DNA of 64,000 nt, from sequence record ON529852.1. The stretch is one strand, 5' to 3'. Positions 1-64,000 of this stretch are shown one piece after another. Within the stretch, counting starts at the first letter, position 1, and the number at the start of each line of letters is the position of its first letter. The notes under the pieces were generated by a model that was given only the letters and a program-made list of their open reading frames with translations, made no database searches and was not told where the DNA came from. A program made the position numbers and the translations under genes.

Positions 1-90
1 GGCGGTGACGAACTGGACGATCGGAAGGTCGGGGATGTCCTTGAGTTTGCGCGGCATGGGGCCGGTCCAGTAGGAGACGAACGCAGTCAT
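1..90 (-). CDS. hypothetical protein (partial, runs off window edge)
   Basis: ATG at 90 overlaps stop of next upstream gene (ATGA); open frame MTAFVSYWTGPMPRKLKDIPDLPIVQFVTA to the edge. Confidence 0.6.
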   Translation of the reverse strand, partial: MTAFVSYWTGPMPRKLKDIPDLPIVQFVTA

Positions 91-365
91 CGCGCAGCGC
101 CCTGGCGCAGGCTGTCATAGACCCCCGAGGTGATGCCGGCGACCTCGCAGGCGGCCTTGCGGAAGATGCCGCGATAGGGTTCGGCGTGGGCCTCGATATG
201 GGTGATCACGTCGATGACCTCCAGGTCGGTCGACGCGGGGGTCAGCCGGGCGATCATGGCGGGGATCGGCGCCTCGGGGTGAAGGACGCCGGCCTCGCAG
301 CAGGCGTCGTCCGGCTCGGCCTTGATCTTCTCCAGCAGCCATTCGCGGGTGATGTGCATCTTCAT
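87..365 (-). CDS. hypothetical protein
   Basis: ORF in coupled minus-strand chain. Confidence 0.7.
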   Translation of the reverse strand: MKMHITREWLLEKIKAEPDDACCEAGVLHPEAPIPAMIARLTPASTDLEVIDVITHIEAHAEPYRGIFRKAACEVAGITSGVYDSLRQGAAR

Positions 366-610
366 GCCTTGATCTCCTCAGGCGGACGATCCAGCCAGCC
401 CGGTTCTGACTTGAACCGGACCGGCGCGGGCTCGTAGAGTTTCTCGATCGTCTCTCGTCGGCCCCAGTGTTGGACGTAGCCCTTGGCGTCGGTTACGACC
501 CAGGCCCCGACCCAAGGGCCGCTGACGACGCCCTCGAACTCCGCGAGGTTCTCGGCGGTGATCTGCTCGACGATGCAGGGCGCCGAACGACCCTTGAGGG
601 CGACCTTCAT
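362..610 (-). CDS. hypothetical protein
   Basis: Start moved to MKVALKG (ATGA overlap with stop at 607). Confidence 0.7.
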   Translation of the reverse strand: MKVALKGRSAPCIVEQITAENLAEFEGVVSGPWVGAWVVTDAKGYVQHWGRRETIEKLYEPAPVRFKSEPGWLDRPPEEIKA

Positions 611-1041
611 GCGCGGCGGCCGTCGCACGCCAGGCAGGCCATCAGCGCCAGGGTCAGGCCGGAGGCGGAGCCGGAGGCATCCACATGGAAGTAATCGTCC
701 GTGTGATCGTCCGTGATGTAACCGGGACCGGCGACCCAGGCGCGCACCTCAGTCGCACCGTCGTCTCCTGCGCCCGGCATGGTGCAGTAGCCATGCACCC
801 ACTGGGGCAGGATGGCCTCGATCAGCCGGACGATGGAATCCACGGAGGCGGTGTAGCGCGGGACCGGCGTGCGGTCCGAAGCCTGGGGGTAGAGCAACGC
901 GTGCAGGTCGCGATCAATGGCCCGATCGGCGCCCTTGACGAGGCGCTCGGACAGGGACTGGAGATGGGCCTTGGCGTCCGGGTCCAGCAGGATCGCGGGT
1001 TTCTGGACGGCGCCCGAGGCGGGATCGTAGGCTTCAGTCAA
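607..1041 (-). CDS. hypothetical phage protein
   Basis: ORF in coupled chain; no motif assigned. Confidence 0.7.
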   Translation of the reverse strand: MTEAYDPASGAVQKPAILLDPDAKAHLQSLSERLVKGADRAIDRDLHALLYPQASDRTPVPRYTASVDSIVRLIEAILPQWVHGYCTMPGAGDDGATEVRAWVAGPGYITDDHTDDYFHVDASGSASGLTLALMACLACDGRRA

Positions 1042-1468
1042 GGGTCGTGCTCCCCGGTTTGATAAGGGCTTTGCCGCGTCGCATCAGGTCGACCAGGAAC
1101 GGGCTGGGCGCACCCAGGGCCATGAACATCCGGACGAGCAACAGCTTGTGCGCCTTGGGGATGGTGATGGACTCGTCCGGGTTGATGACGCACAGGCGGG
1201 TGAGGGTTTTGGCGGCCTCTTCGCCGCCGGCGCGGTCCCGGTAGTGCAGGTCGAGGCGATCGACGAGCGTCTCTTCAGCCTCAGGCTCCCAGGGCCTGCC
1301 GTCCTGGAGCGCCAGCATCAGCGCGCGAATCTGACCGGCGACCACCGGGGCGTCGATCAGATTGTCGCGTTCAGCGAACTCGTCGAGCATCCCCGCCGCC
1401 GCCGCCATGACGTCGGGCAGCGGGGTGCGGCCGATCTTGTGCGGGACCTTCCGGGTCAGGAACTCCAC
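1034..1468 (-). CDS. hypothetical protein
   Basis: ORF in coupled chain. Confidence 0.7.
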   Translation of the reverse strand: MEFLTRKVPHKIGRTPLPDVMAAAAGMLDEFAERDNLIDAPVVAGQIRALMLALQDGRPWEPEAEETLVDRLDLHYRDRAGGEEAAKTLTRLCVINPDESITIPKAHKLLLVRMFMALGAPSPFLVDLMRRGKALIKPGSTTLD

Positions 1469-1470
1469 GC

Positions 1471-1758
1471 TTAGGCGCTCGTCTTGGCCTTGGTGCGGCT
1501 GGCCGGCGACAGGGCGTCAGGCCCCTCGAATTCCAGGCCCTTGTAGAAGTGCGAGACCGGCTTGCCCAACAGGCTCGCCAGGGCGAACAGGTTGTCCACC
1601 GTGATGCGGCGGTTGCCCTTCTCATAGTGGTGCATCGCCACTTCGGAGATGCCCATGCCGCGCGCCAGTTCGGCGCGGCTCAAACCACGCTTCTCGCGGG
1701 TCTCGGCGACGACGGCGCCGACATGATCGGAAACGCGTTGATCGGTAGGTCTGGGCAT
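1471..1758 (-). CDS. XRE/Cro-family helix-turn-helix transcriptional regulator
   Basis: VAETREKRGLSRAELARGMGISEVAMHHYEKGNRRITVDNLFALASLLGKPVSHFY is a typical HTH_3 pattern. Confidence 0.9.
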   Translation of the reverse strand: MPRPTDQRVSDHVGAVVAETREKRGLSRAELARGMGISEVAMHHYEKGNRRITVDNLFALASLLGKPVSHFYKGLEFEGPDALSPASRTKAKTSA

Positions 1759-1771
1759 GGAATGTCCTTTC

Positions 1772-2242
1772 TTAGAACGGATTGACGGCGGCCTCGAAGG
1801 CCGCGATGAACTGGTGATGACGGTCCACAGGCTTGGCGGTCATCCGCGCGGCGAGCGCGTTCAACCCCTGGCGATTACGCACGAACCCCGTCAGCCAGTC
1901 CGGCACCTGGTAGGCGGTATGCCCGGTCTCCACGCATTGGATCGACAGGGTCTGATTCCGCTTGACCACGAAATAGGTGAACACCGCCGGATCATCCTTG
2001 GTGTAGGGCAGGGCCGGCTGGAACCACCGCAACAGGCGACGGGCTTGCTGCCGGGCGTAGACGCCGGCCTCGAAATCGCCAGACCGACCCGAGCCGATCA
2101 GCGGAATCTTGTGACGTGATCCGTCCGGCGCGATGATCCGCGCCATGTTGTGCTTCTTGGCGGGCTCGAAATCCACACGGAATCCTTCGGGCTCCAGCAC
2201 CGCACGGATGGCGTCAAGACCGGCTCGTTCATGGGATGTCAT
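1772..2242 (-). CDS. hypothetical protein
   Basis: First gene after promoter repeat at 2267; GGAGGG RBS. Confidence 0.75.
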   Translation of the reverse strand: MTSHERAGLDAIRAVLEPEGFRVDFEPAKKHNMARIIAPDGSRHKIPLIGSGRSGDFEAGVYARQQARRLLRWFQPALPYTKDDPAVFTYFVVKRNQTLSIQCVETGHTAYQVPDWLTGFVRNRQGLNALAARMTAKPVDRHHQFIAAFEAAVNPF

Positions 2243-2266
2243 AGCGCCCTCCTTTCCCTCTGCGCT

Positions 2267-2292
2267 GTAAAGGAACGAGAGCGGGATGTCAA
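2267..2292 (-). promoter_or_regulatory. conserved phage promoter repeat (class I)
   Basis: TTGACA-TCCCGCTCTC-GTTCCTTTAC; 17-nt spacer to a TACAGC -10-like hexamer. Confidence 0.8.
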
Positions 2293-2308
2293 ACTATTTG
2301 TTAAGCCT

Positions 2309-2695
2309 TCAGGGCGCTCTGCCAAGAATCTCGGCAGCCTTTGCCCATGCTCTTTGGGTCGGTGGCACGATCACGGGAAGGCGCATGTTGTAGCGCGAGG
2401 CGCTGACCACGTTGGCGACCCACTCCAGTTGCTGGTCCCGCAGCCGGGCGAACCAGTATTGCGCCACCAGACGCTCTTCGTCGCCGCCGTCCTGCGCCCG
2501 ACGCTTGGCGTCTTCTGTATCCTGGCGCGCGGACGCCAGCAGGCCTTTGAGGTCATCAGCGTCGACCGTCTCACGGGCCTCGCTGAAACCGCGCAAGGCT
2601 CCGGCGCGCTTGTAGGGGTCGGTATAGGCCAGGCCCACCTCGGCCTCGCCGTCGGCGCAGATGCGCCCGACAAACTCTCTATAGGAAAGCCCCAT
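2309..2695 (-). CDS. hypothetical protein
   Basis: ORF in coupled chain. Confidence 0.7.
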   Translation of the reverse strand: MGLSYREFVGRICADGEAEVGLAYTDPYKRAGALRGFSEARETVDADDLKGLLASARQDTEDAKRRAQDGGDEERLVAQYWFARLRDQQLEWVANVVSASRYNMRLPVIVPPTQRAWAKAAEILGRAP

Positions 2696-3369
2696 CAGGA
2701 TTCCCCCTCCTCCGGCGACAGTTCATCCAGCGGTCCGAGGGACCAGTCCGGCCCCAGCGACCCGCTATGCAGCGCGGCGTTGCGCGCAGATTGGCGCAGC
2801 GTGAGAAGTTGGCTCTTGGTGAGGTGGAGCGTGCGCGCGTCCTCGGATTCCGCCCGAATCGCCCTCAGATAGAGCCACAGAAGGATTTGCAGCCCGCCGA
2901 ACACGGCGCCGGCGATAAATCCCGGCAGGCCCATGAGGTAGACCGATGCGGCGATGATGCTCGCGGCGCCCGACCAGACGAGGGCGATTCGCCGCGCCTT
3001 ACGCGCCATCTGGCGCTCGATCCGCTCAACCGCCTCCGCCCGCTCGGCGGCGGCGGCTTCGAAATGCGCCTTGACGAGTTCGGTGTGTTCGCGGCGCAGG
3101 CGATCCAGGGTCTGCTGCTGCCGCCGGTAGAGGTCCTTGTTGCCGGGTTCGTTCAGCCAAGCGATCAGGGCGTCGTCGCGCGCCTTCCGCACGGCCCGTT
3201 CAGCCTGAGCACGTTCGACCCGCGCCAGAAGCAACTCATCGGACTCGTGGATCGACGAGGCGGCGGAACCACCGGATGAACGGTGCGACGCACTGGAACC
3301 GTTGTCCATGAACGCCAAGGGCAGCAGCCCTGGGTTGGCGACGCCCAGGGCGAGAAAATCGGCGTTCAT
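2695..3369 (-). CDS. membrane protein with coiled-coil region
   Basis: Two hydrophobic segments (IALVWSGAASIIAASVYLMGL / FIAGAVFGGLQILLWLYL) after a charged helix. Confidence 0.7.
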   Translation of the reverse strand: MNADFLALGVANPGLLPLAFMDNGSSASHRSSGGSAASSIHESDELLLARVERAQAERAVRKARDDALIAWLNEPGNKDLYRRQQQTLDRLRREHTELVKAHFEAAAAERAEAVERIERQMARKARRIALVWSGAASIIAASVYLMGLPGFIAGAVFGGLQILLWLYLRAIRAESEDARTLHLTKSQLLTLRQSARNAALHSGSLGPDWSLGPLDELSPEEGES

Positions 3370-3404
3370 GGGAGGCTCCTTTGGTTTTCAGCTACGGTCC
3401 TGCC

Positions 3405-3430
3405 GTAAAGGAATGATGCGCGGGTGTCAA
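3405..3430 (-). promoter_or_regulatory. conserved phage promoter repeat (class I)
   Basis: TTGACA-CCCGCGCATC-ATTCCTTTAC. Confidence 0.8.
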
Positions 3431-3438
3431 CAACGGCG

Positions 3439-3492
3439 TCACTCGTGCGCTACGCGCCCTCGTGACCGGCTGCCGCCGGCCCACCTTCGGTC
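3439..3492. repeat. 54-bp structured repeat, copy A (copy B at 51791-51844)
   Basis: 27 of first 28 nt identical to copy B; lies 8 nt from the -35 box in both copies. Confidence 0.85.
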
Positions 3493-3869
3493 TCCGGGAT
3501 CAGCGTGTCGGGCGCCGTCATCACGGTCTCCACCGTGCCGATACGGCCGCCGCGCCTCCAACGGTCGCGCTGCCAGATCAACCACCGATCGTAGAGCAGG
3601 TCCGCCAGCATATCCAGCTTGGCGCCCAGCAGCGGGTGGCTGTCCCGGACCTGAGCCTGCGCGACCTTCGTCACGCTAAACCAATCTCGGAGATCATTTT
3701 CGGGCAGATCATTGCGGCGGATCACCTTCATGGACATCCCTCGAAACGTCTGCGCCAGGTGATCGACTTTGTCGGGGTGCTCCTCCAGAAAGGCACGCAG
3801 AATCGGCCGCGCCTCGGCCGGTGTGCAGGTCAGGGTCTGGATGCGGTGCAGGCCAGGATAGACGATCAT
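3450..3869 (-). CDS. hypothetical protein
   Basis: ORF in coupled chain; C-terminus runs into repeat copy A. Confidence 0.7.
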   Translation of the reverse strand: MIVYPGLHRIQTLTCTPAEARPILRAFLEEHPDKVDHLAQTFRGMSMKVIRRNDLPENDLRDWFSVTKVAQAQVRDSHPLLGAKLDMLADLLYDRWLIWQRDRWRRGGRIGTVETVMTAPDTLIPETEGGPAAAGHEGA

Positions 3870-4126
3870 CGGCCCGCTTTGCGCGCCTGTTCGTCGGCGC
3901 AGTTCGGGTCGCCGTAGCCTCCATGCATGGGGGATGTGCAGCCCGCCATGCAGGCCCAGTTGCAGGGGTGCTCTTCCGGCGCGAGCGGCTCCGCCAGGGC
4001 GACGCGCACCGCCTCCACCATGACGTCGTTCTGGGTCCGATTGTTGCGGAAGGCGTGGACGCGCAGCTTCTCAGCCAGTTCCGGCGGAAGGTAGAAGGTG
4101 CGGCCGACAGGACGATCGCTCACCAT
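3866..4126 (-). CDS. ribbon-helix-helix (CopG/Arc-like) DNA-binding protein
   Basis: RTFYLPPELAEKLRVHAFRNNRTQNDVMVEAVRVAL fits the RHH beta-alpha-alpha pattern. Confidence 0.7.
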   Translation of the reverse strand: MVSDRPVGRTFYLPPELAEKLRVHAFRNNRTQNDVMVEAVRVALAEPLAPEEHPCNWACMAGCTSPMHGGYGDPNCADEQARKAGR

Positions 4127-4434
4127 CCGTCTCCCGCTTCACCGGGCAGGCTGCTCAGGTATCGCTGCCGTTCTTCCTCATCGAATTCGCGCTGGAAGGC
4201 CGCCTCGCGCTCCTGCTCCTCACGCTCCCACCGGGCTTCCAGGTGCTCTTGGTAGACGGCGTTGGCGCCGGCGCCCCAGTAGTCGCATTCCAGGCCGCAA
4301 GAGCGGCACTTCTCCCTCGACACCGTTTCCAGGTAGTCGGTGGAGTTGCATTTCGGGCAGCGCGTGCGTCGGTTGGTCGCCTGGATCGGGGCGCCGGTGT
4401 CGACGTGGCCGTTGCGGTAGCGCGGATAGGTCAT
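4120..4434 (-). CDS. zinc-ribbon protein
   Basis: Start at MTYPRY; CPKC...CRSC motifs; acidic C-terminal helix. Confidence 0.7.
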   Translation of the reverse strand: MTYPRYRNGHVDTGAPIQATNRRTRCPKCNSTDYLETVSREKCRSCGLECDYWGAGANAVYQEHLEARWEREEQEREAAFQREFDEEERQRYLSSLPGEAGDGW

Positions 4435-4805
4435 GCCGACGCCTTCCGGACTTTCACGACCTTGCCGCGCGCGTTGATCTTCAGCGAGCCCGTTTTCAGG
4501 CCGTCCACGGCGGTGCGGATCGCCGCCACCATGACGTCGTTGCGACTCATGTTTGCCCGGAAGGCCATCGCTTGGAGGTCCTGATCCATATCGAACGGCA
4601 GGAAGACGGTTCGGAGCACCGAACGCGCCTCCGCCTCCAGACGCGGCAGGCTCTGGGTGATCTCGTAGGATTGACGAACATTCCATCCCTGGGAATTCTG
4701 ACTGTGTCGGTCCACCAGGGCGACCGCCCCGTCATAGGTGCAGGACTGACCGACGATCTCCGCGTCGCCGTCCATGGAGCGGGGCAGGATGACGTAATAG
4801 GTCAT
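4431..4805 (-). CDS. protein with C-terminal ribbon-helix-helix domain
   Basis: RTVFLPFDMDQDLQAMAFRANMSRNDVMVAAIRTAV aligns with the RHH of 3866-4126. Confidence 0.65.
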   Translation of the reverse strand: MTYYVILPRSMDGDAEIVGQSCTYDGAVALVDRHSQNSQGWNVRQSYEITQSLPRLEAEARSVLRTVFLPFDMDQDLQAMAFRANMSRNDVMVAAIRTAVDGLKTGSLKINARGKVVKVRKASA

Positions 4806-5425
4806 GAGCCCGACACCCGGCAGCCCGCCGCGCGCACCTCAGCGACGAACTCGCCCAGGGAGACGCGTCCGTCGGTCATCGCCAGATTGGACCGCAGGCC
4901 GACGTTGTTCGTCAGGTCGACGCGGGCGGGCTGCGGCGGGTTCAGCCGCAGGCGGCGGTCCGTCGGGTCCTCGTAGGCTTCACCCTCTTCATAAGGGTCG
5001 AAGTTGAGGTGTTCGGGCCGCACGCCCGTGACGTCTTCCTCGACCACGTAGGTGATGGTGAACTCCAGGTCATGGCGCGCCGTGTCCGCTGTGGGTTCGG
5101 CGCCGTCCACGTCTTCGTCCTGGGTCACGCGACCCACCACCGGCAACCGGTGGGCATCCACGTACTGCCGCAGGGCCAAACGCGCCAGTTCATTGGCCTC
5201 GTCGTCGCTCAGCAGGTCGGCCTCGTCTTCTCCGTCTTCGGGGGCTTCGATGTAGTCCGAAAAATAGGTCAGGCTGAACACCTGCACCCGTGTCGGGAAG
5301 GTGATGGCCCGGCCGCCGCGCGCGTTCGTGCGCCGTCCGCAGCCCAGGGACACCTCCACCGAGGGCGCATCCAGGACATAGCGGCTGGCGAGGAAGGCTT
5401 CAGGGGTTGTCGGGGGCGTCGTCAT
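4802..5425 (-). CDS. hypothetical acidic protein
   Basis: ORF in coupled chain. Confidence 0.7.
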   Translation of the reverse strand: MTTPPTTPEAFLASRYVLDAPSVEVSLGCGRRTNARGGRAITFPTRVQVFSLTYFSDYIEAPEDGEDEADLLSDDEANELARLALRQYVDAHRLPVVGRVTQDEDVDGAEPTADTARHDLEFTITYVVEEDVTGVRPEHLNFDPYEEGEAYEDPTDRRLRLNPPQPARVDLTNNVGLRSNLAMTDGRVSLGEFVAEVRAAGCRVSGS

Positions 5426-6110
5426 GCATGACCTCCTCGCCGTCGATAAACAGGATGCCGGCGCCGTCGTTGGCGTCCAGCGCGGCGAGGTAGGCGCGCC
5501 ACCCCGCGTCCGTAATGGGCGGGTTCCCCGGCGGATCGCCCAGGATGAAGTGGGTCGTCATAGCCGCGTAGGCTTCGAGGTCCTGCGCCATCTGCTCGGC
5601 GACCGCCTCGGGCACGACGCCGTCAGGGAACAGCGGCGGCGTCGTTTCGTCCGTCCAGAGCGGGGACGACCAGGTGGACAGGGTCATGCCTATGCGGGCG
5701 GGCCACTCCTGAGGGAACAAGCGGGTGAACCATTCCTTGACCTTCTCGCGCTGCTCGGGCGTGTCGGGACCACTGACGTCGTCGATGATCTGCAACGGCG
5801 ACTGGTCGCGCCAGTGCGTCAGGAGGTCTTCCATCGCCTGCCGCTGGTGCGGGTAGAGGCCGTCAGTCTCGATGTCCATGAGGACGGTAGGCGGCGACGC
5901 CAGCCCAGCGCGGGCGCGACTGACGTGGCGGCCGGTGCCGGCGCAGACGCGGCAGCGCTTATAGTAGGGCGGCATGGTCATGTAGACGTCAGGACCGCCA
6001 CGCTTCAGTTGCGCCAGGTATTCATCTTCCCCGTCCACACGGCCGGTCCCCTCGCAGGTCTGGCAACGCAGCGGCTCCAGGTCGTAGCTATGGATGTAGG
6101 TGATGGTCAC
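5400..6110 (-). CDS. protein with DnaJ-type CxxCxGxG zinc-finger repeats
   Basis: GTG start overlapping stop at 6107; CQTCEGTG and CRVCAGTG. Confidence 0.65.
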   Translation of the reverse strand: MTITYIHSYDLEPLRCQTCEGTGRVDGEDEYLAQLKRGGPDVYMTMPPYYKRCRVCAGTGRHVSRARAGLASPPTVLMDIETDGLYPHQRQAMEDLLTHWRDQSPLQIIDDVSGPDTPEQREKVKEWFTRLFPQEWPARIGMTLSTWSSPLWTDETTPPLFPDGVVPEAVAEQMAQDLEAYAAMTTHFILGDPPGNPPITDAGWRAYLAALDANDGAGILFIDGEEVMHDDAPDNP

Positions 6111-6721
6111 GCGGGCATCTCGGTGAAGACGTCTTCGGTCATGTGATAGGATCGGCGCGAGACGATTCGCAGGGCCTCGTCGCCCCGACGGAAATCGCCG
6201 CACCGGGCTTTCGCCAAGGCGAGGGAATGGAATTCCACCACATCGCCGAGGCTCAGGCCGATGTCCCGCCATTCCTCGCCGACCCTGCGCTGCACGAAAT
6301 GGGTTTCGTCCCATTGGCTTCGGGCCTGGGGGCGGACGACGGGCAGCGTGGGGTTCTGGATATGGGCGACGAGCGCCTTCAACGCCCGGTCCAGGTCGGG
6401 CGCGGAATCCAGGTCTCCCTCGTCATCCGGCGGCGGCGGCGTGTCCCAGCTAAAGGCGGCCGTGCCCCGCATGAGCGTGGCGAGGTCCAGGGTCTCCAGC
6501 ACCTTCAAGGCGAGACGGGCATGATCCAGGAAGGTGGTCCAGGCAGGCCCGCCCCGATCCACCTTGGCCTTCTGATCGAAGTCGAACCAATGCTCGTCTT
6601 CAATGTGCCCCTCGGCCAGGCAGATGGCGCGCGCCATCTTCTCCAGCGCCGGGTGGATCGTCGTGATGTCGACCAGCGGCTCGCGCGGGACGGCGCAGGG
6701 CGGGGGCGCGTCAGCGGCCAT
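6107..6721 (-). CDS. hypothetical protein
   Basis: Start moved to MAADAPPP. Confidence 0.7.
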   Translation of the reverse strand: MAADAPPPCAVPREPLVDITTIHPALEKMARAICLAEGHIEDEHWFDFDQKAKVDRGGPAWTTFLDHARLALKVLETLDLATLMRGTAAFSWDTPPPPDDEGDLDSAPDLDRALKALVAHIQNPTLPVVRPQARSQWDETHFVQRRVGEEWRDIGLSLGDVVEFHSLALAKARCGDFRRGDEALRIVSRRSYHMTEDVFTEMPA

Positions 6722-7313
6722 GAAGCGCTTCCTTGTGTTGATCCAGAAAGGCCTGGGCGGAGGCCCCAGCGGCGGATTGCTGCGCCCCTTCTCCGCCGCC
6801 CTGGGCGATCGCCGACAGCACGTCGAGGGCGCGGTCCAGCAGGGTCGCTTCATGATAGGCGCGGTAAGCCATCTGCAAGGCCTGGGTCAGCAGGGTGCTT
6901 TCGCTGCGCTCCCACCCCTGGTGCTGATCCAGCAGGGTGAGGTGGCCTGCTTTGTCGTGCTGGAGGAGGTCCAGCAGGGCGTCGGGCGTCAACCAGCCTT
7001 CGCGGTCGGTGCGCACAAAGGCCGCATGGGTGTCGCGGGCGGTGATGCTGACGTTGGTCCCGCCGACATGGTTGGTGCGGATGGTCAGGGCGTTGGTATC
7101 GCGGATCACGAAGCCGAGGCTGGTCGAGCCGTCGGCGGCGAAGGCCCGGACGGTGACGTCGGACCCTTCATCCTGCTCGATTTTCGGCTCCAGATAGAGG
7201 ACGAGGTCGCCGCCGGCGCAGGCCGGACAGGGCTTCATGACCGGACCGTGGTCGGTCGGGACCTTGATCTCGTGGCGGTCGCCGCAGAGGCGGCAACGGA
7301 TGTCAGCGTCCAA
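6711..7313 (-). CDS. hypothetical protein with N-terminal zinc ribbon
   Basis: CRLC...CPAC. Confidence 0.7.
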   Translation of the reverse strand: MDADIRCRLCGDRHEIKVPTDHGPVMKPCPACAGGDLVLYLEPKIEQDEGSDVTVRAFAADGSTSLGFVIRDTNALTIRTNHVGGTNVSITARDTHAAFVRTDREGWLTPDALLDLLQHDKAGHLTLLDQHQGWERSESTLLTQALQMAYRAYHEATLLDRALDVLSAIAQGGGEGAQQSAAGASAQAFLDQHKEALHGR

Positions 7314-7518
7314 GGCGACCCTCCAGGAGAATCAGGCCTGTATGCGCGGCCTGGGCCTCGCGCAGCCGCGTCGCCGCTTCGGTCATGTGGCTGGGCTGGG
7401 CCAGCACCATGGCGTCGATCGCCGCCGAAACCCGATCCCAGGATTGGATCACGGCGTCGGAGAGGGCGGGTCGGGGCACGTAGTCGCCGCCCAGCCCGTC
7501 CATGCCGGCCCGACTCAC
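7303..7518 (-). CDS. hypothetical protein
   Basis: ORF in coupled chain. Confidence 0.6.
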   Translation of the reverse strand: MSRAGMDGLGGDYVPRPALSDAVIQSWDRVSAAIDAMVLAQPSHMTEAATRLREAQAAHTGLILLEGRLGR

Positions 7519-7748
7519 GACGTCAGTCTCCGGTCGATCCAGTAGATGTCGTCGTCGCGCGATGACGTCGCCTTGATGACGTAGCCGATCAGGTCGCCGT
7601 TGTGGCGCCAGTCGACGCGCGGCGGCAGGCCGGGCACGGGGTTTTCAAAGGCGAGGCCGCCATGGCGCATCTCGTAACGGCGCACGGCGTCATAGAAGGC
7701 GCGCTTGCCGATGCGGCGGTAGTCGGAACGAAGCATGGCCTGGATCAC
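7515..7748 (-). CDS. hypothetical protein
   Basis: GTG start overlapping stop at 7745. Confidence 0.6.
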   Translation of the reverse strand: MIQAMLRSDYRRIGKRAFYDAVRRYEMRHGGLAFENPVPGLPPRVDWRHNGDLIGYVIKATSSRDDDIYWIDRRLTS

Positions 7749-8536
7749 GAGCGCGTCGCCTGCTCGACCATGACGTCTACGGAGCAGTCGTCGCACAGCC
7801 GTTTCCCGTCGACGATGTTCTCGTTGCCGGGGGCGCCGCCAGACACGCCGTGGCATGCCTCGCAGTTGTCGGGTCCCGGCGCCACGGACAGGCTGCTCGC
7901 CAGGCCGCCGGCATTCTCCAGGTCGGTATGGATTGTATCAAACAGGGCGCGCTCGCCGTCCTGGAGGTGCAGGGCGTCCTCTACCTGGAAGAGGTCATCG
8001 CGCGCGCCCTGGATCAGGGTCGCGGCCTCGGCCGCCATGGCGGCGTGCTTCTCCAGCGGCTCCAGGGTGCGGGCGATCCGCATCGACATGATCAGGTCCG
8101 ACTGGGCCTTGTCCCGCAGGTCGGCCGGCACGCGGTCTTCCTGGAGGGCGCGTTCCAGATCAACCGCCCATTGGCGGTGATGGGTGACGATCTCGGCCAG
8201 GGTCAGCGGCGGGACCTTGTTCTCGGCGCGCCCTGGCAGATAGCCCAGTTGGGTCTGGATGCCGTCCGGATAGCCCAGCGCCTTGTCGCGGGCCGACATG
8301 CGCTCCGCCGGCTGCGGATTCTTGGGATCATGCAGCGGCCGCGCGACGGCGTCCTCCAGCTTGCGGAAGACGTCGACGAAGTCGCGCGTCTCCGACCACA
8401 GCAGAATCTGACCCACGGAGACGGGCAGGCCGTCGATGTATTGCACCTCGTGGAGGCCGTATTCCGGGCCGTCCTCGGTCCGGTATTCCACCACCCGGAA
8501 GCCCCAGGTGCGGACCGATTCCACTTCATCAGCCAT
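7745..8536 (-). CDS. hypothetical protein with C-terminal zinc finger
   Basis: CEACHG...LCDDC at C-terminus. Confidence 0.7.
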   Translation of the reverse strand: MADEVESVRTWGFRVVEYRTEDGPEYGLHEVQYIDGLPVSVGQILLWSETRDFVDVFRKLEDAVARPLHDPKNPQPAERMSARDKALGYPDGIQTQLGYLPGRAENKVPPLTLAEIVTHHRQWAVDLERALQEDRVPADLRDKAQSDLIMSMRIARTLEPLEKHAAMAAEAATLIQGARDDLFQVEDALHLQDGERALFDTIHTDLENAGGLASSLSVAPGPDNCEACHGVSGGAPGNENIVDGKRLCDDCSVDVMVEQATRS

Positions 8537-8675
8537 GCAGATACATCTCCTTGTCGTCGTAGCGGCTCCAATGGAGCCCGGCGTAGACCGCCAGCGCGAG
8601 AGGGATCGCCACCACCAGAAGAACCAGGGCCGCCGGGATCATCCACAGCAGGTTGAGGGCTTCGAGATCGGTCAC
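8529..8675 (-). CDS. small membrane protein (48 aa, not in ORF track)
   Basis: Hand-translated MTDLEALNLLWMIPAALVLLVVAIPLALAVYAGLHWSRYDDKEMYLHG; AAGGGAG RBS; follows promoter at 8709. Confidence 0.65.
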   Translation of the reverse strand: MTDLEALNLLWMIPAALVLLVVAIPLALAVYAGLHWSRYDDKEMYLHG

Positions 8676-8708
8676 GGTCGTCTCCCTTATCATTTTGTTA
8701 CGACCACG

Positions 8709-8734
8709 CTAGTCTGTGCCGCCAATCCTGACAA
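8709..8734 (-). promoter_or_regulatory. sigma70-like promoter (class II, no ATTCCTT box)
   Basis: TTGTCA-17nt-TAGCGT in intergenic gap. Confidence 0.5.
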
Positions 8735-8751
8735 GAGGCGCCAGCGATTTT

Positions 8752-8988
8752 TTAAGTCCAGCCGATCGCCTTGCTGAGTTCGGGCGTCCAGTCGCCCAGG
8801 GCGCGGAACCGGGCCTGGATGCGTTCCAGGATGGCGATCTCGGCGTCAAGGACCTCATGAAAGTCGTCGCGGCCCAGGGCATGGTTGGCGGGGGACGGCA
8901 GATGCCGCAGCCAGCGGCCCAACTGCATCTTGTCAGCGGTCTCGACCTGTTCGGGCGTCGGATAGAGGCTCATGCGCACGCCCGCCAT
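8752..8988 (-). CDS. hypothetical protein
   Basis: ORF in coupled chain. Confidence 0.65.
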   Translation of the reverse strand: MAGVRMSLYPTPEQVETADKMQLGRWLRHLPSPANHALGRDDFHEVLDAEIAILERIQARFRALGDWTPELSKAIGWT

Positions 8989-9599
8989 TCCGCGTGTTCG
9001 CGCAAGATCGCCGCCACTTCCCGCTCCTGCGGCGTTTCCGCATAGAGGGCGTCATGGCGCCGGCGCTCGACCCAGGATGCGGGCGGCCGGTAGGCCGCCA
9101 GCGCCTTGATGAAGAAGGGTGCGATCTCGTCCCACTCCATATAACCGTCCAGCGGATGGACGCTGGTGCGGCGATGCTCGGCGTGGGGATGCTTGTTGAC
9201 GCCGGCGTCGATCGCGCCGTCCCGACTATGCGGGTGCAGGCCGATGCGAACGCGGGCGCCGCGATACCGGGCGTAGAAGACCGTGCCGTCGGACAGTCGC
9301 CCTTCCCACTGACTGGGGCAGACCCGACAGGTCTGGACGACCTCGGCGAACACGTCGGGGTCCAGGCGGAAGTCGCGCACGTCGAAGCGCGTCCAACTGA
9401 AGCCGAGGTGCTTGTGGATCGCCCGGCTGCGGCGACCGGGTCGGGCCTGGGCGGTCATCGAATGGAACTGGGCGAAGACCGACCGCGCCAACAAGGAGGC
9501 GGGCGCGTTACGCCAGGCCCGCGAAGGTTCGTTTCGGATCAGCGCGCGCTGCCCACGCAGGTGCGGGAGCGGGCCGACATAGGTGGCGACAACGATCAT
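8970..9599 (-). CDS. hypothetical protein
   Basis: ORF in coupled chain. Confidence 0.7.
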   Translation of the reverse strand: MIVVATYVGPLPHLRGQRALIRNEPSRAWRNAPASLLARSVFAQFHSMTAQARPGRRSRAIHKHLGFSWTRFDVRDFRLDPDVFAEVVQTCRVCPSQWEGRLSDGTVFYARYRGARVRIGLHPHSRDGAIDAGVNKHPHAEHRRTSVHPLDGYMEWDEIAPFFIKALAAYRPPASWVERRRHDALYAETPQEREVAAILREHAEWRACA

Positions 9600-10096
9600 T
9601 GTTTGGCTTTCAACCGCCGCTCGACGCTCGGCGGCACGAGCCAGGACATATCCTCGCCGATGCGCGCGAGTTCACGGGCCATGCTGGAGGAGACGTGCAG
9701 GTAGTCCGACTGGCAGATCAGATAGACCATCGGCAGGTCAGGGGCGATCCGTTCCATGACGCCATGGATGCCGAACTCGTCGTTGAAATCGCTGGCCTGG
9801 CGGAAGGCGCGAACGAGGTGGGTCGCTTCCACGGACCGGGCGGCGGCCGCCAGGCTGCCTTCGAAGGCGAGCGTAAAGATGCGCGACGCGTCCTCGGGGA
9901 ACTGCGCCTTGCACGCCTCGTAGGCCATAAAGGACCGTTCTTTGGGTTCGAACAGTCCACGCTTGGCGGCGTTGCTGCCCACCGCCACATACAGGACGTC
10001 AAAGACGGTCAGGGCCTGACGGATCACGTCGAGATGCCCTCGGGTGATCGGGTCGAACGACCCGGCGTAGAAGCCGATTTTCGGCCCCTCGTTCAT
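9596..10096 (-). CDS. coaD: phosphopantetheine adenylyltransferase
   Basis: YAGSFDPITRGHLDV (HxGH), LVRAFRQASDFNDE and VSSSMAR match CoaD signatures; 166 aa is the expected size. Confidence 0.9.
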   Translation of the reverse strand: MNEGPKIGFYAGSFDPITRGHLDVIRQALTVFDVLYVAVGSNAAKRGLFEPKERSFMAYEACKAQFPEDASRIFTLAFEGSLAAAARSVEATHLVRAFRQASDFNDEFGIHGVMERIAPDLPMVYLICQSDYLHVSSSMARELARIGEDMSWLVPPSVERRLKAKQ

Positions 10097-10518
10097 GGAT
10101 GCAAGTCCAGCGGCGCCACGGCGCGTTCGATGGCGATCTTCGGGCCGAAGATGTAGGCGCAGGTGTCCAGCGGGAAGAGGTGCACCACAGAGCCGTCCAG
10201 CAGCGGGTAGGTCGGATCGTTGACCACCGCGCAGGGGAAGCCCAAGCGCGTGGCGATCGCCAGCGCCTCGTTCATCTGGCGGTTATCGCAACCCATCGAC
10301 AGGACCGTGCCGAAACCGCGATCCTCGGCCCACGCCTTGAGCCAGTTCTGCTGGGTGACCGTCCAGGTCTGGCGATCCTTGAGCGCCATCTGGGTGCCGG
10401 CGTGATGCGACTGGGCGTGCCCCTTGCCGGGGTTCATGGACTCCATGTCGGTGCGCACCAGCAGATAGACGCACAGCAGTTCCTCGGCGCTCTCGGCCGG
10501 GGTCGGCAAATCAGTCAA
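10093..10518 (-). CDS. peptidyl-tRNA hydrolase type 2 (Pth2)-like
   Basis: YLLVRTDMESMNPGKGHAQSHHA and later D-x-T/T-C-x-x-I-x-GP resemble the Pth2 motifs. Confidence 0.75.
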   Translation of the reverse strand: MTDLPTPAESAEELLCVYLLVRTDMESMNPGKGHAQSHHAGTQMALKDRQTWTVTQQNWLKAWAEDRGFGTVLSMGCDNRQMNEALAIATRLGFPCAVVNDPTYPLLDGSVVHLFPLDTCAYIFGPKIAIERAVAPLDLHP

Positions 10519-10814
10519 GCTTCATGTCCTTGCAGGGCGGGAAAGGCGTCGATCAACGCGTTCGCCAGTCGGGTCTTCGATCCTCCGAGAGGACCAGGGT
10601 AGAAGTGGTGGTAGACGACCTGTTCCACGGTCTCGACCAGAGCCGGTCCCGCGTTGGCCGGGGGACGCATCAGGGCGGTGATGACCGCCTCACGGTTCTC
10701 CAGCACAAAGAGCGCCAGAACTTCGCGGGCGGAGGGGTCTTCAGAAACCGACGCCGTGTCGCACGCCGACATCAACGCCCGCAGCTTTTCGACCCGTTTC
10801 AGGTCAATCGGCAT
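10515..10814 (-). CDS. hypothetical protein
   Basis: ORF in coupled chain. Confidence 0.65.
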   Translation of the reverse strand: MPIDLKRVEKLRALMSACDTASVSEDPSAREVLALFVLENREAVITALMRPPANAGPALVETVEQVVYHHFYPGPLGGSKTRLANALIDAFPALQGHEA

Positions 10815-11340
10815 CGGGATGCTCCTGGGCGCCCGGCGTCTTCGGCAACAGCAGCCACAGGGTCGGCGCCGGGCCGTCCCAGGGAATCAGTTGATCGGTA
10901 TCGGCGCGATACCATGACCACTCGTATTCATGGCCGGGATGATGGTCGACGGAGCCGACCGCCGCCCGCCACTCCTCCGGCGTGCCCCAGCGCGTGACCA
11001 TGCCGGACAACGGCGTCGCCCAGTCGGGTCCGCAGAACAGCACATCCGCCTGCTGAGCCACGGGGCAGGGCGCGCCGTCAATCAACCGGTTCCAGGTCGT
11101 GACGCCGCCGTAGAGGCGGTCGCGGGCGTCCTGCACGAACTCCGAACACTGACGCCCCGAGAAGGGCGCGGCCGGGTGCTCGCGCAGATGCGCCGCGATC
11201 GTCGTCATCGCGTCGTAGTCGTGCTGGTTCTGGTCGAACCGCCCCGCCAAGTCTCGGGCGATGGCGACCTGATCCACCGCAGGCGAGAGCCTTACGTTGA
11301 CCATGGGCGTGTCGAGGTTCATGCGGTCCTGAATGCTCAT
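10804..11340 (-). CDS. hypothetical protein
   Basis: Start MSIQDR, ATGA overlap with upstream small ORF. Confidence 0.7.
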   Translation of the reverse strand: MSIQDRMNLDTPMVNVRLSPAVDQVAIARDLAGRFDQNQHDYDAMTTIAAHLREHPAAPFSGRQCSEFVQDARDRLYGGVTTWNRLIDGAPCPVAQQADVLFCGPDWATPLSGMVTRWGTPEEWRAAVGSVDHHPGHEYEWSWYRADTDQLIPWDGPAPTLWLLLPKTPGAQEHPDAD

Positions 11341-11513
11341 GCGCACACGCACTGGCCCAGCAGCAGGCGCGCGCGTTGGGCGCGTTCGGCGGCACTCGGT
11401 ATCGCCTGGCGCTTGCCGTGCTCCTGACGGCGGCGCGGCGGGAGGACGGGGCTCTGGACAAAGGCTTCAAAAGCCTCGTCGCGGCCGGGGATGGTGTAGG
11501 TCGTCGAGTGCAA
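11337..11513 (-). CDS. small hypothetical protein (58 aa, not in ORF track)
   Basis: TTG start with GAGGAGG RBS directly after promoter repeat 11543; MHSTTYTIPGRDEAFEAF...CVCA. Confidence 0.6.
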   Translation of the reverse strand: MHSTTYTIPGRDEAFEAFVQSPVLPPRRRQEHGKRQAIPSAAERAQRARLLLGQCVCA

Positions 11514-11542
11514 TAGGTCCTCCTCAAATCGTCGGAGAGGGC

Positions 11543-11568
11543 GTAAAGGAACGATCAGCGACTGTCAA
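11543..11568 (-). promoter_or_regulatory. conserved phage promoter repeat (class I)
   Basis: TTGACA-GTCGCTGATC-GTTCCTTTAC. Confidence 0.8.
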
Positions 11569-12032
11569 CCATCCTGACTCACTTTCGGCCGCCGCCGCGC
11601 CTCCTTCTCAGCCCGACGCCATTCGCTGATGTCGCGGGCGATCTCGATGGTGTTCTCGGCGCAGACCTTCTGCCCCACGACCTTGACCAGGGCCTCGACC
11701 TCGTGGCGCTTGAGGTCCAGAGCGCACTTCATCGCCCGCACGAACCGTTCGAATTCCATGCTGGACCGCTCGCTCGCCACATAGAGGCGGATGATGACCT
11801 CGATCTCCTCGGCGCTGGCGGTCGGCTTCAGGCGGGCGACGCAATCGAGTCGGTAGCATTCTTCGATGTAACGCCCAAGCAGGGACAGGTTGAATCGACC
11901 GTCCAGGCCGATGTCGTGGTCGTCTTCCTCCCAGACGTGCGGCGCGCGCGCCGGCAGGATCGCGTCGCGGTAAAGGGCGAACGCGCGGCGCAGGACTTCG
12001 GGCGTGATATGGGTCGGGTCAAGCAGGTTCAA
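11565..12032 (-). CDS. hypothetical protein
   Basis: TTG start overlapping stop at 12029. Confidence 0.7.
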   Translation of the reverse strand: MNLLDPTHITPEVLRRAFALYRDAILPARAPHVWEEDDHDIGLDGRFNLSLLGRYIEECYRLDCVARLKPTASAEEIEVIIRLYVASERSSMEFERFVRAMKCALDLKRHEVEALVKVVGQKVCAENTIEIARDISEWRRAEKEARRRPKVSQDG

Positions 12033-12241
12033 CGACGCGCCTCCAGAAGCCGCAGCGCTTCTTCGAGCGCCTGCGAGCGTTTGACAAAAACCTTGTCGCT
12101 GATTTCTCCCGCGAGGTAGGCGTCGTGAGCCTGGCGCAGGCGCGTCAGGAGGAGACGACGGACGCGGTCGACGTTCGCCTGACGATACCACCGCCAGCCG
12201 AACCACGCCCCGACCACCAGGAGGATCAACAGTTCAGCCAT
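12029..12241 (-). CDS. small membrane-anchored protein
   Basis: N-terminal MAELLILLVVGAWFGWRWY; GGAGGAG RBS. Confidence 0.7.
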   Translation of the reverse strand: MAELLILLVVGAWFGWRWYRQANVDRVRRLLLTRLRQAHDAYLAGEISDKVFVKRSQALEEALRLLEARR

Positions 12242-12274
12242 GTTCTCCTCCTGTTCTACGTCAAAAACGGTCGT

Positions 12275-12616
12275 CTAGTTTGTGAAGCCCTCTGATTCGG
12301 CCCTACGGTCATTGTAGGCCTGCATCCAGGGATTCGCCGCGTAACGCCAGGTCCATGGGGTTTCGCCTGGCTTCGCCCCGTTGAAGGCGCACAACCATTT
12401 GTAGGCGCGCACCGACAACGGGTAGTTGTAAGCTTCACCGGTCCGCCCGCCAAGCCTAAAACTGGCGTGAATCTGTTCCGGCGTCAGATTTGCGGGCTCG
12501 TCGCGTCCCACCTTGATCTTGATCTCCGGAACCTGAACGTCCGATGACTCCGGCGGCTCCACGCTCCAGCCGGCTTTTCGCAGCAGCTTGATCGCCGCCT
12601 TGAGGTCTGCATCCAT
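12275..12616 (-). CDS. hypothetical protein
   Basis: Start moved to MDADLKAA. Confidence 0.65.
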   Translation of the reverse strand: MDADLKAAIKLLRKAGWSVEPPESSDVQVPEIKIKVGRDEPANLTPEQIHASFRLGGRTGEAYNYPLSVRAYKWLCAFNGAKPGETPWTWRYAANPWMQAYNDRRAESEGFTN

Positions 12617-12636
12617 GTCGCCCGCCTCAATTCGGA

Positions 12637-12912
12637 TCAGTATGTGTAGCCATCGTCGACCTCCGTCAGGGGATGGGACTCCTCCAGCATCTCCATAGCG
12701 CGTGCGCGCCAGCGCGCCCGCTCCTGCCGCTCCAGTTCCGCCCACGGGGCGTAAGAGGCGGTGGCGACAACGGCGGCGCGAACCTGATTATCCTGGGTCG
12801 ACAGCCCGCCGCTGTACCAGGACGCCCTGCCCTTGTCGAAAGACCGGCAATCGCTCTCGTAGAGGACGATCGCCACCATTTCGATGTCTGCCCGTGTCGG
12901 CGCCTCGCTCAT
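12637..12912 (-). CDS. hypothetical protein
   Basis: ORF in coupled chain. Confidence 0.65.
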   Translation of the reverse strand: MSEAPTRADIEMVAIVLYESDCRSFDKGRASWYSGGLSTQDNQVRAAVVATASYAPWAELERQERARWRARAMEMLEESHPLTEVDDGYTY

Positions 12913-13292
12913 TGGACGACGTCCGGCGCAGGGACGATCGGCTGGGTCACGGCCGCATACTGGTTCATGAAGGCCGACACCAGGGAGGCGTCCTCAAGGG
13001 TGGCGTGGAAGGTGTAGACGCCCAGACGCCAACGATCCTTGTCCGCCTTGATCTCGGCGGTCACGACGCCGTCGCCGGCCTCGGGCACGCCGGTGCGCAC
13101 CCACGTCAACACGTCTTCCTTGATCCGGTCGCCCAGCCAGAGCGCCTCGCCTTGGGCGACGATGTCCTCGATCACCATGATCGCCAGGATGTGATCGTTC
13201 GGCCCCTTCATGACGCCGACCTTGATAGACTGGTCGGCGACGGTGAAGTGTTCCGCGTCGTCGAGGTGCTTGGTCAGATCATGTGTCAGCAT
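12909..13292 (-). CDS. hypothetical protein
   Basis: ORF in coupled chain. Confidence 0.7.
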   Translation of the reverse strand: MLTHDLTKHLDDAEHFTVADQSIKVGVMKGPNDHILAIMVIEDIVAQGEALWLGDRIKEDVLTWVRTGVPEAGDGVVTAEIKADKDRWRLGVYTFHATLEDASLVSAFMNQYAAVTQPIVPAPDVVQ

Positions 13293-13746
13293 TGCGGGTG
13301 CTCCCCGCCAGGCGGGCGAACCAGCCGGGCTTCTTGGCGTCAGGCGCCGGCGCGGCGGCGGGTTGAGGATGGTCGGGCGCCCCGAAGGCGCGGGGGCTGA
13401 GCCCGCCGACCGTGACAGGCTTCACCGTAGGTTTGTGGCCCAGCCTGGCGATTCGGTCCAGTTCCTTCCGGACATCGGGCCACAGGTGATCTTCGTCGAA
13501 GTAGATTTCACCGACGACGCGGCACTCCGCGCGTCGCCGCACCATGACGCCCATGCAGAACAGCCAGAACTCGTCGCGCGCCTGGCGCTTCAGATAGTCG
13601 GAGTGGCCGGTGAACAGCGTCTGCTGTTCGAACATGATGTCGAAGGCCGAGAAACCGGTCTTGCCGTGTTCAGGGCACTCCCACAGGCGCGGCGCCATGT
13701 CGCCGGCGCTCGCTTTGGCGCTGCACACGCAAGGGACCCGGCCCAT
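13279..13746 (-). CDS. hypothetical protein with Cys/His clusters
   Basis: CVCS, ECPEHG motifs. Confidence 0.65.
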   Translation of the reverse strand: MGRVPCVCSAKASAGDMAPRLWECPEHGKTGFSAFDIMFEQQTLFTGHSDYLKRQARDEFWLFCMGVMVRRRAECRVVGEIYFDEDHLWPDVRKELDRIARLGHKPTVKPVTVGGLSPRAFGAPDHPQPAAAPAPDAKKPGWFARLAGSTRNADT

Positions 13747-15494
13747 CAGCGGCGCTCCGCCAGGGCGTGCAGCCGCTGTTCGAGGTCGATCACACGGTCT
13801 TCGATGGCGGCGGCCTGGTCTGAGACTTTCTCGGCCGCCGCATCCAGCATCACCTTGGTGTCGACCTTGATCTGCTCCATCAGGGCGGACTGACGCGCCT
13901 CGATCTGCTCGACCTCATGAGCGCCGTCGTCGAACAGCTTCTCCTGAAGCGTCTTCAAGGCCTTGACCTCGTCCTTCAGGGCCTCGATCTCAAGCGCGTC
14001 CTGCGAGGACGTCTCGTTGATGTCGGGGCCGTACAGCATGGCCTCACGCCGTTCCGCCACCCACTCGGCAGGAACCCCCAGAAGGGCCGCCAACGCGGCG
14101 TCCGAGAAGTCCCCGGCGTAGTAGCCGCCTTCGCCGTTGCTGGTGGCGCGCACATAGTGATCGTTCAGCGCCTCGCCGATCTTGATCCGGTCCAGAACGC
14201 CAGGAGCCGAAGGCGTCACGGTGTTGTCGTGGATAGGCATGGGAGCCGGCTTGGCGTTCATCGGGGTCTCCGGCTTGGGGGGTTGAGGGGCAGGCTCGAC
14301 GAGCCGCAGGCGGGGTGGGGCGGACGCGCGCACGGCCTTTGCCTGTCGGCGAGACTCGGCTTCGGACTTGCGCGCCTCGTTGCGCTCGGTCCACTCTTCG
14401 AGGGTCAGGCCCGCCTTGGCGGCGAACTTCATATTGCGTTTGAGGGACATGCGCGCGACCCGGTCGGCGTGCTCCTCCGGCGTCATGCTGTCCCAGCCTC
14501 CGGTGCGCTTGACCCGGTTGGGCGCCTTGCGCGCCGGCGCGGGCTCCGGTGAGGAGACGACCGCCGTCGGCGCGGCGATGGGTCGGGGTGCGGGGGGCTT
14601 GGGGTTCACGACGGGCAGAGGCGCCTTGCGGGCCTTGCCGACCATCTTGACGCCTCGACGGTCGTCGCGGGCCTGATCCGAAATCAGCTTGTCGAGCGTC
14701 GCCTGGTCCTCAGGCGAGCGCGGCGGCCTCTGGGCGCCGGCCTGCTTGATCTTGTCGGTCTGCGCCTTGACGAAGGCGGCGCCCAACGCGGTGTCGGGAC
14801 GTGCGGTACGGGGCTGCATGGGTTCGACCTCCTTTACGGGATGGGACGGTGGCATGTCATGGGCGTTGACCTGCTCCATCAGAGGGATCAGCGTGGCGGC
14901 GTCTTCGTCAAGTTCCGCCATCAGGACATGGATTTGCTCGATACGGACTTCGATCTCGGCCAGGACGTCCTCGTCCAGAAGGTGATCACGCCGCGCGCGT
15001 TTAAGGGCGGCCTGAAGCAGCACCTCCGCCCGCGTCTGGAGTTTGGCGGGCAGGGCGCGGCCTTCCTCGGCGTGTTCGACCTCGATCGCCGCCATGATGA
15101 ACCCCAGCAGGGGGTAGTCCTGATAGAGGACGTCGTATTCCTTCTGCCGGGTGTATTCCGGATCAAGCGCGACGCGGCTTTTGAGTTTCTCGCTCAGGTC
15201 CGCCAGCGCCGCCTGCCGCTTGTCCTGAGGCACGCAGGCGATTTTACTACGCGCGGCGCAGCTAGGGCAGACATCCTTGTTGCGGTGGGCGCCCATCTTC
15301 CAGCCGAGCCTGCGGCGGAACATCTTGGCGCCGGCTTCCGGGGGCACGGACCCGGCGTTGTTGGGGATCAGGATCGATCCCTCGGCGTCGCAGTTTCGGC
15401 AGAAGGCCAGGATATGCGATTTGTAATCGTCGGTGCCTGGAACTTTACGGGTTTCGGTCGGGAACGCGGTACGCGATGACGCTTGACGAATCAT
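13746..15494 (-). CDS. large hypothetical protein: N-terminal zinc finger, Pro/Ala/Lys-rich linker, HTH-like segment, C-terminal coiled coil
   Basis: FCRNC...CPSC; low-complexity middle; SDAALAALLGVPAEWVAERRE; heptad-rich C-terminus. Confidence 0.7.
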   Translation of the reverse strand: MIRQASSRTAFPTETRKVPGTDDYKSHILAFCRNCDAEGSILIPNNAGSVPPEAGAKMFRRRLGWKMGAHRNKDVCPSCAARSKIACVPQDKRQAALADLSEKLKSRVALDPEYTRQKEYDVLYQDYPLLGFIMAAIEVEHAEEGRALPAKLQTRAEVLLQAALKRARRDHLLDEDVLAEIEVRIEQIHVLMAELDEDAATLIPLMEQVNAHDMPPSHPVKEVEPMQPRTARPDTALGAAFVKAQTDKIKQAGAQRPPRSPEDQATLDKLISDQARDDRRGVKMVGKARKAPLPVVNPKPPAPRPIAAPTAVVSSPEPAPARKAPNRVKRTGGWDSMTPEEHADRVARMSLKRNMKFAAKAGLTLEEWTERNEARKSEAESRRQAKAVRASAPPRLRLVEPAPQPPKPETPMNAKPAPMPIHDNTVTPSAPGVLDRIKIGEALNDHYVRATSNGEGGYYAGDFSDAALAALLGVPAEWVAERREAMLYGPDINETSSQDALEIEALKDEVKALKTLQEKLFDDGAHEVEQIEARQSALMEQIKVDTKVMLDAAAEKVSDQAAAIEDRVIDLEQRLHALAERR

Positions 15495-16273
15495 AGGCGG
15501 CGCAGACCCAGGCTGGAGACGCGGTCGTCTTTGTAGAGCACTTCACGAACGACGTAATCGCCCCAGAGGTCCTCATTGTCCGTGCGGTCCCAGCCGAGCG
15601 ACAAAGTCGCGTGGGTCTCGGCCAGGTCGATTTCGTCCTGTGTGAGGGTCAGGCTGACGTCGTCCATATCGGCGAACATCAGCGTGACCGCGTGGCCGTC
15701 GGGCGTTTCAGCCCCCGGCAGTTCCCCGACCGAGACAAAACGGCCGTCCTGCATCTCGGCGGGCGGACGCAGGAACCAGGCGCCGTCGACTTCGTCGCGG
15801 TAGATGGTTAGGGCGGCGCCGTCGGTCAGGGGGTGCTCGGTCTGGAGCATGCCCACCGCGTGAACGGCGTAGGTGGTGCCGCGCTTCTTATGGCGCAGCG
15901 TCGGGCGTTCGGCCGCCTCCGCAAGCAGGATCAATGCGGTCTGGACGGCCTCGGCGCGCTCGTCGCGCATCTTGATCTCGCGATCCATCTCTTCGCGCGA
16001 GAAGGAGCCTTTTTCCGTCCCCTCAGACAGGTGATCCAGCCGCTTGGACTCGAATCGATCATCGATCAGCAGCGCGTTGAGGACGTCGAGAGCCTTGCCG
16101 GCGCGGACGCCGCCGATCGGCTGCGTCAGTTCAGTCCATATGGCCCTATGCTCGTCCAGGGCCTTGCGGGCCGCTTCGCGATGGTGATCGCTGTAGAGGT
16201 TGCCGTCGGTGTCAAGGACCTGCTGGTTCTGGCGTATCTGTTCTTGATGGAAGGCTAGGGCGCGCTCGAACAT
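15491..16273 (-). CDS. hypothetical protein with DUF1653-like segment
   Basis: LRHKKRGTTYAVHAVG...IYRDEVDGAWFLRPPAEMQDGRF resembles DUF1653 (YRHYKG...VY...WVRP...F...RF). Confidence 0.55.
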   Translation of the reverse strand: MFERALAFHQEQIRQNQQVLDTDGNLYSDHHREAARKALDEHRAIWTELTQPIGGVRAGKALDVLNALLIDDRFESKRLDHLSEGTEKGSFSREEMDREIKMRDERAEAVQTALILLAEAAERPTLRHKKRGTTYAVHAVGMLQTEHPLTDGAALTIYRDEVDGAWFLRPPAEMQDGRFVSVGELPGAETPDGHAVTLMFADMDDVSLTLTQDEIDLAETHATLSLGWDRTDNEDLWGDYVVREVLYKDDRVSSLGLRRL

Positions 16274-16300
16274 GGGACCTCCGTTGATGTCGTCACCGGT

Positions 16301-16326
16301 GTAAAAGAATGATTTGCGGGTGTCAA
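16301..16326 (-). promoter_or_regulatory. conserved phage promoter repeat (class I)
   Basis: TTGACA-CCCGCAAATC-ATTCTTTTAC. Confidence 0.8.
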
Positions 16327-17009
16327 CCCAGCGCGGCGTCGAAAGCCTTTTGGCGCTCTTCGGACAGGTCGACGAACGCCGTCACCGCCCAGAACGCAAC
16401 ATCCTCGTCGCCGACCATGCCCAGGATGAGAGCCTGAGCGGCGTCAAAGGCCTCTTGGAAATCCTTCGCCTCAAGCCGGGTGATCTGGTTGGCGATCTCC
16501 ACGCTGTAGGCGGCGTCCGTCTTGGCGTAGCGCAGCCATCCGACGGGGCTGCCCGCGACCGCCAGGATACATTGCAGCGACAGGTCGGAGCGGGGCGGCA
16601 GCCGGCTGGTGACGTCCTGGACCGTGATCTGATCCTCCACAGGGTAGTCGGCCGTGGCGGCGATCGTCATCAGGGCGTCGTCGCGCAGGGCCTCCAACTT
16701 GGCGCGCACCGCCGCGAACGATTCTCCCTGAAAGTCCCGCATCAGGATTTTCAGGATGTTCAGCGCCCGCAGCGCGGCGTCGCAGACCACTTTGTTCGGG
16801 GCCAGGCCCTCGGGGCAGGCGGCGATGAAGCGGTCGGGGTCATAGCCCACGACCCGACCGTCGTCGGAGGCGACCCGACACCATTCCTGGGCGCCGCAGC
16901 CGGAGTGCCCGTCGTAGGAGGAGTGGACCCGGTAGGCGCGTCCGGCGGTCATGCGATCGCTGTCGATCAGGTTGACGACAAGCTGGTTGGCCGCGAAGGT
17001 GAAGGACAT
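16323..17009 (-). CDS. hypothetical protein
   Basis: ORF; stop lies within the -35 box. Confidence 0.7.
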   Translation of the reverse strand: MSFTFAANQLVVNLIDSDRMTAGRAYRVHSSYDGHSGCGAQEWCRVASDDGRVVGYDPDRFIAACPEGLAPNKVVCDAALRALNILKILMRDFQGESFAAVRAKLEALRDDALMTIAATADYPVEDQITVQDVTSRLPPRSDLSLQCILAVAGSPVGWLRYAKTDAAYSVEIANQITRLEAKDFQEAFDAAQALILGMVGDEDVAFWAVTAFVDLSEERQKAFDAALG

Positions 17010-17020
17010 GCGGGTTCCTC

Positions 17021-17821
17021 TCAGAAAGGGCGGATGACGGCGTCGGTCAGGCGAATCGCCAGGGGATCGCCGGAGGTGGAATAGCGTAGGAAGACTTCGG
17101 CGGTCCCGGCGGCGATCAACTTGCGCACCGTCTCGATGTCGACACTCCAGGCGTCCTCTGGCAGGGTGATCACGCCAGGGTCCAAGGTGTCGCCGATGAC
17201 CGACTTGACCGACCAGCGCCCGCCCCTGGTCTTGAACAGGCTGTAGGAGTTTCCAGGCTCCAGCATCCGGCGCTGAACTTCGATCAGCGCGGCGGCGTCC
17301 GCCTTGTCCTTTTCAGCCTTGATGCGCGCCTTCGCGGTGCGGCGCGCGTCCCGGCGCATCTCCCGCTCATTCGGCTGGAGACCTGACCACAGGATGTCGC
17401 CGTCGAGGCGAGCGGCGAAGCCATAGCGCCGTATCACGTTAAAGACGGACTGGTTGCGACCGATCAAAGGCGTGAAGACCTTGCGGAGCGACTGGGCGTC
17501 GGCTGCGTGCGCCTCGGGAGCCCGCGCAAAGAGTTCCGCGCTGGTGAGGGCGACGCTGCTGTCGTCCAGACTGGCGACCCAGAACCAGCCGCGCCGCCAG
17601 GCGTAACCGGGCTCGTCGCTCTCGATCGGCCCTTCTTCCGGCTCAAACTGCGGCCAGGCGGCATGGACTTCGGCGCTGAGTTCGCTGGAGGCGAAATGGC
17701 TCTGGAGCGCCATGTCTTGCGCCGACTTCAAGGCGGAGGCCTCGTCGCGCGCCATGACGTGAACCTGAATGCGGTTGGTCTGCGTGACCAAGACGCTGTA
17801 GTTCCGAAACTCGTCGCTCAT
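17021..17821 (-). CDS. hypothetical protein
   Basis: ORF with GGAGGGG RBS. Confidence 0.7.
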   Translation of the reverse strand: MSDEFRNYSVLVTQTNRIQVHVMARDEASALKSAQDMALQSHFASSELSAEVHAAWPQFEPEEGPIESDEPGYAWRRGWFWVASLDDSSVALTSAELFARAPEAHAADAQSLRKVFTPLIGRNQSVFNVIRRYGFAARLDGDILWSGLQPNEREMRRDARRTAKARIKAEKDKADAAALIEVQRRMLEPGNSYSLFKTRGGRWSVKSVIGDTLDPGVITLPEDAWSVDIETVRKLIAAGTAEVFLRYSTSGDPLAIRLTDAVIRPF

Positions 17822-17852
17822 AAGCCCCCTCCGATCTATTCTACGTCACTCC

Positions 17853-17878
17853 CTACGGCAGTGAATGCCGGCTGTCAA
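17853..17878 (-). promoter_or_regulatory. sigma70-like promoter (class II)
   Basis: TTGACA-17nt-TAGGGA in intergenic gap. Confidence 0.55.
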
Positions 17879-17883
17879 CGACC

Positions 17884-18387
17884 TCAAGCCAGAACATCAT
17901 GCTCCGTGAGAACGGGCTTCGTCGACAGCGCCTTGACCACCTCGGTCCAGAGCGTGGCCCGTTTCAGCCGTGCGTGGGCCATCAACTTCTCCACGGCGCC
18001 CGACGTGTCGAAAACAGCCCGGATTCCGAAGTCGCGCATGGTTTGGGTCTGAGCCTGTGCGATCTTCTCGCCATGCTGGGCCAAGACCGGCTCGATTTGC
18101 GCGCGATAGGTGCGGAGCCCTTCGCCGGCGTCTTCCCAAGCCTTGTCCAACATCGTCTTCAGCGTCGTGATCTGGGCGACGTTGTCGCTTCGGGTGACGA
18201 TGGTGTTCGGCGGGATCGTGACGAGTACGTCCTTAGGGTCGCGATCATGACGCAGACCCAGGCATCCGCCAGGAAACTCATAGAGGAGTCGGTAGACCGA
18301 GCACGATCCGGGATCGCTGACGACGTCCGCCACCAGGGCATAGGCGTGCTGGGTCACTGCGTGGGCTGGATCAGGGGTCAGGGTCAT
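17884..18387 (-). CDS. hypothetical protein
   Basis: ORF in coupled chain. Confidence 0.7.
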   Translation of the reverse strand: MTLTPDPAHAVTQHAYALVADVVSDPGSCSVYRLLYEFPGGCLGLRHDRDPKDVLVTIPPNTIVTRSDNVAQITTLKTMLDKAWEDAGEGLRTYRAQIEPVLAQHGEKIAQAQTQTMRDFGIRAVFDTSGAVEKLMAHARLKRATLWTEVVKALSTKPVLTEHDVLA

Positions 18388-18674
18388 GCGCCTTGAATGT
18401 CCTTGCGATAGTCGTCAATGGCGCCGACGGACCGACCAATCTCCAGGATGGCCCTGTTCACATCGAACTCCGCCCGGACGAGGTAGGGGAAGATGTCGTG
18501 GTCGTACCAGCACTCCAGAACGAAGTCCCAGCCGCCCGTTTCATAGTGGGCCTGGGCGTGGGTCTTGATCACGTCGATCAGAGCGCGCTGCTCGGGAGTC
18601 GCGGCCGCCATGGCGGCCTTGCCGGCCTCCTCCTGAGCCACGAACTCCTCATGAGACCTTGGCGGCTTATACAT
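18384..18674 (-). CDS. hypothetical protein
   Basis: Start moved to MYKPPRS. Confidence 0.65.
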   Translation of the reverse strand: MYKPPRSHEEFVAQEEAGKAAMAAATPEQRALIDVIKTHAQAHYETGGWDFVLECWYDHDIFPYLVRAEFDVNRAILEIGRSVGAIDDYRKDIQGA

Positions 18675-19017
18675 CAGGGTTCTCGCGTTGAAGTTTCTCC
18701 AGGCGGCGGCGCCAGCCTTGAATCCAGGTGTTGACGCGACCGCGCATATAGACATCGGACAGCGCGCCGCCGCTCTCGACGAAGATGACGGTGAAGGCGT
18801 CCAGCGACTTGATGCCGTCGGCGATCGTGAAGGTGCGATTGGCGAAGGCCTGAAAGACATGGCGCTCGGCCACCGCATCGACCAGGGCGTTCGAGGCGCC
18901 CGCGCGTTCGAGCACCTCATAGGCGTCATCCGCCAGACCCTGGACAAACTGACCGATCACGAGATCAAGCCGTTTGCCGTGCTCTGTCTTGAAAGCGGCG
19001 TAGGCAGCGTGAGGCAT
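18667..19017 (-). CDS. hypothetical protein
   Basis: ORF in coupled chain. Confidence 0.7.
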   Translation of the reverse strand: MPHAAYAAFKTEHGKRLDLVIGQFVQGLADDAYEVLERAGASNALVDAVAERHVFQAFANRTFTIADGIKSLDAFTVIFVESGGALSDVYMRGRVNTWIQGWRRRLEKLQRENPDV

Positions 19018-19517
19018 CAGAAGTCCACCTGAGTACGAAAGTCGAGGATGCGGAAGAAGCGTGAGCAGGCGTCGTCGAAGAACCGATGCGCCTCGTCAAG
19101 GTCGTCAAAATGACGGGAAATGCGGTGGGCCGCGAAGGCGTCGGCCCTGACGAACCCCGCCGCCTTGACGAAGCCCTCCACGTCATAGGTGAAGTCCACC
19201 GAGTCGACCGTCAACTTCAGGGCGAAGCAGTTGGTGCGGACCTCGGCCAGGGTCGCGCTGGTGTCACGATAGGGGTCGTTGGTCAGCATCGCCGGAGCGT
19301 ACCCGCCCCTGGCGTAGGCTTCATTGGCGCGCTGACGCATCATCTGCGCCGTGTCCAGCTTGGCCTGATTGACCGCGACCGTCAGCCTCGTTTTGGCCTT
19401 CAGGCGTTCGGACTCGGCAATGCGGTCGTGCAGCCGTTGCTGGCTCGCCAACAGTTCCGCCATGGCGACCGGGGTCACGACGCCCTCTGAGGTCTGGGTC
19501 TGGTTGGGAGTCTGCAT
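19017..19517 (-). CDS. hypothetical protein
   Basis: Start moved to MQTPNQ after promoter and GGAGG. Confidence 0.7.
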   Translation of the reverse strand: MQTPNQTQTSEGVVTPVAMAELLASQQRLHDRIAESERLKAKTRLTVAVNQAKLDTAQMMRQRANEAYARGGYAPAMLTNDPYRDTSATLAEVRTNCFALKLTVDSVDFTYDVEGFVKAAGFVRADAFAAHRISRHFDDLDEAHRFFDDACSRFFRILDFRTQVDF

Positions 19518-19551
19518 GGGAAAGCCCTCCTTGTTGTCGTCCAGGAGGGCT

Positions 19552-19577
19552 GTAAAGGAATGATTCGAGGTTGTCAA
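19552..19577 (-). promoter_or_regulatory. conserved phage promoter repeat (class I)
   Basis: TTGACA-ACCTCGAATC-ATTCCTTTAC. Confidence 0.8.
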
Positions 19578-19861
19578 GCGGCCACGGCCGCCGGCCGGCG
19601 TTTTCTGGGCGGGCCTTTGATCCGTGCCGGTTTCAGCCTCGCCGGCGCGGTCTGCAAACCGGCGAACTTGCCGTTGCGGGTGATGCCCACGGGATCGACG
19701 CCGGCGATATACCAGCGCTTGTCCTTCTCATAGATGTAGGCGATCCCGTCAGGGTCTCTCATGTTATAGCACCGAAACTCGCCGTCCCACCCGCTCGGGA
19801 GTGGGACGATATAGACCGCCGCCGGCGTCCCGCGCGGCGGCTTTACGCTGTAGTCCATCAT
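19574..19861 (-). CDS. hypothetical protein
   Basis: ATGA overlap with stop at 19858. Confidence 0.65.
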   Translation of the reverse strand: MMDYSVKPPRGTPAAVYIVPLPSGWDGEFRCYNMRDPDGIAYIYEKDKRWYIAGVDPVGITRNGKFAGLQTAPARLKPARIKGPPRKRRPAAVAA

Positions 19862-20106
19862 CCCTTGAGGGCATCCTGCATCACGTTGCGCACCCACTGC
19901 GCGGTTTCCTGGGTCTGGTAACGCGCGATGACGACCTCGCCCTGCGCGCTGATTTCGATGACGCCGAGACGCCCCTGGGGGCCGGCGGGCGGCAGGGAAC
20001 GGACCTCGTAGCGAGTGGATGGACGCTTGCGCGGCGCGGCCAGGCGCGCGTCGATTCGCTCGACCATACGCTTCATGGCCTTCTTCTTTTCAGCCTTCTT
20101 GCCCAT
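19858..20106 (-). CDS. small basic hypothetical protein
   Basis: Lys/Arg-rich N-terminus. Confidence 0.65.
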   Translation of the reverse strand: MGKKAEKKKAMKRMVERIDARLAAPRKRPSTRYEVRSLPPAGPQGRLGVIEISAQGEVVIARYQTQETAQWVRNVMQDALKG

Positions 20107-20342
20107 CAGTCGGCGCGCTCATAGTCGACGAAGGTCGCGCCGCCGGTCAGGTCGTCGATATAGCCCTCAGGGCCGTTTTCGCAGCGGGCGGCGATCTCGT
20201 CGATCAGGGCCGTCCAGTCGGCGCCGCGTTTCCGGGCCTCGCGCTGGGCCACCTCGCGGAAGCGGGCGATACAGGCCTCGGGCGTGTCCGCGAACACCTC
20301 GATCTTGAGGTAGGCGCGCATATTGGCGATCAGTCGATACAT
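20106..20342 (-). CDS. hypothetical protein
   Basis: GGAGGACCCC RBS. Confidence 0.7.
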   Translation of the reverse strand: MYRLIANMRAYLKIEVFADTPEACIARFREVAQREARKRGADWTALIDEIAARCENGPEGYIDDLTGGATFVDYERAD

Positions 20343-20374
20343 GGGGTCCTCCCTGTTTGTCGTCAGCCATTCTC

Positions 20375-20400
20375 CTAGAGGTCCGAGTGACGGTTGTCAA
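20375..20400 (-). promoter_or_regulatory. sigma70-like promoter (class II)
   Basis: TTGACA-17nt-TAGGAG followed by GACGAC/GGAGG leader. Confidence 0.6.
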
Positions 20401-20416
20401 CGCTCTCGCGCCAAAG

Positions 20417-20444
20417 AAAAAAGCGGCGGGATTGCTCCCGCCGC
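20417..20444 (-). terminator. intrinsic (rho-independent) terminator of the hfa-like operon
   Basis: GCGGCGGGA-GCAA-UCCCGCCGC 9-bp stem followed by UUUUUU. Confidence 0.9.
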
Positions 20445-20470
20445 CTCTCATTCAGCCTTGATCCGAAGAC

Positions 20471-21538
20471 TTACGGACGGGCGGTGAAGGAGCCCGAGTT
20501 GCCCACCGCCGAGGCGGAGGCCGACAGGTTGCCGGCGACGATCGAGCCGCCGACGTTGACTTGCGACACCTGCGGACCGGTGTTGACCTGCGTGAAGTTC
20601 GGCAGGTTCACCGACGCGCCGATGAAGCTGGCCGACGAGCCCACGGCCGAGGCCGAAGCGGTCAGGTCGCCACCGACGCTCACCAGGCCGATGTTGGTCT
20701 GGGCGAACTGCGGGCCGTGATTGGTCTGCTTGACCGAGGTCCAGCCGCCGTTGGTGATCGGGCCGTTCGCCGAAACGAAGAGGCTGTTGCCGAACGCGCC
20801 GGCGCTGGCGTTCAGGTTGTCGTTGACCAGGGCGGCGCCCACATTGGTCTGGGCGACTTGGACGCCGGTGTTGGCCTGGTTGGCGCCCGGAACGGCGCCG
20901 AGCGTCGTGGTCAGGCGCAGGTTGTTGCCCACGGCCTGCGCCATCACGTCGGCGCTCATGTTGACGGCGACGCCGACGACATTGGTCTGCGCCAGTTGCG
21001 CCCCGCCGTTGATCTGGGTCAGGTTCGTCTGGACATTGCCCTTGTTCAGAGCGGCGTTGTTGCCGAGCGCGACCGTTTCGACGTTGAGGTCGCGGCCCGT
21101 GGCGACCAGGCCGATGTTGGACTGCGCCGCTTGCGAGCCATAGTTCTCCTGGCGGCCCAAGACGTCATTCTGATTGGCGCCGTTGGTCGTCAGGGTGTTG
21201 CCGATCGCCTGGGTCGAGACGTTCAGTTCGCGGCCGACGGCCACCAGGGCGACATTCGCCTGGGCGGATTGAGCGCCGGTGTTGAACTGGGACACGTCGC
21301 GCGCCGAGATGTTCTTCGTCGCGCTGGTGGCGGCGGTGGCGTCGTAGAACAGCGAGTTGCCGATCGCCTGCGGCTGGACCGTGGCGTCGCGGACGACGAT
21401 GGCGCCGACGACGTTGGTCTGACCGGCTTGCGGGCCGGAGTTGTTTTGCGACTGAGCGCCGCCGATCGACTGGGCCGAAGCGGCGCCGGCGATCAGGAGG
21501 GCGGCCGAAGCGGCTGCCAGAATCAAAGTCTTACGCAT
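20471..21538 (-). CDS. secreted Q/N/G-rich repeat protein, HfaD/curlin-like
   Basis: Sec signal MRKTLILAAASAALLIAGAASA; seven repeats QxNxGxQx(A/S/G)QxN(V/I)...AxG(N/S); third gene after hfaB-like. Confidence 0.75.
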   Translation of the reverse strand: MRKTLILAAASAALLIAGAASAQSIGGAQSQNNSGPQAGQTNVVGAIVVRDATVQPQAIGNSLFYDATAATSATKNISARDVSQFNTGAQSAQANVALVAVGRELNVSTQAIGNTLTTNGANQNDVLGRQENYGSQAAQSNIGLVATGRDLNVETVALGNNAALNKGNVQTNLTQINGGAQLAQTNVVGVAVNMSADVMAQAVGNNLRLTTTLGAVPGANQANTGVQVAQTNVGAALVNDNLNASAGAFGNSLFVSANGPITNGGWTSVKQTNHGPQFAQTNIGLVSVGGDLTASASAVGSSASFIGASVNLPNFTQVNTGPQVSQVNVGGSIVAGNLSASASAVGNSGSFTARP

Positions 21539-21632
21539 ATGAGATATTCTCCCGTTGATGATGTGACGGCGCTCGGATGAGCCCCGCTTACTCACGACCG
21601 AGCCCTGAGGCTACGCCGGTCGTTCCTCCCCG

Positions 21633-21678
21633 CCGGGACGTCCCGGAGGTTGGCGACGGGGCGGCGTGGGCCGCCCCG
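21633..21678. promoter_or_regulatory. intergenic 14-bp palindrome plus 9-bp hairpin between hfaB-like and hfaD-like genes
   Basis: CCGGGACGTCCCGG (21633-21646); CGGGGCGGC-4nt-GCCGCCCCG (21657-21678). Confidence 0.6.
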
Positions 21679-21691
21679 AATGATGATCGGA

Positions 21692-22582
21692 CTAGGTCCG
21701 GAAACTGGCGTCGACGAGCGGCGCGCAGTCGCGGAAGTAGTTGCCGTAGAGCGGGTTCAGCAGTTCCAGCGTGGCGTATTCCAGCGTGGCGCGGACGCCC
21801 AGTTGGAGCGGCTCCTGGCCTTGCTTGCCGGTGTTGATGTCCACCAGGTAGTCGCCGAAGAAGCGGAACAGGCCGGCGCGGGTCTCGTAGCCGATGATCT
21901 GCTTCTGCACCGAGACGGTCTTGACGACCCTCAGGGACTTGGTGTCGACCAGCCGCAGGTCCACCGCCGTGTTGATCACGTAGTAGCGCATGCCGGCCTC
22001 GAACAGGCTGATGCCCAGTTCGGCGCCGCCCGAGACGATGTCGTAGTTGACCTCGGTGATGCCGCCGACGATGTAGTAGTCCGAGCCCTGATACTGACCA
22101 GCGGTCAGGTTCAGGCGGCGCAGCGCGGCGGCCGAAGGGTTCGCCGGATCGTAGGCGGGGTCCTGGATCAGTTGGTTCTGCGTCAGGGTGGCTTCGCTGG
22201 AGGCGATGTCCATGTCGAAGCGTTCGACCTGCTCGACGCCGTCCAGCTTGCCCAGGGCCGACATGACCATGAGCGAACCGCCCTGGGTGATGCGGAAGCC
22301 GCCTTCACTGGCCTCGTTCGAGAACTTGCCGGTGTAGTCGCGGATTTGCCCCACGGCGATACGGTTCGGAACCACGCTCTGACGCGTCGCCTGGGCGAAG
22401 CATTGGATGGCGGGGTCCATCGGGCTGGAGTTCAGCGTCGGGCGGCTACCGACCACGACCGGGGCCTGGCCCTGGGCGTTCAGCATGGGAGAGACCGGGG
22501 CGGACGTCGAGGCGCAGGCGGCCGTCGACAGGGCCAGCGCCGACAGCGCGGCCAGGGTGATGATGCGGTTCTTCATGTTCAT
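21692..22582 (-). CDS. hfaB: CsgG/HfaB-family outer-membrane secretion lipoprotein
   Basis: Signal peptide with lipobox-like TAAC; IAVGQIRDYTGK, ITQGGSLMVMSAL, VERFD, YYIVGGITEVNY, AVDLRLVDTKSLRVV, QEPLQLGVR are CsgG/HfaB hallmarks. Confidence 0.9.
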   Translation of the reverse strand: MNMKNRIITLAALSALALSTAACASTSAPVSPMLNAQGQAPVVVGSRPTLNSSPMDPAIQCFAQATRQSVVPNRIAVGQIRDYTGKFSNEASEGGFRITQGGSLMVMSALGKLDGVEQVERFDMDIASSEATLTQNQLIQDPAYDPANPSAAALRRLNLTAGQYQGSDYYIVGGITEVNYDIVSGGAELGISLFEAGMRYYVINTAVDLRLVDTKSLRVVKTVSVQKQIIGYETRAGLFRFFGDYLVDINTGKQGQEPLQLGVRATLEYATLELLNPLYGNYFRDCAPLVDASFRT

Positions 22583-23076
22583 GCAGCCCCGCCCGGTTGA
22601 CCATTCGTCTGCGAGCCGGAGCCCGTGTTCGTATTGGTCTGGTTGCCCTGGCTCGTGACGGTGTTGTCACGAATGGTGGTCGTGGCGTCCTGGGTGTTGC
22701 CCGTCGAGGTCTGGTTGTTGTTGACCTGATTGGACGAGCCCGAGCACGTCAGCGAGGCGCCGACGGCGGAAGCCGAGCAGTTGTTGTGGGTCACCGACTG
22801 GTCGATGAACTGGAACACGTTGTTGGTGTTCGCGGCCGAACCGCCAAGGAGGCCGCCGGCCCCAGCGACGGCGGCGGGATTGCCGGCCTGAAGCTGATCG
22901 AAATATCCGGCCTTGTTCAGTTCGAACAGTTGCAGGCTGTTTTGCTTGGCGACGCGATCATTGGCCGTCCCGAAGCGCCACGGCGCGTCTTCACCGATGG
23001 AGCGATCCTGGGCGTGCGCGGCGCCCGCCAGCATGACAAGAGCCGCAGCGGCCCCCGCGAGAATCTTCATCCTCAT
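22579..23076 (-). CDS. secreted N/Q/T/S-rich protein, HfaA-like by position and composition
   Basis: Start MRMKIL with GGAGGG RBS; signal peptide ending AHA; low-complexity N/Q/T/S C-terminus; ATGA-coupled to hfaB-like. Confidence 0.6.
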   Translation of the reverse strand: MRMKILAGAAAALVMLAGAAHAQDRSIGEDAPWRFGTANDRVAKQNSLQLFELNKAGYFDQLQAGNPAAVAGAGGLLGGSAANTNNVFQFIDQSVTHNNCSASAVGASLTCSGSSNQVNNNQTSTGNTQDATTTIRDNTVTSQGNQTNTNTGSGSQTNGQPGGAA

Positions 23077-23118
23077 ATAAAAGTCCCTCCGTAACGGCGC
23101 GTGCGCCTTGATGATGGG

Positions 23119-23151
23119 CCGGGGCGCGGGAGACTTCCCGCCGGCCCCGGT
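23119..23151 (-). promoter_or_regulatory. 5' leader hairpin of hfa-like operon
   Basis: CCGGGGC/GCCCCGG outer stem plus GCGGG/CCCGC inner stem just downstream of the predicted start site. Confidence 0.55.
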
Positions 23152-23165
23152 CAGTGATCGAGGGT

Positions 23166-23191
23166 GTAAAGAAACCATTTGCGTCTGTCAA
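23166..23191 (-). promoter_or_regulatory. conserved phage promoter repeat (class I) driving hfa-like operon
   Basis: TTGACA-GACGCAAATG-GTTTCTTTAC. Confidence 0.75.
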
Positions 23192-23200
23192 CACTCGCCG

Positions 23201-23779
23201 TCATTTTTTCTTGAAGCGATTGATCGGTATGCAGTTCAGCGCCGCCAGATAGCGCGAGACCGCCGCTTCAGGCGTCAGGAACTCTGACGTGCTCAGGGTC
23301 GCGGCGATCCACAAACGCTGCGGGCGCTCTGACCAGACGCCGCCCCAGTCCGCCGCCAGATAGCCGGAATCCCTTCGCGTCGTTCCGCAATGGGTCAGGG
23401 CGTGCAGATGGGTCTGCTGCTTCAGGCAGATCAGGTCTCCGGCGAGGTGTGGCGCATCAAAACCGCGCCAGACGCGCGGCCCGGTCACATTGTAGCCGCT
23501 GGCGCGAATGATCAGGAGGTAGCCGTAACGGGGGAAGCCCTGGTCCTTGTGGAAGCCGATCTCGCCGTTGGCCGAGATCACCTGGACCTCGCCAAAGGCC
23601 TGGCCCATGTTGACCTCGGACTCCCAGAGCCGATGTCGCATGTGCGGCCGCTGGTGACGGATGTAGTCGAGTTGCTCGCGCTTGAGGTTGGCGATCCACT
23701 CGGGCGGCACCAGGGGAAGCAGGTCCTGGCCGGCGCCCCGCGCCACCCAGCCGATGGCGTCGTGTTTAGGCGGGCTCAC
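23201..23779 (-). CDS. putative 2OG-Fe(II) dioxygenase/cupin-like protein
   Basis: GFHKD (HxD), distal HLHAL and downstream R in QRLWIA, with beta-strand spacing as in DSBH enzymes. Confidence 0.45.
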   Translation of the reverse strand: MSPPKHDAIGWVARGAGQDLLPLVPPEWIANLKREQLDYIRHQRPHMRHRLWESEVNMGQAFGEVQVISANGEIGFHKDQGFPRYGYLLIIRASGYNVTGPRVWRGFDAPHLAGDLICLKQQTHLHALTHCGTTRRDSGYLAADWGGVWSERPQRLWIAATLSTSEFLTPEAAVSRYLAALNCIPINRFKKK

Positions 23780-24348
23780 ATCGTGCAAGGCAGTCCCCAC
23801 AGCAACCGCCCCGCGCCGAGTTCGACCGCCGCCTTGGCCTCGCGCAACGACGGTGCTTCACCCTCGGCCAGCGGAGCGCCGCCCGGTGCGTCCGGGTTGT
23901 CGATCAACCAGGCGTAGGTCTTGCCGTCCCAGAGCCCCCCAGGTCCGATGGAGACAAGCCCCAGGCGCGGCGCCTCGCGGGTGTTGCGAGGCTCCTCGGG
24001 ATCAATCACGGGATTGTTGGACCACAGGCCGTGGCAGCGATACCCCTTCTCCCAGTGCGCCGCGCTGCGGGCATAGGCCCGCATGGAGCGGTCGCGCTTG
24101 GCCTGAGCGCGCGCGGCCTCCGCCGCCAGGACCGCTCGGCCGGCGTCGGTGAGGATGTGCGTGCCGCGACTACCGCCTTCGAGATAGGCCCAGACCAGCC
24201 AGCCGTTGCGCATGCAGGTCGACACGGTGTTGCCGCGTCCGACGGTGCGGGACTGCGAACCCTTGCCGTTCACCAACGGCGCCCAGGTGCAGTCGCGCCC
24301 CTCTCGGGCCAGGGTCAGGACGTGGAGTTGTTCGGCCGAGGCTCTCAA
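23776..24348 (-). CDS. hypothetical protein
   Basis: ORF in coupled chain. Confidence 0.7.
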   Translation of the reverse strand: MRASAEQLHVLTLAREGRDCTWAPLVNGKGSQSRTVGRGNTVSTCMRNGWLVWAYLEGGSRGTHILTDAGRAVLAAEAARAQAKRDRSMRAYARSAAHWEKGYRCHGLWSNNPVIDPEEPRNTREAPRLGLVSIGPGGLWDGKTYAWLIDNPDAPGGAPLAEGEAPSLREAKAAVELGAGRLLWGLPCTM

Positions 24349-24947
24349 GACGCAAGACTTTCGGCTTCGCGCTCCAGACTTTCGGCGCGCGCGATGACGG
24401 AGGCGCGCGCCTCGCCGTCCAGGACCCTGGCGGTGTCGCGCATCTCCTGCGCGGCGCGGCGCAGGCCGGCGATCTCCAGGTCCAGGCCGTTGGACGGTTT
24501 GTCGATGACGATCACGCGAACCTTGCCGTCGCGGGCGCGATCCCTGGACTGCTTCTTGGGCTTGATCCGATTCGCGATCGGCTTGTAGCCGCCGCTCTGG
24601 CCCTCGATTGGCCCATAGGTGTGATCGAGGGTGAACCAGCCCGGCTGCGTGGCGCTCGGCCGGCGAATCTGGCGCGCCTGGATGGGAAACTCCGGCGCCG
24701 CGATTCTCACCCAGTGTTCTTCATCGAAGGGGATGAAGGGCTCGAACGTCTTGGGACCGCCCATGTCGGGGCTGTCGCGGCCGATCTTGACCCCGTCCAT
24801 GGCGAAGAGCACGAGGTCCATGTAGACTTCGCCGCCGGAGAGATATGCCTGACGCACGCGGCCGACGCGCACGGCGCCCAGGCCGTCCCGCCTCTCGGCG
24901 ACCCAGTCGCCTTGAACAATGGGGAGAACCCGCATCGGTTCGGTCAT
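24345..24947 (-). CDS. hypothetical protein
   Basis: ORF in coupled chain. Confidence 0.7.
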   Translation of the reverse strand: MTEPMRVLPIVQGDWVAERRDGLGAVRVGRVRQAYLSGGEVYMDLVLFAMDGVKIGRDSPDMGGPKTFEPFIPFDEEHWVRIAAPEFPIQARQIRRPSATQPGWFTLDHTYGPIEGQSGGYKPIANRIKPKKQSRDRARDGKVRVIVIDKPSNGLDLEIAGLRRAAQEMRDTARVLDGEARASVIARAESLEREAESLAS

Positions 24948-25189
24948 GCCGCTTCCTCCAGTTCTTGCTCAAGGGACGCCAGCGCCAGGAAATGGGTTTG
25001 GCGGTAGGTGCGCCACACGTCGCCGGGGCGCTTGATCCACCACATCCGTTCCAGACCGTCGCGCCGAACCTCCACGCCCAACCTGGAGGCGGCGGCCTCC
25101 ACCTGCGCACGGGTGACGCGAGGCGCGCCCGGCGGATTGAGCGGCGGCGGCTTGGCCTGGTCCTGGCCCATGGTGTGGCGGGTGCGCAT
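24944..25189 (-). CDS. hypothetical protein
   Basis: ORF in coupled chain. Confidence 0.6.
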   Translation of the reverse strand: MRTRHTMGQDQAKPPPLNPPGAPRVTRAQVEAAASRLGVEVRRDGLERMWWIKRPGDVWRTYRQTHFLALASLEQELEEAA

Positions 25190-25536
25190 CAGAGGCTGTC
25201 GATCCCGATGGTGAAGGTCTGCCCGTCGACGGTGACGAGGTTGATCGCCATGATAGTGACGGTTTCGACTTCGAACTCGGGGTTGACCACCGGCAGGGTG
25301 ATGCCGGCGTCGGACAGGGCGCGCACGATGCGGCCCATCAGATCGGCCTCGTTCTCGACCTCGGCGAGGTCGTGCAGGGTATGGGCCATGGCAGGTTCTC
25401 CATAAAAGCGATAATGGGCGGCGATGTAGGTGTCGGCGAGGGCGAGCCGCGCCGCCTGTTCGTCGGGCGGCAGGCGGTCAAACCCCTGCGCCAGGGCCTC
25501 GTCAGAGGGTAAGGATGTGACGTAGCTGTCGGTCAT
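25189..25536 (-). CDS. hypothetical protein
   Basis: Start moved to MTDSYV. Confidence 0.65.
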   Translation of the reverse strand: MTDSYVTSLPSDEALAQGFDRLPPDEQAARLALADTYIAAHYRFYGEPAMAHTLHDLAEVENEADLMGRIVRALSDAGITLPVVNPEFEVETVTIMAINLVTVDGQTFTIGIDSL

Positions 25537-25850
25537 CAGTCGAAGCCGTCGTCGAGGCCTTGAGCCGCGCACAGGGCGCTGTGCTCGTCCATTTCGCGAT
25601 CCCCTTCGGCGATGAAACGGCGGCGGGTCTCTTCGTCCAGACCGGCGAAGACGCCGACGCGGAACAGGCCGTAGCGGGGGTCCGCCAGGACGGCGGGGTC
25701 CGGTTCGGGTATGCCCTTGAGGATGTCCGAGATCGGCCGGTCACGACCCACGCGGACGTCGAAGATCATCTCTTCAGGCGTGACGTCTGTCGTCAGCGGT
25801 TCGCAGGCGGACCACTGGGCGTCACAGGCGATTTCATCCGCAGGGTGCAT
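25536..25850 (-). CDS. hypothetical acidic protein
   Basis: First gene after promoter repeat 25881. Confidence 0.7.
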   Translation of the reverse strand: MHPADEIACDAQWSACEPLTTDVTPEEMIFDVRVGRDRPISDILKGIPEPDPAVLADPRYGLFRVGVFAGLDEETRRRFIAEGDREMDEHSALCAAQGLDDGFD

Positions 25851-25880
25851 TCCATCTCTCCGTCGTTGTCCTGAGCGGTT

Positions 25881-25906
25881 GTAAAGGAATGTTCTGCGTC
25901 TGTCAA
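25881..25906 (-). promoter_or_regulatory. conserved phage promoter repeat (class I)
   Basis: TTGACA-GACGCAGAAC-ATTCCTTTAC. Confidence 0.8.
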
Positions 25907-26352
25907 TCGCCTTCGTCTTCGAGCGCGGCGGCGCCGGCCTCCAGGGCGGCGATCACCTCTTCGGCCGTGCGATCCTTGCGGTTGTTCCAGGCGTTGGCGT
26001 GTTGCGGCAGGTCCATGATCCGGGTCGCCTCGGACATCATGGCGAAACCATAGGAGTCGGCGTCGGTCCAATCGCCGTTCCAGTGGGATAGGCTTGCCTG
26101 AGGGTGGAACAGGTCCAGATCGACGCCGGCGCGCACCAGAGCGCCCATGATGCAGAAACAGGCCGCCTCGGGGGCCTCGATGTTGCACACGCGGCCGCCC
26201 TGGTCATGCGGACCGGTCGCCGCGAACACCTCGCGGGTGTGTCCCTTGGTGCGAATCAGATCGGCGGCGGCCCGGAAGACGGCGGGATTGCGCACCGCCG
26301 TCTCGACCTCTTGAAGCAACTGGCTGTAGCGGGCGTCGCGTTCCGGCGTCAT
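25903..26352 (-). CDS. hypothetical phage protein
   Basis: CFCIMGAL...NAWNNRKDRTAEEVIAALE. Confidence 0.7.
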   Translation of the reverse strand: MTPERDARYSQLLQEVETAVRNPAVFRAAADLIRTKGHTREVFAATGPHDQGGRVCNIEAPEAACFCIMGALVRAGVDLDLFHPQASLSHWNGDWTDADSYGFAMMSEATRIMDLPQHANAWNNRKDRTAEEVIAALEAGAAALEDEGD

Positions 26353-26741
26353 CAGAAAGCGTCCTGTTTGGCGCGGAACGGCTCCAGCGAGTTCACCACA
26401 AAGGCGACGTCCAGGCCCTCGATAAAGGCGGCGCTGTCGGTCAGGCAGATGTCGCTCACCATACGCACTACCTCGGACAGGCAGGTGATCGAGCCGATGG
26501 GCTCGAAGTCCGGCATCACGTCATAGACGTCGGTCATACCCTTGGCGCGATTAACAATAGCCGCGCGATACTTCTCGCTCAATTGGACGGCCCGCTGGGC
26601 GTCGACGATCAGGTCATGGACCGGCTTGGCGTAAATCAACGGCACATGCCGCACCACCGCGCTCAGCGGACGGAGCGCGTTGGCGCCGGCGCGCGCGCGA
26701 TTCTCGTTGTCGATCTCGGCCTTGGATTTCTCGCGGGGCAT
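26352..26741 (-). CDS. hypothetical protein
   Basis: Start moved to MPREKS (listed start overlaps promoter). Confidence 0.7.
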   Translation of the reverse strand: MPREKSKAEIDNENRARAGANALRPLSAVVRHVPLIYAKPVHDLIVDAQRAVQLSEKYRAAIVNRAKGMTDVYDVMPDFEPIGSITCLSEVVRMVSDICLTDSAAFIEGLDVAFVVNSLEPFRAKQDAF

Positions 26742-26773
26742 CGGGCTCTCCTCTCGTCGGTGTCGGGAGGGTT

Positions 26774-26798
26774 GTAAAGGAATGCTGCGCGGTGTCAA
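26774..26798 (-). promoter_or_regulatory. conserved phage promoter repeat (class I, 1 nt shorter)
   Basis: TTGACA-CCGCGCAGC-ATTCCTTTAC. Confidence 0.75.
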
Positions 26799-27622
26799 CC
26801 CGGCGCGTCGCCGTAATCGCGTTCGATCGGTTCAGCGCCCGCCATAATGAACTCGGTGCGGTTGACGACGCGCTGGAGCGGCGGGACAGACAGACGGGTC
26901 ATGGAGGAGCGAACCACCGACGTGTCCTCAAGACGCGCCGGGCGCATGGCGGCGGGAATGCGGGCGGCCTCGGCCGGCGTCAGGGGCCGCTCGACCGTCT
27001 CCTTGCGCACGAACGTCCCAAGACGGAACGCCTCAGGGTAGTCGGCGAACACCACGCCCTTCTCGGCGATCATGTCGACCATCGCCTGGCGCCCCTTGCC
27101 ATGCATCTGGCTCGGCGAGTATTGCGCCCGGCACGCCATGGAGGCGGCGTTCTTCTGGCAGTCGAGGTTACGCCACAGGAACATGTTGGCGGCTTCCCAC
27201 GGGTGGGGAAGCTGACAGACACGCGCGTCGAACGCCGGCAGGCGATCGTTGAACGGCTCCCAGTAGCGGATGGCGTGCGCCATGCGCGCGGCCGCCATCG
27301 ACGCCAGCACCGAGGTCATCTTGACGATCTTGCCGGAGAAGAAGATGTCGCTCTCGTAGTCGGGCGCCTCCCACACCAGGCTGATCTCGTCGGACTGGAC
27401 GTAGCCGATCTTGGCGTGGGTCTTGTCGACGAGATACTCCGCCACCACGATCATCGCCTCGGTCATGCGCGGGTCAAACGGCCGCTCCATGCCCTTGGTG
27501 AACTTGGAGAAGCCTCGGCCGTCGATGCGGGCGTAGACCGGCAGGGACGGGAAGAAGCGGCGCGCGGTCTCGCGTCGCTCGTAGTCCTTCATGCGGTCGC
27601 CGAGTTCGTCCTTGGTCGTCAT
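26795..27622 (-). CDS. tRNA(His) guanylyltransferase Thg1-like 3'-5' polymerase
   Basis: LGDRMKDYE, YARIDGRGFSKFT...PFD, GYVQSDEISL, FDARV, F.WRN.DC.KN motifs. Confidence 0.92.
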   Translation of the reverse strand: MTTKDELGDRMKDYERRETARRFFPSLPVYARIDGRGFSKFTKGMERPFDPRMTEAMIVVAEYLVDKTHAKIGYVQSDEISLVWEAPDYESDIFFSGKIVKMTSVLASMAAARMAHAIRYWEPFNDRLPAFDARVCQLPHPWEAANMFLWRNLDCQKNAASMACRAQYSPSQMHGKGRQAMVDMIAEKGVVFADYPEAFRLGTFVRKETVERPLTPAEAARIPAAMRPARLEDTSVVRSSMTRLSVPPLQRVVNRTEFIMAGAEPIERDYGDAPG

Positions 27623-28098
27623 GGGAATCGTTTCCTCCGCGCAGCGGCCACAATGGGATCGGGCTTCTTATCGACCACCGCTCGGGGTGATCGCTCGCTG
27701 GCCTTCGGCTGCGCTCGCGCCCGGCTGCCGCCGGCCTGTCCTTCGGACGCCGGGGCGGTCTTCTTGGGCGTCTCGGCTTTCTCGACCTTCTTGGGCGTCT
27801 CGGCCTTCTTGCGCTCCGCCATCTGGGCCATCACGGCCGGATCGGGCGGGGCGATCTCGTATTTGATCGGCGCCAGCTTGTCCCAGCCGAGCGTCTTTTC
27901 GTTCTCCATGGCGGCGCGCCCGGCGTCCTCCAGGGACATCAGCCGACCGGCCTTCTTGGTCCGGCCCGATTCGGTCGGCAGGTGGACCTCGTAGAGGACG
28001 CGCCCGGTCTTGGTCTCGACCTTGCCGGTCTGGACCAGGTGCATGATGACCATGCCGGCCTTGTTGGCGTAGGGACAGCTATGCAGGGGTGCGCTCAT
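27619..28098 (-). CDS. hypothetical protein with Lys/Pro-rich tail
   Basis: KAETPKK duplicated. Confidence 0.7.
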   Translation of the reverse strand: MSAPLHSCPYANKAGMVIMHLVQTGKVETKTGRVLYEVHLPTESGRTKKAGRLMSLEDAGRAAMENEKTLGWDKLAPIKYEIAPPDPAVMAQMAERKKAETPKKVEKAETPKKTAPASEGQAGGSRARAQPKASERSPRAVVDKKPDPIVAAARRKRFP

Positions 28099-28316
28099 GG
28101 CAGTCCCTTCCAGAACGGAACGAAATGGAGGGTGACGGCGCTGACGTCGCCCAACCGCATGTAGAAGGGAAACCCTCTGTGGTCGTCGGCGGTGAGATTG
28201 GTCAGGGCGCCCGTCTCGGTGTTGTAGGTCCGGGTAACGCCGCGCGCGAAGAATCGCAGCACCTTACCGCTCTTGAGGTGCACGCGCACCTCCTGCTTGA
28301 CGAAGGGATTCCGCAT
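28095..28316 (-). CDS. hypothetical protein
   Basis: ORF in coupled chain. Confidence 0.65.
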   Translation of the reverse strand: MRNPFVKQEVRVHLKSGKVLRFFARGVTRTYNTETGALTNLTADDHRGFPFYMRLGDVSAVTLHFVPFWKGLP

Positions 28317-28960
28317 CAGCGGGTGTTCCTCATGATGCGGGTGGCGCGGACCCAGGGGATGTAGTGCTCAATCAGGAACTCGGCGGCCTTGGCCTCGACG
28401 TCGCCGTAGCTTTCAGGCCAGTGGATCGGCCAGATGTCGCCCTTCTGGGTCGTGACGGAGGTCTCGACGAACAGCAAGTTGGTCCACCACGAATGGTTCC
28501 CGTGGAACTCGGCCTTGAAGCCGCCGCGATCGGTCCAGGCGTAGATGGAGCCCTTGCCGATGTCGAGTTCATAGAGGGTGGGGATGTGGTCGGACGGCTT
28601 GAAGTCGGCGGCCTGCAACACCTCGACCACCGTTCCGGCGGCCGGTCGCGGGTCCCGCAGGCGCTCGATCAGCGCGATCAGCATCTCCATGCGCGAGCAG
28701 TAGATGATCTCGCTCTGGGGAGAGATATGCGCCCAGAGTTTGCGGAACGCGGGATCGGCGATGTAGTCGTGCGTGTCGTCCTTGGGCCAGGCCTGATAGG
28801 CCGCCATCTTGTCCGGCGTCATGGGCAGCGTCAGGCTGCCGTGGGCGACGTCGTCGCGGCGGTCCGCCAGCCACCAACGGCAGCCGTCAGGCTGGAACCC
28901 TTCGCGGACGTCCGATGTCGAGCCCTTGATCGGGACGGTGCGAAATTGAATCGGTTCCAT
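28316..28960 (-). CDS. hypothetical protein
   Basis: GGAGGACCCC RBS after promoter repeat. Confidence 0.75.
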   Translation of the reverse strand: MEPIQFRTVPIKGSTSDVREGFQPDGCRWWLADRRDDVAHGSLTLPMTPDKMAAYQAWPKDDTHDYIADPAFRKLWAHISPQSEIIYCSRMEMLIALIERLRDPRPAAGTVVEVLQAADFKPSDHIPTLYELDIGKGSIYAWTDRGGFKAEFHGNHSWWTNLLFVETSVTTQKGDIWPIHWPESYGDVEAKAAEFLIEHYIPWVRATRIMRNTR

Positions 28961-28987
28961 GGGGTCCTCCGTTGCGTCAGAGGCTGC

Positions 28988-29013
28988 GTAAAGGAACGAT
29001 CAGCGAATGTCAA
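28988..29013 (-). promoter_or_regulatory. conserved phage promoter repeat (class I)
   Basis: TTGACA-TTCGCTGATC-GTTCCTTTAC. Confidence 0.8.
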
Positions 29014-29021
29014 CTATCCTG

Positions 29022-29333
29022 TCAGCCGCATCCGCCGCAAATACCTCCGCCGATCGGTCCGCGCCCGAAGCAGGAAGTGCAGACCTCGGGACCAGCGACG
29101 CGCACCAGGCGCGCCGCCTCCTCGAAGGCCTTCGCCAGGCTCTCGCGCCTCTCCTGCGAAGCCGGCAGCCAGAAGGTGACGGCCGATCGATCGTCGTCCA
29201 TGGGCGGATGGTGCAGACGTCCTGACGAATGCAGCATGAACATGACGGCGCTGTAGGTCTCCCCATCCTCGCCGCCCTTGGTCGTCAGGTTCACCTCGTC
29301 GGTGAGTTCCTGGCTATAGACGTTGACCCGCAT
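29022..29333 (-). CDS. hypothetical protein
   Basis: C-terminal CTSC...CGGC. Confidence 0.7.
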   Translation of the reverse strand: MRVNVYSQELTDEVNLTTKGGEDGETYSAVMFMLHSSGRLHHPPMDDDRSAVTFWLPASQERRESLAKAFEEAARLVRVAGPEVCTSCFGRGPIGGGICGGCG

Positions 29334-29590
29334 CAGGAGGCCTTGCCAGCCCGTGCGTCGTGCTTCGCCTTGCGGTCCTCTTCACGCTTCCACACGGCGG
29401 CGGACATACGCAGTAGGCGCGCTTCTTCCAGGAGCGGCTCGGCGGGATGGTGGTCGCCGGTCCACATGCAGTGCTCCAGGCTCTTGGCCTGGGCTTCGGC
29501 GGCCTCGGCCTTCTTGATCAACTGCGCGCTCATCGGCAGGCGGGCGGTGGCGAGCATGTCGGCCAGCCAGTCGGGCGGGGAGGTGTCCAT
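29333..29590 (-). CDS. hypothetical protein
   Basis: ORF in coupled chain. Confidence 0.6.
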   Translation of the reverse strand: MDTSPPDWLADMLATARLPMSAQLIKKAEAAEAQAKSLEHCMWTGDHHPAEPLLEEARLLRMSAAVWKREEDRKAKHDARAGKAS

Positions 29591-29591
29591 C

Positions 29592-29987
29592 TCAGAATTC
29601 CCGAAGGCTGTAATGATACTCCAGGCTCGTCTCTTTGTAGTCCATTGACCCCGCCGAAGCGATGTCGACCAGACGACGCGTATGGGGCCACACGCGGCGC
29701 GACGACAGGTTGAAGCCAGGGTATTCGCCCTTGATCAGCGGATGCAAGTGCGCGGCGACCGCGACGTCATCGGCCGACACATAGCATCCGGCCCAGTTTT
29801 CAATCAGGTGTTTGGTGGCTAACCACTGGCGATTTCTGTTCTCTCGGACCAGTTGCGCATCCAGCCACTGGAAGGCGATCAGCACGGGGTCGACTTGATC
29901 GGCCGGCAGGTTAAGCGCGATACGCGCCGCGATGATCTGCTCGGGGGACGGCGGCGTATGCGGTCGCAGGGTTTCGATGGTCTTCAT
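29592..29987 (-). CDS. hypothetical protein
   Basis: ORF in coupled chain. Confidence 0.7.
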   Translation of the reverse strand: MKTIETLRPHTPPSPEQIIAARIALNLPADQVDPVLIAFQWLDAQLVRENRNRQWLATKHLIENWAGCYVSADDVAVAAHLHPLIKGEYPGFNLSSRRVWPHTRRLVDIASAGSMDYKETSLEYHYSLREF

Positions 29988-29990
29988 GGG

Positions 29991-30197
29991 TCAGTCTTTC
30001 GGAGGAGGTGGATAGTCCGACCCGCGTTCGATCACGGCCGGGTCCGGGTCGCCGGGCTTCCAGTCGGCCGGCACCAGGGTCATAGGTCCTTGCGGATAGG
30101 CCTTGCCGCAGGTCTCCTCCCTCGTCCCGTACCGGGCGATGAAGGCGGCCTGACGGAAAGCTTCCAGGATGCGCTCGGGCGACCCCAGCAGGCTCAC
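29991..30197 (-). CDS. hypothetical protein
   Basis: ORF in coupled chain. Confidence 0.6.
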   Translation of the reverse strand: MSLLGSPERILEAFRQAAFIARYGTREETCGKAYPQGPMTLVPADWKPGDPDPAVIERGSDYPPPPKD

Positions 30198-30538
30198 GAC
30201 AACAGGCTCTCGTCGAAGGCGGGCCAGGTCAGCACCGGCTCGATCACGGCCGCCTTGCCGTTCTTGAAGTAGTGGCGGCTCTCGTAGGTCATGTCGTATT
30301 CGACCGTCGCCTCGATCACGATCAGCACCTTGGGATGCTTGAGCGAGAAGACCTTCATGTCTTCGTCAAACTCCCACTCGCTGCCGGCGCCGATCGGCTT
30401 ACCGTCCTCGTCGATGAAGTGCTTCGCGTCGGGAACCTGCTTGCGCAGGCTGTAGATAAAGTAGTCGAGATCGAAGCCTTCGAGGTCGCTCGGCGACACC
30501 ATCGGTTTCAGGGTATAGCTGGCGGATTCCACGCCCAT
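30194..30538 (-). CDS. hypothetical acidic protein
   Basis: ORF in coupled chain. Confidence 0.7.
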   Translation of the reverse strand: MGVESASYTLKPMVSPSDLEGFDLDYFIYSLRKQVPDAKHFIDEDGKPIGAGSEWEFDEDMKVFSLKHPKVLIVIEATVEYDMTYESRHYFKNGKAAVIEPVLTWPAFDESLLS

Positions 30539-30561
30539 GGGTCAGTCCTTTTCTTGGGGCG

Positions 30562-31716
30562 TCAGCCGCCCGGCTCCAGGCGCACGCCGTCGAGCGCCTT
30601 CAACATGTCTTCACGGGTCGCGGTGTAGTCGCTCAAGGCCCAGGTCATCCGCGCCGCCATCAACCCGGCGCCGATCTCCTTGGGCTTGAACCCCTTCGCG
30701 ACGAAATCATCCCCATTGATGGGCAGCGTCGGGACGGACCAGGAAGAGACTTCGGTGAAGACGTCCGGGACCCCGGTCGCCCGCGCCCAGGCCTCGGCAT
30801 AGGCGAGCGAGGCTTTTTCGCACGCCAGGAGGTATTTCAGGTTCTTTAGGGACGGCGGGCTATACTGGCGGTTCTCCAGGAATTTCGCCAGAGCCGTCTC
30901 GGGATTCGACCAGCGCCAGCGTTTGGCGATCGGCGACCAGTTCTTGGCGAGCGCGCTCATCAGCACCACGGGATCGCGGGTGTGGACGTGCGCGATGTCC
31001 ATGCGTTCGGGCAAGACTTCGCCGGAGACCTCCAGATGATCCAGCAGGCCCAGGCGGCGCATTTCCCGCACCATGCGCGGCCCGCTGTCGTGGGCCACCA
31101 CCTTCTTCATCTCGACCCAGATACGTTCACCGGAAATGGCGCGCAGACCGTGACCGAACAGGGCGCAGGCCGCCGCCGCCGCCGGGTCAAGGGGACCCCG
31201 TCCATAACGACCGTGGAAGCGGAAGAAGCGCAGGATGCGCAGGTGGTCTTCCTCAATCCGCTCGGAGGCGTCGCCGACAAAGCGGACCACGCCGGCGTTC
31301 AGATCGTCCGCGCCCCCGTAGGGGTCGATCAGGACGCCCTGGAAGGTCATCGCCATGGCGTTGATCGTCAGATCGCGTCGCGCCAGGTCTTCATGCAGGT
31401 CGCGGGTGAAGGCGACCGTGGCGTGGCGGCCGTCGTGCTCCGATTCCGTGCGCAGGGTGGTGATCTCGTAGGGCTCGTCGCCGATCACGACCGTCAACGT
31501 GCCGAACTCGATCCCCGTCGGATAACAGATGAGGCCCAGACTTTCGTAGATGGCCTGCTGTTCGTCGGGCGTGGCGTCCGTGCACAGGTCGACATCCTTG
31601 TGCGCCTCGCCCCGCAAGGCGTCGCGCACACAGCCGCCGACGAACCACAGACTGAAGCCGCGCTCCTGGTAGGCGCGTTCGACCGCCGCCAGTTCTGGGG
31701 TGACCGGCATACGCAT
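30562..31716 (-). CDS. cca: class II CCA-adding tRNA nucleotidyltransferase
   Basis: VGGCVRD, DVDLCT, EITTLR, DGRH loop, DLARRDLTINAM, EDHLRILRFFRF; no HD domain. Confidence 0.88.
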   Translation of the reverse strand: MRMPVTPELAAVERAYQERGFSLWFVGGCVRDALRGEAHKDVDLCTDATPDEQQAIYESLGLICYPTGIEFGTLTVVIGDEPYEITTLRTESEHDGRHATVAFTRDLHEDLARRDLTINAMAMTFQGVLIDPYGGADDLNAGVVRFVGDASERIEEDHLRILRFFRFHGRYGRGPLDPAAAAACALFGHGLRAISGERIWVEMKKVVAHDSGPRMVREMRRLGLLDHLEVSGEVLPERMDIAHVHTRDPVVLMSALAKNWSPIAKRWRWSNPETALAKFLENRQYSPPSLKNLKYLLACEKASLAYAEAWARATGVPDVFTEVSSWSVPTLPINGDDFVAKGFKPKEIGAGLMAARMTWALSDYTATREDMLKALDGVRLEPGG

Positions 31717-32247
31717 CTATTCGATCTCCAGGTCGGCTTCGGTCCAGCCGAATTCCCGCAACAGACTGGCGCGAAGCGCGCCGCCAGTGGAGCGGATGCG
31801 CTTCACCTGTTCTTCCCGATAAAGCCTGGCCTTCTCCAGCACCGCCGCCACGTCTGCGGCGCGGCCGCCGGCGGTGTCATAGAGGCGCAAGGCCCGCTGG
31901 AAATCGTTGAGGTGCACGGCGTTCTCGATCACCGTGAGGTCTTCGGGGCGAACGGGATAGCCGTCGATCTCCAGTATGGCGCCTTCGTCTTTGGCGTAGG
32001 CGACGACGCCCTGGAGAGCGCCCGAGCGAGCGTACTTGCCCACCAGGCAGTCCGCATCGGTGTAGTCGTCGACGCTACGCCACCGGCCCGACCAGGTCAG
32101 AGGATCGCCCCGCTCCAACACGCGCCACTCGCGGGTCGAACGGCGCAGCGAGGTCGAATAGGAGCCGTAGCGGGCGGGGATGCGCGGCCCCGGCACGACG
32201 TCGTCGCGTTGGTGTTCGGGCAGCAGAGGCAGATCGGACTGGCTCAC
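31717..32247 (-). CDS. hypothetical protein
   Basis: ORF in coupled chain. Confidence 0.7.
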   Translation of the reverse strand: MSQSDLPLLPEHQRDDVVPGPRIPARYGSYSTSLRRSTREWRVLERGDPLTWSGRWRSVDDYTDADCLVGKYARSGALQGVVAYAKDEGAILEIDGYPVRPEDLTVIENAVHLNDFQRALRLYDTAGGRAADVAAVLEKARLYREEQVKRIRSTGGALRASLLREFGWTEADLEIE

Positions 32248-32843
32248 AGGGTCACCGGGGTCTTGATGATGCGCAGACCGTGCGCGGCGGCGTAGGCGCG
32301 GTAGCGGTCGGTCTTTGTGGTGTATCGCCCGAACGCCCGGTCATAGTTCATCTGCTGGATCACCGCCGCATGACGTCTGATCTGGAACGACCACCGTTTC
32401 GTCAGCGCCAGCTTTTCGTTGAGCGTCAACCGCGACACATCCACGTCCGGTTCGAAGCTGAGCGCGTATTGCGTGGCGTGCACGGCGGCCGTGTAGGGAT
32501 CGGCGCTGAAGCAGACGACGTCGCGTCCCTTCAGGGTCACGTAGATCGTGCGCGCGCCGTCCTGGAAGGTGAAGGTGTAGATCACCCCTGGCGCAGCCGT
32601 GCGCCGGATCAGAGTCAGGCCTTCAGCGGTCTCACCCTTGCGCAGCTTGCTGCTCAGGCGCCGGATCGCCTTCAGACGGTCTTCACCGAACTGACGCGCG
32701 AAACCGTCGGACGGGTCCTTGACCTCGTCTTCACGGATGATGCGTTCGGTGCCGCGCCGGGTGTATTTGTCCAGCACCACGGGCGCCTTCGGCTCGGCGG
32801 GCGGCGTGCGCTTGGTGTTCCATTGTACGGTGGCGACGGTCAC
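32244..32843 (-). CDS. hypothetical protein
   Basis: ORF in coupled chain. Confidence 0.7.
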   Translation of the reverse strand: MTVATVQWNTKRTPPAEPKAPVVLDKYTRRGTERIIREDEVKDPSDGFARQFGEDRLKAIRRLSSKLRKGETAEGLTLIRRTAAPGVIYTFTFQDGARTIYVTLKGRDVVCFSADPYTAAVHATQYALSFEPDVDVSRLTLNEKLALTKRWSFQIRRHAAVIQQMNYDRAFGRYTTKTDRYRAYAAAHGLRIIKTPVTL

Positions 32844-33289
32844 GACGGTTCAGGCCCTTTCGGCAGCATCGAGCCCAGGTCGATCAGGGCGTCTCGGGCT
32901 TCGACCCCTCGCGCCATTTCGGCCGTCAAGGCGGCGACCTCGCCCAACTGATGCTGGAGCGCGTTGATCTGCTCGTCGCGGCGGCTGACCATGTTGAACA
33001 GGTCGATCACCGTGTCGACCAGGTCGGGGTAGGATTCATAGAGCAGGTCGTGTTCGGCGTCGTCCTGCCGGGCGTCGCCGTTCTCGATGACGTCGGCCAG
33101 CAGCAGGACCTTGACCCAGTCGTCGCCCTTCATTTCCTGCACCTGCGTGCGGGCGTTCGGGCTCAGCCAGGGGCCGTCGCGCAGCAGGGCGCCGACCAGC
33201 AGGCTCTGCACCCGGTTGTCGCGCGCACTCGCCGTCCACTCGCGGCCGCCCATGGAGGGCTCGTGGCGCAGGTCGATGGTGTGTTTCAT
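32840..33289 (-). CDS. hypothetical protein with C-terminal coiled coil
   Basis: ORF in coupled chain. Confidence 0.7.
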   Translation of the reverse strand: MKHTIDLRHEPSMGGREWTASARDNRVQSLLVGALLRDGPWLSPNARTQVQEMKGDDWVKVLLLADVIENGDARQDDAEHDLLYESYPDLVDTVIDLFNMVSRRDEQINALQHQLGEVAALTAEMARGVEARDALIDLGSMLPKGPEPS

Positions 33290-33290
33290 A

Positions 33291-33557
33291 TCAGTCTACT
33301 CCGTAGGTGCCGGGTTCATGGATGTGCATCTCGCATCCATGCAGACCCACGATTCGCTGCGCCGCTTCAAGTGGCATGCCGGTGTTTTCCACGCAATATC
33401 CCAGCAGACGCCCCACCAGGTTCTGCAAATCACTGATGTCGGCCGCCATCCGATCGAGCGTGTCGCTCCGGTCGTTCGGGTCCGGCGTCAGCGCGTCGTC
33501 CACCGCCATCACCTGGGGCGCGCGGCCGGACCATTTGCGGGTGACGACGACCTTCAT
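33291..33557 (-). CDS. hypothetical protein
   Basis: Start moved to MKVVVT (ATGA overlap). Confidence 0.65.
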   Translation of the reverse strand: MKVVVTRKWSGRAPQVMAVDDALTPDPNDRSDTLDRMAADISDLQNLVGRLLGYCVENTGMPLEAAQRIVGLHGCEMHIHEPGTYGVD

Positions 33558-33850
33558 CGGGCGGCCCCCTCGGCGCGGCGCAGCAGGGCGATGACCTCGT
33601 CCTGGGTGCGGGCCTCGTCGTTCAGCCAATCCGTCAGCGACCACACCTCCAGAATGTATCCCAGAAACCAGACGGCTTCCTGGTAGAGGCCTGAGATGCT
33701 CTGTTCATCCGTCTGAACAGGGTAGTGTTGCCGCGCCGCGTGATAGACGGCGGCGTGCAGGCTTAACCCCGCGCCATCCGGGGCGAACCGGGGCGGCTTC
33801 CAGACAGACGCCGTGAGCATGTTGGCGGCCAGATCGTACACGCTATGCAC
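33554..33850 (-). CDS. hypothetical protein
   Basis: C-terminal [16 protein letters not shown] resembles the end of 25903-26352. Confidence 0.65.
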
Positions 33851-34790
33851 AGGACGTTTCCTTCAAGCCCGCCAGCGCCTCCGGCTCCAGGAACATGCCG
33901 CACGACGCCTTCACGTCCAGCCCCACACGGGGCACGATGCGCGATTTCGGCGCGTCGAAGGCCGTCGCCAGCTTGGCGGTCAGGTAGGCCAGGTCGCGCT
34001 CGTCGGGCTCGACCCCCTGGGCGGGACTGTATGGATTGTAGCGCACGCAGTTGAAACGGGTCTTGAGCCCGCGATCCTTCACCGCCTGGATGATCTCGTC
34101 GACGGTGTCTTCGTCGTCGTTCTGGCCCTTGATGAAGGACCAGTGCAGGACGATTTCGCCGGGCTCTCGGCCGTAGTCCGGGGCCGTGCGTTGGAACTCC
34201 GCCAGCATGTCCAGGGCCGTATTCGGGTCCATCGCCTTGGGCAGCCAGCGCTTCCGGAACGCGGGGCGCATCGAATAGAGGCTGTAGTAGATGTTGAGGC
34301 CAGGATGCGACGGCCCCAGCACATCCACCAGCGAGCGCCCCTCCAGGTCGCGGGGCATGATGGTGCTGTAGTTCAACTGCGCGCGCGGCACGCCGGCGAA
34401 CAACGCCTCCTCGCGCAGCGCCTTGAACAGCGCCCGATGCCCGCCGTTGAGGATGTCAGGGTTGGCGAAGGGCTCGCCCCGCGCCATGAAATTGAAGTTG
34501 ACGAATTGGGGCTCGTCGTCGACCGCTCGCTCGACCTTGTAGCGCGCCAACACCTGTCGCGCCTGGTCCAGATAGTCCCCATGGCGCGCGGGCGTCATCA
34601 TGGTCTGACCAGTCTGGGTCAGGTGACACATCCGGCAGGCCCTGTCACAGCCGGAATGGCTGGACAGGTAGACGATGAAGTAGGCGTCGGCGCGGCGCAC
34701 GAAGCGGCACTCGAAGGCGCCCCCGTCCTCGGTTTTGAGGACGTGGTTGACCGAGGCGTCCTGGGTCGAGACGAGAGTCTCGTAGGTCAC
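33843..34790 (-). CDS. RlmN/Cfr-like radical SAM protein (divergent)
   Basis: [14 protein letters not shown] (CxxxCxxC), FMARGEP, YSLYS, GQND, YNP, C-terminal ASCGMF align with RlmN motifs. Confidence 0.85.
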
Positions 34791-35116
34791 GACTGGCCCA
34801 TCCGATCCACGCCTGTCACGCGATAAGCCTGGGCCACGATCCGCGAGCCCTTCGGCGGGGTCGCGGGGGCTGAGGCCGTCAGGCTGCTGCGGTTCAAGGC
34901 GTCAATGAAGGCCTCGACCTCCTCCGCCGGCATCTCCACCAGGACTTCGCGCATCTCCTGGAAGCGCAGCTTCACGGTCGGGATGTTGCTGTTGGGGCAG
35001 ACCTGTTGCAGGCGCGTATCGCCGGCGGCGTCCGTTCCGCGACAGTGGATGCAGATTTCGTCATACAGGGACGAATCCGAGAAGCGGGTCTCGTGCCCCA
35101 GGCTCTCAAACGACAT
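34787..35116 (-). CDS. hypothetical protein
   Basis: CIHC...C motif. Confidence 0.65.
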
Positions 35117-35324
35117 TACGGGCCTCCGTCAGAGCCGCCCATTCGGCGGACAGCAGCGCGCCCTGGGCGGGCGTCGCCTCGATACAGTCGGCCATCGCGC
35201 CTTCACCCACAATGCAGCCGATTTCGCGGGCGTAGGCGGCGAAAGCGGACATGATCGACTGAGCGGCGATCTCCTGGGCGAGCAGGGCGTTCAGATCGAC
35301 CGTCCGGATGGGACCCGTGGTCAT
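35106..35324 (-). CDS. hypothetical protein
   Basis: ORF in coupled chain. Confidence 0.6.
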   Translation of the reverse strand: MTTGPIRTVDLNALLAQEIAAQSIMSAFAAYAREIGCIVGEGAMADCIEATPAQGALLSAEWAALTEARNVV

Positions 35325-35683
35325 GCGCGTGCGATCCGGTTCAACATCCGCTGCTTGTCCCAGCGCCCGACGTTGTAATAGACGCGGACGGGCGCGCCTT
35401 CATACTGCCAGCGGGGCGGGCGCGAGGAGGTGGTGCGGCGATCGGACTCGCCCAGATAGGCGACCTCGACCGCCCACTCCTCGGCGCACCACTTCGTCTT
35501 GGACTTGCCGTTGGAATCGGTGGTGGTGCCGCAGGTCCGGCGGGGACGGTGGTCGATGTCGGTGATGCGGCCCTGGGCGACCTGGGTCGGCGTGCCCGCG
35601 TAGTTGCCGATCATATAGCTGACGCCGCCCACCAGCAGGAGGACGATGGAGACGCCGATGGCGATGAGACCCTTGTCGGTCAT
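35321..35683 (-). CDS. membrane-anchored protein with exported OB-like domain
   Basis: N-terminal TM helix; Cys pair TCG...WCA. Confidence 0.65.
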   Translation of the reverse strand: MTDKGLIAIGVSIVLLLVGGVSYMIGNYAGTPTQVAQGRITDIDHRPRRTCGTTTDSNGKSKTKWCAEEWAVEVAYLGESDRRTTSSRPPRWQYEGAPVRVYYNVGRWDKQRMLNRIARA

Positions 35684-35684
35684 G

Positions 35685-35888
35685 TCAGGTTTCCTCCGGA
35701 AATTCGTTGTGCAGGCTGAGCGCCAGACGGATCACCGCGTCTTTGGACATGGCGCGCAGTTCGGCGTAGGTCGGCGGCGCCTTGTCCAGCGCCCGACACA
35801 TGGACTGGATGTTTTGCTCGGCCACGCTGCGGTTGCGCTTCTCATAGTAGCGGTAGCTAACCGTGGCGACATAGGTGATGATCGCCAT
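35685..35888 (-). CDS. hypothetical protein
   Basis: Start moved to MAIITY. Confidence 0.6.
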   Translation of the reverse strand: MAIITYVATVSYRYYEKRNRSVAEQNIQSMCRALDKAPPTYAELRAMSKDAVIRLALSLHNEFPEET

Positions 35889-36106
35889 CAGGGCAGCCCC
35901 TGGGCCACGATGACCGCGACGGCGTGGTCGACATCGCCGGTGAAATCCACGCCGCGCTCGATCGCCAGGGCGATCAGTTCGTCGGCCTTCTGATCCACAG
36001 GCCCGCCGGCGGCGGGATAGGTCCCGCCGTTCAGTGCCGTCACCAGGGCGCGGTGGACCTTGTAGGCCCAGCCGCCGTCGTCCGTCTCGTCGAGGGTCAA
36101 GGCCAT
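35888..36106 (-). CDS. hypothetical protein
   Basis: ORF in coupled chain. Confidence 0.6.
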   Translation of the reverse strand: MALTLDETDDGGWAYKVHRALVTALNGGTYPAAGGPVDQKADELIALAIERGVDFTGDVDHAVAVIVAQGLP

Positions 36107-36696
36107 CAGTCGTAGTGCCTGTTGGTATGATTCCAGGCCTCGGCGAACGCCAGAGCGAAGCGTTCGGCCTCATCGACGCTGTCGAAGGCGTCAGACGCCA
36201 CACGCGCCACCGTCAGCGATCGGGCGTCGTTCAGGCGGAAGGCCGCCCGATTCAGCGGGATGTAGAACCGCCCGTCGTCGCGTTCGACACGGCGCCCGAC
36301 CTGAATCTCCGTGGCGTGAAACTCGGCGTTCGGCGCCCGGCAGTAGTCCTCGGCCGCCAGCAGCAGTTCAGGCCCGGTCATGTCGACATCGGCGCGGATC
36401 ATGCCGGCGGCGACCAGCACCTGACCGAGAGCCTGACCCAACATCTTCAGGCGATCCTGGGACTGCTCCAGCGAGCCAGCGTCGCGATAGGTCGTCCTGG
36501 CGTAGGGGTATGTCCGATCGAGAGCCACGCGGCTGCCGCAAGCGGAGCAGACATGCTCGTACTTCGGTGGAGCGGAGGTGTAGACCGTGTCACCCACCTT
36601 CATTTCTCCCTTGCCGCAAGCCTCGCAACGGTAGCGGACGGTCGTCACAGTGTCGGGCACCTGGGCGGGCGCCGCTGCATCTTGATACTCGGCCAT
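36106..36696 (-). CDS. hypothetical protein with N-terminal zinc ribbon
   Basis: CEACG...HVCSACG. Confidence 0.7.
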   Translation of the reverse strand: MAEYQDAAAPAQVPDTVTTVRYRCEACGKGEMKVGDTVYTSAPPKYEHVCSACGSRVALDRTYPYARTTYRDAGSLEQSQDRLKMLGQALGQVLVAAGMIRADVDMTGPELLLAAEDYCRAPNAEFHATEIQVGRRVERDDGRFYIPLNRAAFRLNDARSLTVARVASDAFDSVDEAERFALAFAEAWNHTNRHYD

Positions 36697-37215
36697 CTAT
36701 GTCTCCTGGCTCCAACCCATGGCCTCGGCGGCCTTGATCCACCCCGCGTCGCGCAGCACCGGCCCCTGCGGGGTTTGCTTGCGACGTCGGGCGACCCAGA
36801 CCTGGAGGCCCCAGGTCCCATGCGCCTTGTGGATGGCGGCGATCTCGCCCCACAGGTCCGGCGACACCTCTTCGCAATCGGCCACGGCCCAGTGAAACAG
36901 GTCGTTGCACAGGACGGCGACAGCGGGCCAGTTTCGGGCGCCGGAGGTCTCAACGAGCCGTCCGTCACGGCTCTCGAAGGTCGGCGGCGTCTCCCAGTGC
37001 GTGCACCAGAAGATCGCGTCGTCCAGGAACATCCGCCGCAAGACCGGGGGCGTCACGTCTTCGAGCGCCATGACCAGGGATTCAAGCGTGGCGGCGGCGC
37101 CCTTGCGTTGTTCGGGTGTCAGCGGCGCGTCGCTGCGCAGCAGCCGATAAGAAACGGCCGCTTCACGCGTCTCGGGCGTGTCGATGGTCCAGTAGTCGGG
37201 GAGAGGCTCGGTCAC
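36697..37215 (-). CDS. hypothetical phage protein
   Basis: ORF in coupled chain. Confidence 0.7.
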   Translation of the reverse strand: MTEPLPDYWTIDTPETREAAVSYRLLRSDAPLTPEQRKGAAATLESLVMALEDVTPPVLRRMFLDDAIFWCTHWETPPTFESRDGRLVETSGARNWPAVAVLCNDLFHWAVADCEEVSPDLWGEIAAIHKAHGTWGLQVWVARRRKQTPQGPVLRDAGWIKAAEAMGWSQET

Positions 37216-37406
37216 CGGCGCTTCTTGCTCCAGTTGAAGACGTAGGACAGGCCCGTGCCCAGCCAGGAGAAGGTGGTGCGCACGCCGCGCCGCCCGACGT
37301 TGGTGGTGAAGCCGCGCGGACCGATCGAGGTCGACACGCCCGTCTTGGACAGGTTGAACTTCAGGCCCGGCAGGATGCTGAACGACTTACGAAAACGGAA
37401 ACCCAT
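37212..37406 (-). CDS. DUF4236-domain small protein
   Basis: MGFRFRKSFSILPGLKFNLSKTGVSTSIGPRG...TGLSY is the DUF4236 pattern. Confidence 0.8.
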   Translation of the reverse strand: MGFRFRKSFSILPGLKFNLSKTGVSTSIGPRGFTTNVGRRGVRTTFSWLGTGLSYVFNWSKKRR

Positions 37407-37408
37407 GG

Positions 37409-38221
37409 CTATGCCTCTTGCAGGATGTCGGCCGCCTCCAGGCGGCCCTTGAGATAGGCGCGGGCGACGACCTGGGAGCCGAAGCCGATCGGATCGCCCA
37501 GCGGCATGTAGACGACCTCGTCGTCGCCATCCCACTTGCCCCGGATCAGGCCGACGTCCGGGTCCACCAGACCGTCGGTGCGGAACAGGCGATCCCCATA
37601 GACCAGCCAGTTGCGCACATAGGCGATCTGGTCGGGGGCGTCGGCGCGATAGCCGCCCCAGGCGACGTCGATGGTCTTGCAACGGACCTCGCCGCGTGCC
37701 GCCGTCTTCGACTTCTGGCGCCGGTTGTTCTTGGCCCGACGACGTTCGTGGCGGTTGACGTCACGCGCCGGCCCAGCCGCCAGGTCGCCCGGCAGCTTGT
37801 CGGACTTGAAGCGATTGCAGGGGCTGCACATGGTCTGGTAGTTGAAGTCCGCGTCCGGGCCGCCCTTGGATCGCGGCTGGATGTGGTCCTTGGTCATCAG
37901 CACCAGCTTGCCGCCCGCGTCGAGCGCGTAGAGGTTGAAGTGCCACTTGTTGGTGGTCGCCTCCCACTGGCCGGTCGACTTGCGCAGCACCGCCGAGCGC
38001 TCCTTGGCGAACCAGAGGCCGACAATCCCGCAAGAGACGCAGATCGAGGACTTCTGGAACAGGCGGTAGCGCGCCGACGTCATGTCGATCACGTCATCGT
38101 CGAAGACGTGCGTGTCCTTGTCCAGGTGCTGGAAGACTTCATCGCAGGTATAGAACCCCCGACGTTCATAGCCCGGCACAAAGCCGTGCGACCGCACCCC
38201 TTTAGGTCCGTTGGTCGTCAC
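37409..38221 (-). CDS. HNH endonuclease
   Basis: CVSCG...DHIQPRSKGG...NYQTMCSPCNRFKS. Confidence 0.85.
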   Translation of the reverse strand: MTTNGPKGVRSHGFVPGYERRGFYTCDEVFQHLDKDTHVFDDDVIDMTSARYRLFQKSSICVSCGIVGLWFAKERSAVLRKSTGQWEATTNKWHFNLYALDAGGKLVLMTKDHIQPRSKGGPDADFNYQTMCSPCNRFKSDKLPGDLAAGPARDVNRHERRRAKNNRRQKSKTAARGEVRCKTIDVAWGGYRADAPDQIAYVRNWLVYGDRLFRTDGLVDPDVGLIRGKWDGDDEVVYMPLGDPIGFGSQVVARAYLKGRLEAADILQEA

Positions 38222-38910
38222 TGCTCACCCGTATAGAGGTAGCCCTTGCCAACGCGCTGGAAGCTGTCCGGCGGGCCGCCAGCGGCGCCGATGGCCTCCA
38301 GGGCCGCGATGCTTTCGGCGGACGACCGATGGAAGACGCCGATGCCGCCCGCTTCAGCCCAGGCCAGGACGTTGGCGATCCGATCGTCGACCAGAATTTG
38401 GTGAGCGCCGTGCAGGCGGTGCATGAACTCGAACTTCCGCGCCGAGGTGGTGCAGATGAAGTTCTCGTCGGGCGTGGCGATCCGATCCTTCACCGTGGCG
38501 AAGACCATGGCGTCGTTATATTCTTCCTGGACCACCGCCGGCAACAGCACGGTCTCGACCCACACACGCTTATGGTAGGCGGCGCCCAGCCAGAATGGAT
38601 TGAGATAGTAGTCGTCTTCCGTGGCGCCGAACTTGGGCGCCGCTGTCACGATGACCGGCAAGCGGGCGGACGCCGCCATCAGACGCGCCGCCGCACGGTA
38701 GAGCGCCACGGCGCCCTCTTGAAGCGGCAAGTTGCGATAGAACTCGGTGCCCTTGATGCGCTCGTACATCTCGCGCTTGAGCGGATGGGAGGTGCCGGAC
38801 CGGTTGAGGTCGCGGCCCAGGGCGGGATCGACGTCGTAGCCAAGCGCGGCCATGCCGGCGCCGTAGTCGGCTTCGACGCCGTCCAGGTCCAGAGAGACGA
38901 CAAAATCCAT
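38218..38910 (-). CDS. HAD-superfamily 5'(3')-deoxyribonucleotidase-like
   Basis: LDLDGV (DxD), VTAAP, HKRVW, ILVDDRIANVLAWAEAGGIGV. Confidence 0.8.
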   Translation of the reverse strand: MDFVVSLDLDGVEADYGAGMAALGYDVDPALGRDLNRSGTSHPLKREMYERIKGTEFYRNLPLQEGAVALYRAAARLMAASARLPVIVTAAPKFGATEDDYYLNPFWLGAAYHKRVWVETVLLPAVVQEEYNDAMVFATVKDRIATPDENFICTTSARKFEFMHRLHGAHQILVDDRIANVLAWAEAGGIGVFHRSSAESIAALEAIGAAGGPPDSFQRVGKGYLYTGEQ

Positions 38911-39137
38911 CAAACGCCTACCTTCCACACACGGCGCGCCACCACGACGCCGACACCCATGCCGACGAGGGTCAGCACCGCAAGAAACCCGCCACGCAGG
39001 GCGTGTTCCGCCTGGCTCTCGCCATATCCGGCGAGACGCTTGATCCAGTAGGCGGAGCCGCCCATCATCACGATGGAGACGTAAACGCCGACCAGGACCG
39101 ACGCCCACAGGCGCAACGCCTTCACTCCGGCGCTCAC
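38910..39137 (-). CDS. small two-helix membrane protein
   Basis: GTG start overlapping stop at 39134; two hydrophobic helices. Confidence 0.65.
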   Translation of the reverse strand: MSAGVKALRLWASVLVGVYVSIVMMGGSAYWIKRLAGYGESQAEHALRGGFLAVLTLVGMGVGVVVARRVWKVGV

Positions 39138-40144
39138 GTCTGAACCGCGCCTTTCGCGATGCCGGACAGACGGATGGCGGCGTGGTTGCCCAGGATCGAG
39201 CCTTCCACCAACCACTCCACGCGGGTGCGGTAGAGCGGCGGGTGATCGACGGCGTCGCGGTAGCCAGGGGGCGCCGTTTCTTTGGAGATCAGGCCCAGGT
39301 CGGCGACTTGCGGCGGGTTGTTCATCAGCCCGACGACGCCTTCGGGCTTCAGCGCCACCACATAGATCGAGGTGGTGTCGCCGGGCTCGTTGAAGTCGAT
39401 GATCTGTGCATCGACTTCGTTGTAATCGGTGCACAGGATCGTGACGGTCCGCCCCTGCCGGGTCGTATAGGTGGCGATACGCCGGCCGTTCTCATCTTTA
39501 TCCCAGCCGATATAGACGTGATCCGTCGACGGCCTCGCGCCGACCGTCAGCAGGTTCCGCATGCGTTTGCTGGTGACGAGGTGGGTGGCGTTCGTCTGTT
39601 CGATGGCGCGATCCAGGACGGCCAACCGAAGCGGCCCGCCCATATCGAGAACGGCGTCGTCGGCGATCCGATGCTTCAGTCCTGTGGAATAGGCGTAGGC
39701 GGCCGTGCCGTCGCCATTGATCATCCGATCCACCAACGACTTCGCCGCCAGGCGGTGATGCATTCGGCGACGCAACGACAGCAACGAGGCACCGGAGTCC
39801 TCGACCAGGGCGGCGTCCACGTCGCAATCGCCGCACATGATCTTCAGCGTATCTTCGCTGCGGGGTTTGATGGTGGTGAAGCGCTCGCCCTCGCGCTTCA
39901 GGGCGCCCCCCGAGACGGTCAGGAACGGCAGCGCCTGCAAAAGGTCCTCCGCCACCAACGCTTCGAGATATTCGGCCTGGCGCATGTCGCCGCGCTCCGC
40001 TGCGTCTTCCCTCAGGTCTTCGAGATAGGAGACGACGACGGCCTGGCGCTCGCCGGGCTGCGCGGCGGGTGCGGCTTCAGCCACGCCGGCGGCGATCAGG
40101 GAGGCGGCGGAGGCCGTGGCGTACAGGAAGGCGCGGCGGTTCAT
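39134..40144 (-). CDS. major-capsid-protein paralog (HK97-fold, phiCbK-type) with N-terminal Tat signal
   Basis: NRRAFL + h-region + AEA; then LLQALPF, GDCDVD, INGD, LAVLDRAI, SKRMRNLL, IIDFNE, TSIYVV, YRTRVEWLV, AAIRLSGI, recalled as conserved blocks of this capsid family. Confidence 0.75.
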   Translation of the reverse strand: MNRRAFLYATASAASLIAAGVAEAAPAAQPGERQAVVVSYLEDLREDAAERGDMRQAEYLEALVAEDLLQALPFLTVSGGALKREGERFTTIKPRSEDTLKIMCGDCDVDAALVEDSGASLLSLRRRMHHRLAAKSLVDRMINGDGTAAYAYSTGLKHRIADDAVLDMGGPLRLAVLDRAIEQTNATHLVTSKRMRNLLTVGARPSTDHVYIGWDKDENGRRIATYTTRQGRTVTILCTDYNEVDAQIIDFNEPGDTTSIYVVALKPEGVVGLMNNPPQVADLGLISKETAPPGYRDAVDHPPLYRTRVEWLVEGSILGNHAAIRLSGIAKGAVQT

Positions 40145-40155
40145 GGTGAAGCCTT

Positions 40156-40530
40156 TCAGGAATGGATTTCGTCGCGCCCGTCCAGCGCGTCATCGCGCTG
40201 ACACAGGTCGACCAGACGGTGGACCGAGAGGTGGCGGTCGTAGATGGCGCAGCCGTCGAACTTGAATAGTTCCGAAGCCTCATGCATCAGGGCGCGCTGC
40301 ACCGCCGCCCAGAGCGTCTGGACGATCTCGGTGTCGGTCATCCACCGCGACAGCTTCCACTTGCGGCCCTTCCATTCGATGGGCAGGCCGGTGGTGGTGT
40401 CGATGCCGTCGGGGCAGATGATCTGGCACCAGGGCTCGTCGAACGAGCCCGAGACCTTGAACGTGAAGCCGGGATAGCGGCACCGCGCCACCACCGCCTC
40501 CAGTTCGGCGAAGGTTTTAGGATCGGACAT
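40156..40530 (-). CDS. hypothetical phage protein
   Basis: ORF in coupled chain. Confidence 0.7.
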   Translation of the reverse strand: MSDPKTFAELEAVVARCRYPGFTFKVSGSFDEPWCQIICPDGIDTTTGLPIEWKGRKWKLSRWMTDTEIVQTLWAAVQRALMHEASELFKFDGCAIYDRHLSVHRLVDLCQRDDALDGRDEIHS

Positions 40531-41060
40531 CAGGCGGGCGGCCGGGCTTTCGCCCGCGCCTCCAGCGCCGCCATCAAGCGGCTGTTGTCGTAGCGGACCT
40601 GTCCCGGCAGGGCGGCCTTCAGCGCCTTCACATCCTTGATGTGACGGGTGAACATCACCACAGGAGGCACGTCATCCGCCAGGGACTCGCCGGTGTAGTG
40701 ATACATTTCGGCCTCGATCACCAGGACGTCGCCGTCAAAGACCTTGACGCGCGGGCCGGTCAGTCCGGCCTTGTAGCCATTATGGGAATCCCAGGCCTGG
40801 CCCAGTTCCCCTTCGAAACGGGGGTCCTTGAGGTCGACGCGCACGTCGATCGGCCACGTCTCCTGCCCGATGACATAGCCGTCGGCCTGAACCTGGTTGA
40901 TCCAGTCCACAGCGAGCGAGGCGTGCTCATGGCGGAAGGCCTCCTGCGTGAAGGTCACGGCGCGCATCATCGGAGACGTGACAGCAGCCAAGGCGGCGGC
41001 GGGCAGGGCGCTCAGCGCCGCTGCGGCGCCGGCGGATTTGAACAGGGTGCGGCGGTTCAT
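40530..41060 (-). CDS. Tat-signal (twin-arginine) exported protein of unknown function
   Basis: Start MNRRTLFKSAGAAAALSALPAAALA; GAGGAG RBS. Confidence 0.75.
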   Translation of the reverse strand: MNRRTLFKSAGAAAALSALPAAALAAVTSPMMRAVTFTQEAFRHEHASLAVDWINQVQADGYVIGQETWPIDVRVDLKDPRFEGELGQAWDSHNGYKAGLTGPRVKVFDGDVLVIEAEMYHYTGESLADDVPPVVMFTRHIKDVKALKAALPGQVRYDNSRLMAALEARAKARPPA

Positions 41061-41070
41061 CAGGGACTCC

Positions 41071-41319
41071 TCAGTCGAGAGGGATGTCGTGATAGGCGAG
41101 CCAGTCCTGGAGTGCCCCGCGCGAAGGAAAGTCATTGACCTCCAACTCGCCCGAAGCCCCCGACAGGGTGCAGCCCCAGTAGCCTTCATCGTCATCCTGT
41201 TCGAGGAACTGCGCCGACACGTCGTCGTCTTCAGCCGCCTCCCCGAAGCGCTCGTACCAGATGAGACCGAGGTCGTCGTCGGGTTGCAGGACGGGGGTGT
41301 TGAAGAAGTCCAGACGCAA
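41071..41319 (-). CDS. small acidic hypothetical protein
   Basis: TTG start with GAGGA RBS; D/E-rich. Confidence 0.7.
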   Translation of the reverse strand: MRLDFFNTPVLQPDDDLGLIWYERFGEAAEDDDVSAQFLEQDDDEGYWGCTLSGASGELEVNDFPSRGALQDWLAYHDIPLD

Positions 41320-41339
41320 GGCGCATCCTCAGAGAAAGT

Positions 41340-41612
41340 AGAGTGGGAGCGAGGGCGGACGACGCATGAGCACAGGGCAAAAAGCACAAGGCAAAAAGCA
41401 ACCCAGCAAACGTGTCACAAACCCCGAGCAATAGAGCAGCGCCATTGTTTCAGGCGGCCCGAAGGCACGTTGTTTGATCGGGGCAGCACGACACGATCCC
41501 ATAAAAGGGTGGTGCTATGTTTCGATCATCAAGGCCCGAAGGCCTCGGATGAGTAGGCGCCGCCCGTATCCTCGCTCCCACCCCTCGGTTCAGGCAGGCC
41601 CGTAGGCCCGCC
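41340..41612 (-). ncRNA. putative structured non-coding RNA (~270 nt)
   Basis: 12-bp perfect plus 10-bp G-U-containing closing helix (41557-41581 with 41343-41365); C(UUCG)G and C(UACG)G hairpins; 14-nt U-rich tandem repeat; G-U pairs work only on the minus strand. Confidence 0.7.
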
Positions 41613-41630
41613 GTCCCCAAGTGGGTGAAA

Positions 41631-42227
41631 TCAGTTCAGCTTGAAGCGCTCGATCAACGCCACCACGGTCTCGGGGAGGGTGATGCGATGACCGGTGTTC
41701 AGGCCCAGAAGTTCGTCGGTGATCTCCGCCTTCTCGCGGCGAATGTCGCGCAGGGCGTCCTCCAGGCCGTCGTAGGCCGAACGAGGGACCCGAACCGAGA
41801 AGGTTTCGGCGGCGGTGACGCGAACGCCGGCGGTCTTGGCGGCCTCGTGTTGCGCCAGGAGGGCTTCGAAACGGCGCGGGGCCAGGGCGACGTCATCGCT
41901 CGCCGTGGCGGCGGGCGCATGCATGAAGACCTGCGACAGCAGCTTCTCCTTGCGGTCCAGCAGCGCCTTGCGGGTCAGGACGTCGTTGATGCCCGAGGTG
42001 TGGAAGGCCTTGCCCATCAGGGCGCGCACGGCGTAGGCGGCCTCGGTCAGCGCCAGGGCGTCCTCCAGGGTGGTGCGCATCGCCTGGCCGGCGGCGTCCA
42101 CCTTGCCGGCGAAATCGGGGGTCGTGTCATAGATGGAGAACGCCACGGCGTGCTCGGCGGTCTGCTTCAGGGCTTCGTCTTGAAGCGATTTGGCGAGCGC
42201 ATTGGCTTTGCGCAGATTGACTTGCAT
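41631..42227 (-). CDS. all-helical hypothetical protein upstream of the putative ncRNA
   Basis: MQVNLRKANAL...SGINDVL...LRDIRREKAEITDELLGLN; amphipathic helices, loosely reminiscent of DIP1984-like proteins (unverified). Confidence 0.75.
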   Translation of the reverse strand: MQVNLRKANALAKSLQDEALKQTAEHAVAFSIYDTTPDFAGKVDAAGQAMRTTLEDALALTEAAYAVRALMGKAFHTSGINDVLTRKALLDRKEKLLSQVFMHAPAATASDDVALAPRRFEALLAQHEAAKTAGVRVTAAETFSVRVPRSAYDGLEDALRDIRREKAEITDELLGLNTGHRITLPETVVALIERFKLN

Positions 42228-42255
42228 CGGGTCCTCCGTAAATCGTTTGCCGTGT

Positions 42256-42282
42256 TTACTGGCACTTGGCGCCGTCTGTCAA
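42256..42282 (-). promoter_or_regulatory. sigma70-like promoter (class II, 18-nt spacer)
   Basis: TTGACA-18nt-TAAACA upstream of GGAGGACCCG-ATG. Confidence 0.45.
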
Positions 42283-42289
42283 CTCTTAA

Positions 42290-42625
42290 TCACATGGGCT
42301 TCAACTTGATCAGCAGCGGCACGCCGTTGATGTTGAACCGCACGACCTCCACGCGGCCCGCGCGCACCAGCTTCTGGATCGTCGCGGCGGAGAAGCTTTT
42401 CTCCCTGAAGGCCCCGTCGGCGTCACGGGGCTGGCCCATCACGTTGTAGAGCCCGAGGCTGTCGCGCTCCATGGCGTGGGAATCATGGACCGCCATCATC
42501 ATCAGGGCGATCTCGGCCGCCGGCGCCACAGAGCCCTTGCGCAGGCCGCCCAGGTAACGGACGACCCGTTCCCGCTGCTGCGCCTGCAACTGCTGGCGAA
42601 AGGCGATCTGGGACGCGGTGGGCAT
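42290..42625 (-). CDS. hypothetical protein
   Basis: ORF in coupled chain. Confidence 0.65.
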   Translation of the reverse strand: MPTASQIAFRQQLQAQQRERVVRYLGGLRKGSVAPAAEIALMMMAVHDSHAMERDSLGLYNVMGQPRDADGAFREKSFSAATIQKLVRAGRVEVVRFNINGVPLLIKLKPM

Positions 42626-42882
42626 CAGAAGGCCGCCTGCATGGCGGCGACATCCAGCACGATCAGGACCCCGGTGTGAACCCGCAGTCGATCGGAGTTG
42701 ATGCCTGACAGGAAGACCGGCGCCTGGTCGGTTCCAGGCCGGATGACGCAGTAGGGCTGCTGCCTCAGGCGCCCGGCGTCAGAGGCGTGCTCGACGATGG
42801 TCCAGGCGACCGCATCGGCGTCCCCGGCGTCGTGCCCCAACCGCGTCAGCCAGTTGACGCAGTGGGTGTGGAAGTGGCGCAT
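42625..42882 (-). CDS. hypothetical protein
   Basis: Start moved to MRHFHTH. Confidence 0.6.
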   Translation of the reverse strand: MRHFHTHCVNWLTRLGHDAGDADAVAWTIVEHASDAGRLRQQPYCVIRPGTDQAPVFLSGINSDRLRVHTGVLIVLDVAAMQAAF

Positions 42883-42889
42883 GCTCGTC

Positions 42890-43651
42890 CTAGCCGCCGG
42901 CTTTCTTGATCGCTTCAGCGAGGGCGGCGGCCTCGAAGTTCGATAGGTCCTGGCCGAGGCGGTCCTGGATGGAGCGGAGCCCCTCCAGGGTGTCGGCTTG
43001 AAGTTGTTTACGCGCGGCGGCTTCAAGAGCGTGAATGCGATCGCGCTCTTCTCGGTCCGCCTTATCCTGGAGCGCCTTGGCGCGCGCCCGTTCGGCGCTG
43101 TCGATCCGCGCCTGCTTCGCGTCGGCGATGATCTTCACCACCGCCGCCGGGTTCGGCAGGCGCCCCGCTTTCAGAAAGCGCGGCACGAAGGACGCCATAT
43201 GCTCGCGGCTCTTCCACCCGCGCCAATCGCTGACCTCGCTGTCGCCCCACCGCCCGTGATCCGTATCGGGCTCGACGTCTTGTCGCCAGGGCGTCAGCGG
43301 CGTCAGCTTGCCCATGAGGCCGCTATAGCGGCCCCAGACCGGAAGGTTGCCGCACTCGGGGTTCGGCGGCGGCGGTTCCCAGGCGTGGACGAAGCTGTCG
43401 CTGTAGGTTTGCGTGCATCCATTCGGCACGAGGGCGGTGAAGACCCACGGCTTGCCGACGCCGATGGGGTAGAAGGCGAAGCCCACCAGGTCCTCGCCGA
43501 CTGTGATCTCCCACTTCGAACGCTGCTGCGGCGTCAGTTCCGTATTGAAACTGATCCCCAGGTCTGGATCGACCTGGGTGAACACGACGTCGACGCCGTC
43601 GACCTGATAGGTCTCGACCTTACGCTTGCGCGGCCTGGCGTCCCCGGTCAA
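42890..43651 (-). CDS. hypothetical protein (C-terminus shared with 60257-61075)
   Basis: ARKQLQADTLEGLRSIQ...LSNFEAAALAEAI. Confidence 0.7.
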   Translation of the reverse strand: MTGDARPRKRKVETYQVDGVDVVFTQVDPDLGISFNTELTPQQRSKWEITVGEDLVGFAFYPIGVGKPWVFTALVPNGCTQTYSDSFVHAWEPPPPNPECGNLPVWGRYSGLMGKLTPLTPWRQDVEPDTDHGRWGDSEVSDWRGWKSREHMASFVPRFLKAGRLPNPAAVVKIIADAKQARIDSAERARAKALQDKADREERDRIHALEAAARKQLQADTLEGLRSIQDRLGQDLSNFEAAALAEAIKKAGG

Positions 43652-43875
43652 TCCAGGTCCTTCTCATAGTCGTAGGTCGAGGTCGAATTGCCCTTGGGGT
43701 CGACCGAGAAACGCTGCGTGCGGTGTTTGCCCGTCGTGCGGTTGATCGTCTCGATCTCGACGACGGCGTTATCGCCGTCCATGTTGTGCCCCAGGTTGGT
43801 CAGCACCCATCCGGAACCGGAGGCCCGGTTCTTGATCGACTGGATGGCGGTGTGTTGATAGTCGTTCGCGGGCAT
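43648..43875 (-). CDS. hypothetical protein
   Basis: ORF in coupled chain. Confidence 0.65.
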   Translation of the reverse strand: MPANDYQHTAIQSIKNRASGSGWVLTNLGHNMDGDNAVVEIETINRTTGKHRTQRFSVDPKGNSTSTYDYEKDLD

Positions 43876-43877
43876 GG

Positions 43878-43931
43878 TCAGAAACTCAGGCAGATGATCA
43901 GGAGACAGGTCAAAAGGGGCAGGGCGCGCAT
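43878..43931 (-). CDS. 17-aa hydrophobic micropeptide
   Basis: MRALPLLTCLLIICLSF; consensus GACGAC-GGAGGACCCC-ATG leader directly after promoter. Confidence 0.55.
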   Translation of the reverse strand: MRALPLLTCLLIICLSF

Positions 43932-43962
43932 GGGGTCCTCCAAAAAAGTCGTCGGAAGACCC

Positions 43963-43988
43963 CTATCGCACTGAGTGCCGTTCGTCAA
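43963..43988 (-). promoter_or_regulatory. sigma70-like promoter (class II)
   Basis: TTGACG-17nt-TAGGGG. Confidence 0.6.
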
Positions 43989-43997
43989 CACACGGCG

Positions 43998-44855
43998 TCA
44001 GGCGACGCGCAGGCGTTCCACGAAGGGCGCTTCCAGCGCCATCAGTTCATCACGCCGCGCGCGCAGACGTTTGAACTTGTCGCGATAGCCGTCCTGCTTG
44101 TCGTATTCCTTGGCGAGACAGGCGTGGTAGAGGCGATCGGCGAAGTCGAACGACAGCTTGTCCAGGACCGTTTGCAGGCTCTCCTCGGGGATGTCGAGCA
44201 GGAAGCGCACGGCGCGGACCACCAGGCGGTGGTTCGGCTCCTGGATCAGGTCCAGGTATTCGGCCGGGGTGGAAATGCCCGACAGGTTCAGCGCGGCCTC
44301 GATGTCGGCGCGCTCGCCGTTATACTTGGCGTAGTAGCAGAAGATGTGCGGATTGATCAGGCCCTGATCCTTCAGGAAGGCGTCGATCTTGCGCTCATGG
44401 GTGCCGGTGATGGTCACATCGTCGACGAACAGCAGGACCTTGTCCTGGATGAAGTCGCGATTGATGAACAGCTTGTCGGCTTCCAAAAGGGCCTGGCGCT
44501 GCTCCTTGGGCAAGAAGGAGTAGTCGGCGATGTAGGACATGGTCCGATGCATCGTCGTGAATTCGACCATGCGGTGTCCCTCGCGGGTCAGCAGGTCGTT
44601 CAGCCGGTTCATGAAGTGCTCGGCCAGGATCGAGGCGGCGATCGGCACGACGTTGAAGGCCGAGGGCACGACCACGCAGCGGTCGGTGATCAGCATCCGA
44701 CGGTGCTTGGCGTAGAAGGCGTCGGCCATGGCGTGACCGAACTGCCGCGCCACGAGGTCCGAGCCGAACTTCAGGCGCGAATAGTCCAGCGGGTTGAAGG
44801 AAGCGGTGTCGAGGCACGAAAACTCGTGGACGACGAACTGGCCTTTGGCGCTCAA
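43998..44855 (-). CDS. type I phosphoribosyltransferase-like protein (Ter-cluster-associated type)
   Basis: VLLFVDDVTITGTHE PRPP-binding loop; YSRLKFGS, VVVPSAFNVVPIAAS. Confidence 0.75.
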   Translation of the reverse strand: MSAKGQFVVHEFSCLDTASFNPLDYSRLKFGSDLVARQFGHAMADAFYAKHRRMLITDRCVVVPSAFNVVPIAASILAEHFMNRLNDLLTREGHRMVEFTTMHRTMSYIADYSFLPKEQRQALLEADKLFINRDFIQDKVLLFVDDVTITGTHERKIDAFLKDQGLINPHIFCYYAKYNGERADIEAALNLSGISTPAEYLDLIQEPNHRLVVRAVRFLLDIPEESLQTVLDKLSFDFADRLYHACLAKEYDKQDGYRDKFKRLRARRDELMALEAPFVERLRVA

Positions 44856-45511
44856 GCGATCAATCCTTTCAGCAGGGGCGCGAGGCCCTCGGGGTTGGGG
44901 GTGTAGGCGAAGCGGATGCCGTGGGCTTCACAACCGCCGTCGCAGATTTCGTTGTCGCCGACGTGAACGATTTCCGTCGGATAGATGTCGATCGCCGAGG
45001 CCTTCGCCTTGACGATGCGCCAGAACTCAGGGTGCGGCTTGGACACCGCGTGGATGTCCGAGAAGACCTTGAAGGCGAAGGGCACGTCCAGCCGGGCCAG
45101 GGCGGCCTCATGCAGCACGCGGCCCCGAATGAAGTTGGTGTTGGAGCCGATCGACACCTGCACGCCGGCCGCATGGACCGCTTGCAGGGCCTCGATCACG
45201 TCGGGACGGATGAGGGGCGGATGGGCGCGGAAGGCCTCCTCCAGACGGCGCTGCAAGGCCCAGGGGATGATGTCCCCGGTCGGGTCGATCGCCAGAGCGA
45301 ACTTCTTGTAGGTCGCCTCGCTGGTCAGGCCCTCGCCGCGTTCCTCGGCGGCGCGATCGGCGCCGTCCTTGTGCTCGCGGTAGACCGCCTTGATCTGGTC
45401 CAGATCAAACGGGAGGTCGCGGAACACCGCATCGCGGGCGGTCGAATAGGCGGGGTTGGCGCTGATGATCGTGTTCCACACGTCCAGCGAGATCAGCCGG
45501 GGGCGGCTCAT
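44852..45511 (-). CDS. HAD-superfamily hydrolase
   Basis: ISLDVWNTII, IGSNT, SKPHPEFW, IVHVGDNEICDGG. Confidence 0.85.
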   Translation of the reverse strand: MSRPRLISLDVWNTIISANPAYSTARDAVFRDLPFDLDQIKAVYREHKDGADRAAEERGEGLTSEATYKKFALAIDPTGDIIPWALQRRLEEAFRAHPPLIRPDVIEALQAVHAAGVQVSIGSNTNFIRGRVLHEAALARLDVPFAFKVFSDIHAVSKPHPEFWRIVKAKASAIDIYPTEIVHVGDNEICDGGCEAHGIRFAYTPNPEGLAPLLKGLIA

Positions 45512-45720
45512 CGCGACGGCTCCAAGACGGCCGACAGTGCGCGACGGAGGTCCATCTTGGCGCGCTCACGGGCCATGTGGTCGGTCAGGTCGACCGGCTT
45601 GCCCATTTGACACAGGCTGACCCCGCGCAACTGGGCGATCGCGAGCACAAGCGCCTGAACGTCGTCGTCGCGAATGTCGTGCTCCAGCAGCACCGTCAGA
45701 TGTTGGATTCGATCGGTCAT
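45508..45720 (-). CDS. hypothetical protein
   Basis: ORF in coupled chain. Confidence 0.65.
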   Translation of the reverse strand: MTDRIQHLTVLLEHDIRDDDVQALVLAIAQLRGVSLCQMGKPVDLTDHMARERAKMDLRRALSAVLEPSR

Positions 45721-46004
45721 CGGGGCAGGGTCCTTTCGTAGGCTTGGCCGACAGCGCGCACGGCGCCGGCGTCTTCCAGGGCGGCGACACGCTCATTCAG
45801 GTGGGCGATCATCTCGTAGACGTCGGCCAGAGTGTGGGCGTGCATCGTGGTGGGCTCGTTCGGGCGCCGGCGAAGTTCGGCCGCGACGCGCCGGGCTTCC
45901 TGCGCCATCAGCCACGGATGAGCGTTCGGCGTCGGGCAGGGACGCGGCGGCAGGTTGTGGCGTTCGCGCCAGCGCTTCATCCAGCGATTCAGCCGGGCCT
46001 TCAA
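45717..46004 (-). CDS. hypothetical protein
   Basis: TTG start overlapping stop at 46001. Confidence 0.6.
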   Translation of the reverse strand: MKARLNRWMKRWRERHNLPPRPCPTPNAHPWLMAQEARRVAAELRRRPNEPTTMHAHTLADVYEMIAHLNERVAALEDAGAVRAVGQAYERTLPR

Positions 46005-46324
46005 GAGGGATTCTCCGCCGCATAGCGCAGAGACTCCAACGCGGCCTTGCGGGTCTCGTGCGGGTGACCGCGCCGAAACTGCCCGGCGGCGACGGCATAC
46101 CACCGGGGCGACTCCCAGCGTCGGGTGACGATGCGTGCGCCCTTCGGCTTGATGTCGAAGGTGGTCATGTCCTGGAAGACGCGACCGATCGCCGTCCCGT
46201 CCGGCAGGGCGACCGCGTAAGATTTCAGCAGACGCGGCTCGCGGTTCCACTTGCCCCACACGGCGGCGCGTTCCCGATCCGGCTGGCGGGACAGGGTCAG
46301 GGTCGTGAGATCAATCAACGTCAT
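46001..46324 (-). CDS. hypothetical protein
   Basis: Start MTLIDL with AAGGAG RBS. Confidence 0.65.
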   Translation of the reverse strand: MTLIDLTTLTLSRQPDRERAAVWGKWNREPRLLKSYAVALPDGTAIGRVFQDMTTFDIKPKGARIVTRRWESPRWYAVAAGQFRRGHPHETRKAALESLRYAAENPS

Positions 46325-46613
46325 CTCCTTCGGTGCGGGGTGCCATCGCGCGCCGGCATAGCGCCGCGACCGCGCGGCCGTCATAGGTGGAACGGAAGCC
46401 GTAAACGCCGCGCTCGACGTCGCCGTGGACCAGGCCGTGTTCGAGCAGTTCTTCGAAAATGCGCGCCTGGCGCTTGTTCTGCGGCGCCAGGAGGATCGGC
46501 TTGTTCATCAGGATGGCGCTGAAGTAATCCTGGGCGCAGATGTGGGCGGCTTCGTCGGACAGGGCGTTGGCGGTATCGACCAGTCGGTGCAGGCGAACGT
46601 CTTCAGGCGCCAT
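46311..46613 (-). CDS. hypothetical protein
   Basis: ORF in coupled chain. Confidence 0.65.
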   Translation of the reverse strand: MAPEDVRLHRLVDTANALSDEAAHICAQDYFSAILMNKPILLAPQNKRQARIFEELLEHGLVHGDVERGVYGFRSTYDGRAVAALCRRAMAPRTEGDDVD

Positions 46614-47064
46614 CAGCCAACCCGTCGAAGGTGCAGTCGCTGCATTCGTTTTCCGGCAGGGTCGCGCCGCAGCGATCGCACTGATCCTGAGGCTCCGGCG
46701 CCTGGGCGGCCTTGATCTCCAGGGCGCGCTTGCGGCTCTTCTTCAGCAGGGTCTGCACCGCCGCCATGAACTCGGCCTCGGTCGTCGGCATGGGCACCGA
46801 GGCGCCCAGGCTGTTCGCCCAGCGGTCGAAATAGCCGTCGCAGATGTCCATGCGGTTGATGTGCGGCAGCACGCGGAAGAAGCGGCGGTCGTCGGCGCAG
46901 TCCTGGATATAGGCGGTGCGGCGCGACGAGGCGTAGAAGTAGCGCATCCGGCGCCAGTCCTTGGCGTAACGGCGCGAGCACAGGTAGATGCCGGCCTTCT
47001 GCGCCCAGTGCCGCGTGGACTTGGGGATCGGGCGGGTCGGGTCTTCTTCAGCAATCAGGGTCAT
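46603..47064 (-). CDS. hypothetical phage protein with C-terminal zinc finger
   Basis: CDRCG...CSDC. Confidence 0.7.
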   Translation of the reverse strand: MTLIAEEDPTRPIPKSTRHWAQKAGIYLCSRRYAKDWRRMRYFYASSRRTAYIQDCADDRRFFRVLPHINRMDICDGYFDRWANSLGASVPMPTTEAEFMAAVQTLLKKSRKRALEIKAAQAPEPQDQCDRCGATLPENECSDCTFDGLADGA

Positions 47065-47576
47065 CGGCCCAGCTTCTCCGTCAATCGTTTCAGTTCCGCC
47101 TCGTCGATCGCCCGCTGGCGCACCTTGGCGGCTTCCGCGTCGGCGATCGCCTTGGCGGCGGCCCTCTCGGCGGCCTCGGCGCGCCGCGCCATCAGGGTCT
47201 GCATGCGGTCGGTATAGGCCAGGACGGCCGGCGAGAATTCACGGATCGTGACGACTTCGCAGATGTCGCCGAAGTCGACCGAGACATATTCGCCGTTTTT
47301 GTTCTTGGCGTGCGACGTATCGTGGTGGTCGTAATAGCCCGCCATGTATTCGTAGAGGGCTTCCAGCGACGGGGCCGTCAGGGTCTCGATGTCGTCTTCG
47401 TCGCACCGCGTTTCCAGATAATTGTCCCGGTCGCGGTAGTAGGTGGTGTTCGAGGCCAGGACCTGGAAGCGGCGCCCGTCGACCGCGTCAATCGTCTCGA
47501 CCGCGCCCGTCGCATCGAAATCTGCGATCGCCTGGGTCAGGGTAATGCCCGGAACGGGCGGCTCGATGGTGGTCAT
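47061..47576 (-). CDS. hypothetical protein
   Basis: ORF in coupled chain. Confidence 0.7.
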   Translation of the reverse strand: MTTIEPPVPGITLTQAIADFDATGAVETIDAVDGRRFQVLASNTTYYRDRDNYLETRCDEDDIETLTAPSLEALYEYMAGYYDHHDTSHAKNKNGEYVSVDFGDICEVVTIREFSPAVLAYTDRMQTLMARRAEAAERAAAKAIADAEAAKVRQRAIDEAELKRLTEKLGR

Positions 47577-47854
47577 TTGACCCTCCCCTCGTCGATGTCG
47601 GCCTGGGAGACCCAGAACTGCGGGTATGCGAACATGGCGCTGACGTCGCGGCCGTACAGGGCGCCAGGCGGCGGACCGAGATCGCGCAGGACCCGCTCGC
47701 CGTCGAAATCGACCACGTCATAGAGTTTGGCGAACGGCAGCGGGCCGTCACGTTCCGTCTGGAGCCCGAAGGACGCCGGCGGCGTGATGATCTTGCCCAG
47801 TTCGCAGACAAGGTTGTCGCCAAAGGCGACGCGCAGGATGCGGCCCTGGATCAT
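47573..47854 (-). CDS. hypothetical protein
   Basis: ORF in coupled chain. Confidence 0.65.
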   Translation of the reverse strand: MIQGRILRVAFGDNLVCELGKIITPPASFGLQTERDGPLPFAKLYDVVDFDGERVLRDLGPPPGALYGRDVSAMFAYPQFWVSQADIDEGRVK

Positions 47855-48033
47855 GCGGCGCTCTCCTCGACGAGTTCGACGGACTGGACGTAGTTGTGCC
47901 CCTCGATCTCCTTGATGATGTCTTCGGGCCGCGACCAGTAGGCGTCAGGATCGGGGTTCAGCAGCACGCGCACCTTCAGTTCGATGATGGTGTCCGTGGG
48001 CTGGGGTTTGTAGCGGAACCGATTGCCCATCAC
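47851..48033 (-). CDS. hypothetical protein
   Basis: ORF in coupled chain. Confidence 0.6.
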   Translation of the reverse strand: MMGNRFRYKPQPTDTIIELKVRVLLNPDPDAYWSRPEDIIKEIEGHNYVQSVELVEESAA

Positions 48034-48710
48034 GCGGCTCCGGCGACGACGACACGGTCGAAGCGGGTCACCTCGACCAGGCGCCAGGACGGATCAAGGG
48101 CTTGCAGTTCGGCGTGCTCCTGACGGGCGACGTCGAGGTCGGTGTAGTCTGACCGATCGCCGGACGCGTGAACGACCTCCCAGTAGACCTCCTTCTCGGC
48201 GTCCTTGGGGTCATGGGCGGTGCCGCCGTAAGCCAGGCGGTCGTAGACCTCCTTGATCTGGTCCATGTCCTCCAGCTTGGTCTCCATGTAGGCCATGGGG
48301 ATCATGGCGAACTGGCGCTGGTCGATCGGCGTCAGGTCGCTCCACAGATAGCCCATGACCGGGAAGGCGTCGGCGACATAGTCCATGATGGCGGTGATGC
48401 GCTGCTGCCCATCGAGCAACAGGCCGTCATAGGGGCTGTCGAGGCCGCCCACGCGGTTGACGATGTAGGCGCCCAGCGGCAGGCGCTGCCAGATCGATTC
48501 GATGAACCGCACCTTCTGCTCGGTCGTCCAGACCGGCGGACGTTGGAAGTCAGGCAGGATGAAGTTTCCCAGCTTGCGCTCGCCGGCGCGCAGCGGGCGA
48601 TCCCACATGGCGTCGGGACGGTAGATGCTCAAAATGGTGCCCGAGGTGTTGCTGGCGCGGAACCACGGGATCGGCATCTTGCAGCCTTCAGGGATGGCGG
48701 TCTTGGGCAT
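48030..48710 (-). CDS. stand-alone DUF262 (ParB/Srx-fold, GmrS-like) protein
   Basis: LPDFQRPPVWT...FIESI...PLG...LLDGQQRITAI; start moved to MPKTAI. Confidence 0.85.
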   Translation of the reverse strand: MPKTAIPEGCKMPIPWFRASNTSGTILSIYRPDAMWDRPLRAGERKLGNFILPDFQRPPVWTTEQKVRFIESIWQRLPLGAYIVNRVGGLDSPYDGLLLDGQQRITAIMDYVADAFPVMGYLWSDLTPIDQRQFAMIPMAYMETKLEDMDQIKEVYDRLAYGGTAHDPKDAEKEVYWEVVHASGDRSDYTDLDVARQEHAELQALDPSWRLVEVTRFDRVVVAGAA

Positions 48711-48741
48711 GGTGTCCTCCAGGTCGTCGTTGATCAGGTGT

Positions 48742-48767
48742 GTAAAGGAATGATCTGCGGAGATCAA
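48742..48767 (-). promoter_or_regulatory. conserved phage promoter repeat (class I, -35 TTGATC)
   Basis: TTGATC-TCCGCAGATC-ATTCCTTTAC. Confidence 0.75.
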
Positions 48768-48769
48768 GC

Positions 48770-49333
48770 CTAGTTCAGCACCTTCTCCACAAAAACCGCG
48801 AAGGCTTCATGTGCGGACGCGAAATCGCGCGAGGTGAGGCCGTCGGAAAGGGCCAGACCCAGGCGGTCCCCTTCCCACAGGATGCGCCAGGTGCCGGGCG
48901 TGGCGGTGCGCACGCCCTGGTCGTCTTCCGTGAACGCGGCGCGCAACCGGGCGACCCGGCCTGACTTGACCCGGTCGTAGACGCCGGCTTTGTAGTCGAT
49001 GTCGTAGGCGTCGGCGTCGCGCTTGCAAATCGAGAAGGAGTCCAGGCGGGTCATGGGGGCCGCCGCCGGGCGGCTGATCTCGCCATAGGGATTGTCGGTC
49101 TCGATGACGCGCACGCCGAAGGATTCCCAGCGCAGGGTGTGCGGTGCGTGGCGATCCGACGACTTCAGGGTGATGTGCACGGTCTTGTTCAGTTGCGAAC
49201 GGTCCGAGCCGTTGACGGACATCAGGTCGATGAGGGCCTGGTCGTCGCCGGTGGCCGCCGTGGCGCTATCGTAGCGCAGCATGTCCAGCGGGAACTCGGC
49301 GCTGTAGCGCAGTTCAACCGTAAAGGTGTGCAT
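48770..49333 (-). CDS. hypothetical phage protein
   Basis: FPLDMLRYD motif; GGAGGACCCC RBS. Confidence 0.75.
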   Translation of the reverse strand: MHTFTVELRYSAEFPLDMLRYDSATAATGDDQALIDLMSVNGSDRSQLNKTVHITLKSSDRHAPHTLRWESFGVRVIETDNPYGEISRPAAAPMTRLDSFSICKRDADAYDIDYKAGVYDRVKSGRVARLRAAFTEDDQGVRTATPGTWRILWEGDRLGLALSDGLTSRDFASAHEAFAVFVEKVLN

Positions 49334-49364
49334 GGGGTCCTCCTCTTGCGTCGTCCAGGCGGCT

Positions 49365-49390
49365 GTAAAGGAACCTTACGCGTCTGTCAA
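49365..49390 (-). promoter_or_regulatory. conserved phage promoter repeat (class I)
   Basis: TTGACA-GACGCGTAAG-GTTCCTTTAC. Confidence 0.8.
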
Positions 49391-49402
49391 CGGTCGGCGT
49401 CA

Positions 49403-49735
49403 TTATTTCCGACGGCGGAACTCGCGCACCTGAACGGCCTTGGCCTCGAAATAGACGTCTGGGCCTCCGGATTTCAGCGGCTTTTCAACAAAGGTGCGGG
49501 TCTTGGTGTCCTGCATCAGGCGCAGGTGCCCGCTGTGGGTCAAGACGTCCAGGTGGTGCTCGGCGGCGCGGTCGCCTTCAAAGCGGTAGCGATCGTCGTA
49601 GTAGGTCTCGGCGCCGCCGCGCCGGGGCCGCGCCACAGGCTTGATATGGTAGGTCGCAGTGACGGTGAAGGTGTCGCCGACGTTGGGTGCGACCTTCTTG
49701 AGATAGGCGCGATTGGCGCGGGTCAGGAGGGTCAT
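49403..49735 (-). CDS. hypothetical protein
   Basis: ORF in coupled chain. Confidence 0.7.
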   Translation of the reverse strand: MTLLTRANRAYLKKVAPNVGDTFTVTATYHIKPVARPRRGGAETYYDDRYRFEGDRAAEHHLDVLTHSGHLRLMQDTKTRTFVEKPLKSGGPDVYFEAKAVQVREFRRRK

Positions 49736-49989
49736 GCCGGCTGGAATCCTCGACTATCAAAGGGCGCGAATTTCGATGTGAACCCGCTGTCGCCCAGGCA
49801 GCCAGCCGCGATCTTGGCGTGGATCGACACCTCTTCACGATCCAGTTCGCGGGTCCAAACCAGAAGACCTAAGAAACGGGTTTCCAGACGGAGGATATTG
49901 AAGTGGGTTGGGTATCGCCCGATGTAGCCACGCTCCTCGCGATACACGGTGCGAGCGACCACACGTCGACGCTTCTGAATGATTTTCAC
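49732..49989 (-). CDS. hypothetical protein
   Basis: GTG start overlapping stop at 49986. Confidence 0.65.
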   Translation of the reverse strand: MKIIQKRRRVVARTVYREERGYIGRYPTHFNILRLETRFLGLLVWTRELDREEVSIHAKIAAGCLGDSGFTSKFAPFDSRGFQPA

Positions 49990-50291
49990 GATGGAGCCTC
50001 CTCTAGGGCCTTGACCTTGGTGACGACGCCCGGCGCCAGGACCATCAGGGCCTTGGCGCCGCACGGCAGGATGCCGGCGGGGTCGTAGACGAACCGGCCG
50101 ATATAGTCCCCGGCCCCGGACCACAGTTCGATCTCGTGCCCGTATTCGGCGTCGATCGACGAACGGCCGCGCGACAGCTTCAGCGGCGGATCGTTCTTGG
50201 CGTGCTTGCGGTTCGAATCGATCGTCCCCCGGTTGACGTGGATCGTTCGGTCCTGGGGCGTGATCGGCGCGATGGCGCTCATCTTGGACAA
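49986..50291 (-). CDS. hypothetical protein
   Basis: IHVNR...N...PPL; ORF in chain. Confidence 0.65.
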   Translation of the reverse strand: MSKMSAIAPITPQDRTIHVNRGTIDSNRKHAKNDPPLKLSRGRSSIDAEYGHEIELWSGAGDYIGRFVYDPAGILPCGAKALMVLAPGVVTKVKALEEAPS

Positions 50292-50301
50292 GCGGATACT
50301 C

Positions 50302-51117
50302 CTAAGCCTTGATTTTCGTACCGTCGTTCAGGGTGAAGGTGCGTTCGACCTTCGTGCCCAGTTGAACGTCGTCGCGGGGACGGTAGGGATGTTTGTAGGC
50401 GCTGCCGCCAGGATCGAGCAGGGGCCGCTCGCGCACGGCGCGCCGGCCGTAGACGGCGGCGCAGGTGTCGCCGCAGAAGTCCGCGTCGAGGTAGGATTCT
50501 CCGTCCCAGGTCTCGAACCACCGCACATAGCCGGCTCGCTTCCGATCGGTGTCGCCATAGTCGTGGATCGCCACAACCCGTCGATTGGTGAGACGCTGGC
50601 AGTCCTCCAGCGATCGCGGATGGTTCGGCTCGATTGTGTGCTCGTAGCGGTAGTGATCGGTGCTCAGCCTCAGCGGCTTCGAGCATTGTCGGCAGGTCTT
50701 CACCTCGCCCGTCAGATCGGCCTGCCAGTTGATGGTGACCTTGGCGTAGGCCGCCTTATGCATGGCGCGCGCCTTCATGCGCGTCGGCGGCAGGGGCTTG
50801 CCCCCGCCATCCAGCAACACCGTCAGGTTCTTGCGCCAGGCGTGGACCAAGGCGGCGCCGACGCCTTCGCCGTAGAGGGCGTCCACCGTCTCGACGGCGG
50901 CTTCGAACTTGGCGATGGTCGGCCGATCGCTGAACAGCTTCTTCAAGCCGTGCCACGAGGCGTGCTCGTCCCGGTTCCAGTAGTTGCAGCCCAGGCCGTT
51001 GAAGACCACCGCCGTGGGCGAGCGCATCATGATACGCACGTCCGAACCAGGGAAGATCGACCCCGCGATTTGCGGGTGCGCCTTCTCACTCGGGACGAAG
51101 ACGATGTCGGGCGTCAT
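50302..51117 (-). CDS. hypothetical protein with zinc-binding motifs
   Basis: Start MTPDIV; CRQCSKP and FCGDTCA. Confidence 0.7.
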   Translation of the reverse strand: MTPDIVFVPSEKAHPQIAGSIFPGSDVRIMMRSPTAVVFNGLGCNYWNRDEHASWHGLKKLFSDRPTIAKFEAAVETVDALYGEGVGAALVHAWRKNLTVLLDGGGKPLPPTRMKARAMHKAAYAKVTINWQADLTGEVKTCRQCSKPLRLSTDHYRYEHTIEPNHPRSLEDCQRLTNRRVVAIHDYGDTDRKRAGYVRWFETWDGESYLDADFCGDTCAAVYGRRAVRERPLLDPGGSAYKHPYRPRDDVQLGTKVERTFTLNDGTKIKA

Positions 51118-51380
51118 GCGCAACGCACCATGCCATGCGGGGTCTGACCCCATTCCAGCCAGGCGATGACCACCGCCTCCTTCATCAGGGCGGGATCGCT
51201 GACCTCGACCGAACGCACGCCGGCTTCGGTCATGAACAGCTTGGCGGTCGCCGACCAGGGGACCTGCGTCTGGGTGACGGGATTGAAGGCCCGTCCCTTG
51301 AAGGTCTGGATGCCGACCAGCTTGCGGGTCTTGGCGTCGCGACGCCGGGCGAGGAAGGCGCGCAGCATCAGGCGGGCCAC
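51114..51380 (-). CDS. hypothetical protein
   Basis: ORF in coupled chain. Confidence 0.6.
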   Translation of the reverse strand: MARLMLRAFLARRRDAKTRKLVGIQTFKGRAFNPVTQTQVPWSATAKLFMTEAGVRSVEVSDPALMKEAVVIAWLEWGQTPHGMVRCA

Positions 51381-51724
51381 AGCGAGACGGAGCCCGGATC
51401 GCGCCAGGACACTTCATAGCCGTGTTGTTGCGCCCAGGCCTCGATCAGCGGATGGACCCAGGGATCGAACGGAGCGAACTCACCCTCGAACTGGCCCAGA
51501 TAGTGGGCGAAACCGCGCCCGTCTTCGGCCGAGACGATGATCTCGCGGGCGTCGTCCTGAGAGGCGAAGGCCGACGGGTGCAGGTCGCGGGTCTCCCATT
51601 CGGCCAGGCCGTCTTCCCCGATCACCTCATTGCCGTCGGTGTCGCGCTTCACCTTGTAGAACGGGTCCACCACCGTCAGCTTTTTGAGCGATTCAACGGC
51701 GTCGTCGCGGGTCTTGAACGGCAT
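51368..51724 (-). CDS. hypothetical acidic protein
   Basis: First gene after promoter repeat 51757. Confidence 0.7.
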   Translation of the reverse strand: MPFKTRDDAVESLKKLTVVDPFYKVKRDTDGNEVIGEDGLAEWETRDLHPSAFASQDDAREIIVSAEDGRGFAHYLGQFEGEFAPFDPWVHPLIEAWAQQHGYEVSWRDPGSVSLWPA

Positions 51725-51756
51725 GGGCTATCTCCTGTTCGTCGTCGACCTGGTGT

Positions 51757-51782
51757 GTAAAGGAATGTTCTGCGAATGTCAA
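51757..51782 (-). promoter_or_regulatory. conserved phage promoter repeat (class I)
   Basis: TTGACA-TTCGCAGAAC-ATTCCTTTAC. Confidence 0.8.
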
Positions 51783-51790
51783 CGGGGTGT

Positions 51791-51844
51791 TCACTCGTGC
51801 GCTCCGCGCCCTCGTGACTGGCTGCGCCAGCCCCACCTCCGGTC
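51791..51844. repeat. 54-bp structured repeat, copy B
   Basis: Near-identical to 3439-3492; wholly intergenic here. Confidence 0.85.
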
Positions 51845-51847
51845 AGG

Positions 51848-52396
51848 CTAGGCGGCGTATCGGTCGAGCATCCAGTGCAGGTCCAGCGGCTCGAAGGCGT
51901 CGAACTCCTCGATCAGGTCGGCTGTCACGGGAAAGGCGATCACTTCAGCCGAGGCGGACGGGACGACGCTGCGGCGACTATCCGCCACGGCGCCCTTGCC
52001 GCGTCCGATGCTCTGGCGAGGCTTCACGCCGCGTTTCGGCTTGTAGGTCGCCTTGCGGCGCAGGGCGTTGCTCTGCTTGGACGTCTCGGCGTCGTCGGCC
52101 CGCTTCAGCCCCAGGCGGTCGAGCCGGCCCAGGACGGCGCTGCGGCTGCGATTGCCCATGAGCAGGCTGATCTCCTGGGCGGTCTTGCCCTCCCGCCAGA
52201 GCCGGACCAGATCGTCAACCTCGGCCTGGGGCCAGGCGTGGGTCGGCTTTTTCGGCTGCGCGGCCCTGCGGGCCTGGACCTTTGCGATCCGGCGCAGTTC
52301 CGCCCGCTCCTGCGGATCAGCGGGAACCTCCATGTCGTCCCAGTCACCGGCGCCGCGCCAGTCTCGGCTCGGATCGCCTTCCAGAAGCGTCGTCAC
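51848..52396 (-). CDS. gcrA: GcrA-like cell-cycle regulator, N-terminal domain only
   Basis: WPQAEVDDLVRLWREGKTAQEISLLMGNRSRSAVLGRLDRLGL matches the GcrA N-terminal domain; GTG start overlaps serS stop; no C-terminal CxWP-type domain. Confidence 0.8.
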   Translation of the reverse strand: MTTLLEGDPSRDWRGAGDWDDMEVPADPQERAELRRIAKVQARRAAQPKKPTHAWPQAEVDDLVRLWREGKTAQEISLLMGNRSRSAVLGRLDRLGLKRADDAETSKQSNALRRKATYKPKRGVKPRQSIGRGKGAVADSRRSVVPSASAEVIAFPVTADLIEEFDAFEPLDLHWMLDRYAA

Positions 52397-53700
52397 CCCG
52401 CCAACCCGACTTCCGGCAGGCGCGGGCGCAGGTAGGGGACCAGAATGGCCGGCATGTCGACGCCGCCGTCGTCGGTCTGGTGGTTCTCGAACAGCGCCGC
52501 CAGGGTGCGGCCGACCGCCAGGCCGGAGCCGTTCAGGCTGTGCAGGTAGCCCAGCTTGCCATCCGCCTGACGATAGCGACCCTTCATCCGCCGGGTCTGA
52601 AAGTCGCCGCACCAGGAGATCGAAGCGATCTCGACATAGCGTTGCTGGCTGGGCATCCAGACTTCCAGGTCGATGGTCTTGCGGGCGGCGAAGCCCATGT
52701 CGCCGGCCGCCAGCAGCACCTTGCGATAGGGCAGTTCTAGGTATTGCAGGACCGCCTCGGCGCAGGCGACCTTGCGATCGAACTCGGCCTCGGCCTGTTC
52801 GGGCTCGACCAGGGAGACCAATTCCACCTTCATGAACTGATGTTGGCGGATCAGGCCGGTGGTGTCGCGGCCGGCGGCGCCGGCTTCGGCGCGGAAACAG
52901 GGCGTCAGGGCGGTGAACCGCAGCGGCAGGGCCTCGCGCTCGGTGGTCTGTTCGCGCGCCAGGTTGGTCAGCGGCACCTCGCCGGTGGGGATCAGCAGGT
53001 TGCCGTCCGTCAACTGGAAAAGGTCGTCCTTGAACTTCGGCCACTGCCCGGTGGCGTACATGACGTTGGGCTTGACGATGAACGGGACCGACTTTTCGAC
53101 GTAGCCGTGCCGGTGCACATGCAGGTCGAGCATGAACTGGCCCAGGGCGCGCTCGACGCTGGCGAAGGCGCCTGACAGGACGGCGTAGCGCGATCCGCTC
53201 AGCCAACCGGCGACGGCGCTGTCGTAGCTGTTCCCGGCCAGGGTGACATGGTCCTTGGGCTCGACATAGGCGCGGCGCTTGCCCCATTCGCTGATGACGA
53301 TGTTGTTCGCTTCGCCGCCCTCGGGGATGTCCTCGGCAGGCAGGTTCGGCAATAGGTCGACCAGGCCTTCGCGGGTCTTGTAAAGGGAGTCTTCCTGCTT
53401 CGCCAACCGCTCCAGGCGCGGTTTGATTTCGGCCATGCGGGCGCGCAGGGTCTCTTCCTCGGACGGCGGCGCATCGCCTTCCCGCGCCGCCACGGGCCGA
53501 ACGTCCTGGCGGAGTTCACCGATCCGGGTCGAGATGGCGTTGCGCTCGGTCTGAAGCGCCTGGAGTTCAGTGCGGGTCGCCTGGAGGTCGCGATGCGCCG
53601 CGCGGGCGTCGTCGACGATGGTCTTCACCGCTCCGCCGCGTTTGGCGATCGCCGCGACGACGGCGTCGGGTTCATTGTCGATCAGGTGAAAATCAAGCAT
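52393..53700 (-). CDS. serS: seryl-tRNA synthetase
   Basis: N-terminal coiled coil, LPNLP...PEG, LIPTGEVPL, CFRAEAG...GLIRQHQFMKVEL, IDLEVWMP, EIASIS, HSLNGSGLAVGRTLAALFENHQ. Confidence 0.97.
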   Translation of the reverse strand: MLDFHLIDNEPDAVVAAIAKRGGAVKTIVDDARAAHRDLQATRTELQALQTERNAISTRIGELRQDVRPVAAREGDAPPSEEETLRARMAEIKPRLERLAKQEDSLYKTREGLVDLLPNLPAEDIPEGGEANNIVISEWGKRRAYVEPKDHVTLAGNSYDSAVAGWLSGSRYAVLSGAFASVERALGQFMLDLHVHRHGYVEKSVPFIVKPNVMYATGQWPKFKDDLFQLTDGNLLIPTGEVPLTNLAREQTTEREALPLRFTALTPCFRAEAGAAGRDTTGLIRQHQFMKVELVSLVEPEQAEAEFDRKVACAEAVLQYLELPYRKVLLAAGDMGFAARKTIDLEVWMPSQQRYVEIASISWCGDFQTRRMKGRYRQADGKLGYLHSLNGSGLAVGRTLAALFENHQTDDGGVDMPAILVPYLRPRLPEVGLAG

Positions 53701-54259
53701 CGTCGTTCTCGTCGTCGGGTGCGAAGGTCGGCTCGATCTTCACGATCTCGCCCAGGGCGTCCAGCAGATAGGCCTGCTGTCCGATGGCGGGCGCCGTCTT
53801 GGCGAAGGCCTGCGCCTCTTCGAGGGTGTTGAACACGGCGCGCGTGAGGCGCCAGCCCCAGAAAATTTCATCCAGTGACGGCGGGCTGCGATCAGAGCAC
53901 CGCAACCGGTAGGGCGTGTGGAGGTGCGCCTTCATCAAGCCCCATTGACCGGTCTCCTGATCCTGCACCACACGCCACGGCACGGGAGGCCCCTGCTCGC
54001 GCAGCGTCGCCTCCCGCTGATCCGAAGCGGCCTCGTATTCGTCCCAGCGGCGTTCGTCGATCTTGCGTCGCTCCTGGTCACGACGGCGGCTTTCCGACCT
54101 TCGCAGGTCTTGCTCGTCGGCGGCTTCGCGGCGCTCGGCCTCGACCTGGGCGTCATGGGCGGCCCAGGCGTCCCGTTTGTGGTTGCGCCAGACGATTACG
54201 CCAAGCAGCACGAAGATGGCGGCGACGCCGCCGGCGATCACCAGCAGTTGGTCCTGCAT
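53693..54259 (-). CDS. membrane-anchored protein with charged helix
   Basis: N-terminal TM LLVIAGGVAAIFVLLGVIVW. Confidence 0.7.
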   Translation of the reverse strand: MQDQLLVIAGGVAAIFVLLGVIVWRNHKRDAWAAHDAQVEAERREAADEQDLRRSESRRRDQERRKIDERRWDEYEAASDQREATLREQGPPVPWRVVQDQETGQWGLMKAHLHTPYRLRCSDRSPPSLDEIFWGWRLTRAVFNTLEEAQAFAKTAPAIGQQAYLLDALGEIVKIEPTFAPDDENDDA

Positions 54260-54804
54260 CAGGTCTTCCCCTTGATTCGCGCCACAGCGGCGTCATGCCG
54301 GGCCTGCATGTCGGCGAGCGCGGCGGGCGTGGTGAGTTTGCGGAAGACCCGCGCGTGGTGGCGTTCGTCAGGCAGGGCCGAGGTCAGGAAGCCCTTGATG
54401 TCGGCCGGCGTGCCCTCGTGATCAAGCAGGACCTGGAAGCGCTCGGCCGCCAGGTGTTCGCCCATGTAGAAGACGGCCGCGCAGGTCTCCAGACTGACCA
54501 CGCCCTTGTCCATGTCCTCCCAGTAGGTGCTCTCGGGCGGCGTCTCGGCGATGGGCCAGGCCCCGCGTCCGATCAGGATCGTCTCCAGCAGGGCGGCGTG
54601 CCGTAGTTCGTCGTCGCCGGTCTTCATGAAGATGTTCATGACGCCGAGGTTGCCGCCGCTCCAGCGTTTGGCGGCCTGGTAGTTGTCCTCAAAACCGCCG
54701 TGTTCGGTCGCCCACAGCTTCTGAAGCCAGCGGACCATGCGGGCGTCATCGGCCAGCAGCTTGTCCCACCATTGGCGGGTGAAGGCGTAATCTTCCGGGG
54801 TCAT
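54259..54804 (-). CDS. ferritin-like di-iron protein
   Basis: TEH, DDELRH, GEH and DERHH give two ExxH-type ligand sets on a four-helix pattern. Confidence 0.75.
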   Translation of the reverse strand: MTPEDYAFTRQWWDKLLADDARMVRWLQKLWATEHGGFEDNYQAAKRWSGGNLGVMNIFMKTGDDELRHAALLETILIGRGAWPIAETPPESTYWEDMDKGVVSLETCAAVFYMGEHLAAERFQVLLDHEGTPADIKGFLTSALPDERHHARVFRKLTTPAALADMQARHDAAVARIKGKT

Positions 54805-55403
54805 GCGATGACGCGCGTCGGCAGCAGGTCGATCGACGGGGCGCCGAGTGGGCGACCCGTGGCGTTGTAGCCCCAGGCGGTATCCCTTGGATGGAGGCAG
54901 ACCCCCAGCCAGCGCTCCGCATCGGGCGCCGTCGGGAAGCTGTGGCGCGTTTCGATCCGCGTATAGTGGGACGTGTATTGAGGGGTCTCCGCCGGCGGCG
55001 CTCCCGTATAGAAGGAGTGGTGCTTGCCGTGCTGGTCATAGGCGTATTCATACGGACGGAAGGCGCGATCGCCGTGGACCTCCCGTTTGAAGACGTAGTA
55101 GTTGGGATAGTCCGCACCGGTCGCCATGCGAATGATGTAGGCGGGGTCGGTGGTTTCGGCCTCAAAGGCGTTGCGCGCCGCTTCCACACGCTTGTCGTAG
55201 GCCTCCCACAGGGGCTCGACTTCCTCATGCCGCGCACGCAGGCGCTCAAACTTCAGGCGCGCAGCCTCGTCGCTGGCGGCCTCCGCCGCCTTCTTGGCCT
55301 GAGCCTCGATCCAGGCCCGATGGAACTTGCCGCTATGGTAACCGGCATAGAAGACGCCGAGGCTGACCAGGAGGCCCAGGAAAAGAGAAAGGTAGAAGTT
55401 CAC
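54801..55403 (-). CDS. membrane-anchored protein with coiled coil
   Basis: GTG start (MNFYLSLFLGLLVSLGVFYAG) downstream of class II promoter. Confidence 0.65.
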   Translation of the reverse strand: MNFYLSLFLGLLVSLGVFYAGYHSGKFHRAWIEAQAKKAAEAASDEAARLKFERLRARHEEVEPLWEAYDKRVEAARNAFEAETTDPAYIIRMATGADYPNYYVFKREVHGDRAFRPYEYAYDQHGKHHSFYTGAPPAETPQYTSHYTRIETRHSFPTAPDAERWLGVCLHPRDTAWGYNATGRPLGAPSIDLLPTRVIA

Positions 55404-55431
55404 GGAAGCCCCGATGTCAGTTTTCGCGACA

Positions 55432-55458
55432 CTAGCTGTCGCGATCACTGGCTGTCAA
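55432..55458 (-). promoter_or_regulatory. sigma70-like promoter (class II, 18-nt spacer)
   Basis: TTGACA-18nt-TAGTGT (GCTAG, as in the Caulobacter housekeeping -10). Confidence 0.5.
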
Positions 55459-56093
55459 CGCTCGGTGTCAGGAAAATCTTTCCGCAGGATCGCCTCCAGG
55501 ATGGGCTTGAGGTCCTCGACGTCGCGGGCCTCGGCGAGTTGCGCGCGCAACTCCCGCCCGCGCAGAATGGCCCTGGCCTGATTGTAGGAGACGCCCAGCT
55601 TGGCGCTGAGCGCCTTCACCTCGGGCAGGGCGACGCGCGACCGACCGATCGGGGTGACGTCCTCAGCGGGATAGTCCGCCGACCCGCCGCCCTGGAACAC
55701 CACCATGCGCCGCCCCAGGGTTTCGGCGACAAAGACGCCCTTGCCCCAGTCGTCACGCTCGCGGATGTAGATGCGCACCTTGGCTCCAGGCGTCAGGCCG
55801 TCCTCGGTCTCGGTCTTGATCTCGTGCGGGTAGGGATCAGCGTTTTCCAGCCGTTCGATCTGGTGCGCCGGCCAGTTGGCGATCCAGGGTCCAGCCTTAT
55901 GCGCCACCAGGGGCGCGCACAGGAAGGCCGGCCCTTCGGGCGCGCCCGGATAGCGCGCCACGACCCAGCCGCGCGCGTGTTCATACCCGTCGGAGAGGAC
56001 CACCCGCGCCGCCTCGCCGACAAGGGGCGCACGGCCCTGGGGGGACCACACGGGGCGACGGCTGGGTTCGTTGCGGGATTTCGAGCGGAACAT
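55455..56093 (-). CDS. hypothetical protein, two SH3-like beta domains possible
   Basis: Start moved to MFRSKS. Confidence 0.65.
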   Translation of the reverse strand: MFRSKSRNEPSRRPVWSPQGRAPLVGEAARVVLSDGYEHARGWVVARYPGAPEGPAFLCAPLVAHKAGPWIANWPAHQIERLENADPYPHEIKTETEDGLTPGAKVRIYIRERDDWGKGVFVAETLGRRMVVFQGGGSADYPAEDVTPIGRSRVALPEVKALSAKLGVSYNQARAILRGRELRAQLAEARDVEDLKPILEAILRKDFPDTER

Positions 56094-56106
56094 GCGTATA
56101 AGTCCC

Positions 56107-56556
56107 CTAGTGCAGGGTGCTGCGCGGAAACGCGTCCAGCGCCTTGATCGCGACGGCCATCGCCTGAGCCACATCAGGCGCGCAGCAGATTTCCACATCT
56201 TCATTGCAGTCGCAGAAAACGATGGCCTCGACCCTGTCTCGGAGATCGCGTTCCACGGTGATGATGTAGCCGTCCTGATCAAGGCCGGGGATGTCGTCGG
56301 AGACGAAGACCACCGTCTCGCTGTCGGGCGCCGGAGCCAGGGGACGCAGGAGCAACGTCTGGACCATGTCGGCGAACAGCAAGGCCACCTCGATCGGCGC
56401 CTGCAAGATGTCGCCTTCGGCGTGGTCGATGATCGCCACCGCGTCGATTCGGCCCGAACCCTCACGCGCCGTCTTGATCTCGAAGCCCTCTTCCAGGCCC
56501 TCGGGGTCTTCATTCGACGCATAAATCGTGGACACAGCGTACTCGGTGAAAATCAT
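56107..56556 (-). CDS. hypothetical acidic protein
   Basis: AAGGAG RBS. Confidence 0.7.
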   Translation of the reverse strand: MIFTEYAVSTIYASNEDPEGLEEGFEIKTAREGSGRIDAVAIIDHAEGDILQAPIEVALLFADMVQTLLLRPLAPAPDSETVVFVSDDIPGLDQDGYIITVERDLRDRVEAIVFCDCNEDVEICCAPDVAQAMAVAIKALDAFPRSTLH

Positions 56557-56588
56557 CCGGTCTCCTTGGCTTGCGTTCGTTGACAGAA

Positions 56589-57149
56589 CTAGCGCTTATG
56601 CTTGCGCGTGTCGGCGCGGTCAAGCGCCTTCTTCCATAGATCGAGCATGCTGCGCTGAATGGAGGCCAGTCCGCGCAGTTCCTGAGGCGTGAGTACGATC
56701 CCGTCCAGAATCCCCGTCTTGCGCATCGACTTGAAGCCGGGCGCGCGCTCGAACTCGGAGGCCGACTTCTCGATCTGATCGATGGCGCTCAGACGTTCGG
56801 AGGCCGCCGCCAAGCCCTCACGCGCCGCATCCTGGAAGGCGTAATAAAGGCCCTCTGGCAGATCGATCCGGCAATAGACCTCACCGACCTCGTCGCCGCC
56901 CGCCTCGTAGAATTGTGGTGTGAACGCCGGTTCCCAACGATCCGCTTCCGTAGGTCGGCGAATCACCTTGAGGCCCTGCGTGCGCAGCAGCGCGACGATG
57001 GCGTCCTCGATCTCCACAGGCGTCGGAGCCGCCTGATCCTGCACGCCGGCGACATCCTGCTCCAGGTGAGACGGGTAGGACAGCATCCACCCCCGATCCT
57101 TCAGATGGCGGCGAAGCGTGTGGATATGCGGCGTCAACGCTTCATCCAT
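56589..57149 (-). CDS. hypothetical protein
   Basis: ORF in chain; GGAGGT RBS. Confidence 0.7.
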   Translation of the reverse strand: MDEALTPHIHTLRRHLKDRGWMLSYPSHLEQDVAGVQDQAAPTPVEIEDAIVALLRTQGLKVIRRPTEADRWEPAFTPQFYEAGGDEVGEVYCRIDLPEGLYYAFQDAAREGLAAASERLSAIDQIEKSASEFERAPGFKSMRKTGILDGIVLTPQELRGLASIQRSMLDLWKKALDRADTRKHKR

Positions 57150-57298
57150 CGCGCCACCTCCCAGACCACGAACATCAGCAGGCCGATGAGGCTGCCCTGG
57201 ACCAAGGAACGCGCCAGCCAGCCGATGGTGTTGAGCCCCAGCATCAGGACGATGCCGAGCAGAATGCAGATGACCAGGCCGGTCAGGTGAGTCTTCAA
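57134..57298 (-). CDS. small two-helix membrane protein (not in ORF track)
   Basis: TTG start overlapping stop at 57295; MKTHLTGLVICILLGIVLMLGLNTIGWLARSLVQGSLIGLLMFVVWEVARWMKR. Confidence 0.6.
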   Translation of the reverse strand: MKTHLTGLVICILLGIVLMLGLNTIGWLARSLVQGSLIGLLMFVVWEVARWMKR

Positions 57299-57741
57299 GA
57301 CTTGGGCTCCTTCAGTTCAGTGAGGGACGTCACCAGGGCGGCGACGACCTTGCGGCGCCCCGGCGACAGGGCGGTGAAATCGGCCAGCAGCTTGACGCCG
57401 CCCTGGGCCAGAAGGGCCGAGTGCTCATCCATGAGGGCGGGGTCCGTCGCCGGAAAATTCGACGACGGGTCCTTGTAGAAGTAGTTGGGCGAGACCTGGA
57501 GGGTCTCGGCCAACAGGTGGATCGTGCCCGCCATCAGCCGATTCTCGCCCGATTCGTATTTGGCGATCTGCTGCGGCGTCAGATTCATCTTCAACGCCAG
57601 AGCCTTCTGCGTCAGTCCGATTTCGGTGCGGCGCGTCAGCAGTCGCGTGGCGATGCGCCGGTCCACCTCGGCGGTGATGTAGCGCTCGCCGTTCTTGCGA
57701 CCGGTCGAGACCTTCTTGGGCTTCTGGGGATTGTCAGTCAT
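57295..57741 (-). CDS. XRE-family HTH transcriptional regulator (alphaproteobacterial type)
   Basis: VDRRIATRLLTRRTEIGLTQKALALKMNLTPQQIAKYESGENRL...LAETLQVSPNYFY. Confidence 0.9.
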   Translation of the reverse strand: MTDNPQKPKKVSTGRKNGERYITAEVDRRIATRLLTRRTEIGLTQKALALKMNLTPQQIAKYESGENRLMAGTIHLLAETLQVSPNYFYKDPSSNFPATDPALMDEHSALLAQGGVKLLADFTALSPGRRKVVAALVTSLTELKEPKS

Positions 57742-57749
57742 GGATACTC

Positions 57750-59876
57750 TTACGCAATCAGGGGTTCGTAGCCGCCGTTTTCACGCGTGCGGCGGAAGCA
57801 GTTCAGGTGTTCGGGCGGGCGCGGATGCGGATACAGCTTCTCCAGCGCCTTGCGGCCGGACTTGGACAGGGGCGCCTTGACCCTGAAATCCAGCTTCAGC
57901 CAGGGGTTGCGGACCATCCAGGCGACCGGGTCGATCCGGTTGAGCAGGTGGTTGCCGGCATGGTCCGCCTTGACGTCGTGGTGCTGGAGCACGTCGGGCA
58001 GGTCCTGGACCGCGACGCCGCAGAGCCAGGCGATGTCGGCCGCCGTGTGCGGGGAGAAGATGGCGGTGTAGGTCGCCTTGGCCTCGTTGACCGCGCACAC
58101 CTCGCCGCGCCCGTAATTCTCATAGCTGCCGAGACTGAAACCGGCATGGCGGCTCGCGAGATCGCCGTAGTCCAAATTCTTGGACGGGATGCTGATGTCA
58201 TAGGTCATCAGGAAGCGGGAATAGGTCTGACGGCCCTGCCCCTCTCCAACCCGGTGCTCGGCCCCGTGACCGACGGCGTAGGACGAACATCCTTCGCGAC
58301 TGGACCGGGCGACCCAGACCTCACCCAGGGCGGCGACCTCCAGCAGGCGCGCCCGGTTGGCCGTGACCTTGGCTTGGAACCAGGCGAGGACTTCATCCTT
58401 TCGCCGCTCATACTCGGCGTCCGCCAGCACCTGGACCTGCTTGGCGTAGGTGGCGCGGGCCAGGAATTTGCGGTCGGCGTCGAGTTGTTCGGCCGGGCCG
58501 AAGGCGGTCAGTCGCATGGGCTCGATCGTGGCGACTTTGCGGGCCGCCGCGATGTCATGGCTGAAGAAGGGCTTGAGGGCGCGTTCCTTGTCTTTTTCCG
58601 CGACCTTGACCGCCTGACCGTCGGCGGGGGTGATCTTGTAGACGTCGCCGGCGTGACCCAGCAGGTTCAACGGCGCGTCGCTCAGCGCCGGCGCATAGCG
58701 GCGCTCCAGCCAGGCGTTGTGATCGCCGCCCTTCTTGCCCAACGCCTTCTCATCGTGTGCGGCGTCCGGGCCGATGTCGGCGACCGTCAAGGCCGGCAGG
58801 CCCAGGGTCTTGACGTTGGTCGTCGGCAGGTGGGCCGCCCGCGCCAACAAAGCCATTTCGTTTTCAGGGCGGATCATCTCGCCGGTGTAAGAGAGTTGCG
58901 GCGCCTTGAAGCCCTGCTTCCAGAACTTCTGCACGATCAAGTCGAGCATCATCGTCAACCAGATGGTCTCATGGGCGCCGATCTCGCCGATCTTCTTGGT
59001 CTTGACGCCGTCCTCGTCGTAAACGGCGACGCCGGTCTCCTCGCTCGCGGCGAAGATCAGGCGGCCTTCTTCATCCCAGTCGACGTTGAGCAGTTCGTAG
59101 GGATACCAGTTGCGCGAGATGCGCGCGTCCATCGCCTTGTCGGGCCGGCGCGCCATCTTCGACGCCAGAGGATGGGCGTGCTCGGGCACGTCCGTCAGTA
59201 CGAACAGATTGGCGCCGTTGCGGATCGCGAAGGCGAAGAAGGTGTCGTAGATGAAGGGGTCGCGGATCATCGCCAGGCAGACGCCGGACGGGGTCGCGGT
59301 CATGGCCCCGAGGAAGGAGTTGATGTTCCAGTATTGGCGAATCGATTCGACGTAGACCGGCTTGACCTGCGGGTCTTCGCCCTGACCGTCCAGGAACTGG
59401 TCGACGCGCAGGTTCTGGAGCGAACGCAGGGCGTCGCGGCGCAGGATGGCGACGACGTCTGGCTTGGCGAGCAGGGCCTTGACGTCTTCACGGTCGGCGG
59501 CGCCGTAATGGGCCAGGCCCTCGCGCAGACGTTCAATGAAGGCGTCCCGCGCCTCTACGATCTCGTCACGATCAATGATCGCCAGCAGCTTCTTGGCGGT
59601 GGTGACCTGCGCGCCGATCTTATCGGGATTGTCCAGCAGGTCCTGCATGTTGGTGGTGGCCGACTTCAGCCAGTCCATCACATAGACCTTGAACATCAAG
59701 GTGGCGGTGATCTCGGTCGGATCGAGTTTCAGCGCCTCGCGCAGCCCGTGGTAGGCGTCACGCACGTTCCAGTCGCCGATCGTATGAGCCTTGACCTCGC
59801 CGTCGGCGCCGACCTTGACGCCGGTCAGCTTGCCCCACAGTTCAATGGCGGCCCAGAGCGGGCTTTCCTCGTGCAT
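57750..59876 (-). CDS. large hypothetical protein (708 aa)
   Basis: Longest real ORF; own promoter repeat and GGAGGA RBS; no motif recognised. Confidence 0.85.
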   Translation of the reverse strand: MHEESPLWAAIELWGKLTGVKVGADGEVKAHTIGDWNVRDAYHGLREALKLDPTEITATLMFKVYVMDWLKSATTNMQDLLDNPDKIGAQVTTAKKLLAIIDRDEIVEARDAFIERLREGLAHYGAADREDVKALLAKPDVVAILRRDALRSLQNLRVDQFLDGQGEDPQVKPVYVESIRQYWNINSFLGAMTATPSGVCLAMIRDPFIYDTFFAFAIRNGANLFVLTDVPEHAHPLASKMARRPDKAMDARISRNWYPYELLNVDWDEEGRLIFAASEETGVAVYDEDGVKTKKIGEIGAHETIWLTMMLDLIVQKFWKQGFKAPQLSYTGEMIRPENEMALLARAAHLPTTNVKTLGLPALTVADIGPDAAHDEKALGKKGGDHNAWLERRYAPALSDAPLNLLGHAGDVYKITPADGQAVKVAEKDKERALKPFFSHDIAAARKVATIEPMRLTAFGPAEQLDADRKFLARATYAKQVQVLADAEYERRKDEVLAWFQAKVTANRARLLEVAALGEVWVARSSREGCSSYAVGHGAEHRVGEGQGRQTYSRFLMTYDISIPSKNLDYGDLASRHAGFSLGSYENYGRGEVCAVNEAKATYTAIFSPHTAADIAWLCGVAVQDLPDVLQHHDVKADHAGNHLLNRIDPVAWMVRNPWLKLDFRVKAPLSKSGRKALEKLYPHPRPPEHLNCFRRTRENGGYEPLIA

Positions 59877-59907
59877 GTCAGTCCTCCTTCGTCGTCAACG
59901 GGAGGCT

Positions 59908-59933
59908 GTAAAGGAATGTTCTGCGCATGTCAA
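59908..59933 (-). promoter_or_regulatory. conserved phage promoter repeat (class I)
   Basis: TTGACA-TGCGCAGAAC-ATTCCTTTAC. Confidence 0.8.
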
Positions 59934-60205
59934 CCGGCGATCGCCGCCCGACCTGCGTCAGTGATGACGGCAAAGGCGATCTTGCCGCCTTTGTGGGTCT
60001 TGTAGGGGCTGACCATGGACTCTTCTGTGATCAGGTCTTCCCGGCGCAGACGATTCGACACGCCAGGATTGATCTCCTGCATCGGCATGGCGCCGCGCGA
60101 CAAGGCGCGCAGCACGCCCAGGGCGTGGGCGGACAGCGGATGGGTCTTGGTCCCGTTGTTTGGCGGGATCGTCGTCTGATCCATATGTTCCTCCGCTGCT
60201 GGCAT
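59930..60205 (-). CDS. small winged-helix-like hypothetical protein
   Basis: LSAHALGVLRALSRG...NRLRREDLI...AVITDAGRAAI pattern. Confidence 0.55.
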   Translation of the reverse strand: MPAAEEHMDQTTIPPNNGTKTHPLSAHALGVLRALSRGAMPMQEINPGVSNRLRREDLITEESMVSPYKTHKGGKIAFAVITDAGRAAIAG

Positions 60206-60256
60206 GACGGTTCTTACGGCGCCTGGCGCCAGTCGTCAACGCTCAACGTCTGGCGT

Positions 60257-61075
60257 TCAGGCGTCGTCCAGGGCCGGCTCGCCGGTCATCCGGCGTTGCC
60301 CCACCACCACGATGGCGTTCATCAGCCCCTGGCGCTGGAAGTTGGTCAGGGTCTCGCGTGCGAGGATGTCGTTCAGCGCCTCCAGGGTTTCGTCCTGAAG
60401 GGCCTGGCGCGCCTGCCGCCGCGTTTCGCGGGCTTGTGACGCGGCCTCGGCGGCGGCGCGGTGTTGTGCGTGCTCGGCGTGCAGTTGCGGCCCGGTCTTG
60501 AGCCAGCCCGAGGCCACATAGGCCTCGCAGGCCAGGGCGGCGGCCTCCTTGGAGCGATACCGCAGAACCTCGTTGCCGAGGTAGGCGTAGAGGGATCGGC
60601 TCGCCGTCGCGCCGCTGTCGTCCATGGGCATGGAGGCGTTGCGCACATAGGGGCCGTCGGCCTTGGCCTGGTGGTCGTATCGCTCGATCACCAGCGGATA
60701 GATGCGCCAGAAATGGTCCTGGAACCCGACGTAGGCCACCGCCTCGCCGTCGAACAACACCCTGGAGCCGCCCTGATGACGGAACCCTCCGAGCGCCGCC
60801 TTATCCGCCTCGATCGTCAATTTCGGCGCCGAGGCCGGCCGCGCCTTGATCAAGCGCGCCGCCGTCTTCTTGTTGCAGGTCGGGCAGGTGATGTTGTTCG
60901 CCCGCTCGTCAAAGGCGTGGTCGGTGTCCCACTTGGCGCGGATGCTGTAGCCGCAGACGGCGATCCGCACATCCTCGATCTCCTTACGCCCGGTCGGGGT
61001 ATGGTTGTCGGTGAAGACGGTGAACGGCTCCTGGACCACCCGGTCCAGGGCGTGCGTATGGCGGGCGCGGCCCAT
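60257..61075 (-). CDS. hypothetical protein (C-terminus shared with 42890-43651)
   Basis: CGY...CPTC; ARQALQDETLEALNDIL...LTNFQRQGLMNAI. Confidence 0.7.
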   Translation of the reverse strand: MGRARHTHALDRVVQEPFTVFTDNHTPTGRKEIEDVRIAVCGYSIRAKWDTDHAFDERANNITCPTCNKKTAARLIKARPASAPKLTIEADKAALGGFRHQGGSRVLFDGEAVAYVGFQDHFWRIYPLVIERYDHQAKADGPYVRNASMPMDDSGATASRSLYAYLGNEVLRYRSKEAAALACEAYVASGWLKTGPQLHAEHAQHRAAAEAASQARETRRQARQALQDETLEALNDILARETLTNFQRQGLMNAIVVVGQRRMTGEPALDDA

Positions 61076-61455
61076 CAGGCGGCGGCGTGCGGGATGACGC
61101 CGGCCGCGCGCAGGGCCGCAATGTTGTCGGCGGCCTGGGCGATCACGCGTTCTCGCGCCGGGCCGTCCATGGCCGAGCCGAAGCCCTCGCTGACGGCGAA
61201 GGTCGTACAGTCGGGGTTGGAGTCCTTGATCAGCCCGTAGAGAACGGCTTCGAACTCGCGGTATCCGTCCGAGTTGTCCAGCATCAGCCCAAGCGCCAGG
61301 AGTTCGCCGCGCAGGTGCTGGAAGGTCTCGCCGAAGAAGGCGCTCAACGCCTTGGCGTCTTCGTAGGCGCCCTCGGGGGCGTTCTCGGCGCAGGCCTCCA
61401 GGTTTTCAAGCTGGCTGTTCAGATCGCGGGCGTTGATGCAGGTGCGGATGGTCAT
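61075..61455 (-). CDS. hypothetical protein
   Basis: First gene after promoter repeat 61491. Confidence 0.7.
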   Translation of the reverse strand: MTIRTCINARDLNSQLENLEACAENAPEGAYEDAKALSAFFGETFQHLRGELLALGLMLDNSDGYREFEAVLYGLIKDSNPDCTTFAVSEGFGSAMDGPARERVIAQAADNIAALRAAGVIPHAAA

Positions 61456-61490
61456 GGGCGGGTCCTCTTCGTATGTCGTCAGACAGGGTT

Positions 61491-61516
61491 GTAAAGGAAT
61501 GCTTTGCGCAGTGCAA
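61491..61516 (-). promoter_or_regulatory. conserved phage promoter repeat (class I, -35 TTGCAC)
   Basis: TTGCAC-TGCGCAAAGC-ATTCCTTTAC. Confidence 0.75.
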
Positions 61517-61519
61517 GCC

Positions 61520-61939
61520 CTATTCGACGCCCGTCGCCTCGACCTTCTCTGCGCGTTTGGGGGTCAGGCGCCGGTCCAGGAAGAACGCCCTGAAGCCGAG
61601 TTTGGACCGCATCAGTTGCAGGCCCAGCAGATCGAACTGGATATAGCCCCGGTCCTTGGTCAGCGCCTCCGACAGGCCGTAGTCTTCCACCGGTCCCGCC
61701 TGGTAGGCCCAGGCGAGGTTGAAGAGCCGGTTCGCGCCCAGCGAGACGGCGTAGACGCGCTGGCTCTGATCCCAGTTGATGTCGAAGCCGACCCCGAGCA
61801 GGCGGGCGCGACGGGTCCAGCGGGTCGCCGGCCGGGTCAGGCCGAGGAAGGGCGCCCAGTCATGGTGGTGGAAGGAGACCTTCAACCAGGGACGGCTGAT
61901 GCGGAAGGTTCCGGGAGCAGGGGCGGCGGGATGGGTCAT
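61520..61939 (-). CDS. hypothetical protein
   Basis: GGAGGA RBS. Confidence 0.7.
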   Translation of the reverse strand: MTHPAAPAPGTFRISRPWLKVSFHHHDWAPFLGLTRPATRWTRRARLLGVGFDINWDQSQRVYAVSLGANRLFNLAWAYQAGPVEDYGLSEALTKDRGYIQFDLLGLQLMRSKLGFRAFFLDRRLTPKRAEKVEATGVE

Positions 61940-61970
61940 CAGGTCCTCCTTGGATGTCGTCCCGACCGCC

Positions 61971-61996
61971 TTAAATCATTCCTTTACAGATGTCAA
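61971..61996 (-). promoter_or_regulatory. promoter with the conserved box inverted inside the spacer
   Basis: TTGACA-TCTGTAAAGGAATGATT-TAAGGC; ATTCCTTTAC reads on the + strand at 61978-61987. Confidence 0.7.
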
Positions 61997-62115
61997 CGCC
62001 GACGAAACCAGCGCTGGAACCAGGCCCAGTCGAACGTCACGGTTTTGCGGAAAGCTTCGTTGCGCGTGATCCAGGGGCCGAAACGTCGGGCGTTCCAGGG
62101 GTCGGGCAGGTGCAT
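61993..62115 (-). CDS. 40-aa Trp/Phe/Arg-rich peptide (not in ORF track)
   Basis: MHLPDPWNARRFGPWITRNEAFRKTVTFDWAWFQRWFRRR; GAGG RBS; stop inside the -35 box. Confidence 0.55.
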   Translation of the reverse strand: MHLPDPWNARRFGPWITRNEAFRKTVTFDWAWFQRWFRRR

Positions 62116-62180
62116 GACGGGCCTCGTAAACGACTAAGGCCGTCCACCTTAGTCCAGCGGACGGCCTCGTCTAGCCTCGA

Positions 62181-62669
62181 TCACGCAAACTCGAACCGAT
62201 CATGACAGGAACCCTGGCAATCCATCGGGGCCAGGTCCGCCAGGACGTCATAGACGGCGCGCACCCTGGGATCGCCTTCGGGTTCCAGCTTGACCCCATA
62301 CTTGGCCGCGACGGTGTAGGTGTCGTCGCCGACATCAATCTCCACCGACAGCGCCAGCTTGGTGTAGCGGCCGACGTATTCGCCGCGCGCCTTCTTGGCC
62401 TTGTCCCAACGGTCCAGATCAGCGATGACCCGGAACGCCTTGGCCTTCGCCAGGGCCATGCCCATCTGCGCCCAGTCCTCGTCGTCGAACAGGTCCGCCT
62501 CGGGCGGCACGAAGGCCTTGAACATCGCCTTGTATTGGTCGAACCGCTTGCGCGCACCGGGGTGGCCGCACATCATGGCGGTCGCCGCCGCCAGACCCAT
62601 CGCCTGCATCAGCATCGGCGCGTCGGTGACGTCGAACTCGATCGTTCGCTTGTTGCGGCTGTTGCTCAT
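62181..62669 (-). CDS. hypothetical protein
   Basis: Start moved to MSNSRN with GAGGAGGACCCG RBS. Confidence 0.7.
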   Translation of the reverse strand: MSNSRNKRTIEFDVTDAPMLMQAMGLAAATAMMCGHPGARKRFDQYKAMFKAFVPPEADLFDDEDWAQMGMALAKAKAFRVIADLDRWDKAKKARGEYVGRYTKLALSVEIDVGDDTYTVAAKYGVKLEPEGDPRVRAVYDVLADLAPMDCQGSCHDRFEFA

Positions 62670-62720
62670 CGGGTCCTCCTCAAGGTCGTCGCCGAGCATA
62701 AAGCACAGCCGACGACCTTT

Positions 62721-62746
62721 GTAAAGGAATGATCAGCGACGAAACG
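62721..62746 (-). promoter_or_regulatory. promoter repeat lacking the -35 hexamer
   Basis: CGTTTC-GTCGCTGATC-ATTCCTTTAC; spacer identical to the 11543 copy. Confidence 0.6.
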
Positions 62747-63410
62747 CCGGCAGTTGGACATAGCCCGGCGACGAGAACCCGGTTCCGGCCTGCGCCTCCA
62801 GCCACTGACGCGCGATCAACTGGTGCGTCGGCCAGCACAGTTCGAAATCGCTGTCGCGGTGCAGCACGGTCCAGTCGTACATCTCGCTGGTGTCTTGCAG
62901 CTTGTCGAAATCCTGCTGCGCCAGGGCGGTGTTGTTCTGCACGAAGACGAGCGACTGCGTGCCGCTGGTCGAGGGCAGGTCCCCCAGGGTGATGCAGGAG
63001 CGCGATTTCACTACGGCCAGGTCGACGCCGGTTTCTTCACGGAACTCGCGGCACGCGCCTTCCAGCGAGGTCTCGCCGATTTCCTGGAAACCGCCAGGGA
63101 GGGCGTAGCCGTGCTTGGCGGGCTCGATGCCCCGCTTGGCGACCGCCAGGCCCAGGCCGCCCGAAACGAGGACCGGTTGCAGCAGTAGAAGGACCGGACG
63201 CGGATTTTGCCAGTCGGTGGTGTTGCAGGCGTGGCAGTGAGGATGGGGCTGGGCGCGCTCGACCGCCAGGAAGGCGGCGCCGCAGGAGGAGCAGTGAGGA
63301 GGGTTCATTTGAGCCTTGGCGATGGAGGTGAGGCGGGCGCGCTCGCGGTTGGAGTAGGCGTCGGCGACTTCAATGATCTCGGCGACGATCGCCGCGCTGA
63401 GCAAGGTCAT
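62733..63410 (-). CDS. Nudix hydrolase with N-terminal zinc ribbon
   Basis: CSSCG...CHACN; YALPGGFQEIGETSLEGACREFREETGV Nudix box. Confidence 0.9.
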   Translation of the reverse strand: MTLLSAAIVAEIIEVADAYSNRERARLTSIAKAQMNPPHCSSCGAAFLAVERAQPHPHCHACNTTDWQNPRPVLLLLQPVLVSGGLGLAVAKRGIEPAKHGYALPGGFQEIGETSLEGACREFREETGVDLAVVKSRSCITLGDLPSTSGTQSLVFVQNNTALAQQDFDKLQDTSEMYDWTVLHRDSDFELCWPTHQLIARQWLEAQAGTGFSSPGYVQLPAFRR

Positions 63411-63721
63411 GGCAGCAGCTTGTAGTCGGAACCGCCGTTGGTGCTGCGGTTGCGGGGCGAGCAGACGGCGCCGCGCACGGGAACGCCGGCGCGCTTGGCG
63501 GTGAAGAAGAATCCTTCACGCTGGGGCGACCAGATGCTTTGCGCCGGGCGCGGCTCGCCCTCCGTGGCGCAGTCGAAGCCGCGCGGCTCCAGACGCACCT
63601 CCGTGAACCCCGCCAGACGGAGGGTCGCCGAGGCGCGGTTGCCGGCGAAGCCGCTTTCAGGCGGCAGGGTGCAGGAGGCCGCCAGCATCAGCAAGGTGGC
63701 GGCGAGGGTCAGTCGAAACAT
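63407..63721 (-). CDS. lipoprotein
   Basis: MFRLTLAATLLMLAASC lipobox; additional Cys pair. Confidence 0.75.
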   Translation of the reverse strand: MFRLTLAATLLMLAASCTLPPESGFAGNRASATLRLAGFTEVRLEPRGFDCATEGEPRPAQSIWSPQREGFFFTAKRAGVPVRGAVCSPRNRSTNGGSDYKLLP

Positions 63722-63972
63722 CAGTCGTCCTTGTTGTTTTTCAGCGCGGCGATGACCCGGTGGGTGATCTTGCGCCGCTCGCCGGCCGTTTCACTCAGGG
63801 CCTCCAGTTCGGCGATCGTTCGCCGTTCCGGCGTGGACAGCCAGTCGTTCAGGTCGACCGGGGCCGGGCTCATGTTGACGAAGGTCGGCGAGGCGCGCAG
63901 GCCCTGGATCAGGCCGTGAACCAGGGGTCGGTTGTGGCTGACCACGACCACGCCGTGGCAGGCGTCGTTCAT
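63721..63972 (-). CDS. hypothetical protein
   Basis: ORF in coupled chain. Confidence 0.6.
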   Translation of the reverse strand: MNDACHGVVVVSHNRPLVHGLIQGLRASPTFVNMSPAPVDLNDWLSTPERRTIAELEALSETAGERRKITHRVIAALKNNKDD

Positions 63973-64000
63973 GCCCCCGTCGGCTTCAGCCGTGCGGGCC

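Follow-up and report, generated by a model that had tools for sequence, protein, structure and literature searches.

Two nearly identical 54-nt sequences, each apparently able to fold into small hairpins and each lying beside a promoter-like motif, stand 48 kb apart in the DNA analyzed here. They raise the question of whether such a repeat is a genuine structured element and, if so, whether it serves as RNA, as DNA, or as a mobile unit. The window, by which we mean the whole 64,000-nucleotide stretch that was analyzed, matches Brevundimonas phage vB_BpoS-Kabachok (ON529852.1; 356,285 bp; Dolichocephalovirinae) at 100% identity; a record position minus 62,000 gives the window position. The initial annotation placed copies at 3439-3492 and 51791-51844 and counted four substitutions and two indels between them, and we obtained the same coordinates, on the + strand, and the same differences, each indel being of a single base. 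The features of the window needed below are as follows.

3439..3492 (record 65439-65492), + strand: element copy C, three hairpins, 75.7 bits, E 3e-15
27691..27748 (record 89691-89748), + strand: third, diverged element copy, 57.5 bits, E 3.5e-11
51791..51844 (record 113791-113844), + strand: element copy D, 75.8 bits
3450..3869, - strand: KABACHOK_01280, hypothetical protein, whose last 14 codons are element sequence
51848..52333, - strand: GcrA-like cell-cycle regulator gene, ending just short of copy D
3405..3430, - strand: promoter-like motif before KABACHOK_01270, 8 nt from copy C
51757..51782, - strand: promoter-like motif before KABACHOK_02280, 8 nt from copy D

The substitutions that separate copies C and D are a TAC/TCC loop change, a C-G to T-A pair and a TTC/TCC loop change, while one of the indels lies in the hairpin-2 loop and the other in a spacer; the compensatory change is the C-G to T-A exchange in hairpin 2, all the rest falling in loops or spacer. 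The genes adjoining both copies run leftward. Copy C has such genes on either side, and its hairpin-1 loop is the annotated stop codon of KABACHOK_01280, whereas copy D lies 3 nt past the stop codon of the GcrA-like gene. The third copy is situated within the annotated leftward CDS KABACHOK_01760, adjoining a Thg1-like gene, and its outer stem shows A-T to G-C compensatory changes.

A covarying three-hairpin family in giant phages

A DNA search of the phage with a 106-nt query missed several copies, so we used covariance models instead: R1, built from six equal-length copies, and R2, a second model built from 50 matches. These models found what the initial annotation had suggested looking for, namely more copies in the full genome and in relatives, and covariation among them. 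The Kabachok genome contains 10 copies, three of them in the window; the two copies noted at first are both real, and as a description of the repeat they were incomplete.

Kabachok element copies, record starts: 9000 (+), 9444 (-), 9825 (+), 17572 (+), 27848 (+), 54333 (+), 65439 (+), 89691 (+), 113791 (+), 156734 (+)

Domovoi and Marchewka have 8 copies each, Kikimora and Gurke 11 each, and CcrColossus and CcrPW 6 each; four IMG/VR contigs contain one to three copies apiece. There was no convincing match in phiCbK, Bajun, CcrSC or CcrBL9, which gave weak hits only (E > 0.003), and no copy was found in 151 sampled Caulobacterales genomes searched with strict filters. A degenerate pattern scan of genome contigs returned at least 120 chance matches in unrelated high-GC genomes, and none of the 100 that we tested fitted the model. 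Rfam gave no match at the gathering score within the 64-kb window. At the locus with three copies, which we call the hub, it gave no match to the element even at E<=1, the lone hit being a weak ffh sRNA match away from the element. The phiCbK genome paper makes no mention of a repeat of such kind. The ~55-nt element family is phage-lineage-specific and, as a three-hairpin family of giant Caulobacter and Brevundimonas phages, has apparently not been described so far.

The element is laid out as a 4+1+4-bp hairpin with conserved mismatches, followed by a 5-bp hairpin and a 3-bp hairpin. In the alignment of 40 distinct sequences, standard pairs fill 97.2% of pair cells, a value somewhat inflated by the fitting of the alignment to the model; shuffles gave 86%, and slid partners 26-38%. 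Double-sided changes, which are visible in the raw rows, occur at 9 of the 17 pairs (63 compensatory cells), and the covariation score was equalled by none of 500 shuffles. Among the covarying pairs, hairpin 1 contributes C-G, G-C and A-U, hairpin 2 C-G/U-A and G-C/C-G, and hairpin 3 A-U/U-A; the lone G-C within the hairpin-1 internal loop and the outer TCAC/GTGA stem covary as well. The three hairpins with their TCAC/GTGA closure, and the proposal of an element selected for its structure, are therefore upheld by the family as a whole. The same is seen at orthologous loci, where structure-preserving variation takes the form of the C-G/T-A switch at the GcrA locus. This answers the refuting condition of the initial annotation, under which only two copies would exist and orthologous loci would show no such variation. 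We regard the three-hairpin fold as strongly supported. Taken singly, copies give weak folding z-scores (-0.02 to -1.9), as is expected at 75% G+C. A chance duplication is ruled out by the 28-nt core of copies C and D, which has exactly two matches where 0.00 are expected by chance, together with the covariation over the 40 distinct copies.

Copy C is 100% identical in Kabachok, Domovoi and Marchewka, whereas identity over the flanking 1 kb is no more than 83% and 76%. Copy D occupies a syntenic position in Domovoi, Marchewka, Kikimora and Gurke, where it has undergone compensatory changes, at loci whose Kabachok-group and Kikimora-group flanks are barely alignable. The last copy (Kabachok 156734, Kikimora 122036, CcrColossus 163477) has homologous neighbour genes in all three lineages. 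Judging from this pattern of sequence conservation, the element is under selection. At the protein level, only residues 1-103 of KABACHOK_01280 are conserved: its Kikimora ortholog has neither the element nor the last 36 residues, and copy C is a lineage-specific copy that stands in place of the gene tail. We rejected a coding role, since the element is read in differing frames or left untranslated among the copies, as downstream of the GcrA-like gene, and is antisense to some neighbour genes.

The promoter-like motif consists of TTGACA, 11-12 nt and CATTCCTTTAC. It occurs 28 times, always on the - strand, between 19 and 138 kb of the record, as compared with ~0.8 matches expected in shuffled sequence; its conserved downstream box is unlike the usual -10 element. 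The 8-nt gap reported between the repeat and the -35 box was confirmed, with TTGACA at record 65425-65430 and 113777-113782 and the copies starting at 65439 and 113791. The wider idea of an element placed upstream of promoters is true of copies C and D and does not extend beyond them, as only 2 of the 10 copies and 2 of the 28 promoters are involved. At the copy D locus of Kikimora, the gap between element and promoter is 10 nt, not 8. Loci that include a promoter run in the order stop, element, promoter, start. We conclude that promoter adjacency is incidental to the element.

Genome-wide polarity and the hub near terL

We then considered how the copies are oriented. Nine of the Kabachok copies are on the + strand and one is on the - strand; the ratio is 10:1 in both Kikimora and Gurke and 6:0 in both CcrColossus and CcrPW, the records of the latter two having been deposited in opposite orientation. 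Within each IMG/VR contig, the copies are co-oriented. Since many of the copies are orthologs, this polarity amounts to ~17 independent loci. A co-oriented gene or tRNA ends 0-21 nt before the element at no fewer than nine independent loci, and at five or more loci the element is antisense to a leftward gene whose 3′ end it adjoins or lies in; in the sense and the antisense contexts alike, it is one and the same DNA strand that has the given loop and mismatch letters. The triphosphatase gene provides an example: in Kikimora it runs in the direction of the element downstream of it, whereas its Kabachok annotation is on the strand opposite to the nearest element, which stays +. The orientation of the element tracks the genome, not the neighbouring genes.

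Outside the hub, each copy either forms the last codons of a gene or is found at, or no more than ~20 nt from, a stop codon or the 3′ end of a tRNA. The next start codon is 18 nt after the copy at Kikimora 122036 and 5 nt after that at Kabachok 156734, and these two copies thus appear to be transcribed within polycistronic mRNA. The start codon after the latter copy (156734-156786) belongs to a possible unannotated ORF for a small hydrophobic protein (Kabachok record 156792 onward, +), which is conserved in Domovoi and Marchewka.

The copies of Kabachok occupy one arm only, from 9 to 157 kb of the record, with none in the remaining 200 kb. Those dispersed outside the hub all lie on the same side of it, at intervals that grow with distance: 8, 10, 26, 11, 24, 24 and 43 kb in Kabachok, and 4, 9, 15, 14, 23, 19 and 34 kb in Kikimora. 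The hub itself is as follows.

Kabachok record 8859-10060: gene-free 1.2-kb hub with element copies in the order +,-,+

It contains an AT-rich patch, six ACCACCGCC boxes and tandem 43-bp and 25-bp arrays (GGTCAAGG-type units). The sole inverted copy is always found in such a gene-free hub, ~6 kb from terL. Domovoi, Marchewka, Kikimora and Gurke all possess a hub of this kind, inverted copy included; the CcrColossus hub has no tandem array. In Kikimora, ACCACCGYC boxes also occur beside several dispersed copies and in some promoter spacers. The proteins encoded on the flanks of the hub could be assigned no function on examination. A sigma-54 reading of the TGGCAC-like hub repeats was discarded by inspection, because the spacing does not fit. 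GC skew showed no origin; it follows gene direction because of codon usage.

Copies have also been gained or lost. A 285-bp cassette of a promoter plus a small ORF (record 27563-27847) is inserted exactly between the CCA end of tRNA-Arg and the element; it is present in Kabachok and Marchewka and absent from Domovoi. Between Kabachok and Marchewka, homology breaks off within the element. Together with the lineage-specific copy C, these cases place the element at indel and replacement junctions between sister phages, as has been described for PeSLs (see below).

Candidate functions of the element

Which of the two strands folds bears on the function of the element. On the + strand, all loops are of the form T-N(1-2)-C closed by C-G, and the hairpin-1 mismatches are T·C, C·T and T·C. 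The complement, the G-rich - strand, has G-N-A loops and the mismatches G·A, A·G and G·A, and each of its hairpins contains a mini-hairpin motif, GCGNAGC, GCGNNAGC or CCGNAGG, as these have been defined (PMC13037366). At least three such motifs are present on the - strand of all 40 distinct copies. DNA with these motifs is reported to be extraordinarily stable, and RNA much less so; the motifs are found at the primase origins of G4, St-1 and alpha3 and at RSF1010 ssiA (CCGAAGG), and the hairpin promoters of N4 have GCGGAGC with a 5-bp stem and a 3-nt loop (PMC13037366). The - strand folded better than the + strand in 4 of 4 copies tested, with RNA parameters (-22 to -23 versus -15 to -20 kcal/mol) as well as with DNA parameters (-12 to -14 versus -9 to -11 kcal/mol). 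In a poorly aligned part of hairpin 1, six diverged copies pair G with T on the + strand, which corresponds to A·C on the strand proposed to be active.

The reading that we tentatively prefer is that the element is a strand-specific ssDNA signal, similar to a single-strand initiation (ssi) signal. We infer that its working form would be the single-stranded DNA of one strand, the G-rich complement of +. The hairpin cluster would stay free of SSB and would mark a place for priming or for loading of the replisome, and the repeat-rich hub near terL, with copies on both strands, would be the origin-like centre. Because the loop and mismatch letters are fixed with respect to a DNA strand and the orientation tracks the genome, a reading at the level of a DNA strand explains more than one at the level of RNA. 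The origins of G4, St-1 and alpha3 and the ssiA and ssiB sites of RSF1010 are likewise GC-rich hairpin clusters on one strand with GCGNAGC, GCGNNAGC or CCGAAGG, and the G4 origin is drawn with several hairpins (PMC13037366). The comparison with ssi signals is one by analogy; we found neither sequence homology nor a primase gene. The signals also differ in setting, as ssi signals belong to ssDNA phages and plasmids, with one or two per replicon, whereas the element has 6-11 copies over 110-150 kb in one arm of a dsDNA jumbo phage. In RSF1010 oriV, iterons and an AT-rich stretch are combined with ssi sites, the latter on opposite strands, a layout that the phage hub resembles.

Several results weigh against the ssi-like reading. 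Primase families (DnaG zinc ribbon, Toprim_2 and Prim-Pol) were found neither in the carrier phages nor in their relatives that have no element, in family searches whose sensitivity in these phage records was checked with TROVE, and there is consequently no phage enzyme to match such a signal. Copies confined to one arm are not what a general lagging-strand signal predicts. The weak z-scores, the G·T pairs, the uninformative GC skew and the CcrColossus hub with no tandem array also weigh against it, and the abutment of copies on stop codons and tRNAs fits an RNA role as well. Among sequencing runs, one cDNA viral-metagenome run contained 6% of the words and was uninformative. A more specific form of the ssi-like reading, which we consider doubtful, is that a polar series of G4/ssiA-like signals on one strand of a dsDNA jumbo phage recruits the host primase or replisome, or else a phage enzyme. 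Such a series would thin with distance from the iteron-rich hub, in a phage with no recognizable primase.

The main rival, only slightly less probable than the ssi-like reading, is that the element acts in RNA and marks the 3′ ends of cistrons, where it would hinder decay, serve as a processing site or terminate transcription weakly and without a U-run, in either orientation; REP or intercistronic stem-loops that protect the message upstream would be comparable. The positions of the non-hub copies at or near stop codons, tRNA 3′ ends or last codons are consistent with this, as are the order of stop, element, promoter and start and the two copies in Kikimora (122036) and Kabachok (156734) that apparently lie inside polycistronic mRNA. 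However, the orientation tracks the genome and not the adjoining gene (9 co-oriented versus at least 5 antisense loci), so that transcripts from the two contexts would not share the invariant loop and mismatch letters (UNC in one, GNA in the other). Moreover, no T-run accompanies any copy, whereas the phage uses canonical terminators elsewhere. The element as an ordinary intrinsic terminator was accordingly rejected, since no copy in Kabachok, Kikimora or CcrColossus is followed by a T-run on either strand.

Less likely still is a boundary cassette of the PeSL (promoter-early stem-loop) kind, in which the repeats would provide shared homology for the swapping of modules, and copies C and D with their promoters would be terminator/promoter units. 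PeSLs are composite promoter/terminator motifs at indel junctions; those of T4-type phages are likewise repeated units of stem-loop plus promoter, situated at gene boundaries, in a variable early region and at indel junctions (PMC2839356, PMC4122927). Copies C and D have this layout, and the 285-bp cassette between tRNA-Arg and the element, the break of homology within the element between Kabachok and Marchewka, and the replacement of a gene tail by copy C all point in the same direction. By contrast, the unit of stem-loop and promoter is limited to C and D: the other 8 of the 10 copies have no promoter, the other 26 of the 28 promoters have no element, and several copies have been syntenic since the three lineages split. 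Homology for recombination alone would need no covarying hairpins, invariant loop letters or genome-wide polarity, and the element is unlike a PeSL in having three covarying hairpins, fixed loop letters and an orientation that follows the genome, with no T-run. A role in module exchange is compatible with either the ssDNA or the RNA reading.

We consider it very unlikely that the element is a hairpin promoter of the N4 type, at which a polymerase would read extruded DNA hairpins and make rightward transcripts, antisense to the GcrA-like gene and KABACHOK_01280. Hairpin 2 of the - strand does have the form of an N4 early promoter, with a 5-bp stem and a GGA, GCA or GAA loop (GCGGAGC-type), and the promoters of the N4 virion RNA polymerase likewise combine a 5-bp stem and a G-N-A loop in a few co-oriented copies (PMC13037366). 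The uniform orientation of the element, and downstream genes that in some cases start 18-37 nt on, with no room for a sigma-70-type promoter, would also suit such a role. The element differs, however, in its two extra hairpins and its internal-loop helix, and we found no matching polymerase: PF00940 (T7/N4-like RNA polymerase) had no match in six phages, in a search in which the control genomes were also silent, and there is no large carrier-specific protein, the largest carrier-only ORF being one of 582 aa with a partial match.

The remaining candidate, a selfish REP- or MITE-like element moved by an HUH nuclease (RAYT/IS200-type), is the least probable of all. REP and BIME elements of enterobacteria are likewise imperfect palindromes of small size, found 3′ of genes and between cistrons, and they stabilize upstream mRNA; our element shares with them that it is a short, structured repeat, dispersed at gene ends and present or absent at some loci. 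REPs, however, number in the hundreds within host chromosomes, face either way and are paired with RAYT genes, whereas the element has ~10 copies, low in number, stable and syntenic, confined to phages (none found in the 151 sampled Caulobacterales genomes) and in a single orientation. The HUH-nuclease reading suggested by the initial annotation found no support in the proposed search for a RAYT gene, as PF01797 (Y1_Tnp) was absent from Kabachok, CcrColossus and Kikimora and matched in 6 control genomes. Nor did the MITE reading: the ends are TCAC... and ...GGTC, with no terminal inverted repeats, and the junctions compared among Kabachok, Domovoi and Marchewka show no target-site duplications and have just TC-N-C microhomology in common. 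Among the possibilities first listed for the repeat, an ssDNA site is the best fit and a 3′ RNA signal keeps some likelihood, while the REP/HUH and MITE options are not supported.

Co-occurring genes and implications

A phyletic profile identified the proteins common only to the carriers of the element, among them Ro60/TROVE, RlaP, a ComF-like PRTase, an HAD hydrolase, GmrSD_N and gp30.3. This set includes no nuclease, primase or polymerase that could be linked to the element, and because the carriers are probably one clade, the co-occurrence of proteins and element is weak evidence. The Ro60/TROVE+vWA protein of Kabachok (484 aa; record 197095-198549, -) is 68% identical to that of CcrColossus. 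Like the element, TROVE occurs in Kabachok, CcrColossus and Kikimora and not in phiCbK, Bajun or CcrSC. About 500 nt upstream of the TROVE gene, record 199048-199118 gave a weak match to YrlA (Y RNA-like), with 27 bits against a gathering score of 69 bits. The RNA-repair nucleotidyltransferase RlaP is encoded at Kabachok record 184714-185835, and a permuted tmRNA match (record 194435-194690, -; 57.1 bits, gathering score 47) lies among three tRNA genes. Within the window, 43998-45511 and 48030-48767 (-) encode the ComF-like PRTase, the HAD hydrolase and the GmrSD_N-domain protein, found in carrier phages only; the PRTase is 69% identical to that of CcrColossus.

Whichever of the ssDNA and RNA readings applies, the annotated protein tails that extend over the element need correction (for example KABACHOK_01280, KABACHOK_01760 and CcrColossus gp291). 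If the element acts as RNA, it would represent a new family of structures at mRNA boundaries. If it acts as ssDNA, initiation signals made of hairpins would extend from ssDNA phages and small plasmids to dsDNA viruses of 300 kb. Present at ~10 sites in each genome, with a single orientation and a single hub, the element offers a small, sharply defined and conserved handle on how replication or early transcription is started and organized in phiCbK-type giant phages.

Follow-up and report, generated by a model that had tools for sequence, protein, structure and literature searches.

What does a phage do with a secretion pore for the outer membrane of its host? Phage-borne genes for type VIII-like, CsgG-type pores have been reported from pelagimyophages and from the Methylophilales phage Melnitz, which carry CsgG and CsgF but no recognised fibre subunit, and the role of these pores is an open puzzle (PMC7029224, PMC9004378). 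The same question is raised by a locus of the Brevundimonas jumbo phage vB_BpoS-Kabachok (ON529852.1), of which we analyzed a stretch of 64,000 nucleotides, referred to here as the window. A preliminary description had read positions 20417-23191, on the minus strand, as a self-contained unit in which a CsgG/HfaB-type gene is flanked by two genes for secreted proteins, the three corresponding to hfaA-hfaB-hfaD. GenBank record ON529852.1 carries all three genes, here called g1, g2, and g3, as CDS, but the sole name given is that of g2, 'curli production assembly protein'. Among the literature searchable, the unit is unmentioned in the description of Kabachok and in the phiCbK/Colossus genomics paper.

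The locus consists of a promoter motif, a 5' hairpin, three intact genes, and an intrinsic terminator. The promoter-like motif (23166-23191) contains TTGACA, a spacer, and TTTCTTTAC. A search of the window with the pattern TTGAC-N10-15-TYYYTTAC gave 12 matches, including this one, all of them on the minus strand, compared to 0.01 expected from shuffles, and the copy upstream of g1 is retained in the phages Marchewka, Bambus, and Domovoi. The motif was found by this direct search; a generic sigma-70 scanner called no promoter at 23166-23191. The TTGACA -35 element suggests that the promoter of the unit is recognized by the host RNA polymerase. A folding energy of -40.7 kcal/mol (z = -2.55) was computed for the leader (23077-23165), whose G+C-rich hairpin (about 23119-23150) is kept in the sister phages, with changes confined to the loop and a bulge. 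All three reading frames are free of internal stops and frameshifts, and the start of g2 overlaps the stop of g1. The 153-nt spacer between g2 and g3 (21539-21691) is also structured (-72.9 kcal/mol, z = -3.0), forming three hairpins that lack a U-tract. Four phages retain these hairpins, and one compensatory change from G-C to C-G is seen among them; the spacer matched no family in Rfam. Transcription would end at 20417-20444, where a G+C stem of 9-14 bp with a GCAA loop is followed by U6. This terminator was missed by a simple terminator scanner but was revealed by folding (-31.4 kcal/mol, z = -3.49), its stability being reached by none of 200 shuffles. A sub-threshold match of the hairpin to the Rfam family Acido-1 was taken as chance. 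With a promoter and a terminator of its own, the locus is a complete transcription unit, and the promoter repeat, hairpin, three signal-peptide genes, and terminator all lie where the preliminary description had placed them.

The middle gene, g2 (22582-21692), encodes a protein of 296 amino acids that begins with a basic n-region, followed by a hydrophobic core and a predicted lipobox Cys within S-T-A-A-C. The protein passes the Pfam CsgG model PF03783 at 64 bits (cutoff 20.8, E = 1.5e-17, profile positions 10-199 of 210), and its residues 45-277 match solved CsgG structures with E = 3e-9, in agreement with the earlier assignment of the middle gene to the CsgG/HfaB-family lipoproteins. When compared to the NCBIfam equivalog model for HfaB, NF037935, g2 scored 235.4 bits (6e-70), below the cutoff of 300. 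A bona fide HfaB, from locus L009, scored 407 bits with the same model, and the proteins of the variant modules considered below scored 219-239 bits. The g2 protein shares 43% identity with a bona fide HfaB and is placed in PHROG 20175, a family of unknown function. The loop that aligns with the constriction-forming loop of E. coli CsgG differs from it and has an HfaB-type sequence; the CsgG of Melnitz was recovered as a distant tblastn match at 28.6% identity. The nearest relatives of g2 occur in phage-like contigs, named cellular proteins being at most about 50% identical, and in a phylogenetic tree the phage versions form their own clade apart from true HfaB. Judged by its sequence, g2 is a CsgG/HfaB-family outer-membrane lipoprotein, and putative channel, that falls below the HfaB ortholog cutoff.

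The first gene, g1 (23076-22579), encodes a protein of 165 amino acids with a predicted Sec-type signal ending in an A-x-A site. Residues about 18-63 hold a conserved N-terminal motif and a helix. A Gly-rich linker joins these to a C-terminal part rich in N, T, Q, and S, which contains two Cys residues that are invariant in the family alignments. By position g1 resembles HfaA, being small, equipped with a signal peptide, and located directly upstream of the hfaB-like g2, and it had initially been named hfaA. That identification did not hold. True HfaA scores 77.5 bits with NCBIfam model NF037934 (cutoff 50 bits), but neither g1 nor any of 35 representatives of its family matched this model at E <= 1. 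In addition, profile-profile comparison to bona fide HfaA by hhalign gave a probability below 1%, and HMM scores were within the range of composition-matched shuffles. Searches of g1 against Pfam, NCBIfam, PHROG, and PDB gave no match, no Pfam match to curlin, CsgE, or CsgF was obtained for either g1 or g3, and a g1-family profile searched against PDB retrieved no CsgA, CsgE, or CsgF chain. We therefore detect no relation of g1 to HfaA, CsgA, CsgB, CsgE, or CsgF, and a role as a CsgF-like plug, which we had considered, found no backing in the Pfam and PDB searches. The AlphaFold2 model of g1 is essentially disordered, with a single helix at residues 38-55, and its pLDDT of 46.6 makes it unfit for a fold search.

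The g1 family is small, comprising 35 clusters among 1.84 billion proteins; gp241 of the Caulobacter phage CcrColossus is 40% identical to g1. Proteins encoded upstream of HfaB-like genes elsewhere share the N-terminal motif of g1, with probabilities of 98.6% for a bacterial-looking contig, 98% for integrative and conjugative elements (ICEs), and 97.5% for a Hyphomicrobiales genome, and the motif recurs at this position in further contigs and other jumbo phages; in one hybrid protein, a g1-type N-terminal motif is fused to a true HfaA core. From its sequence distribution, the N-terminal motif is a marker of the gene that lies upstream of HfaB-like genes.

The third gene, g3 (21538-20471), encodes a protein of 355 amino acids, again with a predicted Sec-type signal, so that all three proteins of the unit carry apparent export signals. 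A repeat census identified seven repeats, each of about 46 amino acids, and AlphaFold2 yielded an all-beta model with four strands per repeat (pLDDT 86.4, pTM 0.83). The preliminary description had equated g3 with HfaD, of which the likeness survived but the orthology did not. The protein scored 31.3 bits (E = 1.3e-7) with the NCBIfam HfaD model NF037936, below the cutoff of 100; the corresponding gp243 of CcrColossus scored 24.5 bits and true HfaD 174 bits. A local Pfam scan of g3 gave no match. The Pfam HfaD family PF27277 is precomputed in two relatives of g3, P0121 (66% identical) and P0123, and in the third genes of loci L012, L023, and L024. Although comparison of g3 to true HfaD by hhalign reached a probability of only 14.6%, the g3-family HMM gave true HfaD 35.9 bits, compared to -32 +/- 4.8 for shuffles (about 14 sd apart), indicating that the similarity is order-dependent, and g3 has repeat motifs and a C-terminal motif in common with HfaD. 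On the strength of the model and these comparisons, g3 is a confidently predicted all-beta, seven-repeat protein and a remote relative of HfaD.

A search of PDB and BFVD with the g3 model gave no significant match, the top PDB rows, the functional amyloids FapC (E = 0.45) and CsgA (8c50, E = 3.5), being no better than chance. Any amyloid character of g3 is consequently an analogy, drawn from the beta-repeat model and from the behaviour of HfaA and HfaD (10.1101/2022.07.20.500906). The same result bears on whether g1 and g3 might be virion parts such as fibres, in which case the unit would not be a secretion system. Many phage fibres are beta-rich repeat proteins like g3, but neither a viral or PDB fibre or tailspike fold nor a PHROG structural family was matched significantly, the export signals appear cleavable in all three proteins and include the g2 lipobox, and the unit is surrounded by small and auxiliary genes, in a non-structural region far from the structural genes. 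We give this interpretation almost no credence.

Comparison with sister phages revealed that the mature part of g3 is exchanged as a cassette (20481-21460). Upstream of the cassette, Kabachok is about 90% identical in DNA sequence to both Domovoi and Bambus; downstream it is 96% identical to Domovoi and 82% to Bambus. DNA similarity is lost over mature g3, from 21460 to 20481 in the comparison to Domovoi and from 21467 to 20527 in that to Bambus, and the mature proteins are only 30-32% identical. Kabachok and Domovoi belong to one species according to the paper describing Kabachok, and the exchange thus takes place between near-identical phages of the same species. Such swapping suggests a surface-exposed molecule under diversifying pressure. 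Values of dN/dS were 0.12-0.17 for g1, 0.13-0.17 for g2, and within 0.12-0.17 for g3, demonstrating purifying selection on all three genes; comparisons of g3 across types gave 0.88-1.06, these being saturated values.

Five Brevundimonas phages have the layout of small protein, pore, and repeat protein, as does CcrColossus with gp241-243. Among metagenomic contigs of giant phages it was seen in phage-like ones of 499,572 bp and 122 kb and in an unrelated AT-rich viral one of 229.5 kb. CcrPW carries the pore gene, the only gene of the unit read there, and probably has the full unit. It is the intact three-gene unit, beyond hfaB alone, that is kept across related phages. These results weigh against two other interpretations. 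Jumbo phages contain many host-like genes, and the unit could be functionless cargo recently captured from the host; its conservation between Caulobacter and Brevundimonas phages, its phage-type promoter, the low dN/dS, and the placement of g2 in a phage clade make this highly improbable. [quoted passage not shown] Phage CsgG homologs without fibre subunits do exist and have been proposed to be gated pores (PMC9004378). However, g1 and g3 are predicted to be co-transcribed with g2, purifying selection acts on both, and different phage genera have kept them, and no recognisable lysis genes adjoin the unit in the annotated record, so that a role for the pore alone is very unlikely.

Three-gene modules of the same layout also lie within the transfer operon of conjugative elements. 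The modules at loci L015-L017, L006, and L023, from conjugative elements and bacteria, have the g1-type N-terminal motif (probabilities 97.5-98.6%) and, like Kabachok, HfaB scores below the cutoff (219-222 bits), and the downstream protein of L023 carries PF27277, as do the relatives of g3. They differ from the Kabachok unit in being cellular or ICE-borne and in that their relatives of g2 fall in separate clades; the third protein of the ICE modules has no detectable similarity to g3. An exact-peptide-word scan of genome contigs for the hfa locus of the host itself returned only distant loci (Robiginitomaculum and Hyphomicrobiales) and none from Brevundimonas or Caulobacter, and the Robiginitomaculum loci served as our bona fide hfaABD reference.

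How, then, does the phage unit relate to the known systems? The hfaA-hfaB-hfaD operon of Caulobacterales has the same gene order, with a small secreted protein, a CsgG-like lipoprotein, and a large secreted repeat protein, all three with export signals. Each gene of the true operon (L009) passes its cutoff, at 77.5, 407, and 174 bits. In contrast, g1 failed every test of relatedness to HfaA, g2 reaches 235 of the 300 bits and g3 31 of the 100 bits needed, the carrier of the unit is a lytic jumbo phage, the promoter is that of a phage, and mature g3 is swapped between strains. Because g2 and g3 fall below the ortholog cutoffs, we consider the unit a variant relative of hfaABD rather than a copy of the host holdfast-anchor operon. 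The curli system (csgBAC-csgDEFG) likewise pairs an outer-membrane lipoprotein channel of the CsgG family with secreted repeat proteins that are rich in Q, N, and G and predicted to be beta-solenoids, but the phage unit has no match to the curlin repeat, CsgE, or CsgF, and the g3 repeat is of about 46 amino acids and four strands. Compared to the pelagimyophages and Melnitz, Kabachok has an HfaB-type pore, lacks CsgF, and adds an HfaD-like candidate substrate and a small partner.

The likeness to Hfa proteins raises the prospect that HfaB- and HfaD-like phage proteins mix or compete with host HfaA, HfaB, and HfaD at the cell pole, leaving the holdfast shed or unanchored. The hosts are Caulobacterales, and the pole in question is also where phages of this subfamily attack. 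The degree of identity between g2 and bona fide HfaB is compatible with such interference, as is the holdfast shedding that follows loss of Hfa proteins (10.1101/2022.07.20.500906). On the other hand, the phage g2 clade is separate from true HfaB and scores below the ortholog cutoff, g1 is from a family other than HfaA, the variant module is also present in ICEs and in bacteria that are not Caulobacterales, and three genes conserved as a complete set are more than a dominant-negative effect would require. We regard holdfast interference as unlikely.

On balance we favor, with some reservation, a self-contained type VIII-like (CsgG/HfaB) export module that places a phage-specified polymer on infected cells. 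In Caulobacter, HfaB is required for HfaA and HfaD to reach the surface, where they form SDS-resistant complexes (10.1101/2022.07.20.500906; PMC6707917). By this model, the unit would be transcribed by host RNA polymerase, as the TTGACA element suggests, from one of the recurrent promoters of the phage. From their signal sequences, g1 and g3 would cross the inner membrane via Sec and g2 would be lipidated; g2 would then form an oligomeric outer-membrane channel in the fashion of CsgG, through which g1 and g3 may pass unfolded. Outside the cell, and by analogy to HfaD/HfaA and curli, g3 could adopt a beta-solenoid fold of seven repeats, copies of which would stack to give a stable polymer. The small partner g1 may act as an adaptor, nucleator, or anchor, with its conserved N-terminal motif docking on the HfaB-type pore or targeting g1 to it. 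The infected cell would in this way be coated with material that the phage specifies. Since the phage carries a pore together with two partners predicted to be exported, it is probable that a surface polymer of phage origin is displayed by infected cells.

What such a coat might do is suggested by the g3 cassette pattern and by analogy. Our tentative choice, held well short of conviction, is that it alters what can bind to an infected cell, by hiding receptors or by keeping other phages out; adhesion and holdfast interference are the chief alternatives. The polymer could instead stick infected cells to surfaces or to neighbouring hosts, a 'sibling capture' by which released phage would meet new hosts. 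Adhesion is the function of the Hfa and curli systems (10.1101/2022.07.20.500906), the same idea has been put forward for the CsgG/CsgF genes of pelagimyophages (PMC7029224), and homologous modules lie in a conjugative transfer operon, where cell-cell contact matters. Swapping of mature g3 alleles between phages of one species is not obviously predicted by adhesion, however, and Melnitz, which has the pore genes only, showed no clumping (PMC9004378); we consider adhesion rather unlikely.

A pore with two conserved partners, both predicted to be exported, is thus encoded by phages that are in culture together with their hosts. These are Kabachok and its relatives on Brevundimonas pondensis, and CcrColossus, joined by CcrPW for at least the pore gene, on Caulobacter. 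The benefit that a lytic phage draws from a type VIII-like system thereby becomes a question that can be approached. The analysis also defines a previously unrecognised small-protein family as marker of a variant of the hfaABD module spread over phages, conjugative elements, and bacteria, and identifies g3 as a hypervariable cassette for a putative surface subunit. In a bolder and still more doubtful proposal, giant phages of stalked bacteria may coat infected cells with a phage-specified beta-solenoid polymer whose exposed subunit is allele-swapped among otherwise near-identical phages for rival exclusion or kin-specific sticking, and phages, conjugative elements, and bacteria may share the g1 motif as a general tag that addresses proteins to HfaB-type pores.

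The window sequence is identical with that of Brevundimonas phage vB_BpoS-Kabachok, a jumbo siphophage (Dolichocephalovirinae) with a 356-kb genome and B. pondensis LVF1 as host, and window coordinates correspond to ON529852.1 record coordinates minus 62000. A complete transcription unit had been described on the minus strand, and its parts are all present: a promoter-like motif (23166–23191), a G+C-rich leader hairpin (approximately 23119–23150), three signal-peptide genes, and an intrinsic terminator (20417–20444) with a folding energy of −31.4 kcal/mol, a stability equalled by none of 200 shuffles. The motif lies upstream of g1, encoding a small, putatively secreted protein (23076–22579, 165 aa), the stop of which overlaps the start of the putative pore lipoprotein gene g2 (22582–21692, 296 aa). 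The repeat-protein gene g3 (21538–20471, 355 aa) follows after a structured spacer of 153 nt (21539–21691). All three open reading frames are intact, with none broken. Export signals were read directly from the sequence; those of g1 and g3 are Sec-type and that of g2 ends in a lipobox Cys.

The window has 12 copies of the motif TTGAC-N10-15-TYYYTTAC, always on the coding (minus) strand, compared to 0.01 expected (first T at 2292, 3430, 11568, 16326, 19577, 23191, 25906, 26798, 29013, 49390, 51782, and 59933). Its recurrent composition, TTGACA and then TTCCTTTAC after about 12 nt, is strongly conserved, and the copy ahead of g1 is kept in sister phages. These copies are probably phage promoters of a single temporal class, their −35 element being of the host type. 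A second, distinct TTGACA element, without the TTCCTTTAC half, lies right behind the terminator and before KABACHOK_01630 (20375–20401, minus strand). The g2-g3 spacer forms three hairpins (z = −3.0), retained in four phages with one compensatory change (G-C to C-G). The spacer matched no Rfam family; it could set how much pore is made relative to subunit, as an element for processing, stability, or attenuation.

The unit is surrounded by a unidirectional block of auxiliary genes, annotated in GenBank as translation- and cell-cycle-related: peptidyl-tRNA hydrolase (10093–10518), tRNA-His guanylyltransferase (26795–27622), CCA-adding enzyme (30562–31716), a GcrA-like cell-cycle regulator (51848–52333), and seryl-tRNA synthetase (52393–53700). 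In the middle of the block, which is non-structural, a coding sequence flanked by a deoxyribonucleotidase gene and small hypothetical genes is annotated as 'major capsid protein' (39134–40144, minus strand); the annotation may be doubtful, or the gene a second capsid-like one. ARAGORN found no tRNA gene in window 1–64000; the phage is reported to have 24.

Assignment of the middle gene to the CsgG/HfaB family is supported by agreement of Pfam CsgG (64 bits, cutoff 20.8), solved CsgG structures (E = 3e-9), and the lipobox Cys. The NCBIfam HfaB model gave 6e-70 and 235 bits, under the ortholog cutoff of 300, and identity to one bona fide HfaB is 43%. GenBank names the pore gene alone, as 'curli production assembly protein' in Kabachok, 'CsgG-like' in Colossus, and 'hfaB' in CcrPW. 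The small/pore/repeat-protein layout is common to the related Brevundimonas phages Marchewka, Bambus, Domovoi, and Papperlapapp, and recurs in the Caulobacter phage CcrColossus (gp241–243, then a terminator; g1 and gp241 are 40% identical), bearing out the emphasis of the preliminary description on the intact three-gene unit. The same pore gene, the one gene checked there, is present in CcrPW. A reading of the unit as a pore only is disfavored.

The product of g3 contains seven repeats of approximately 46 residues, and AlphaFold2 gave a confident all-beta model (pLDDT 86.4, pTM 0.83) in which each repeat has four strands. Its NCBIfam HfaD match is weak (1.3e-7, 31 bits, cutoff 100), precomputed Pfam PF27277 (HfaD) matches are present on its relatives, a g3-family HMM scored true HfaD at 35.9 bits compared to −32 ± 4.8 for composition-matched shuffles, and a C-terminal motif is common to both. 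Based on these similarities we accept g3 as a remote relative of HfaD; the proposed identity thus holds as kinship, but not as orthology. Fold searches with the g3 model gave nothing significant, the top two PDB entries, the functional amyloids FapC and CsgA, being at chance level. The possibility that the flanking proteins are virion structural parts is disfavored, as no phage fiber or tailspike fold matched g3 in these searches.

The first gene had been taken for hfaA, an identity that failed every test against true references. The reference operon, from Robiginitomaculum, scores above the NCBIfam cutoff for each of its three proteins (HfaA 77.5, HfaB 407, and HfaD 174 bits). No HfaA match was found for g1 or among 35 g1-family representatives, obtained by searching 1.84 billion proteins in full; hhalign of g1 with HfaA gave a probability of < 1%, and HMM scores fell inside the shuffle range. 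Nor did g1 match anything in Pfam, NCBIfam, PHROG, or PDB. For a possible CsgF-like role of g1, the Pfam and PDB tests gave no CsgF match. The g1 model is largely disordered with one helix. The small family to which g1 belongs is marked by a conserved motif and helix right behind the signal peptide (g1 residues ~18–63), a Gly-rich linker, and a tail rich in N/T/Q/S with two invariant Cys. The N-terminal motif is also found elsewhere in the small gene upstream of an HfaB-like gene: with a probability of 98.6% in L023, a contig that looks bacterial, 98% in conjugative elements (L015), 97.5% in L006, from a Hyphomicrobiales genome, 95.5% in contig L024, and 93.5% in L018, a viral contig of 229.5 kb, where the small protein is a hybrid with a true HfaA core at its C-terminus. 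Together with the failed HfaA tests, these occurrences indicate that g1 takes the place of HfaA in the layout, but that the body of the protein is different. The N-terminal segment common to these proteins behaves like a module that can be separated from the rest, and it may dock on, or target to, the HfaB-type pore.

Among 50,697 phage records, g2 relatives were confined to the Brevundimonas and Caulobacter phages named above and to four records of Melnitz, the CsgG of which is distant; two scans of IMG/VR yielded five contigs. The layout is also present in a 122-kb phage-like contig and in a 499,572-bp contig listed by IMG/VR as viral (L013/L019), which has a 475-aa HfaD-family third gene and is unusually large if truly one phage genome. 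The L018 contig (229,507 bp, IMG/VR, AT-rich), an unrelated jumbo viral contig, has its own version (3539–6134), comprising the 151-aa hybrid, an HfaB-like protein of 438 aa that is extended at its C-terminus, and a repeat protein of 262 aa in which HfaD-like motifs are present. Directly behind trbI/DUF2274 of a Trb-type conjugative element (L015:5459–8363, L016, L017) is a homologous module of a 181-aa protein with the g1-type motif, a 310-aa HfaB-like protein identical in several species ('MULTISPECIES'), and a 454-aa repeat protein. In L024 (4159–5313), a family-2 glycosyltransferase gene directly 3' of the HfaD-like gene hints at a link of the module to surface polysaccharide.

The nearest g2 relatives are phage-like metagenomic proteins, named cellular proteins reaching at most ~50% identity. 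In a neighbor-joining tree of g2 relatives, without Caulobacteraceae HfaB, the phage proteins form one clade, separate from the ICE-type clade and true HfaB, which argues that phages of this group have carried the gene for long and did not capture it recently. Values of dN/dS between Kabachok and its sisters (0.12–0.17) indicate purifying selection on all three genes; that the unit is junk cargo is disfavored. Kabachok and Domovoi are considered one species in the source paper, and DNA identity around g3 is ~90% upstream and 96% downstream. It is lost exactly across mature g3 (21460–20481), where protein identity is ~30%. The same break is found with Bambus, the downstream flank being less alike (82%). 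This loss of identity between high-identity flanks indicates that the exported subunit is exchanged as a cassette.

In Caulobacter, HfaA and HfaD require HfaB to reach the cell surface, where they form SDS-resistant complexes (10.1101/2022.07.20.500906; PMC6707917). Based on homology to CsgG and Caulobacter Hfa, g2 would form an outer-membrane channel through which g1 and g3 exit the periplasm, with g3 polymerizing extracellularly. We infer that the unit operates like hfaABD or curli. By the definitions of NCBI, its genes fall outside the HfaA, HfaB, and HfaD ortholog groups, and the unit has no curlin, CsgE, or CsgF match. It also differs from the known CsgG/CsgF pairs of pelagimyophages and Melnitz, which have no recognized substrate (PMC7029224, PMC9004378); no discussion of the three-gene unit was found in the papers searched. 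The polymer might serve adhesion ('sibling capture', PMC7029224) or interfere with the host holdfast anchor, both live alternatives. We tentatively favor surface masking or exclusion as a possible role, because diversifying pressure would seem to act on an exposed subunit that is swapped among phages otherwise almost identical.

Follow-up and report, generated by a model that had tools for sequence, protein, structure and literature searches.

The closest described counterparts of the locus reported here are the curli system and the holdfast anchor of the Caulobacterales. In curli (type VIII secretion), the CsgG lipoprotein accompanies the subunits CsgA and CsgB, and the curlin repeat comprises about 22 residues in two strands, with the pattern S-x5-Q-x-G-x-G-N-x-A-x3-Q. 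In Caulobacter crescentus, HfaD needs HfaB for surface localization, and experimental evidence of amyloid or SDS-resistant polymerization is confined to the HfaA and HfaD proteins of this species, the only one for which SDS- and heat-resistant multimers of HfaD and its anchoring of the holdfast are known (PMC6707917; bioRxiv 10.1101/2022.07.20.500906). CsgG-family outer membrane channel genes also occur in viruses: the CsgG/CsgF pores of pelagimyophages and of the Methylophilales phage Melnitz are encoded without a fiber subunit gene, by phages whose hosts lack curli genes (PMC9004378). Phage CsgG-like pores have been puzzling for want of a secreted subunit (PMC9004378); in the operon described here, a putative channel of this family is found with two predicted exported partners, including a repeat subunit, D.

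The A'-B-D operon and its distribution

The window analyzed, a 64,000-nucleotide stretch of DNA, was assigned by exact protein look-up to Brevundimonas phage vB_BpoS-Kabachok (ON529852.1; 356,285 bp), a sewage isolate of the Dolichocephalovirinae with Brevundimonas pondensis LVF1 as host; record coordinates equal window coordinates plus 62,000. The open reading frame for D (20471 to 21538, minus strand) encodes 355 amino acids and is the same coding sequence as KABACHOK_01640, which GenBank annotates as a hypothetical protein. The paper describing Kabachok makes no mention of curli or holdfast (PMC10070969). D is the last of three minus-strand genes, A'-B-D (Table 1), which lie among small early-type genes rather than in a structural module.

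Table 1. Features of the A'-B-D operon and its flanks in window coordinates
Feature	Position	Strand	Description
Upstream intergenic region, candidate promoter	23077..23200	-	TTGACA -35-like hexamer; evidence weak
Gene A', 165 aa	22579..23076	-	Sec signal peptide, conserved N-terminal block
Gene B, 296 aa	21692..22582	-	CsgG/HfaB-family outer membrane lipoprotein, presumed secretion channel
B-D spacer, 153 nt, structured	21539..21691	-	RNA fold
D signal peptide, aa 1-22	21473..21538	-	Typical Sec signal peptide, MRKTLILAAASAALLIAGAASA followed by QS
Mature D, aa 24-355	20474..21469	-	Seven ~45-aa HfaD-type repeats; swapped cassette about 20500-21480
Intrinsic terminator (predicted)	20413..20445	-	GC-rich stem, GCAA loop, U6CU3 tail

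B scored 64 bits against Pfam CsgG (PF03783; gathering cutoff, 20.8) and 235 bits against NCBIfam HfaB, which is under the cutoff of 300 for that model. Residues 45 to 277 matched structures of Escherichia coli CsgG (E = 3e-9), and the signal peptide, read directly, ends in ...STAAC, a lipoprotein signal. B is 41 to 50% identical to HfaB of Caulobacterales and 42 to 52% identical to CsgG/HfaB of Stellaceae, Rhodospirillales, sphingomonads, Parvibaculum, and Burkholderiales. In a tree of 170 sequences, B of the Brevundimonas and Caulobacter phages and 25 metagenome sequences together formed a clade (support, 0.988), separate from 40 canonical HfaB proteins and with a Stellaceae metagenome-assembled genome (MAG) as the source of the nearest cellular member. 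Recent capture from the host was rejected on the basis of this tree and these identities. A plasmid search returned a single Variovorax match, over part of the B gene and annotated as a hypothetical protein.

The A' open reading frame overlaps that of B by 4 bp. The signal peptide of A' precedes an N-terminal GE[DN]xxW[QR]F...GY[YF] block and a tail rich in Q, N, S, T, and G, and the protein had no match in Pfam or NCBIfam. Although A' occupies the position of hfaA, its identification as HfaA was rejected (hhalign probability against canonical HfaA, 3%), and since A' is no HfaA homologue, the co-dependence of HfaA and HfaD may not be a valid analogy. In 28 of 80 loci outside the Caulobacterales, a member of the A' family lies directly 5' of the CsgG/HfaB gene; in just two of the 80, from Stellaceae and Rhodospirillales MAGs, a D-like gene is also present downstream, and both of these loci have chromosomal contexts, beside eutB and cytochrome bc1 genes. 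The mature N terminus of A' resembles the FQFRNP segment of CsgF, most clearly in a copy on a 499-kb metagenome contig (SFQFRNP). Identity of A' with CsgF received no support from a PDB profile search or from hhalign against E. coli CsgF (probability, 0.07%), and the resemblance is a lead only.

The B-D spacer folds at -72.9 kcal/mol (z = -3.2 versus shuffles) into several G+C-rich hairpins and carries a ribosome-binding site, GGGAG, at about 8 nt upstream of the start codon of D. A strong predicted intrinsic terminator 3' of D, 26 nt past the stop codon, closes the operon; the surrounding 128-nt region folds at -50.5 kcal/mol (z = -2.7), and in CcrColossus a terminator is annotated in the equivalent spot, after gp243. 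The intergenic region upstream of A' possibly holds a promoter, and a consensus scan of this region found no sigma-70 site.

The triad occurs in five Brevundimonas phages (Kabachok, Marchewka, Domovoi, Papperlapapp, and Bambus) and in the Caulobacter giant phages CcrColossus (gp241 to gp243) and CcrPW (gp250 to gp252). GenBank annotates D as hypothetical in all seven phages and A' as hypothetical in all but CcrColossus, where it is a "putative lipoprotein"; B carries the name "CsgG-like curli assembly protein" in CcrColossus and, in CcrPW, that of a "putative transcription activator protein hfaB". Searches with tblastn found no triad in Kikimora, Gurke, phiCbK-like phages, or Bertelyvirus. Three metagenome contigs that resemble giant phages in gene content (64, 122, and 499 kb) also carry the triad, with a D of 272 to 500 aa. 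A literature search found no paper treating phage hfa genes.

Homology of D with HfaD and its predicted fold

D had been described in the earlier note as a protein of seven Q/N-rich repeats of about 44 to 53 aa, and this description held: the regular expression Q.N.G.Q..Q.N[VI] has exactly seven matches, at residues 31, 84, 130, 175, 221, 271, and 317 (spacing of 53, 46, 45, 46, 50, and 46 aa), and all five repeat strings quoted as examples are present in D. Shuffling mature D 20,000 times with its composition preserved gave not one match. A.G[NS] trails each copy of the motif by about 20 residues and was counted 7 times, against 1.35 expected. Alignment of the units yields Q.N.G.Q.AQ.NV....V...L.....A.GN as the consensus and pairwise identities of 27 to 48% (mean, 36%). 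Tandem Repeats Finder, run on the D gene, reported only a two-copy 15-nt repeat and no array with a period of about 135 to 150 nt; because there is no DNA-level array of the repeat's period, the units are old and diverged rather than products of recent duplication. From residue 23, D consists of 15% A, 12.6% N, 12.3% G, 11.4% V, 9% S, and 8.7% Q, with no cysteine.

Profile comparisons connect D with HfaD. NCBIfam HfaD (NF037936) matched D with 31.3 bits (E = 1.3e-7) over profile positions 46 to 318 of 374, short of the equivalog cutoff of 100 bits, and comparison of the phage-type profile with 23 canonical HfaD proteins in hhalign gave a probability of 98.6% (E = 8.5e-16; 286 columns). A word-index search for relatives of D returned only three, but exhaustive HMMER searching with an alignment of these three as the query found 107 among 1.84 billion representatives, and 65 of the resulting 108 proteins (D and its 107 relatives) matched the HfaD model. 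The ESM Atlas clusters nearest to D are annotated as PF27277 (HfaD), a family that is also precomputed as a weak match on a relative of D at 66% identity (P0001). A Pfam model set without PF27277 had no match for D, A', canonical HfaD, canonical HfaA, or two D proteins from the contigs, and no Pfam family, the curlin repeat included, matched D at E values up to 1.

Canonical HfaD genes were found in 64 of 121 sampled Caulobacterales genomes, with scores of 113 to 441 bits. Their products show the same Q..N / A.GN periodicity as D, in units of about 46 to 48 aa. The repeat that the two proteins share, of about 45 to 48 aa, starts with Q-x-N, ends with A-x-G-N, and is predicted to form three strands per coil. 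The two proteins are of comparable size, D too is predicted to be exported, and the gene for D likewise sits directly 3' of an HfaB/CsgG-family lipoprotein gene. Differences are also evident. D has seven repeats rather than about eight, and its C terminus reads ..ARP instead of ..PG. A CxxC motif near the C terminus is invariant in the 23 canonical HfaD proteins (C361 and C364), whereas mature phage D, being free of cysteine like most of its phage-type relatives, does not have it. D, moreover, is encoded by a lytic giant phage, has a mature part that is exchanged as a cassette, and has an upstream partner that is not HfaA. On sequence evidence, D is a divergent member of the HfaD superfamily, i.e., a remote homologue and neither an HfaD equivalog nor a new family; the profile-profile match and the common periodicity place it there despite the score below the cutoff and the absent CxxC. 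The connection with HfaD made in the earlier note is therefore real.

An AlphaFold2 model of D, built from a 32-sequence alignment, is all-beta with a mean pLDDT of 89.6 and a pTM of 0.87. Each repeat contains a triplet of strands of about 10, 12, and 16 residues with glycine turns between them, so that D is predicted to form seven coils of about 45 residues, with three long strands each, of the parallel beta-helix class. A model of canonical HfaD from its own alignment (pLDDT, 90) has triplets of 10, 12, and 17 residues in the same pattern. The expectation that D would be a beta-solenoid, for which AlphaFold had been suggested as a test, is thus borne out at the level of a confident model with a repeat fold and with beta-helix and solenoid neighbors. 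A literature search found no description of a wide three-strand beta-helix coil for the HfaD repeat, and this structural prediction may help explain the SDS-resistant multimers of the holdfast anchor.

The structural matches of the D model are of middling strength, with Z scores of 9.8 or less in VIA-align. The best was to filamentous hemagglutinin (FHA; 1rwr; Z = 9.8; root mean square deviation [rmsd], 3.0 Å; 135 residues), followed by PfbA (4mr0; Z = 9.0) and EtpA (8cpk; Z = 8.4). Foldseek found nothing in the PDB at E values of <1 and nothing in BFVD at E values of <0.01, ESM Atlas structure matches all had TM scores of <0.5, and a search of the D profile against sequences of solved structures gave signal-peptide noise only. 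The canonical HfaD model has the same list of neighbors (curli CsgA 8c50, Z = 14.4; SufD-type helices, Z of about 14; PfbA, Z = 13), with beta-helix adhesins at the top in VIA-align for both models, and beta-helix tailspikes are also among the neighbors of the D and HfaD models. D thus shares its fold class with parallel beta-helix adhesins that are secreted by two-partner or autotransporter systems (FHA, EtpA, HMW1, and PfbA), but the coils of these adhesins are about half as long, and only about half of each D coil, and so of the model, aligns with them, which is consistent with a coil of about twice the usual length. Searches of A', B, and D against Pfam and NCBIfam found no two-partner secretion or autotransporter family.

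With curli, the phage operon has in common a CsgG-family lipoprotein gene that adjoins a gene for a Q/N-rich repeat subunit with glycine turns and a Sec signal. CsgA is a weak structural neighbor of D (8c50, Z = 7.9, rmsd of 8.0 Å; 8enq, Z = 7.3, rmsd of 8.2 Å; Foldseek E = 6.9). The coils differ, with 45 aa and three predicted strands in D against about 22 aa and two strands in curli and with no curlin-repeat match, and the phage operon has no demonstrable CsgE or CsgF homologue.

Exchange of the mature part of D

Across the five Brevundimonas phages, A' and B are 92 to 100% and 95 to 100% identical at the amino acid level, respectively. D falls into three allele groups, Kabachok/Marchewka (92% identity within the group), Domovoi/Papperlapapp (100%), and Bambus, with about 30% identity between groups, the same level as their distance to the alleles of the Caulobacter phages. 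All D alleles score 205 to 275 bits against the phage-type profile and keep the signal peptide, and the ..RP C-terminal end is kept in those of the Brevundimonas phages. Between Marchewka and Bambus, DNA identity is 100% across A', B, and the spacer and 95 to 100% into the D signal peptide, up to about position 21510; it falls to 25 to 60% from about 21467 to 20554 and is about 100% again from 20494. As read from these alignments, mature D is a cassette swapped between related phages, with sharp recombination borders, and the signal peptide, conserved over all alleles, is its 5' recombination anchor.

The allele groups do not follow the relationships of the genomes. The genome-wide median identity of Kabachok is 98% to Domovoi and 89% to Marchewka, and the opposite pattern was seen in only 4 of 890 Kabachok windows, of which 3 are D. 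Marchewka and Bambus have a median identity of 99.4%, broken by about 32 islands of divergence. D ranks with the most divergent of these, but the other mosaic islands mean that cassette exchange is not unique to it. Each phage genome has one D gene. Within a single allele, the dN/dS ratio of D is 0.16 (A', 0.17; B, 0.13), which indicates purifying selection. Silent cassettes or a diversity-generating element were rejected as the source of the alleles because there is one D per genome, there are no DNA-level repeats, and the divergence goes far past point mutagenesis.

The fourth incongruent window is a single 400-bp window in an unannotated gap near tRNA-Arg (record positions 27.5 to 28.2 kb). 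As it is the only window outside D that shares the pattern, no locus that covaries with the D allele is claimed.

Possible roles of D in infection

We consider it probable, at about 60%, that the phage carries a self-contained secretion module akin to the curli and holdfast-anchor systems (type VIII-like), with D as its secreted subunit. By analogy with Hfa and curli, D would cross to the periplasm by Sec during infection and would pass the outer membrane via the B channel, as HfaD relies on HfaB and CsgA on CsgG, to be displayed on the surface of the infected cell. Stacked end to end through its open ends, the beta-helix could give stable multimers. The scaffold would consist of the conserved Q/N and A-x-G-N positions, with the remainder of mature D being exchanged among phages.

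Other assignments for the operon appear less probable. The CsgG-like channel might itself be the functional part, serving as a lysis-timing or permeability pore with D as a mere plug or regulator. Lysis gating has been proposed for the CsgG-family genes that lack fiber subunits in Melnitz and the pelagimyophages (PMC9004378), and Melnitz CsgG is a distant match of B (28.6% identity). We regard such a pore as unlikely: the Kabachok-type channel, unlike those of Melnitz and the pelagimyophages, always comes with two conserved, predicted exported partners in one operon, of which D is a repeat protein of 272 to 500 aa that is under purifying selection, and no lysis gene was found by name or match within 2 to 7 kb around the triad in annotated phages or within 6 to 10 kb in gene calls of the contigs. 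The proposal of the earlier note that D represents a distinct functional-amyloid family, with a repeat twice the length of the curlin repeat, is improbable. It is in keeping with the absence of Pfam and curlin matches and of solved relatives by sequence, the finding of only 107 relatives in so large a collection, and the presence of curli CsgA among the structural neighbors at Z scores of 7.3 to 7.9, but it conflicts with membership in the HfaD superfamily, as seen in the profile-profile match and in the 65 of 108 proteins that match the HfaD model. Canonical HfaD shares the unit length and the predicted fold, and the unit, with three strands per coil rather than two curlin hairpins, is not a doubled curlin repeat. 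Least probable of all is a virion component, with D as a beta-helical fiber or head-filament protein. The beta-helix tailspikes among the structural neighbors would suit that assignment, but virions assemble in the cytoplasm, whereas all D alleles have a cleavable Sec signal peptide and are always coupled to a gene for an outer membrane channel lipoprotein, and the operon does not lie in a structural module.

What a secreted D would do is a matter of lower confidence. The three D alleles, only about 30% identical, come from phages of strains of one host species, B. pondensis, which implies that the variable surface is probably recognized by others, such as competing phages or kin. We tentatively favor phage-phage or surface recognition at the infected cell, e.g., cloaking or exclusion, and rank it slightly above replacement of the host holdfast anchor because of the allele pattern, its only basis. 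The latter role is possible but somewhat doubtful: a phage-supplied HfaB/HfaD-like anchor would make the infected cell keep, or shed, its polar holdfast, and, once the phage has silenced host genes, the cell would in this way stay in the rosettes and biofilms where new swarmer hosts arise. The homology of B and D with HfaB and HfaD, the holdfast-forming hosts (Brevundimonas and Caulobacter) of every isolated phage with the triad, and the occurrence of canonical HfaD in about half of the sampled Caulobacterales genomes (64/121) all suit such auxiliary genes. On the other side, phage B forms a clade of its own and is no closer to Caulobacterales HfaB than to other CsgG/HfaB proteins, A' is unrelated to HfaA, D is without the CxxC of HfaD, and three such divergent alleles on one host species fit poorly with a single conserved holdfast polysaccharide.

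A more specific form of the recognition role is more speculative still, and we hold it to be rather unlikely as a whole. D would be the variable specificity subunit of a virus-encoded, type VIII-like display system and would form a beta-helical fiber on the infected cell, with frequency-dependent selection maintaining polymorphism in the exposed face of the fiber. It could shield the cell from competing phages or trap them in an allele-specific manner, or else act as an adhesive specific for kin. As part of the same proposal and at the same low confidence, ancient D alleles would be shuffled between the conserved signal-peptide anchor and a 3' anchor. If true, this would be the first complete fiber-secreting module of the curli/Hfa type shown to work for a virus. 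With D predicted to be displayed on the host surface, the sharp exchange of its cassette suggests an as yet unstudied level at which phages interact with one another or with surfaces. The role of phage curli genes can now be tested in a tractable system, either CcrColossus gp241 to gp243 in C. crescentus or Kabachok in B. pondensis. A search of RNA runs found none that contains this stretch. The Kabachok allele is represented in recent environmental data: exact pieces of it were found in wastewater runs of 2025 from a separate study, which are labeled "RNA-Seq" but probably derive from DNA and so attest to its presence only.

Relatives of the module in cellular genomes and a metagenome

Among the genome loci retrieved, the closest cellular relatives of the phage module, which comprises an exported protein (A'), a CsgG/HfaB-family lipoprotein (B), and the seven-repeat HfaD-like protein (D), are chromosomal triads in a Stellaceae MAG and a Rhodospirillales MAG, neither of which falls inside the Caulobacterales. 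The same triad is found on JGI metagenome contig Ga0496889_0000001 (499,572 bp), which has phage-like gene content and is probably a megaphage; its D protein, of 475 aa, has an unmarked match to Pfam HfaD (PF27277).

A simpler arrangement, pairing an A'-like exported Q/N/S/T-rich protein with a CsgG/HfaB-family lipoprotein, is widespread, occurring in sphingomonads, Burkholderiales, Rhizobiales, Parvibaculum, and others. The A'-like gene lies directly upstream in 28 of the 80 genome loci (L014-L093), and the lipoprotein is often an OmpA fusion among protein matches. This two-gene pair is apparently uncharacterized.

Some Caulobacterales genomes carry second loci with extra HfaB-like genes, separate from the canonical hfa locus. 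Sub-threshold HfaD-like genes also occur at those of G467 and G460, and two HfaB-like genes, with nothing more, were seen at that of G495. Many relatives of D are short (∼215 aa) and share its repeat (alignment A2, P0154-P0226); in Atlas clusters, they bear the name "Holdfast attachment protein D domain-containing protein."

Locations of features discussed (L, retrieved loci or contigs; G, Caulobacterales genomes)
Feature	Location	Remark
A'-B-D-like triad, chromosomal	L014:2174-4848	Stellaceae MAG, adjoins eutB
A'-B-D-like triad, chromosomal	L015:3480-6994	Rhodospirillales MAG, adjoins cytochrome bc1 genes
A' gene (N terminus resembling that of CsgF)	window 22579-23076	Kabachok A'
A' gene (N terminus resembling that of CsgF)	L138:7499-7999	Ga0496889_0000001
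A' gene (N terminus resembling that of CsgF)	L187:1912-2328	
B-D spacer	window 21539-21691	
Second HfaB-like locus (example)	G467:C2:48652-54112	
Second HfaB-like locus (example)	G460:C22:116337-119294	
Second HfaB-like locus (example)	G495:C1:800421-802171	
Site with D's incongruent pattern	ON529852.1 27,500-28,200 (L224:2000-2700)	outside window
Marchewka/Bambus islands (examples)	54.5-56 kb; 110.5-116 kb; 196-197 kb; 221.5-223 kb; 265-269.5 kb	Marchewka coordinates

The A' N terminus and the B-D spacer

The mature N terminus of A' resembles the channel-binding N terminus of Escherichia coli CsgF (GTMTFQFRNPNF), the corresponding segment being GEDAPWRF in Kabachok, GEEGSFQFRNPAE in the copy on the 499-kb contig, and GENxAWQF in cellular relatives. 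Like csgF, the A' gene is located directly upstream of a CsgG-family gene. Homology of A' to CsgF was unsupported by hhalign or a PDB profile search.

The B-D spacer, in which several G+C-rich hairpins form on folding (z, −3.2), could be a site of processing or attenuation. The Kabachok spacer is 73 to 77% identical to those of the other four phages and is thereby more divergent than the flanking genes.

Incongruent and exchanged regions in the phage genomes

Only one other site in the Kabachok genome has the incongruent pattern of D. This site is an unannotated gap of ∼870 bp adjoining tRNA-Arg; identity to Marchewka is ∼70 to 92% at 27,500 to 28,100, with none past 28,200, whereas Domovoi and Bambus match little or not at all. 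Across their whole genomes (L151-L186), Marchewka and Bambus have a median identity of 99.4% and are separated by ∼32 sharply bounded islands, which together give a ready-made map of cassettes that were exchanged recently.
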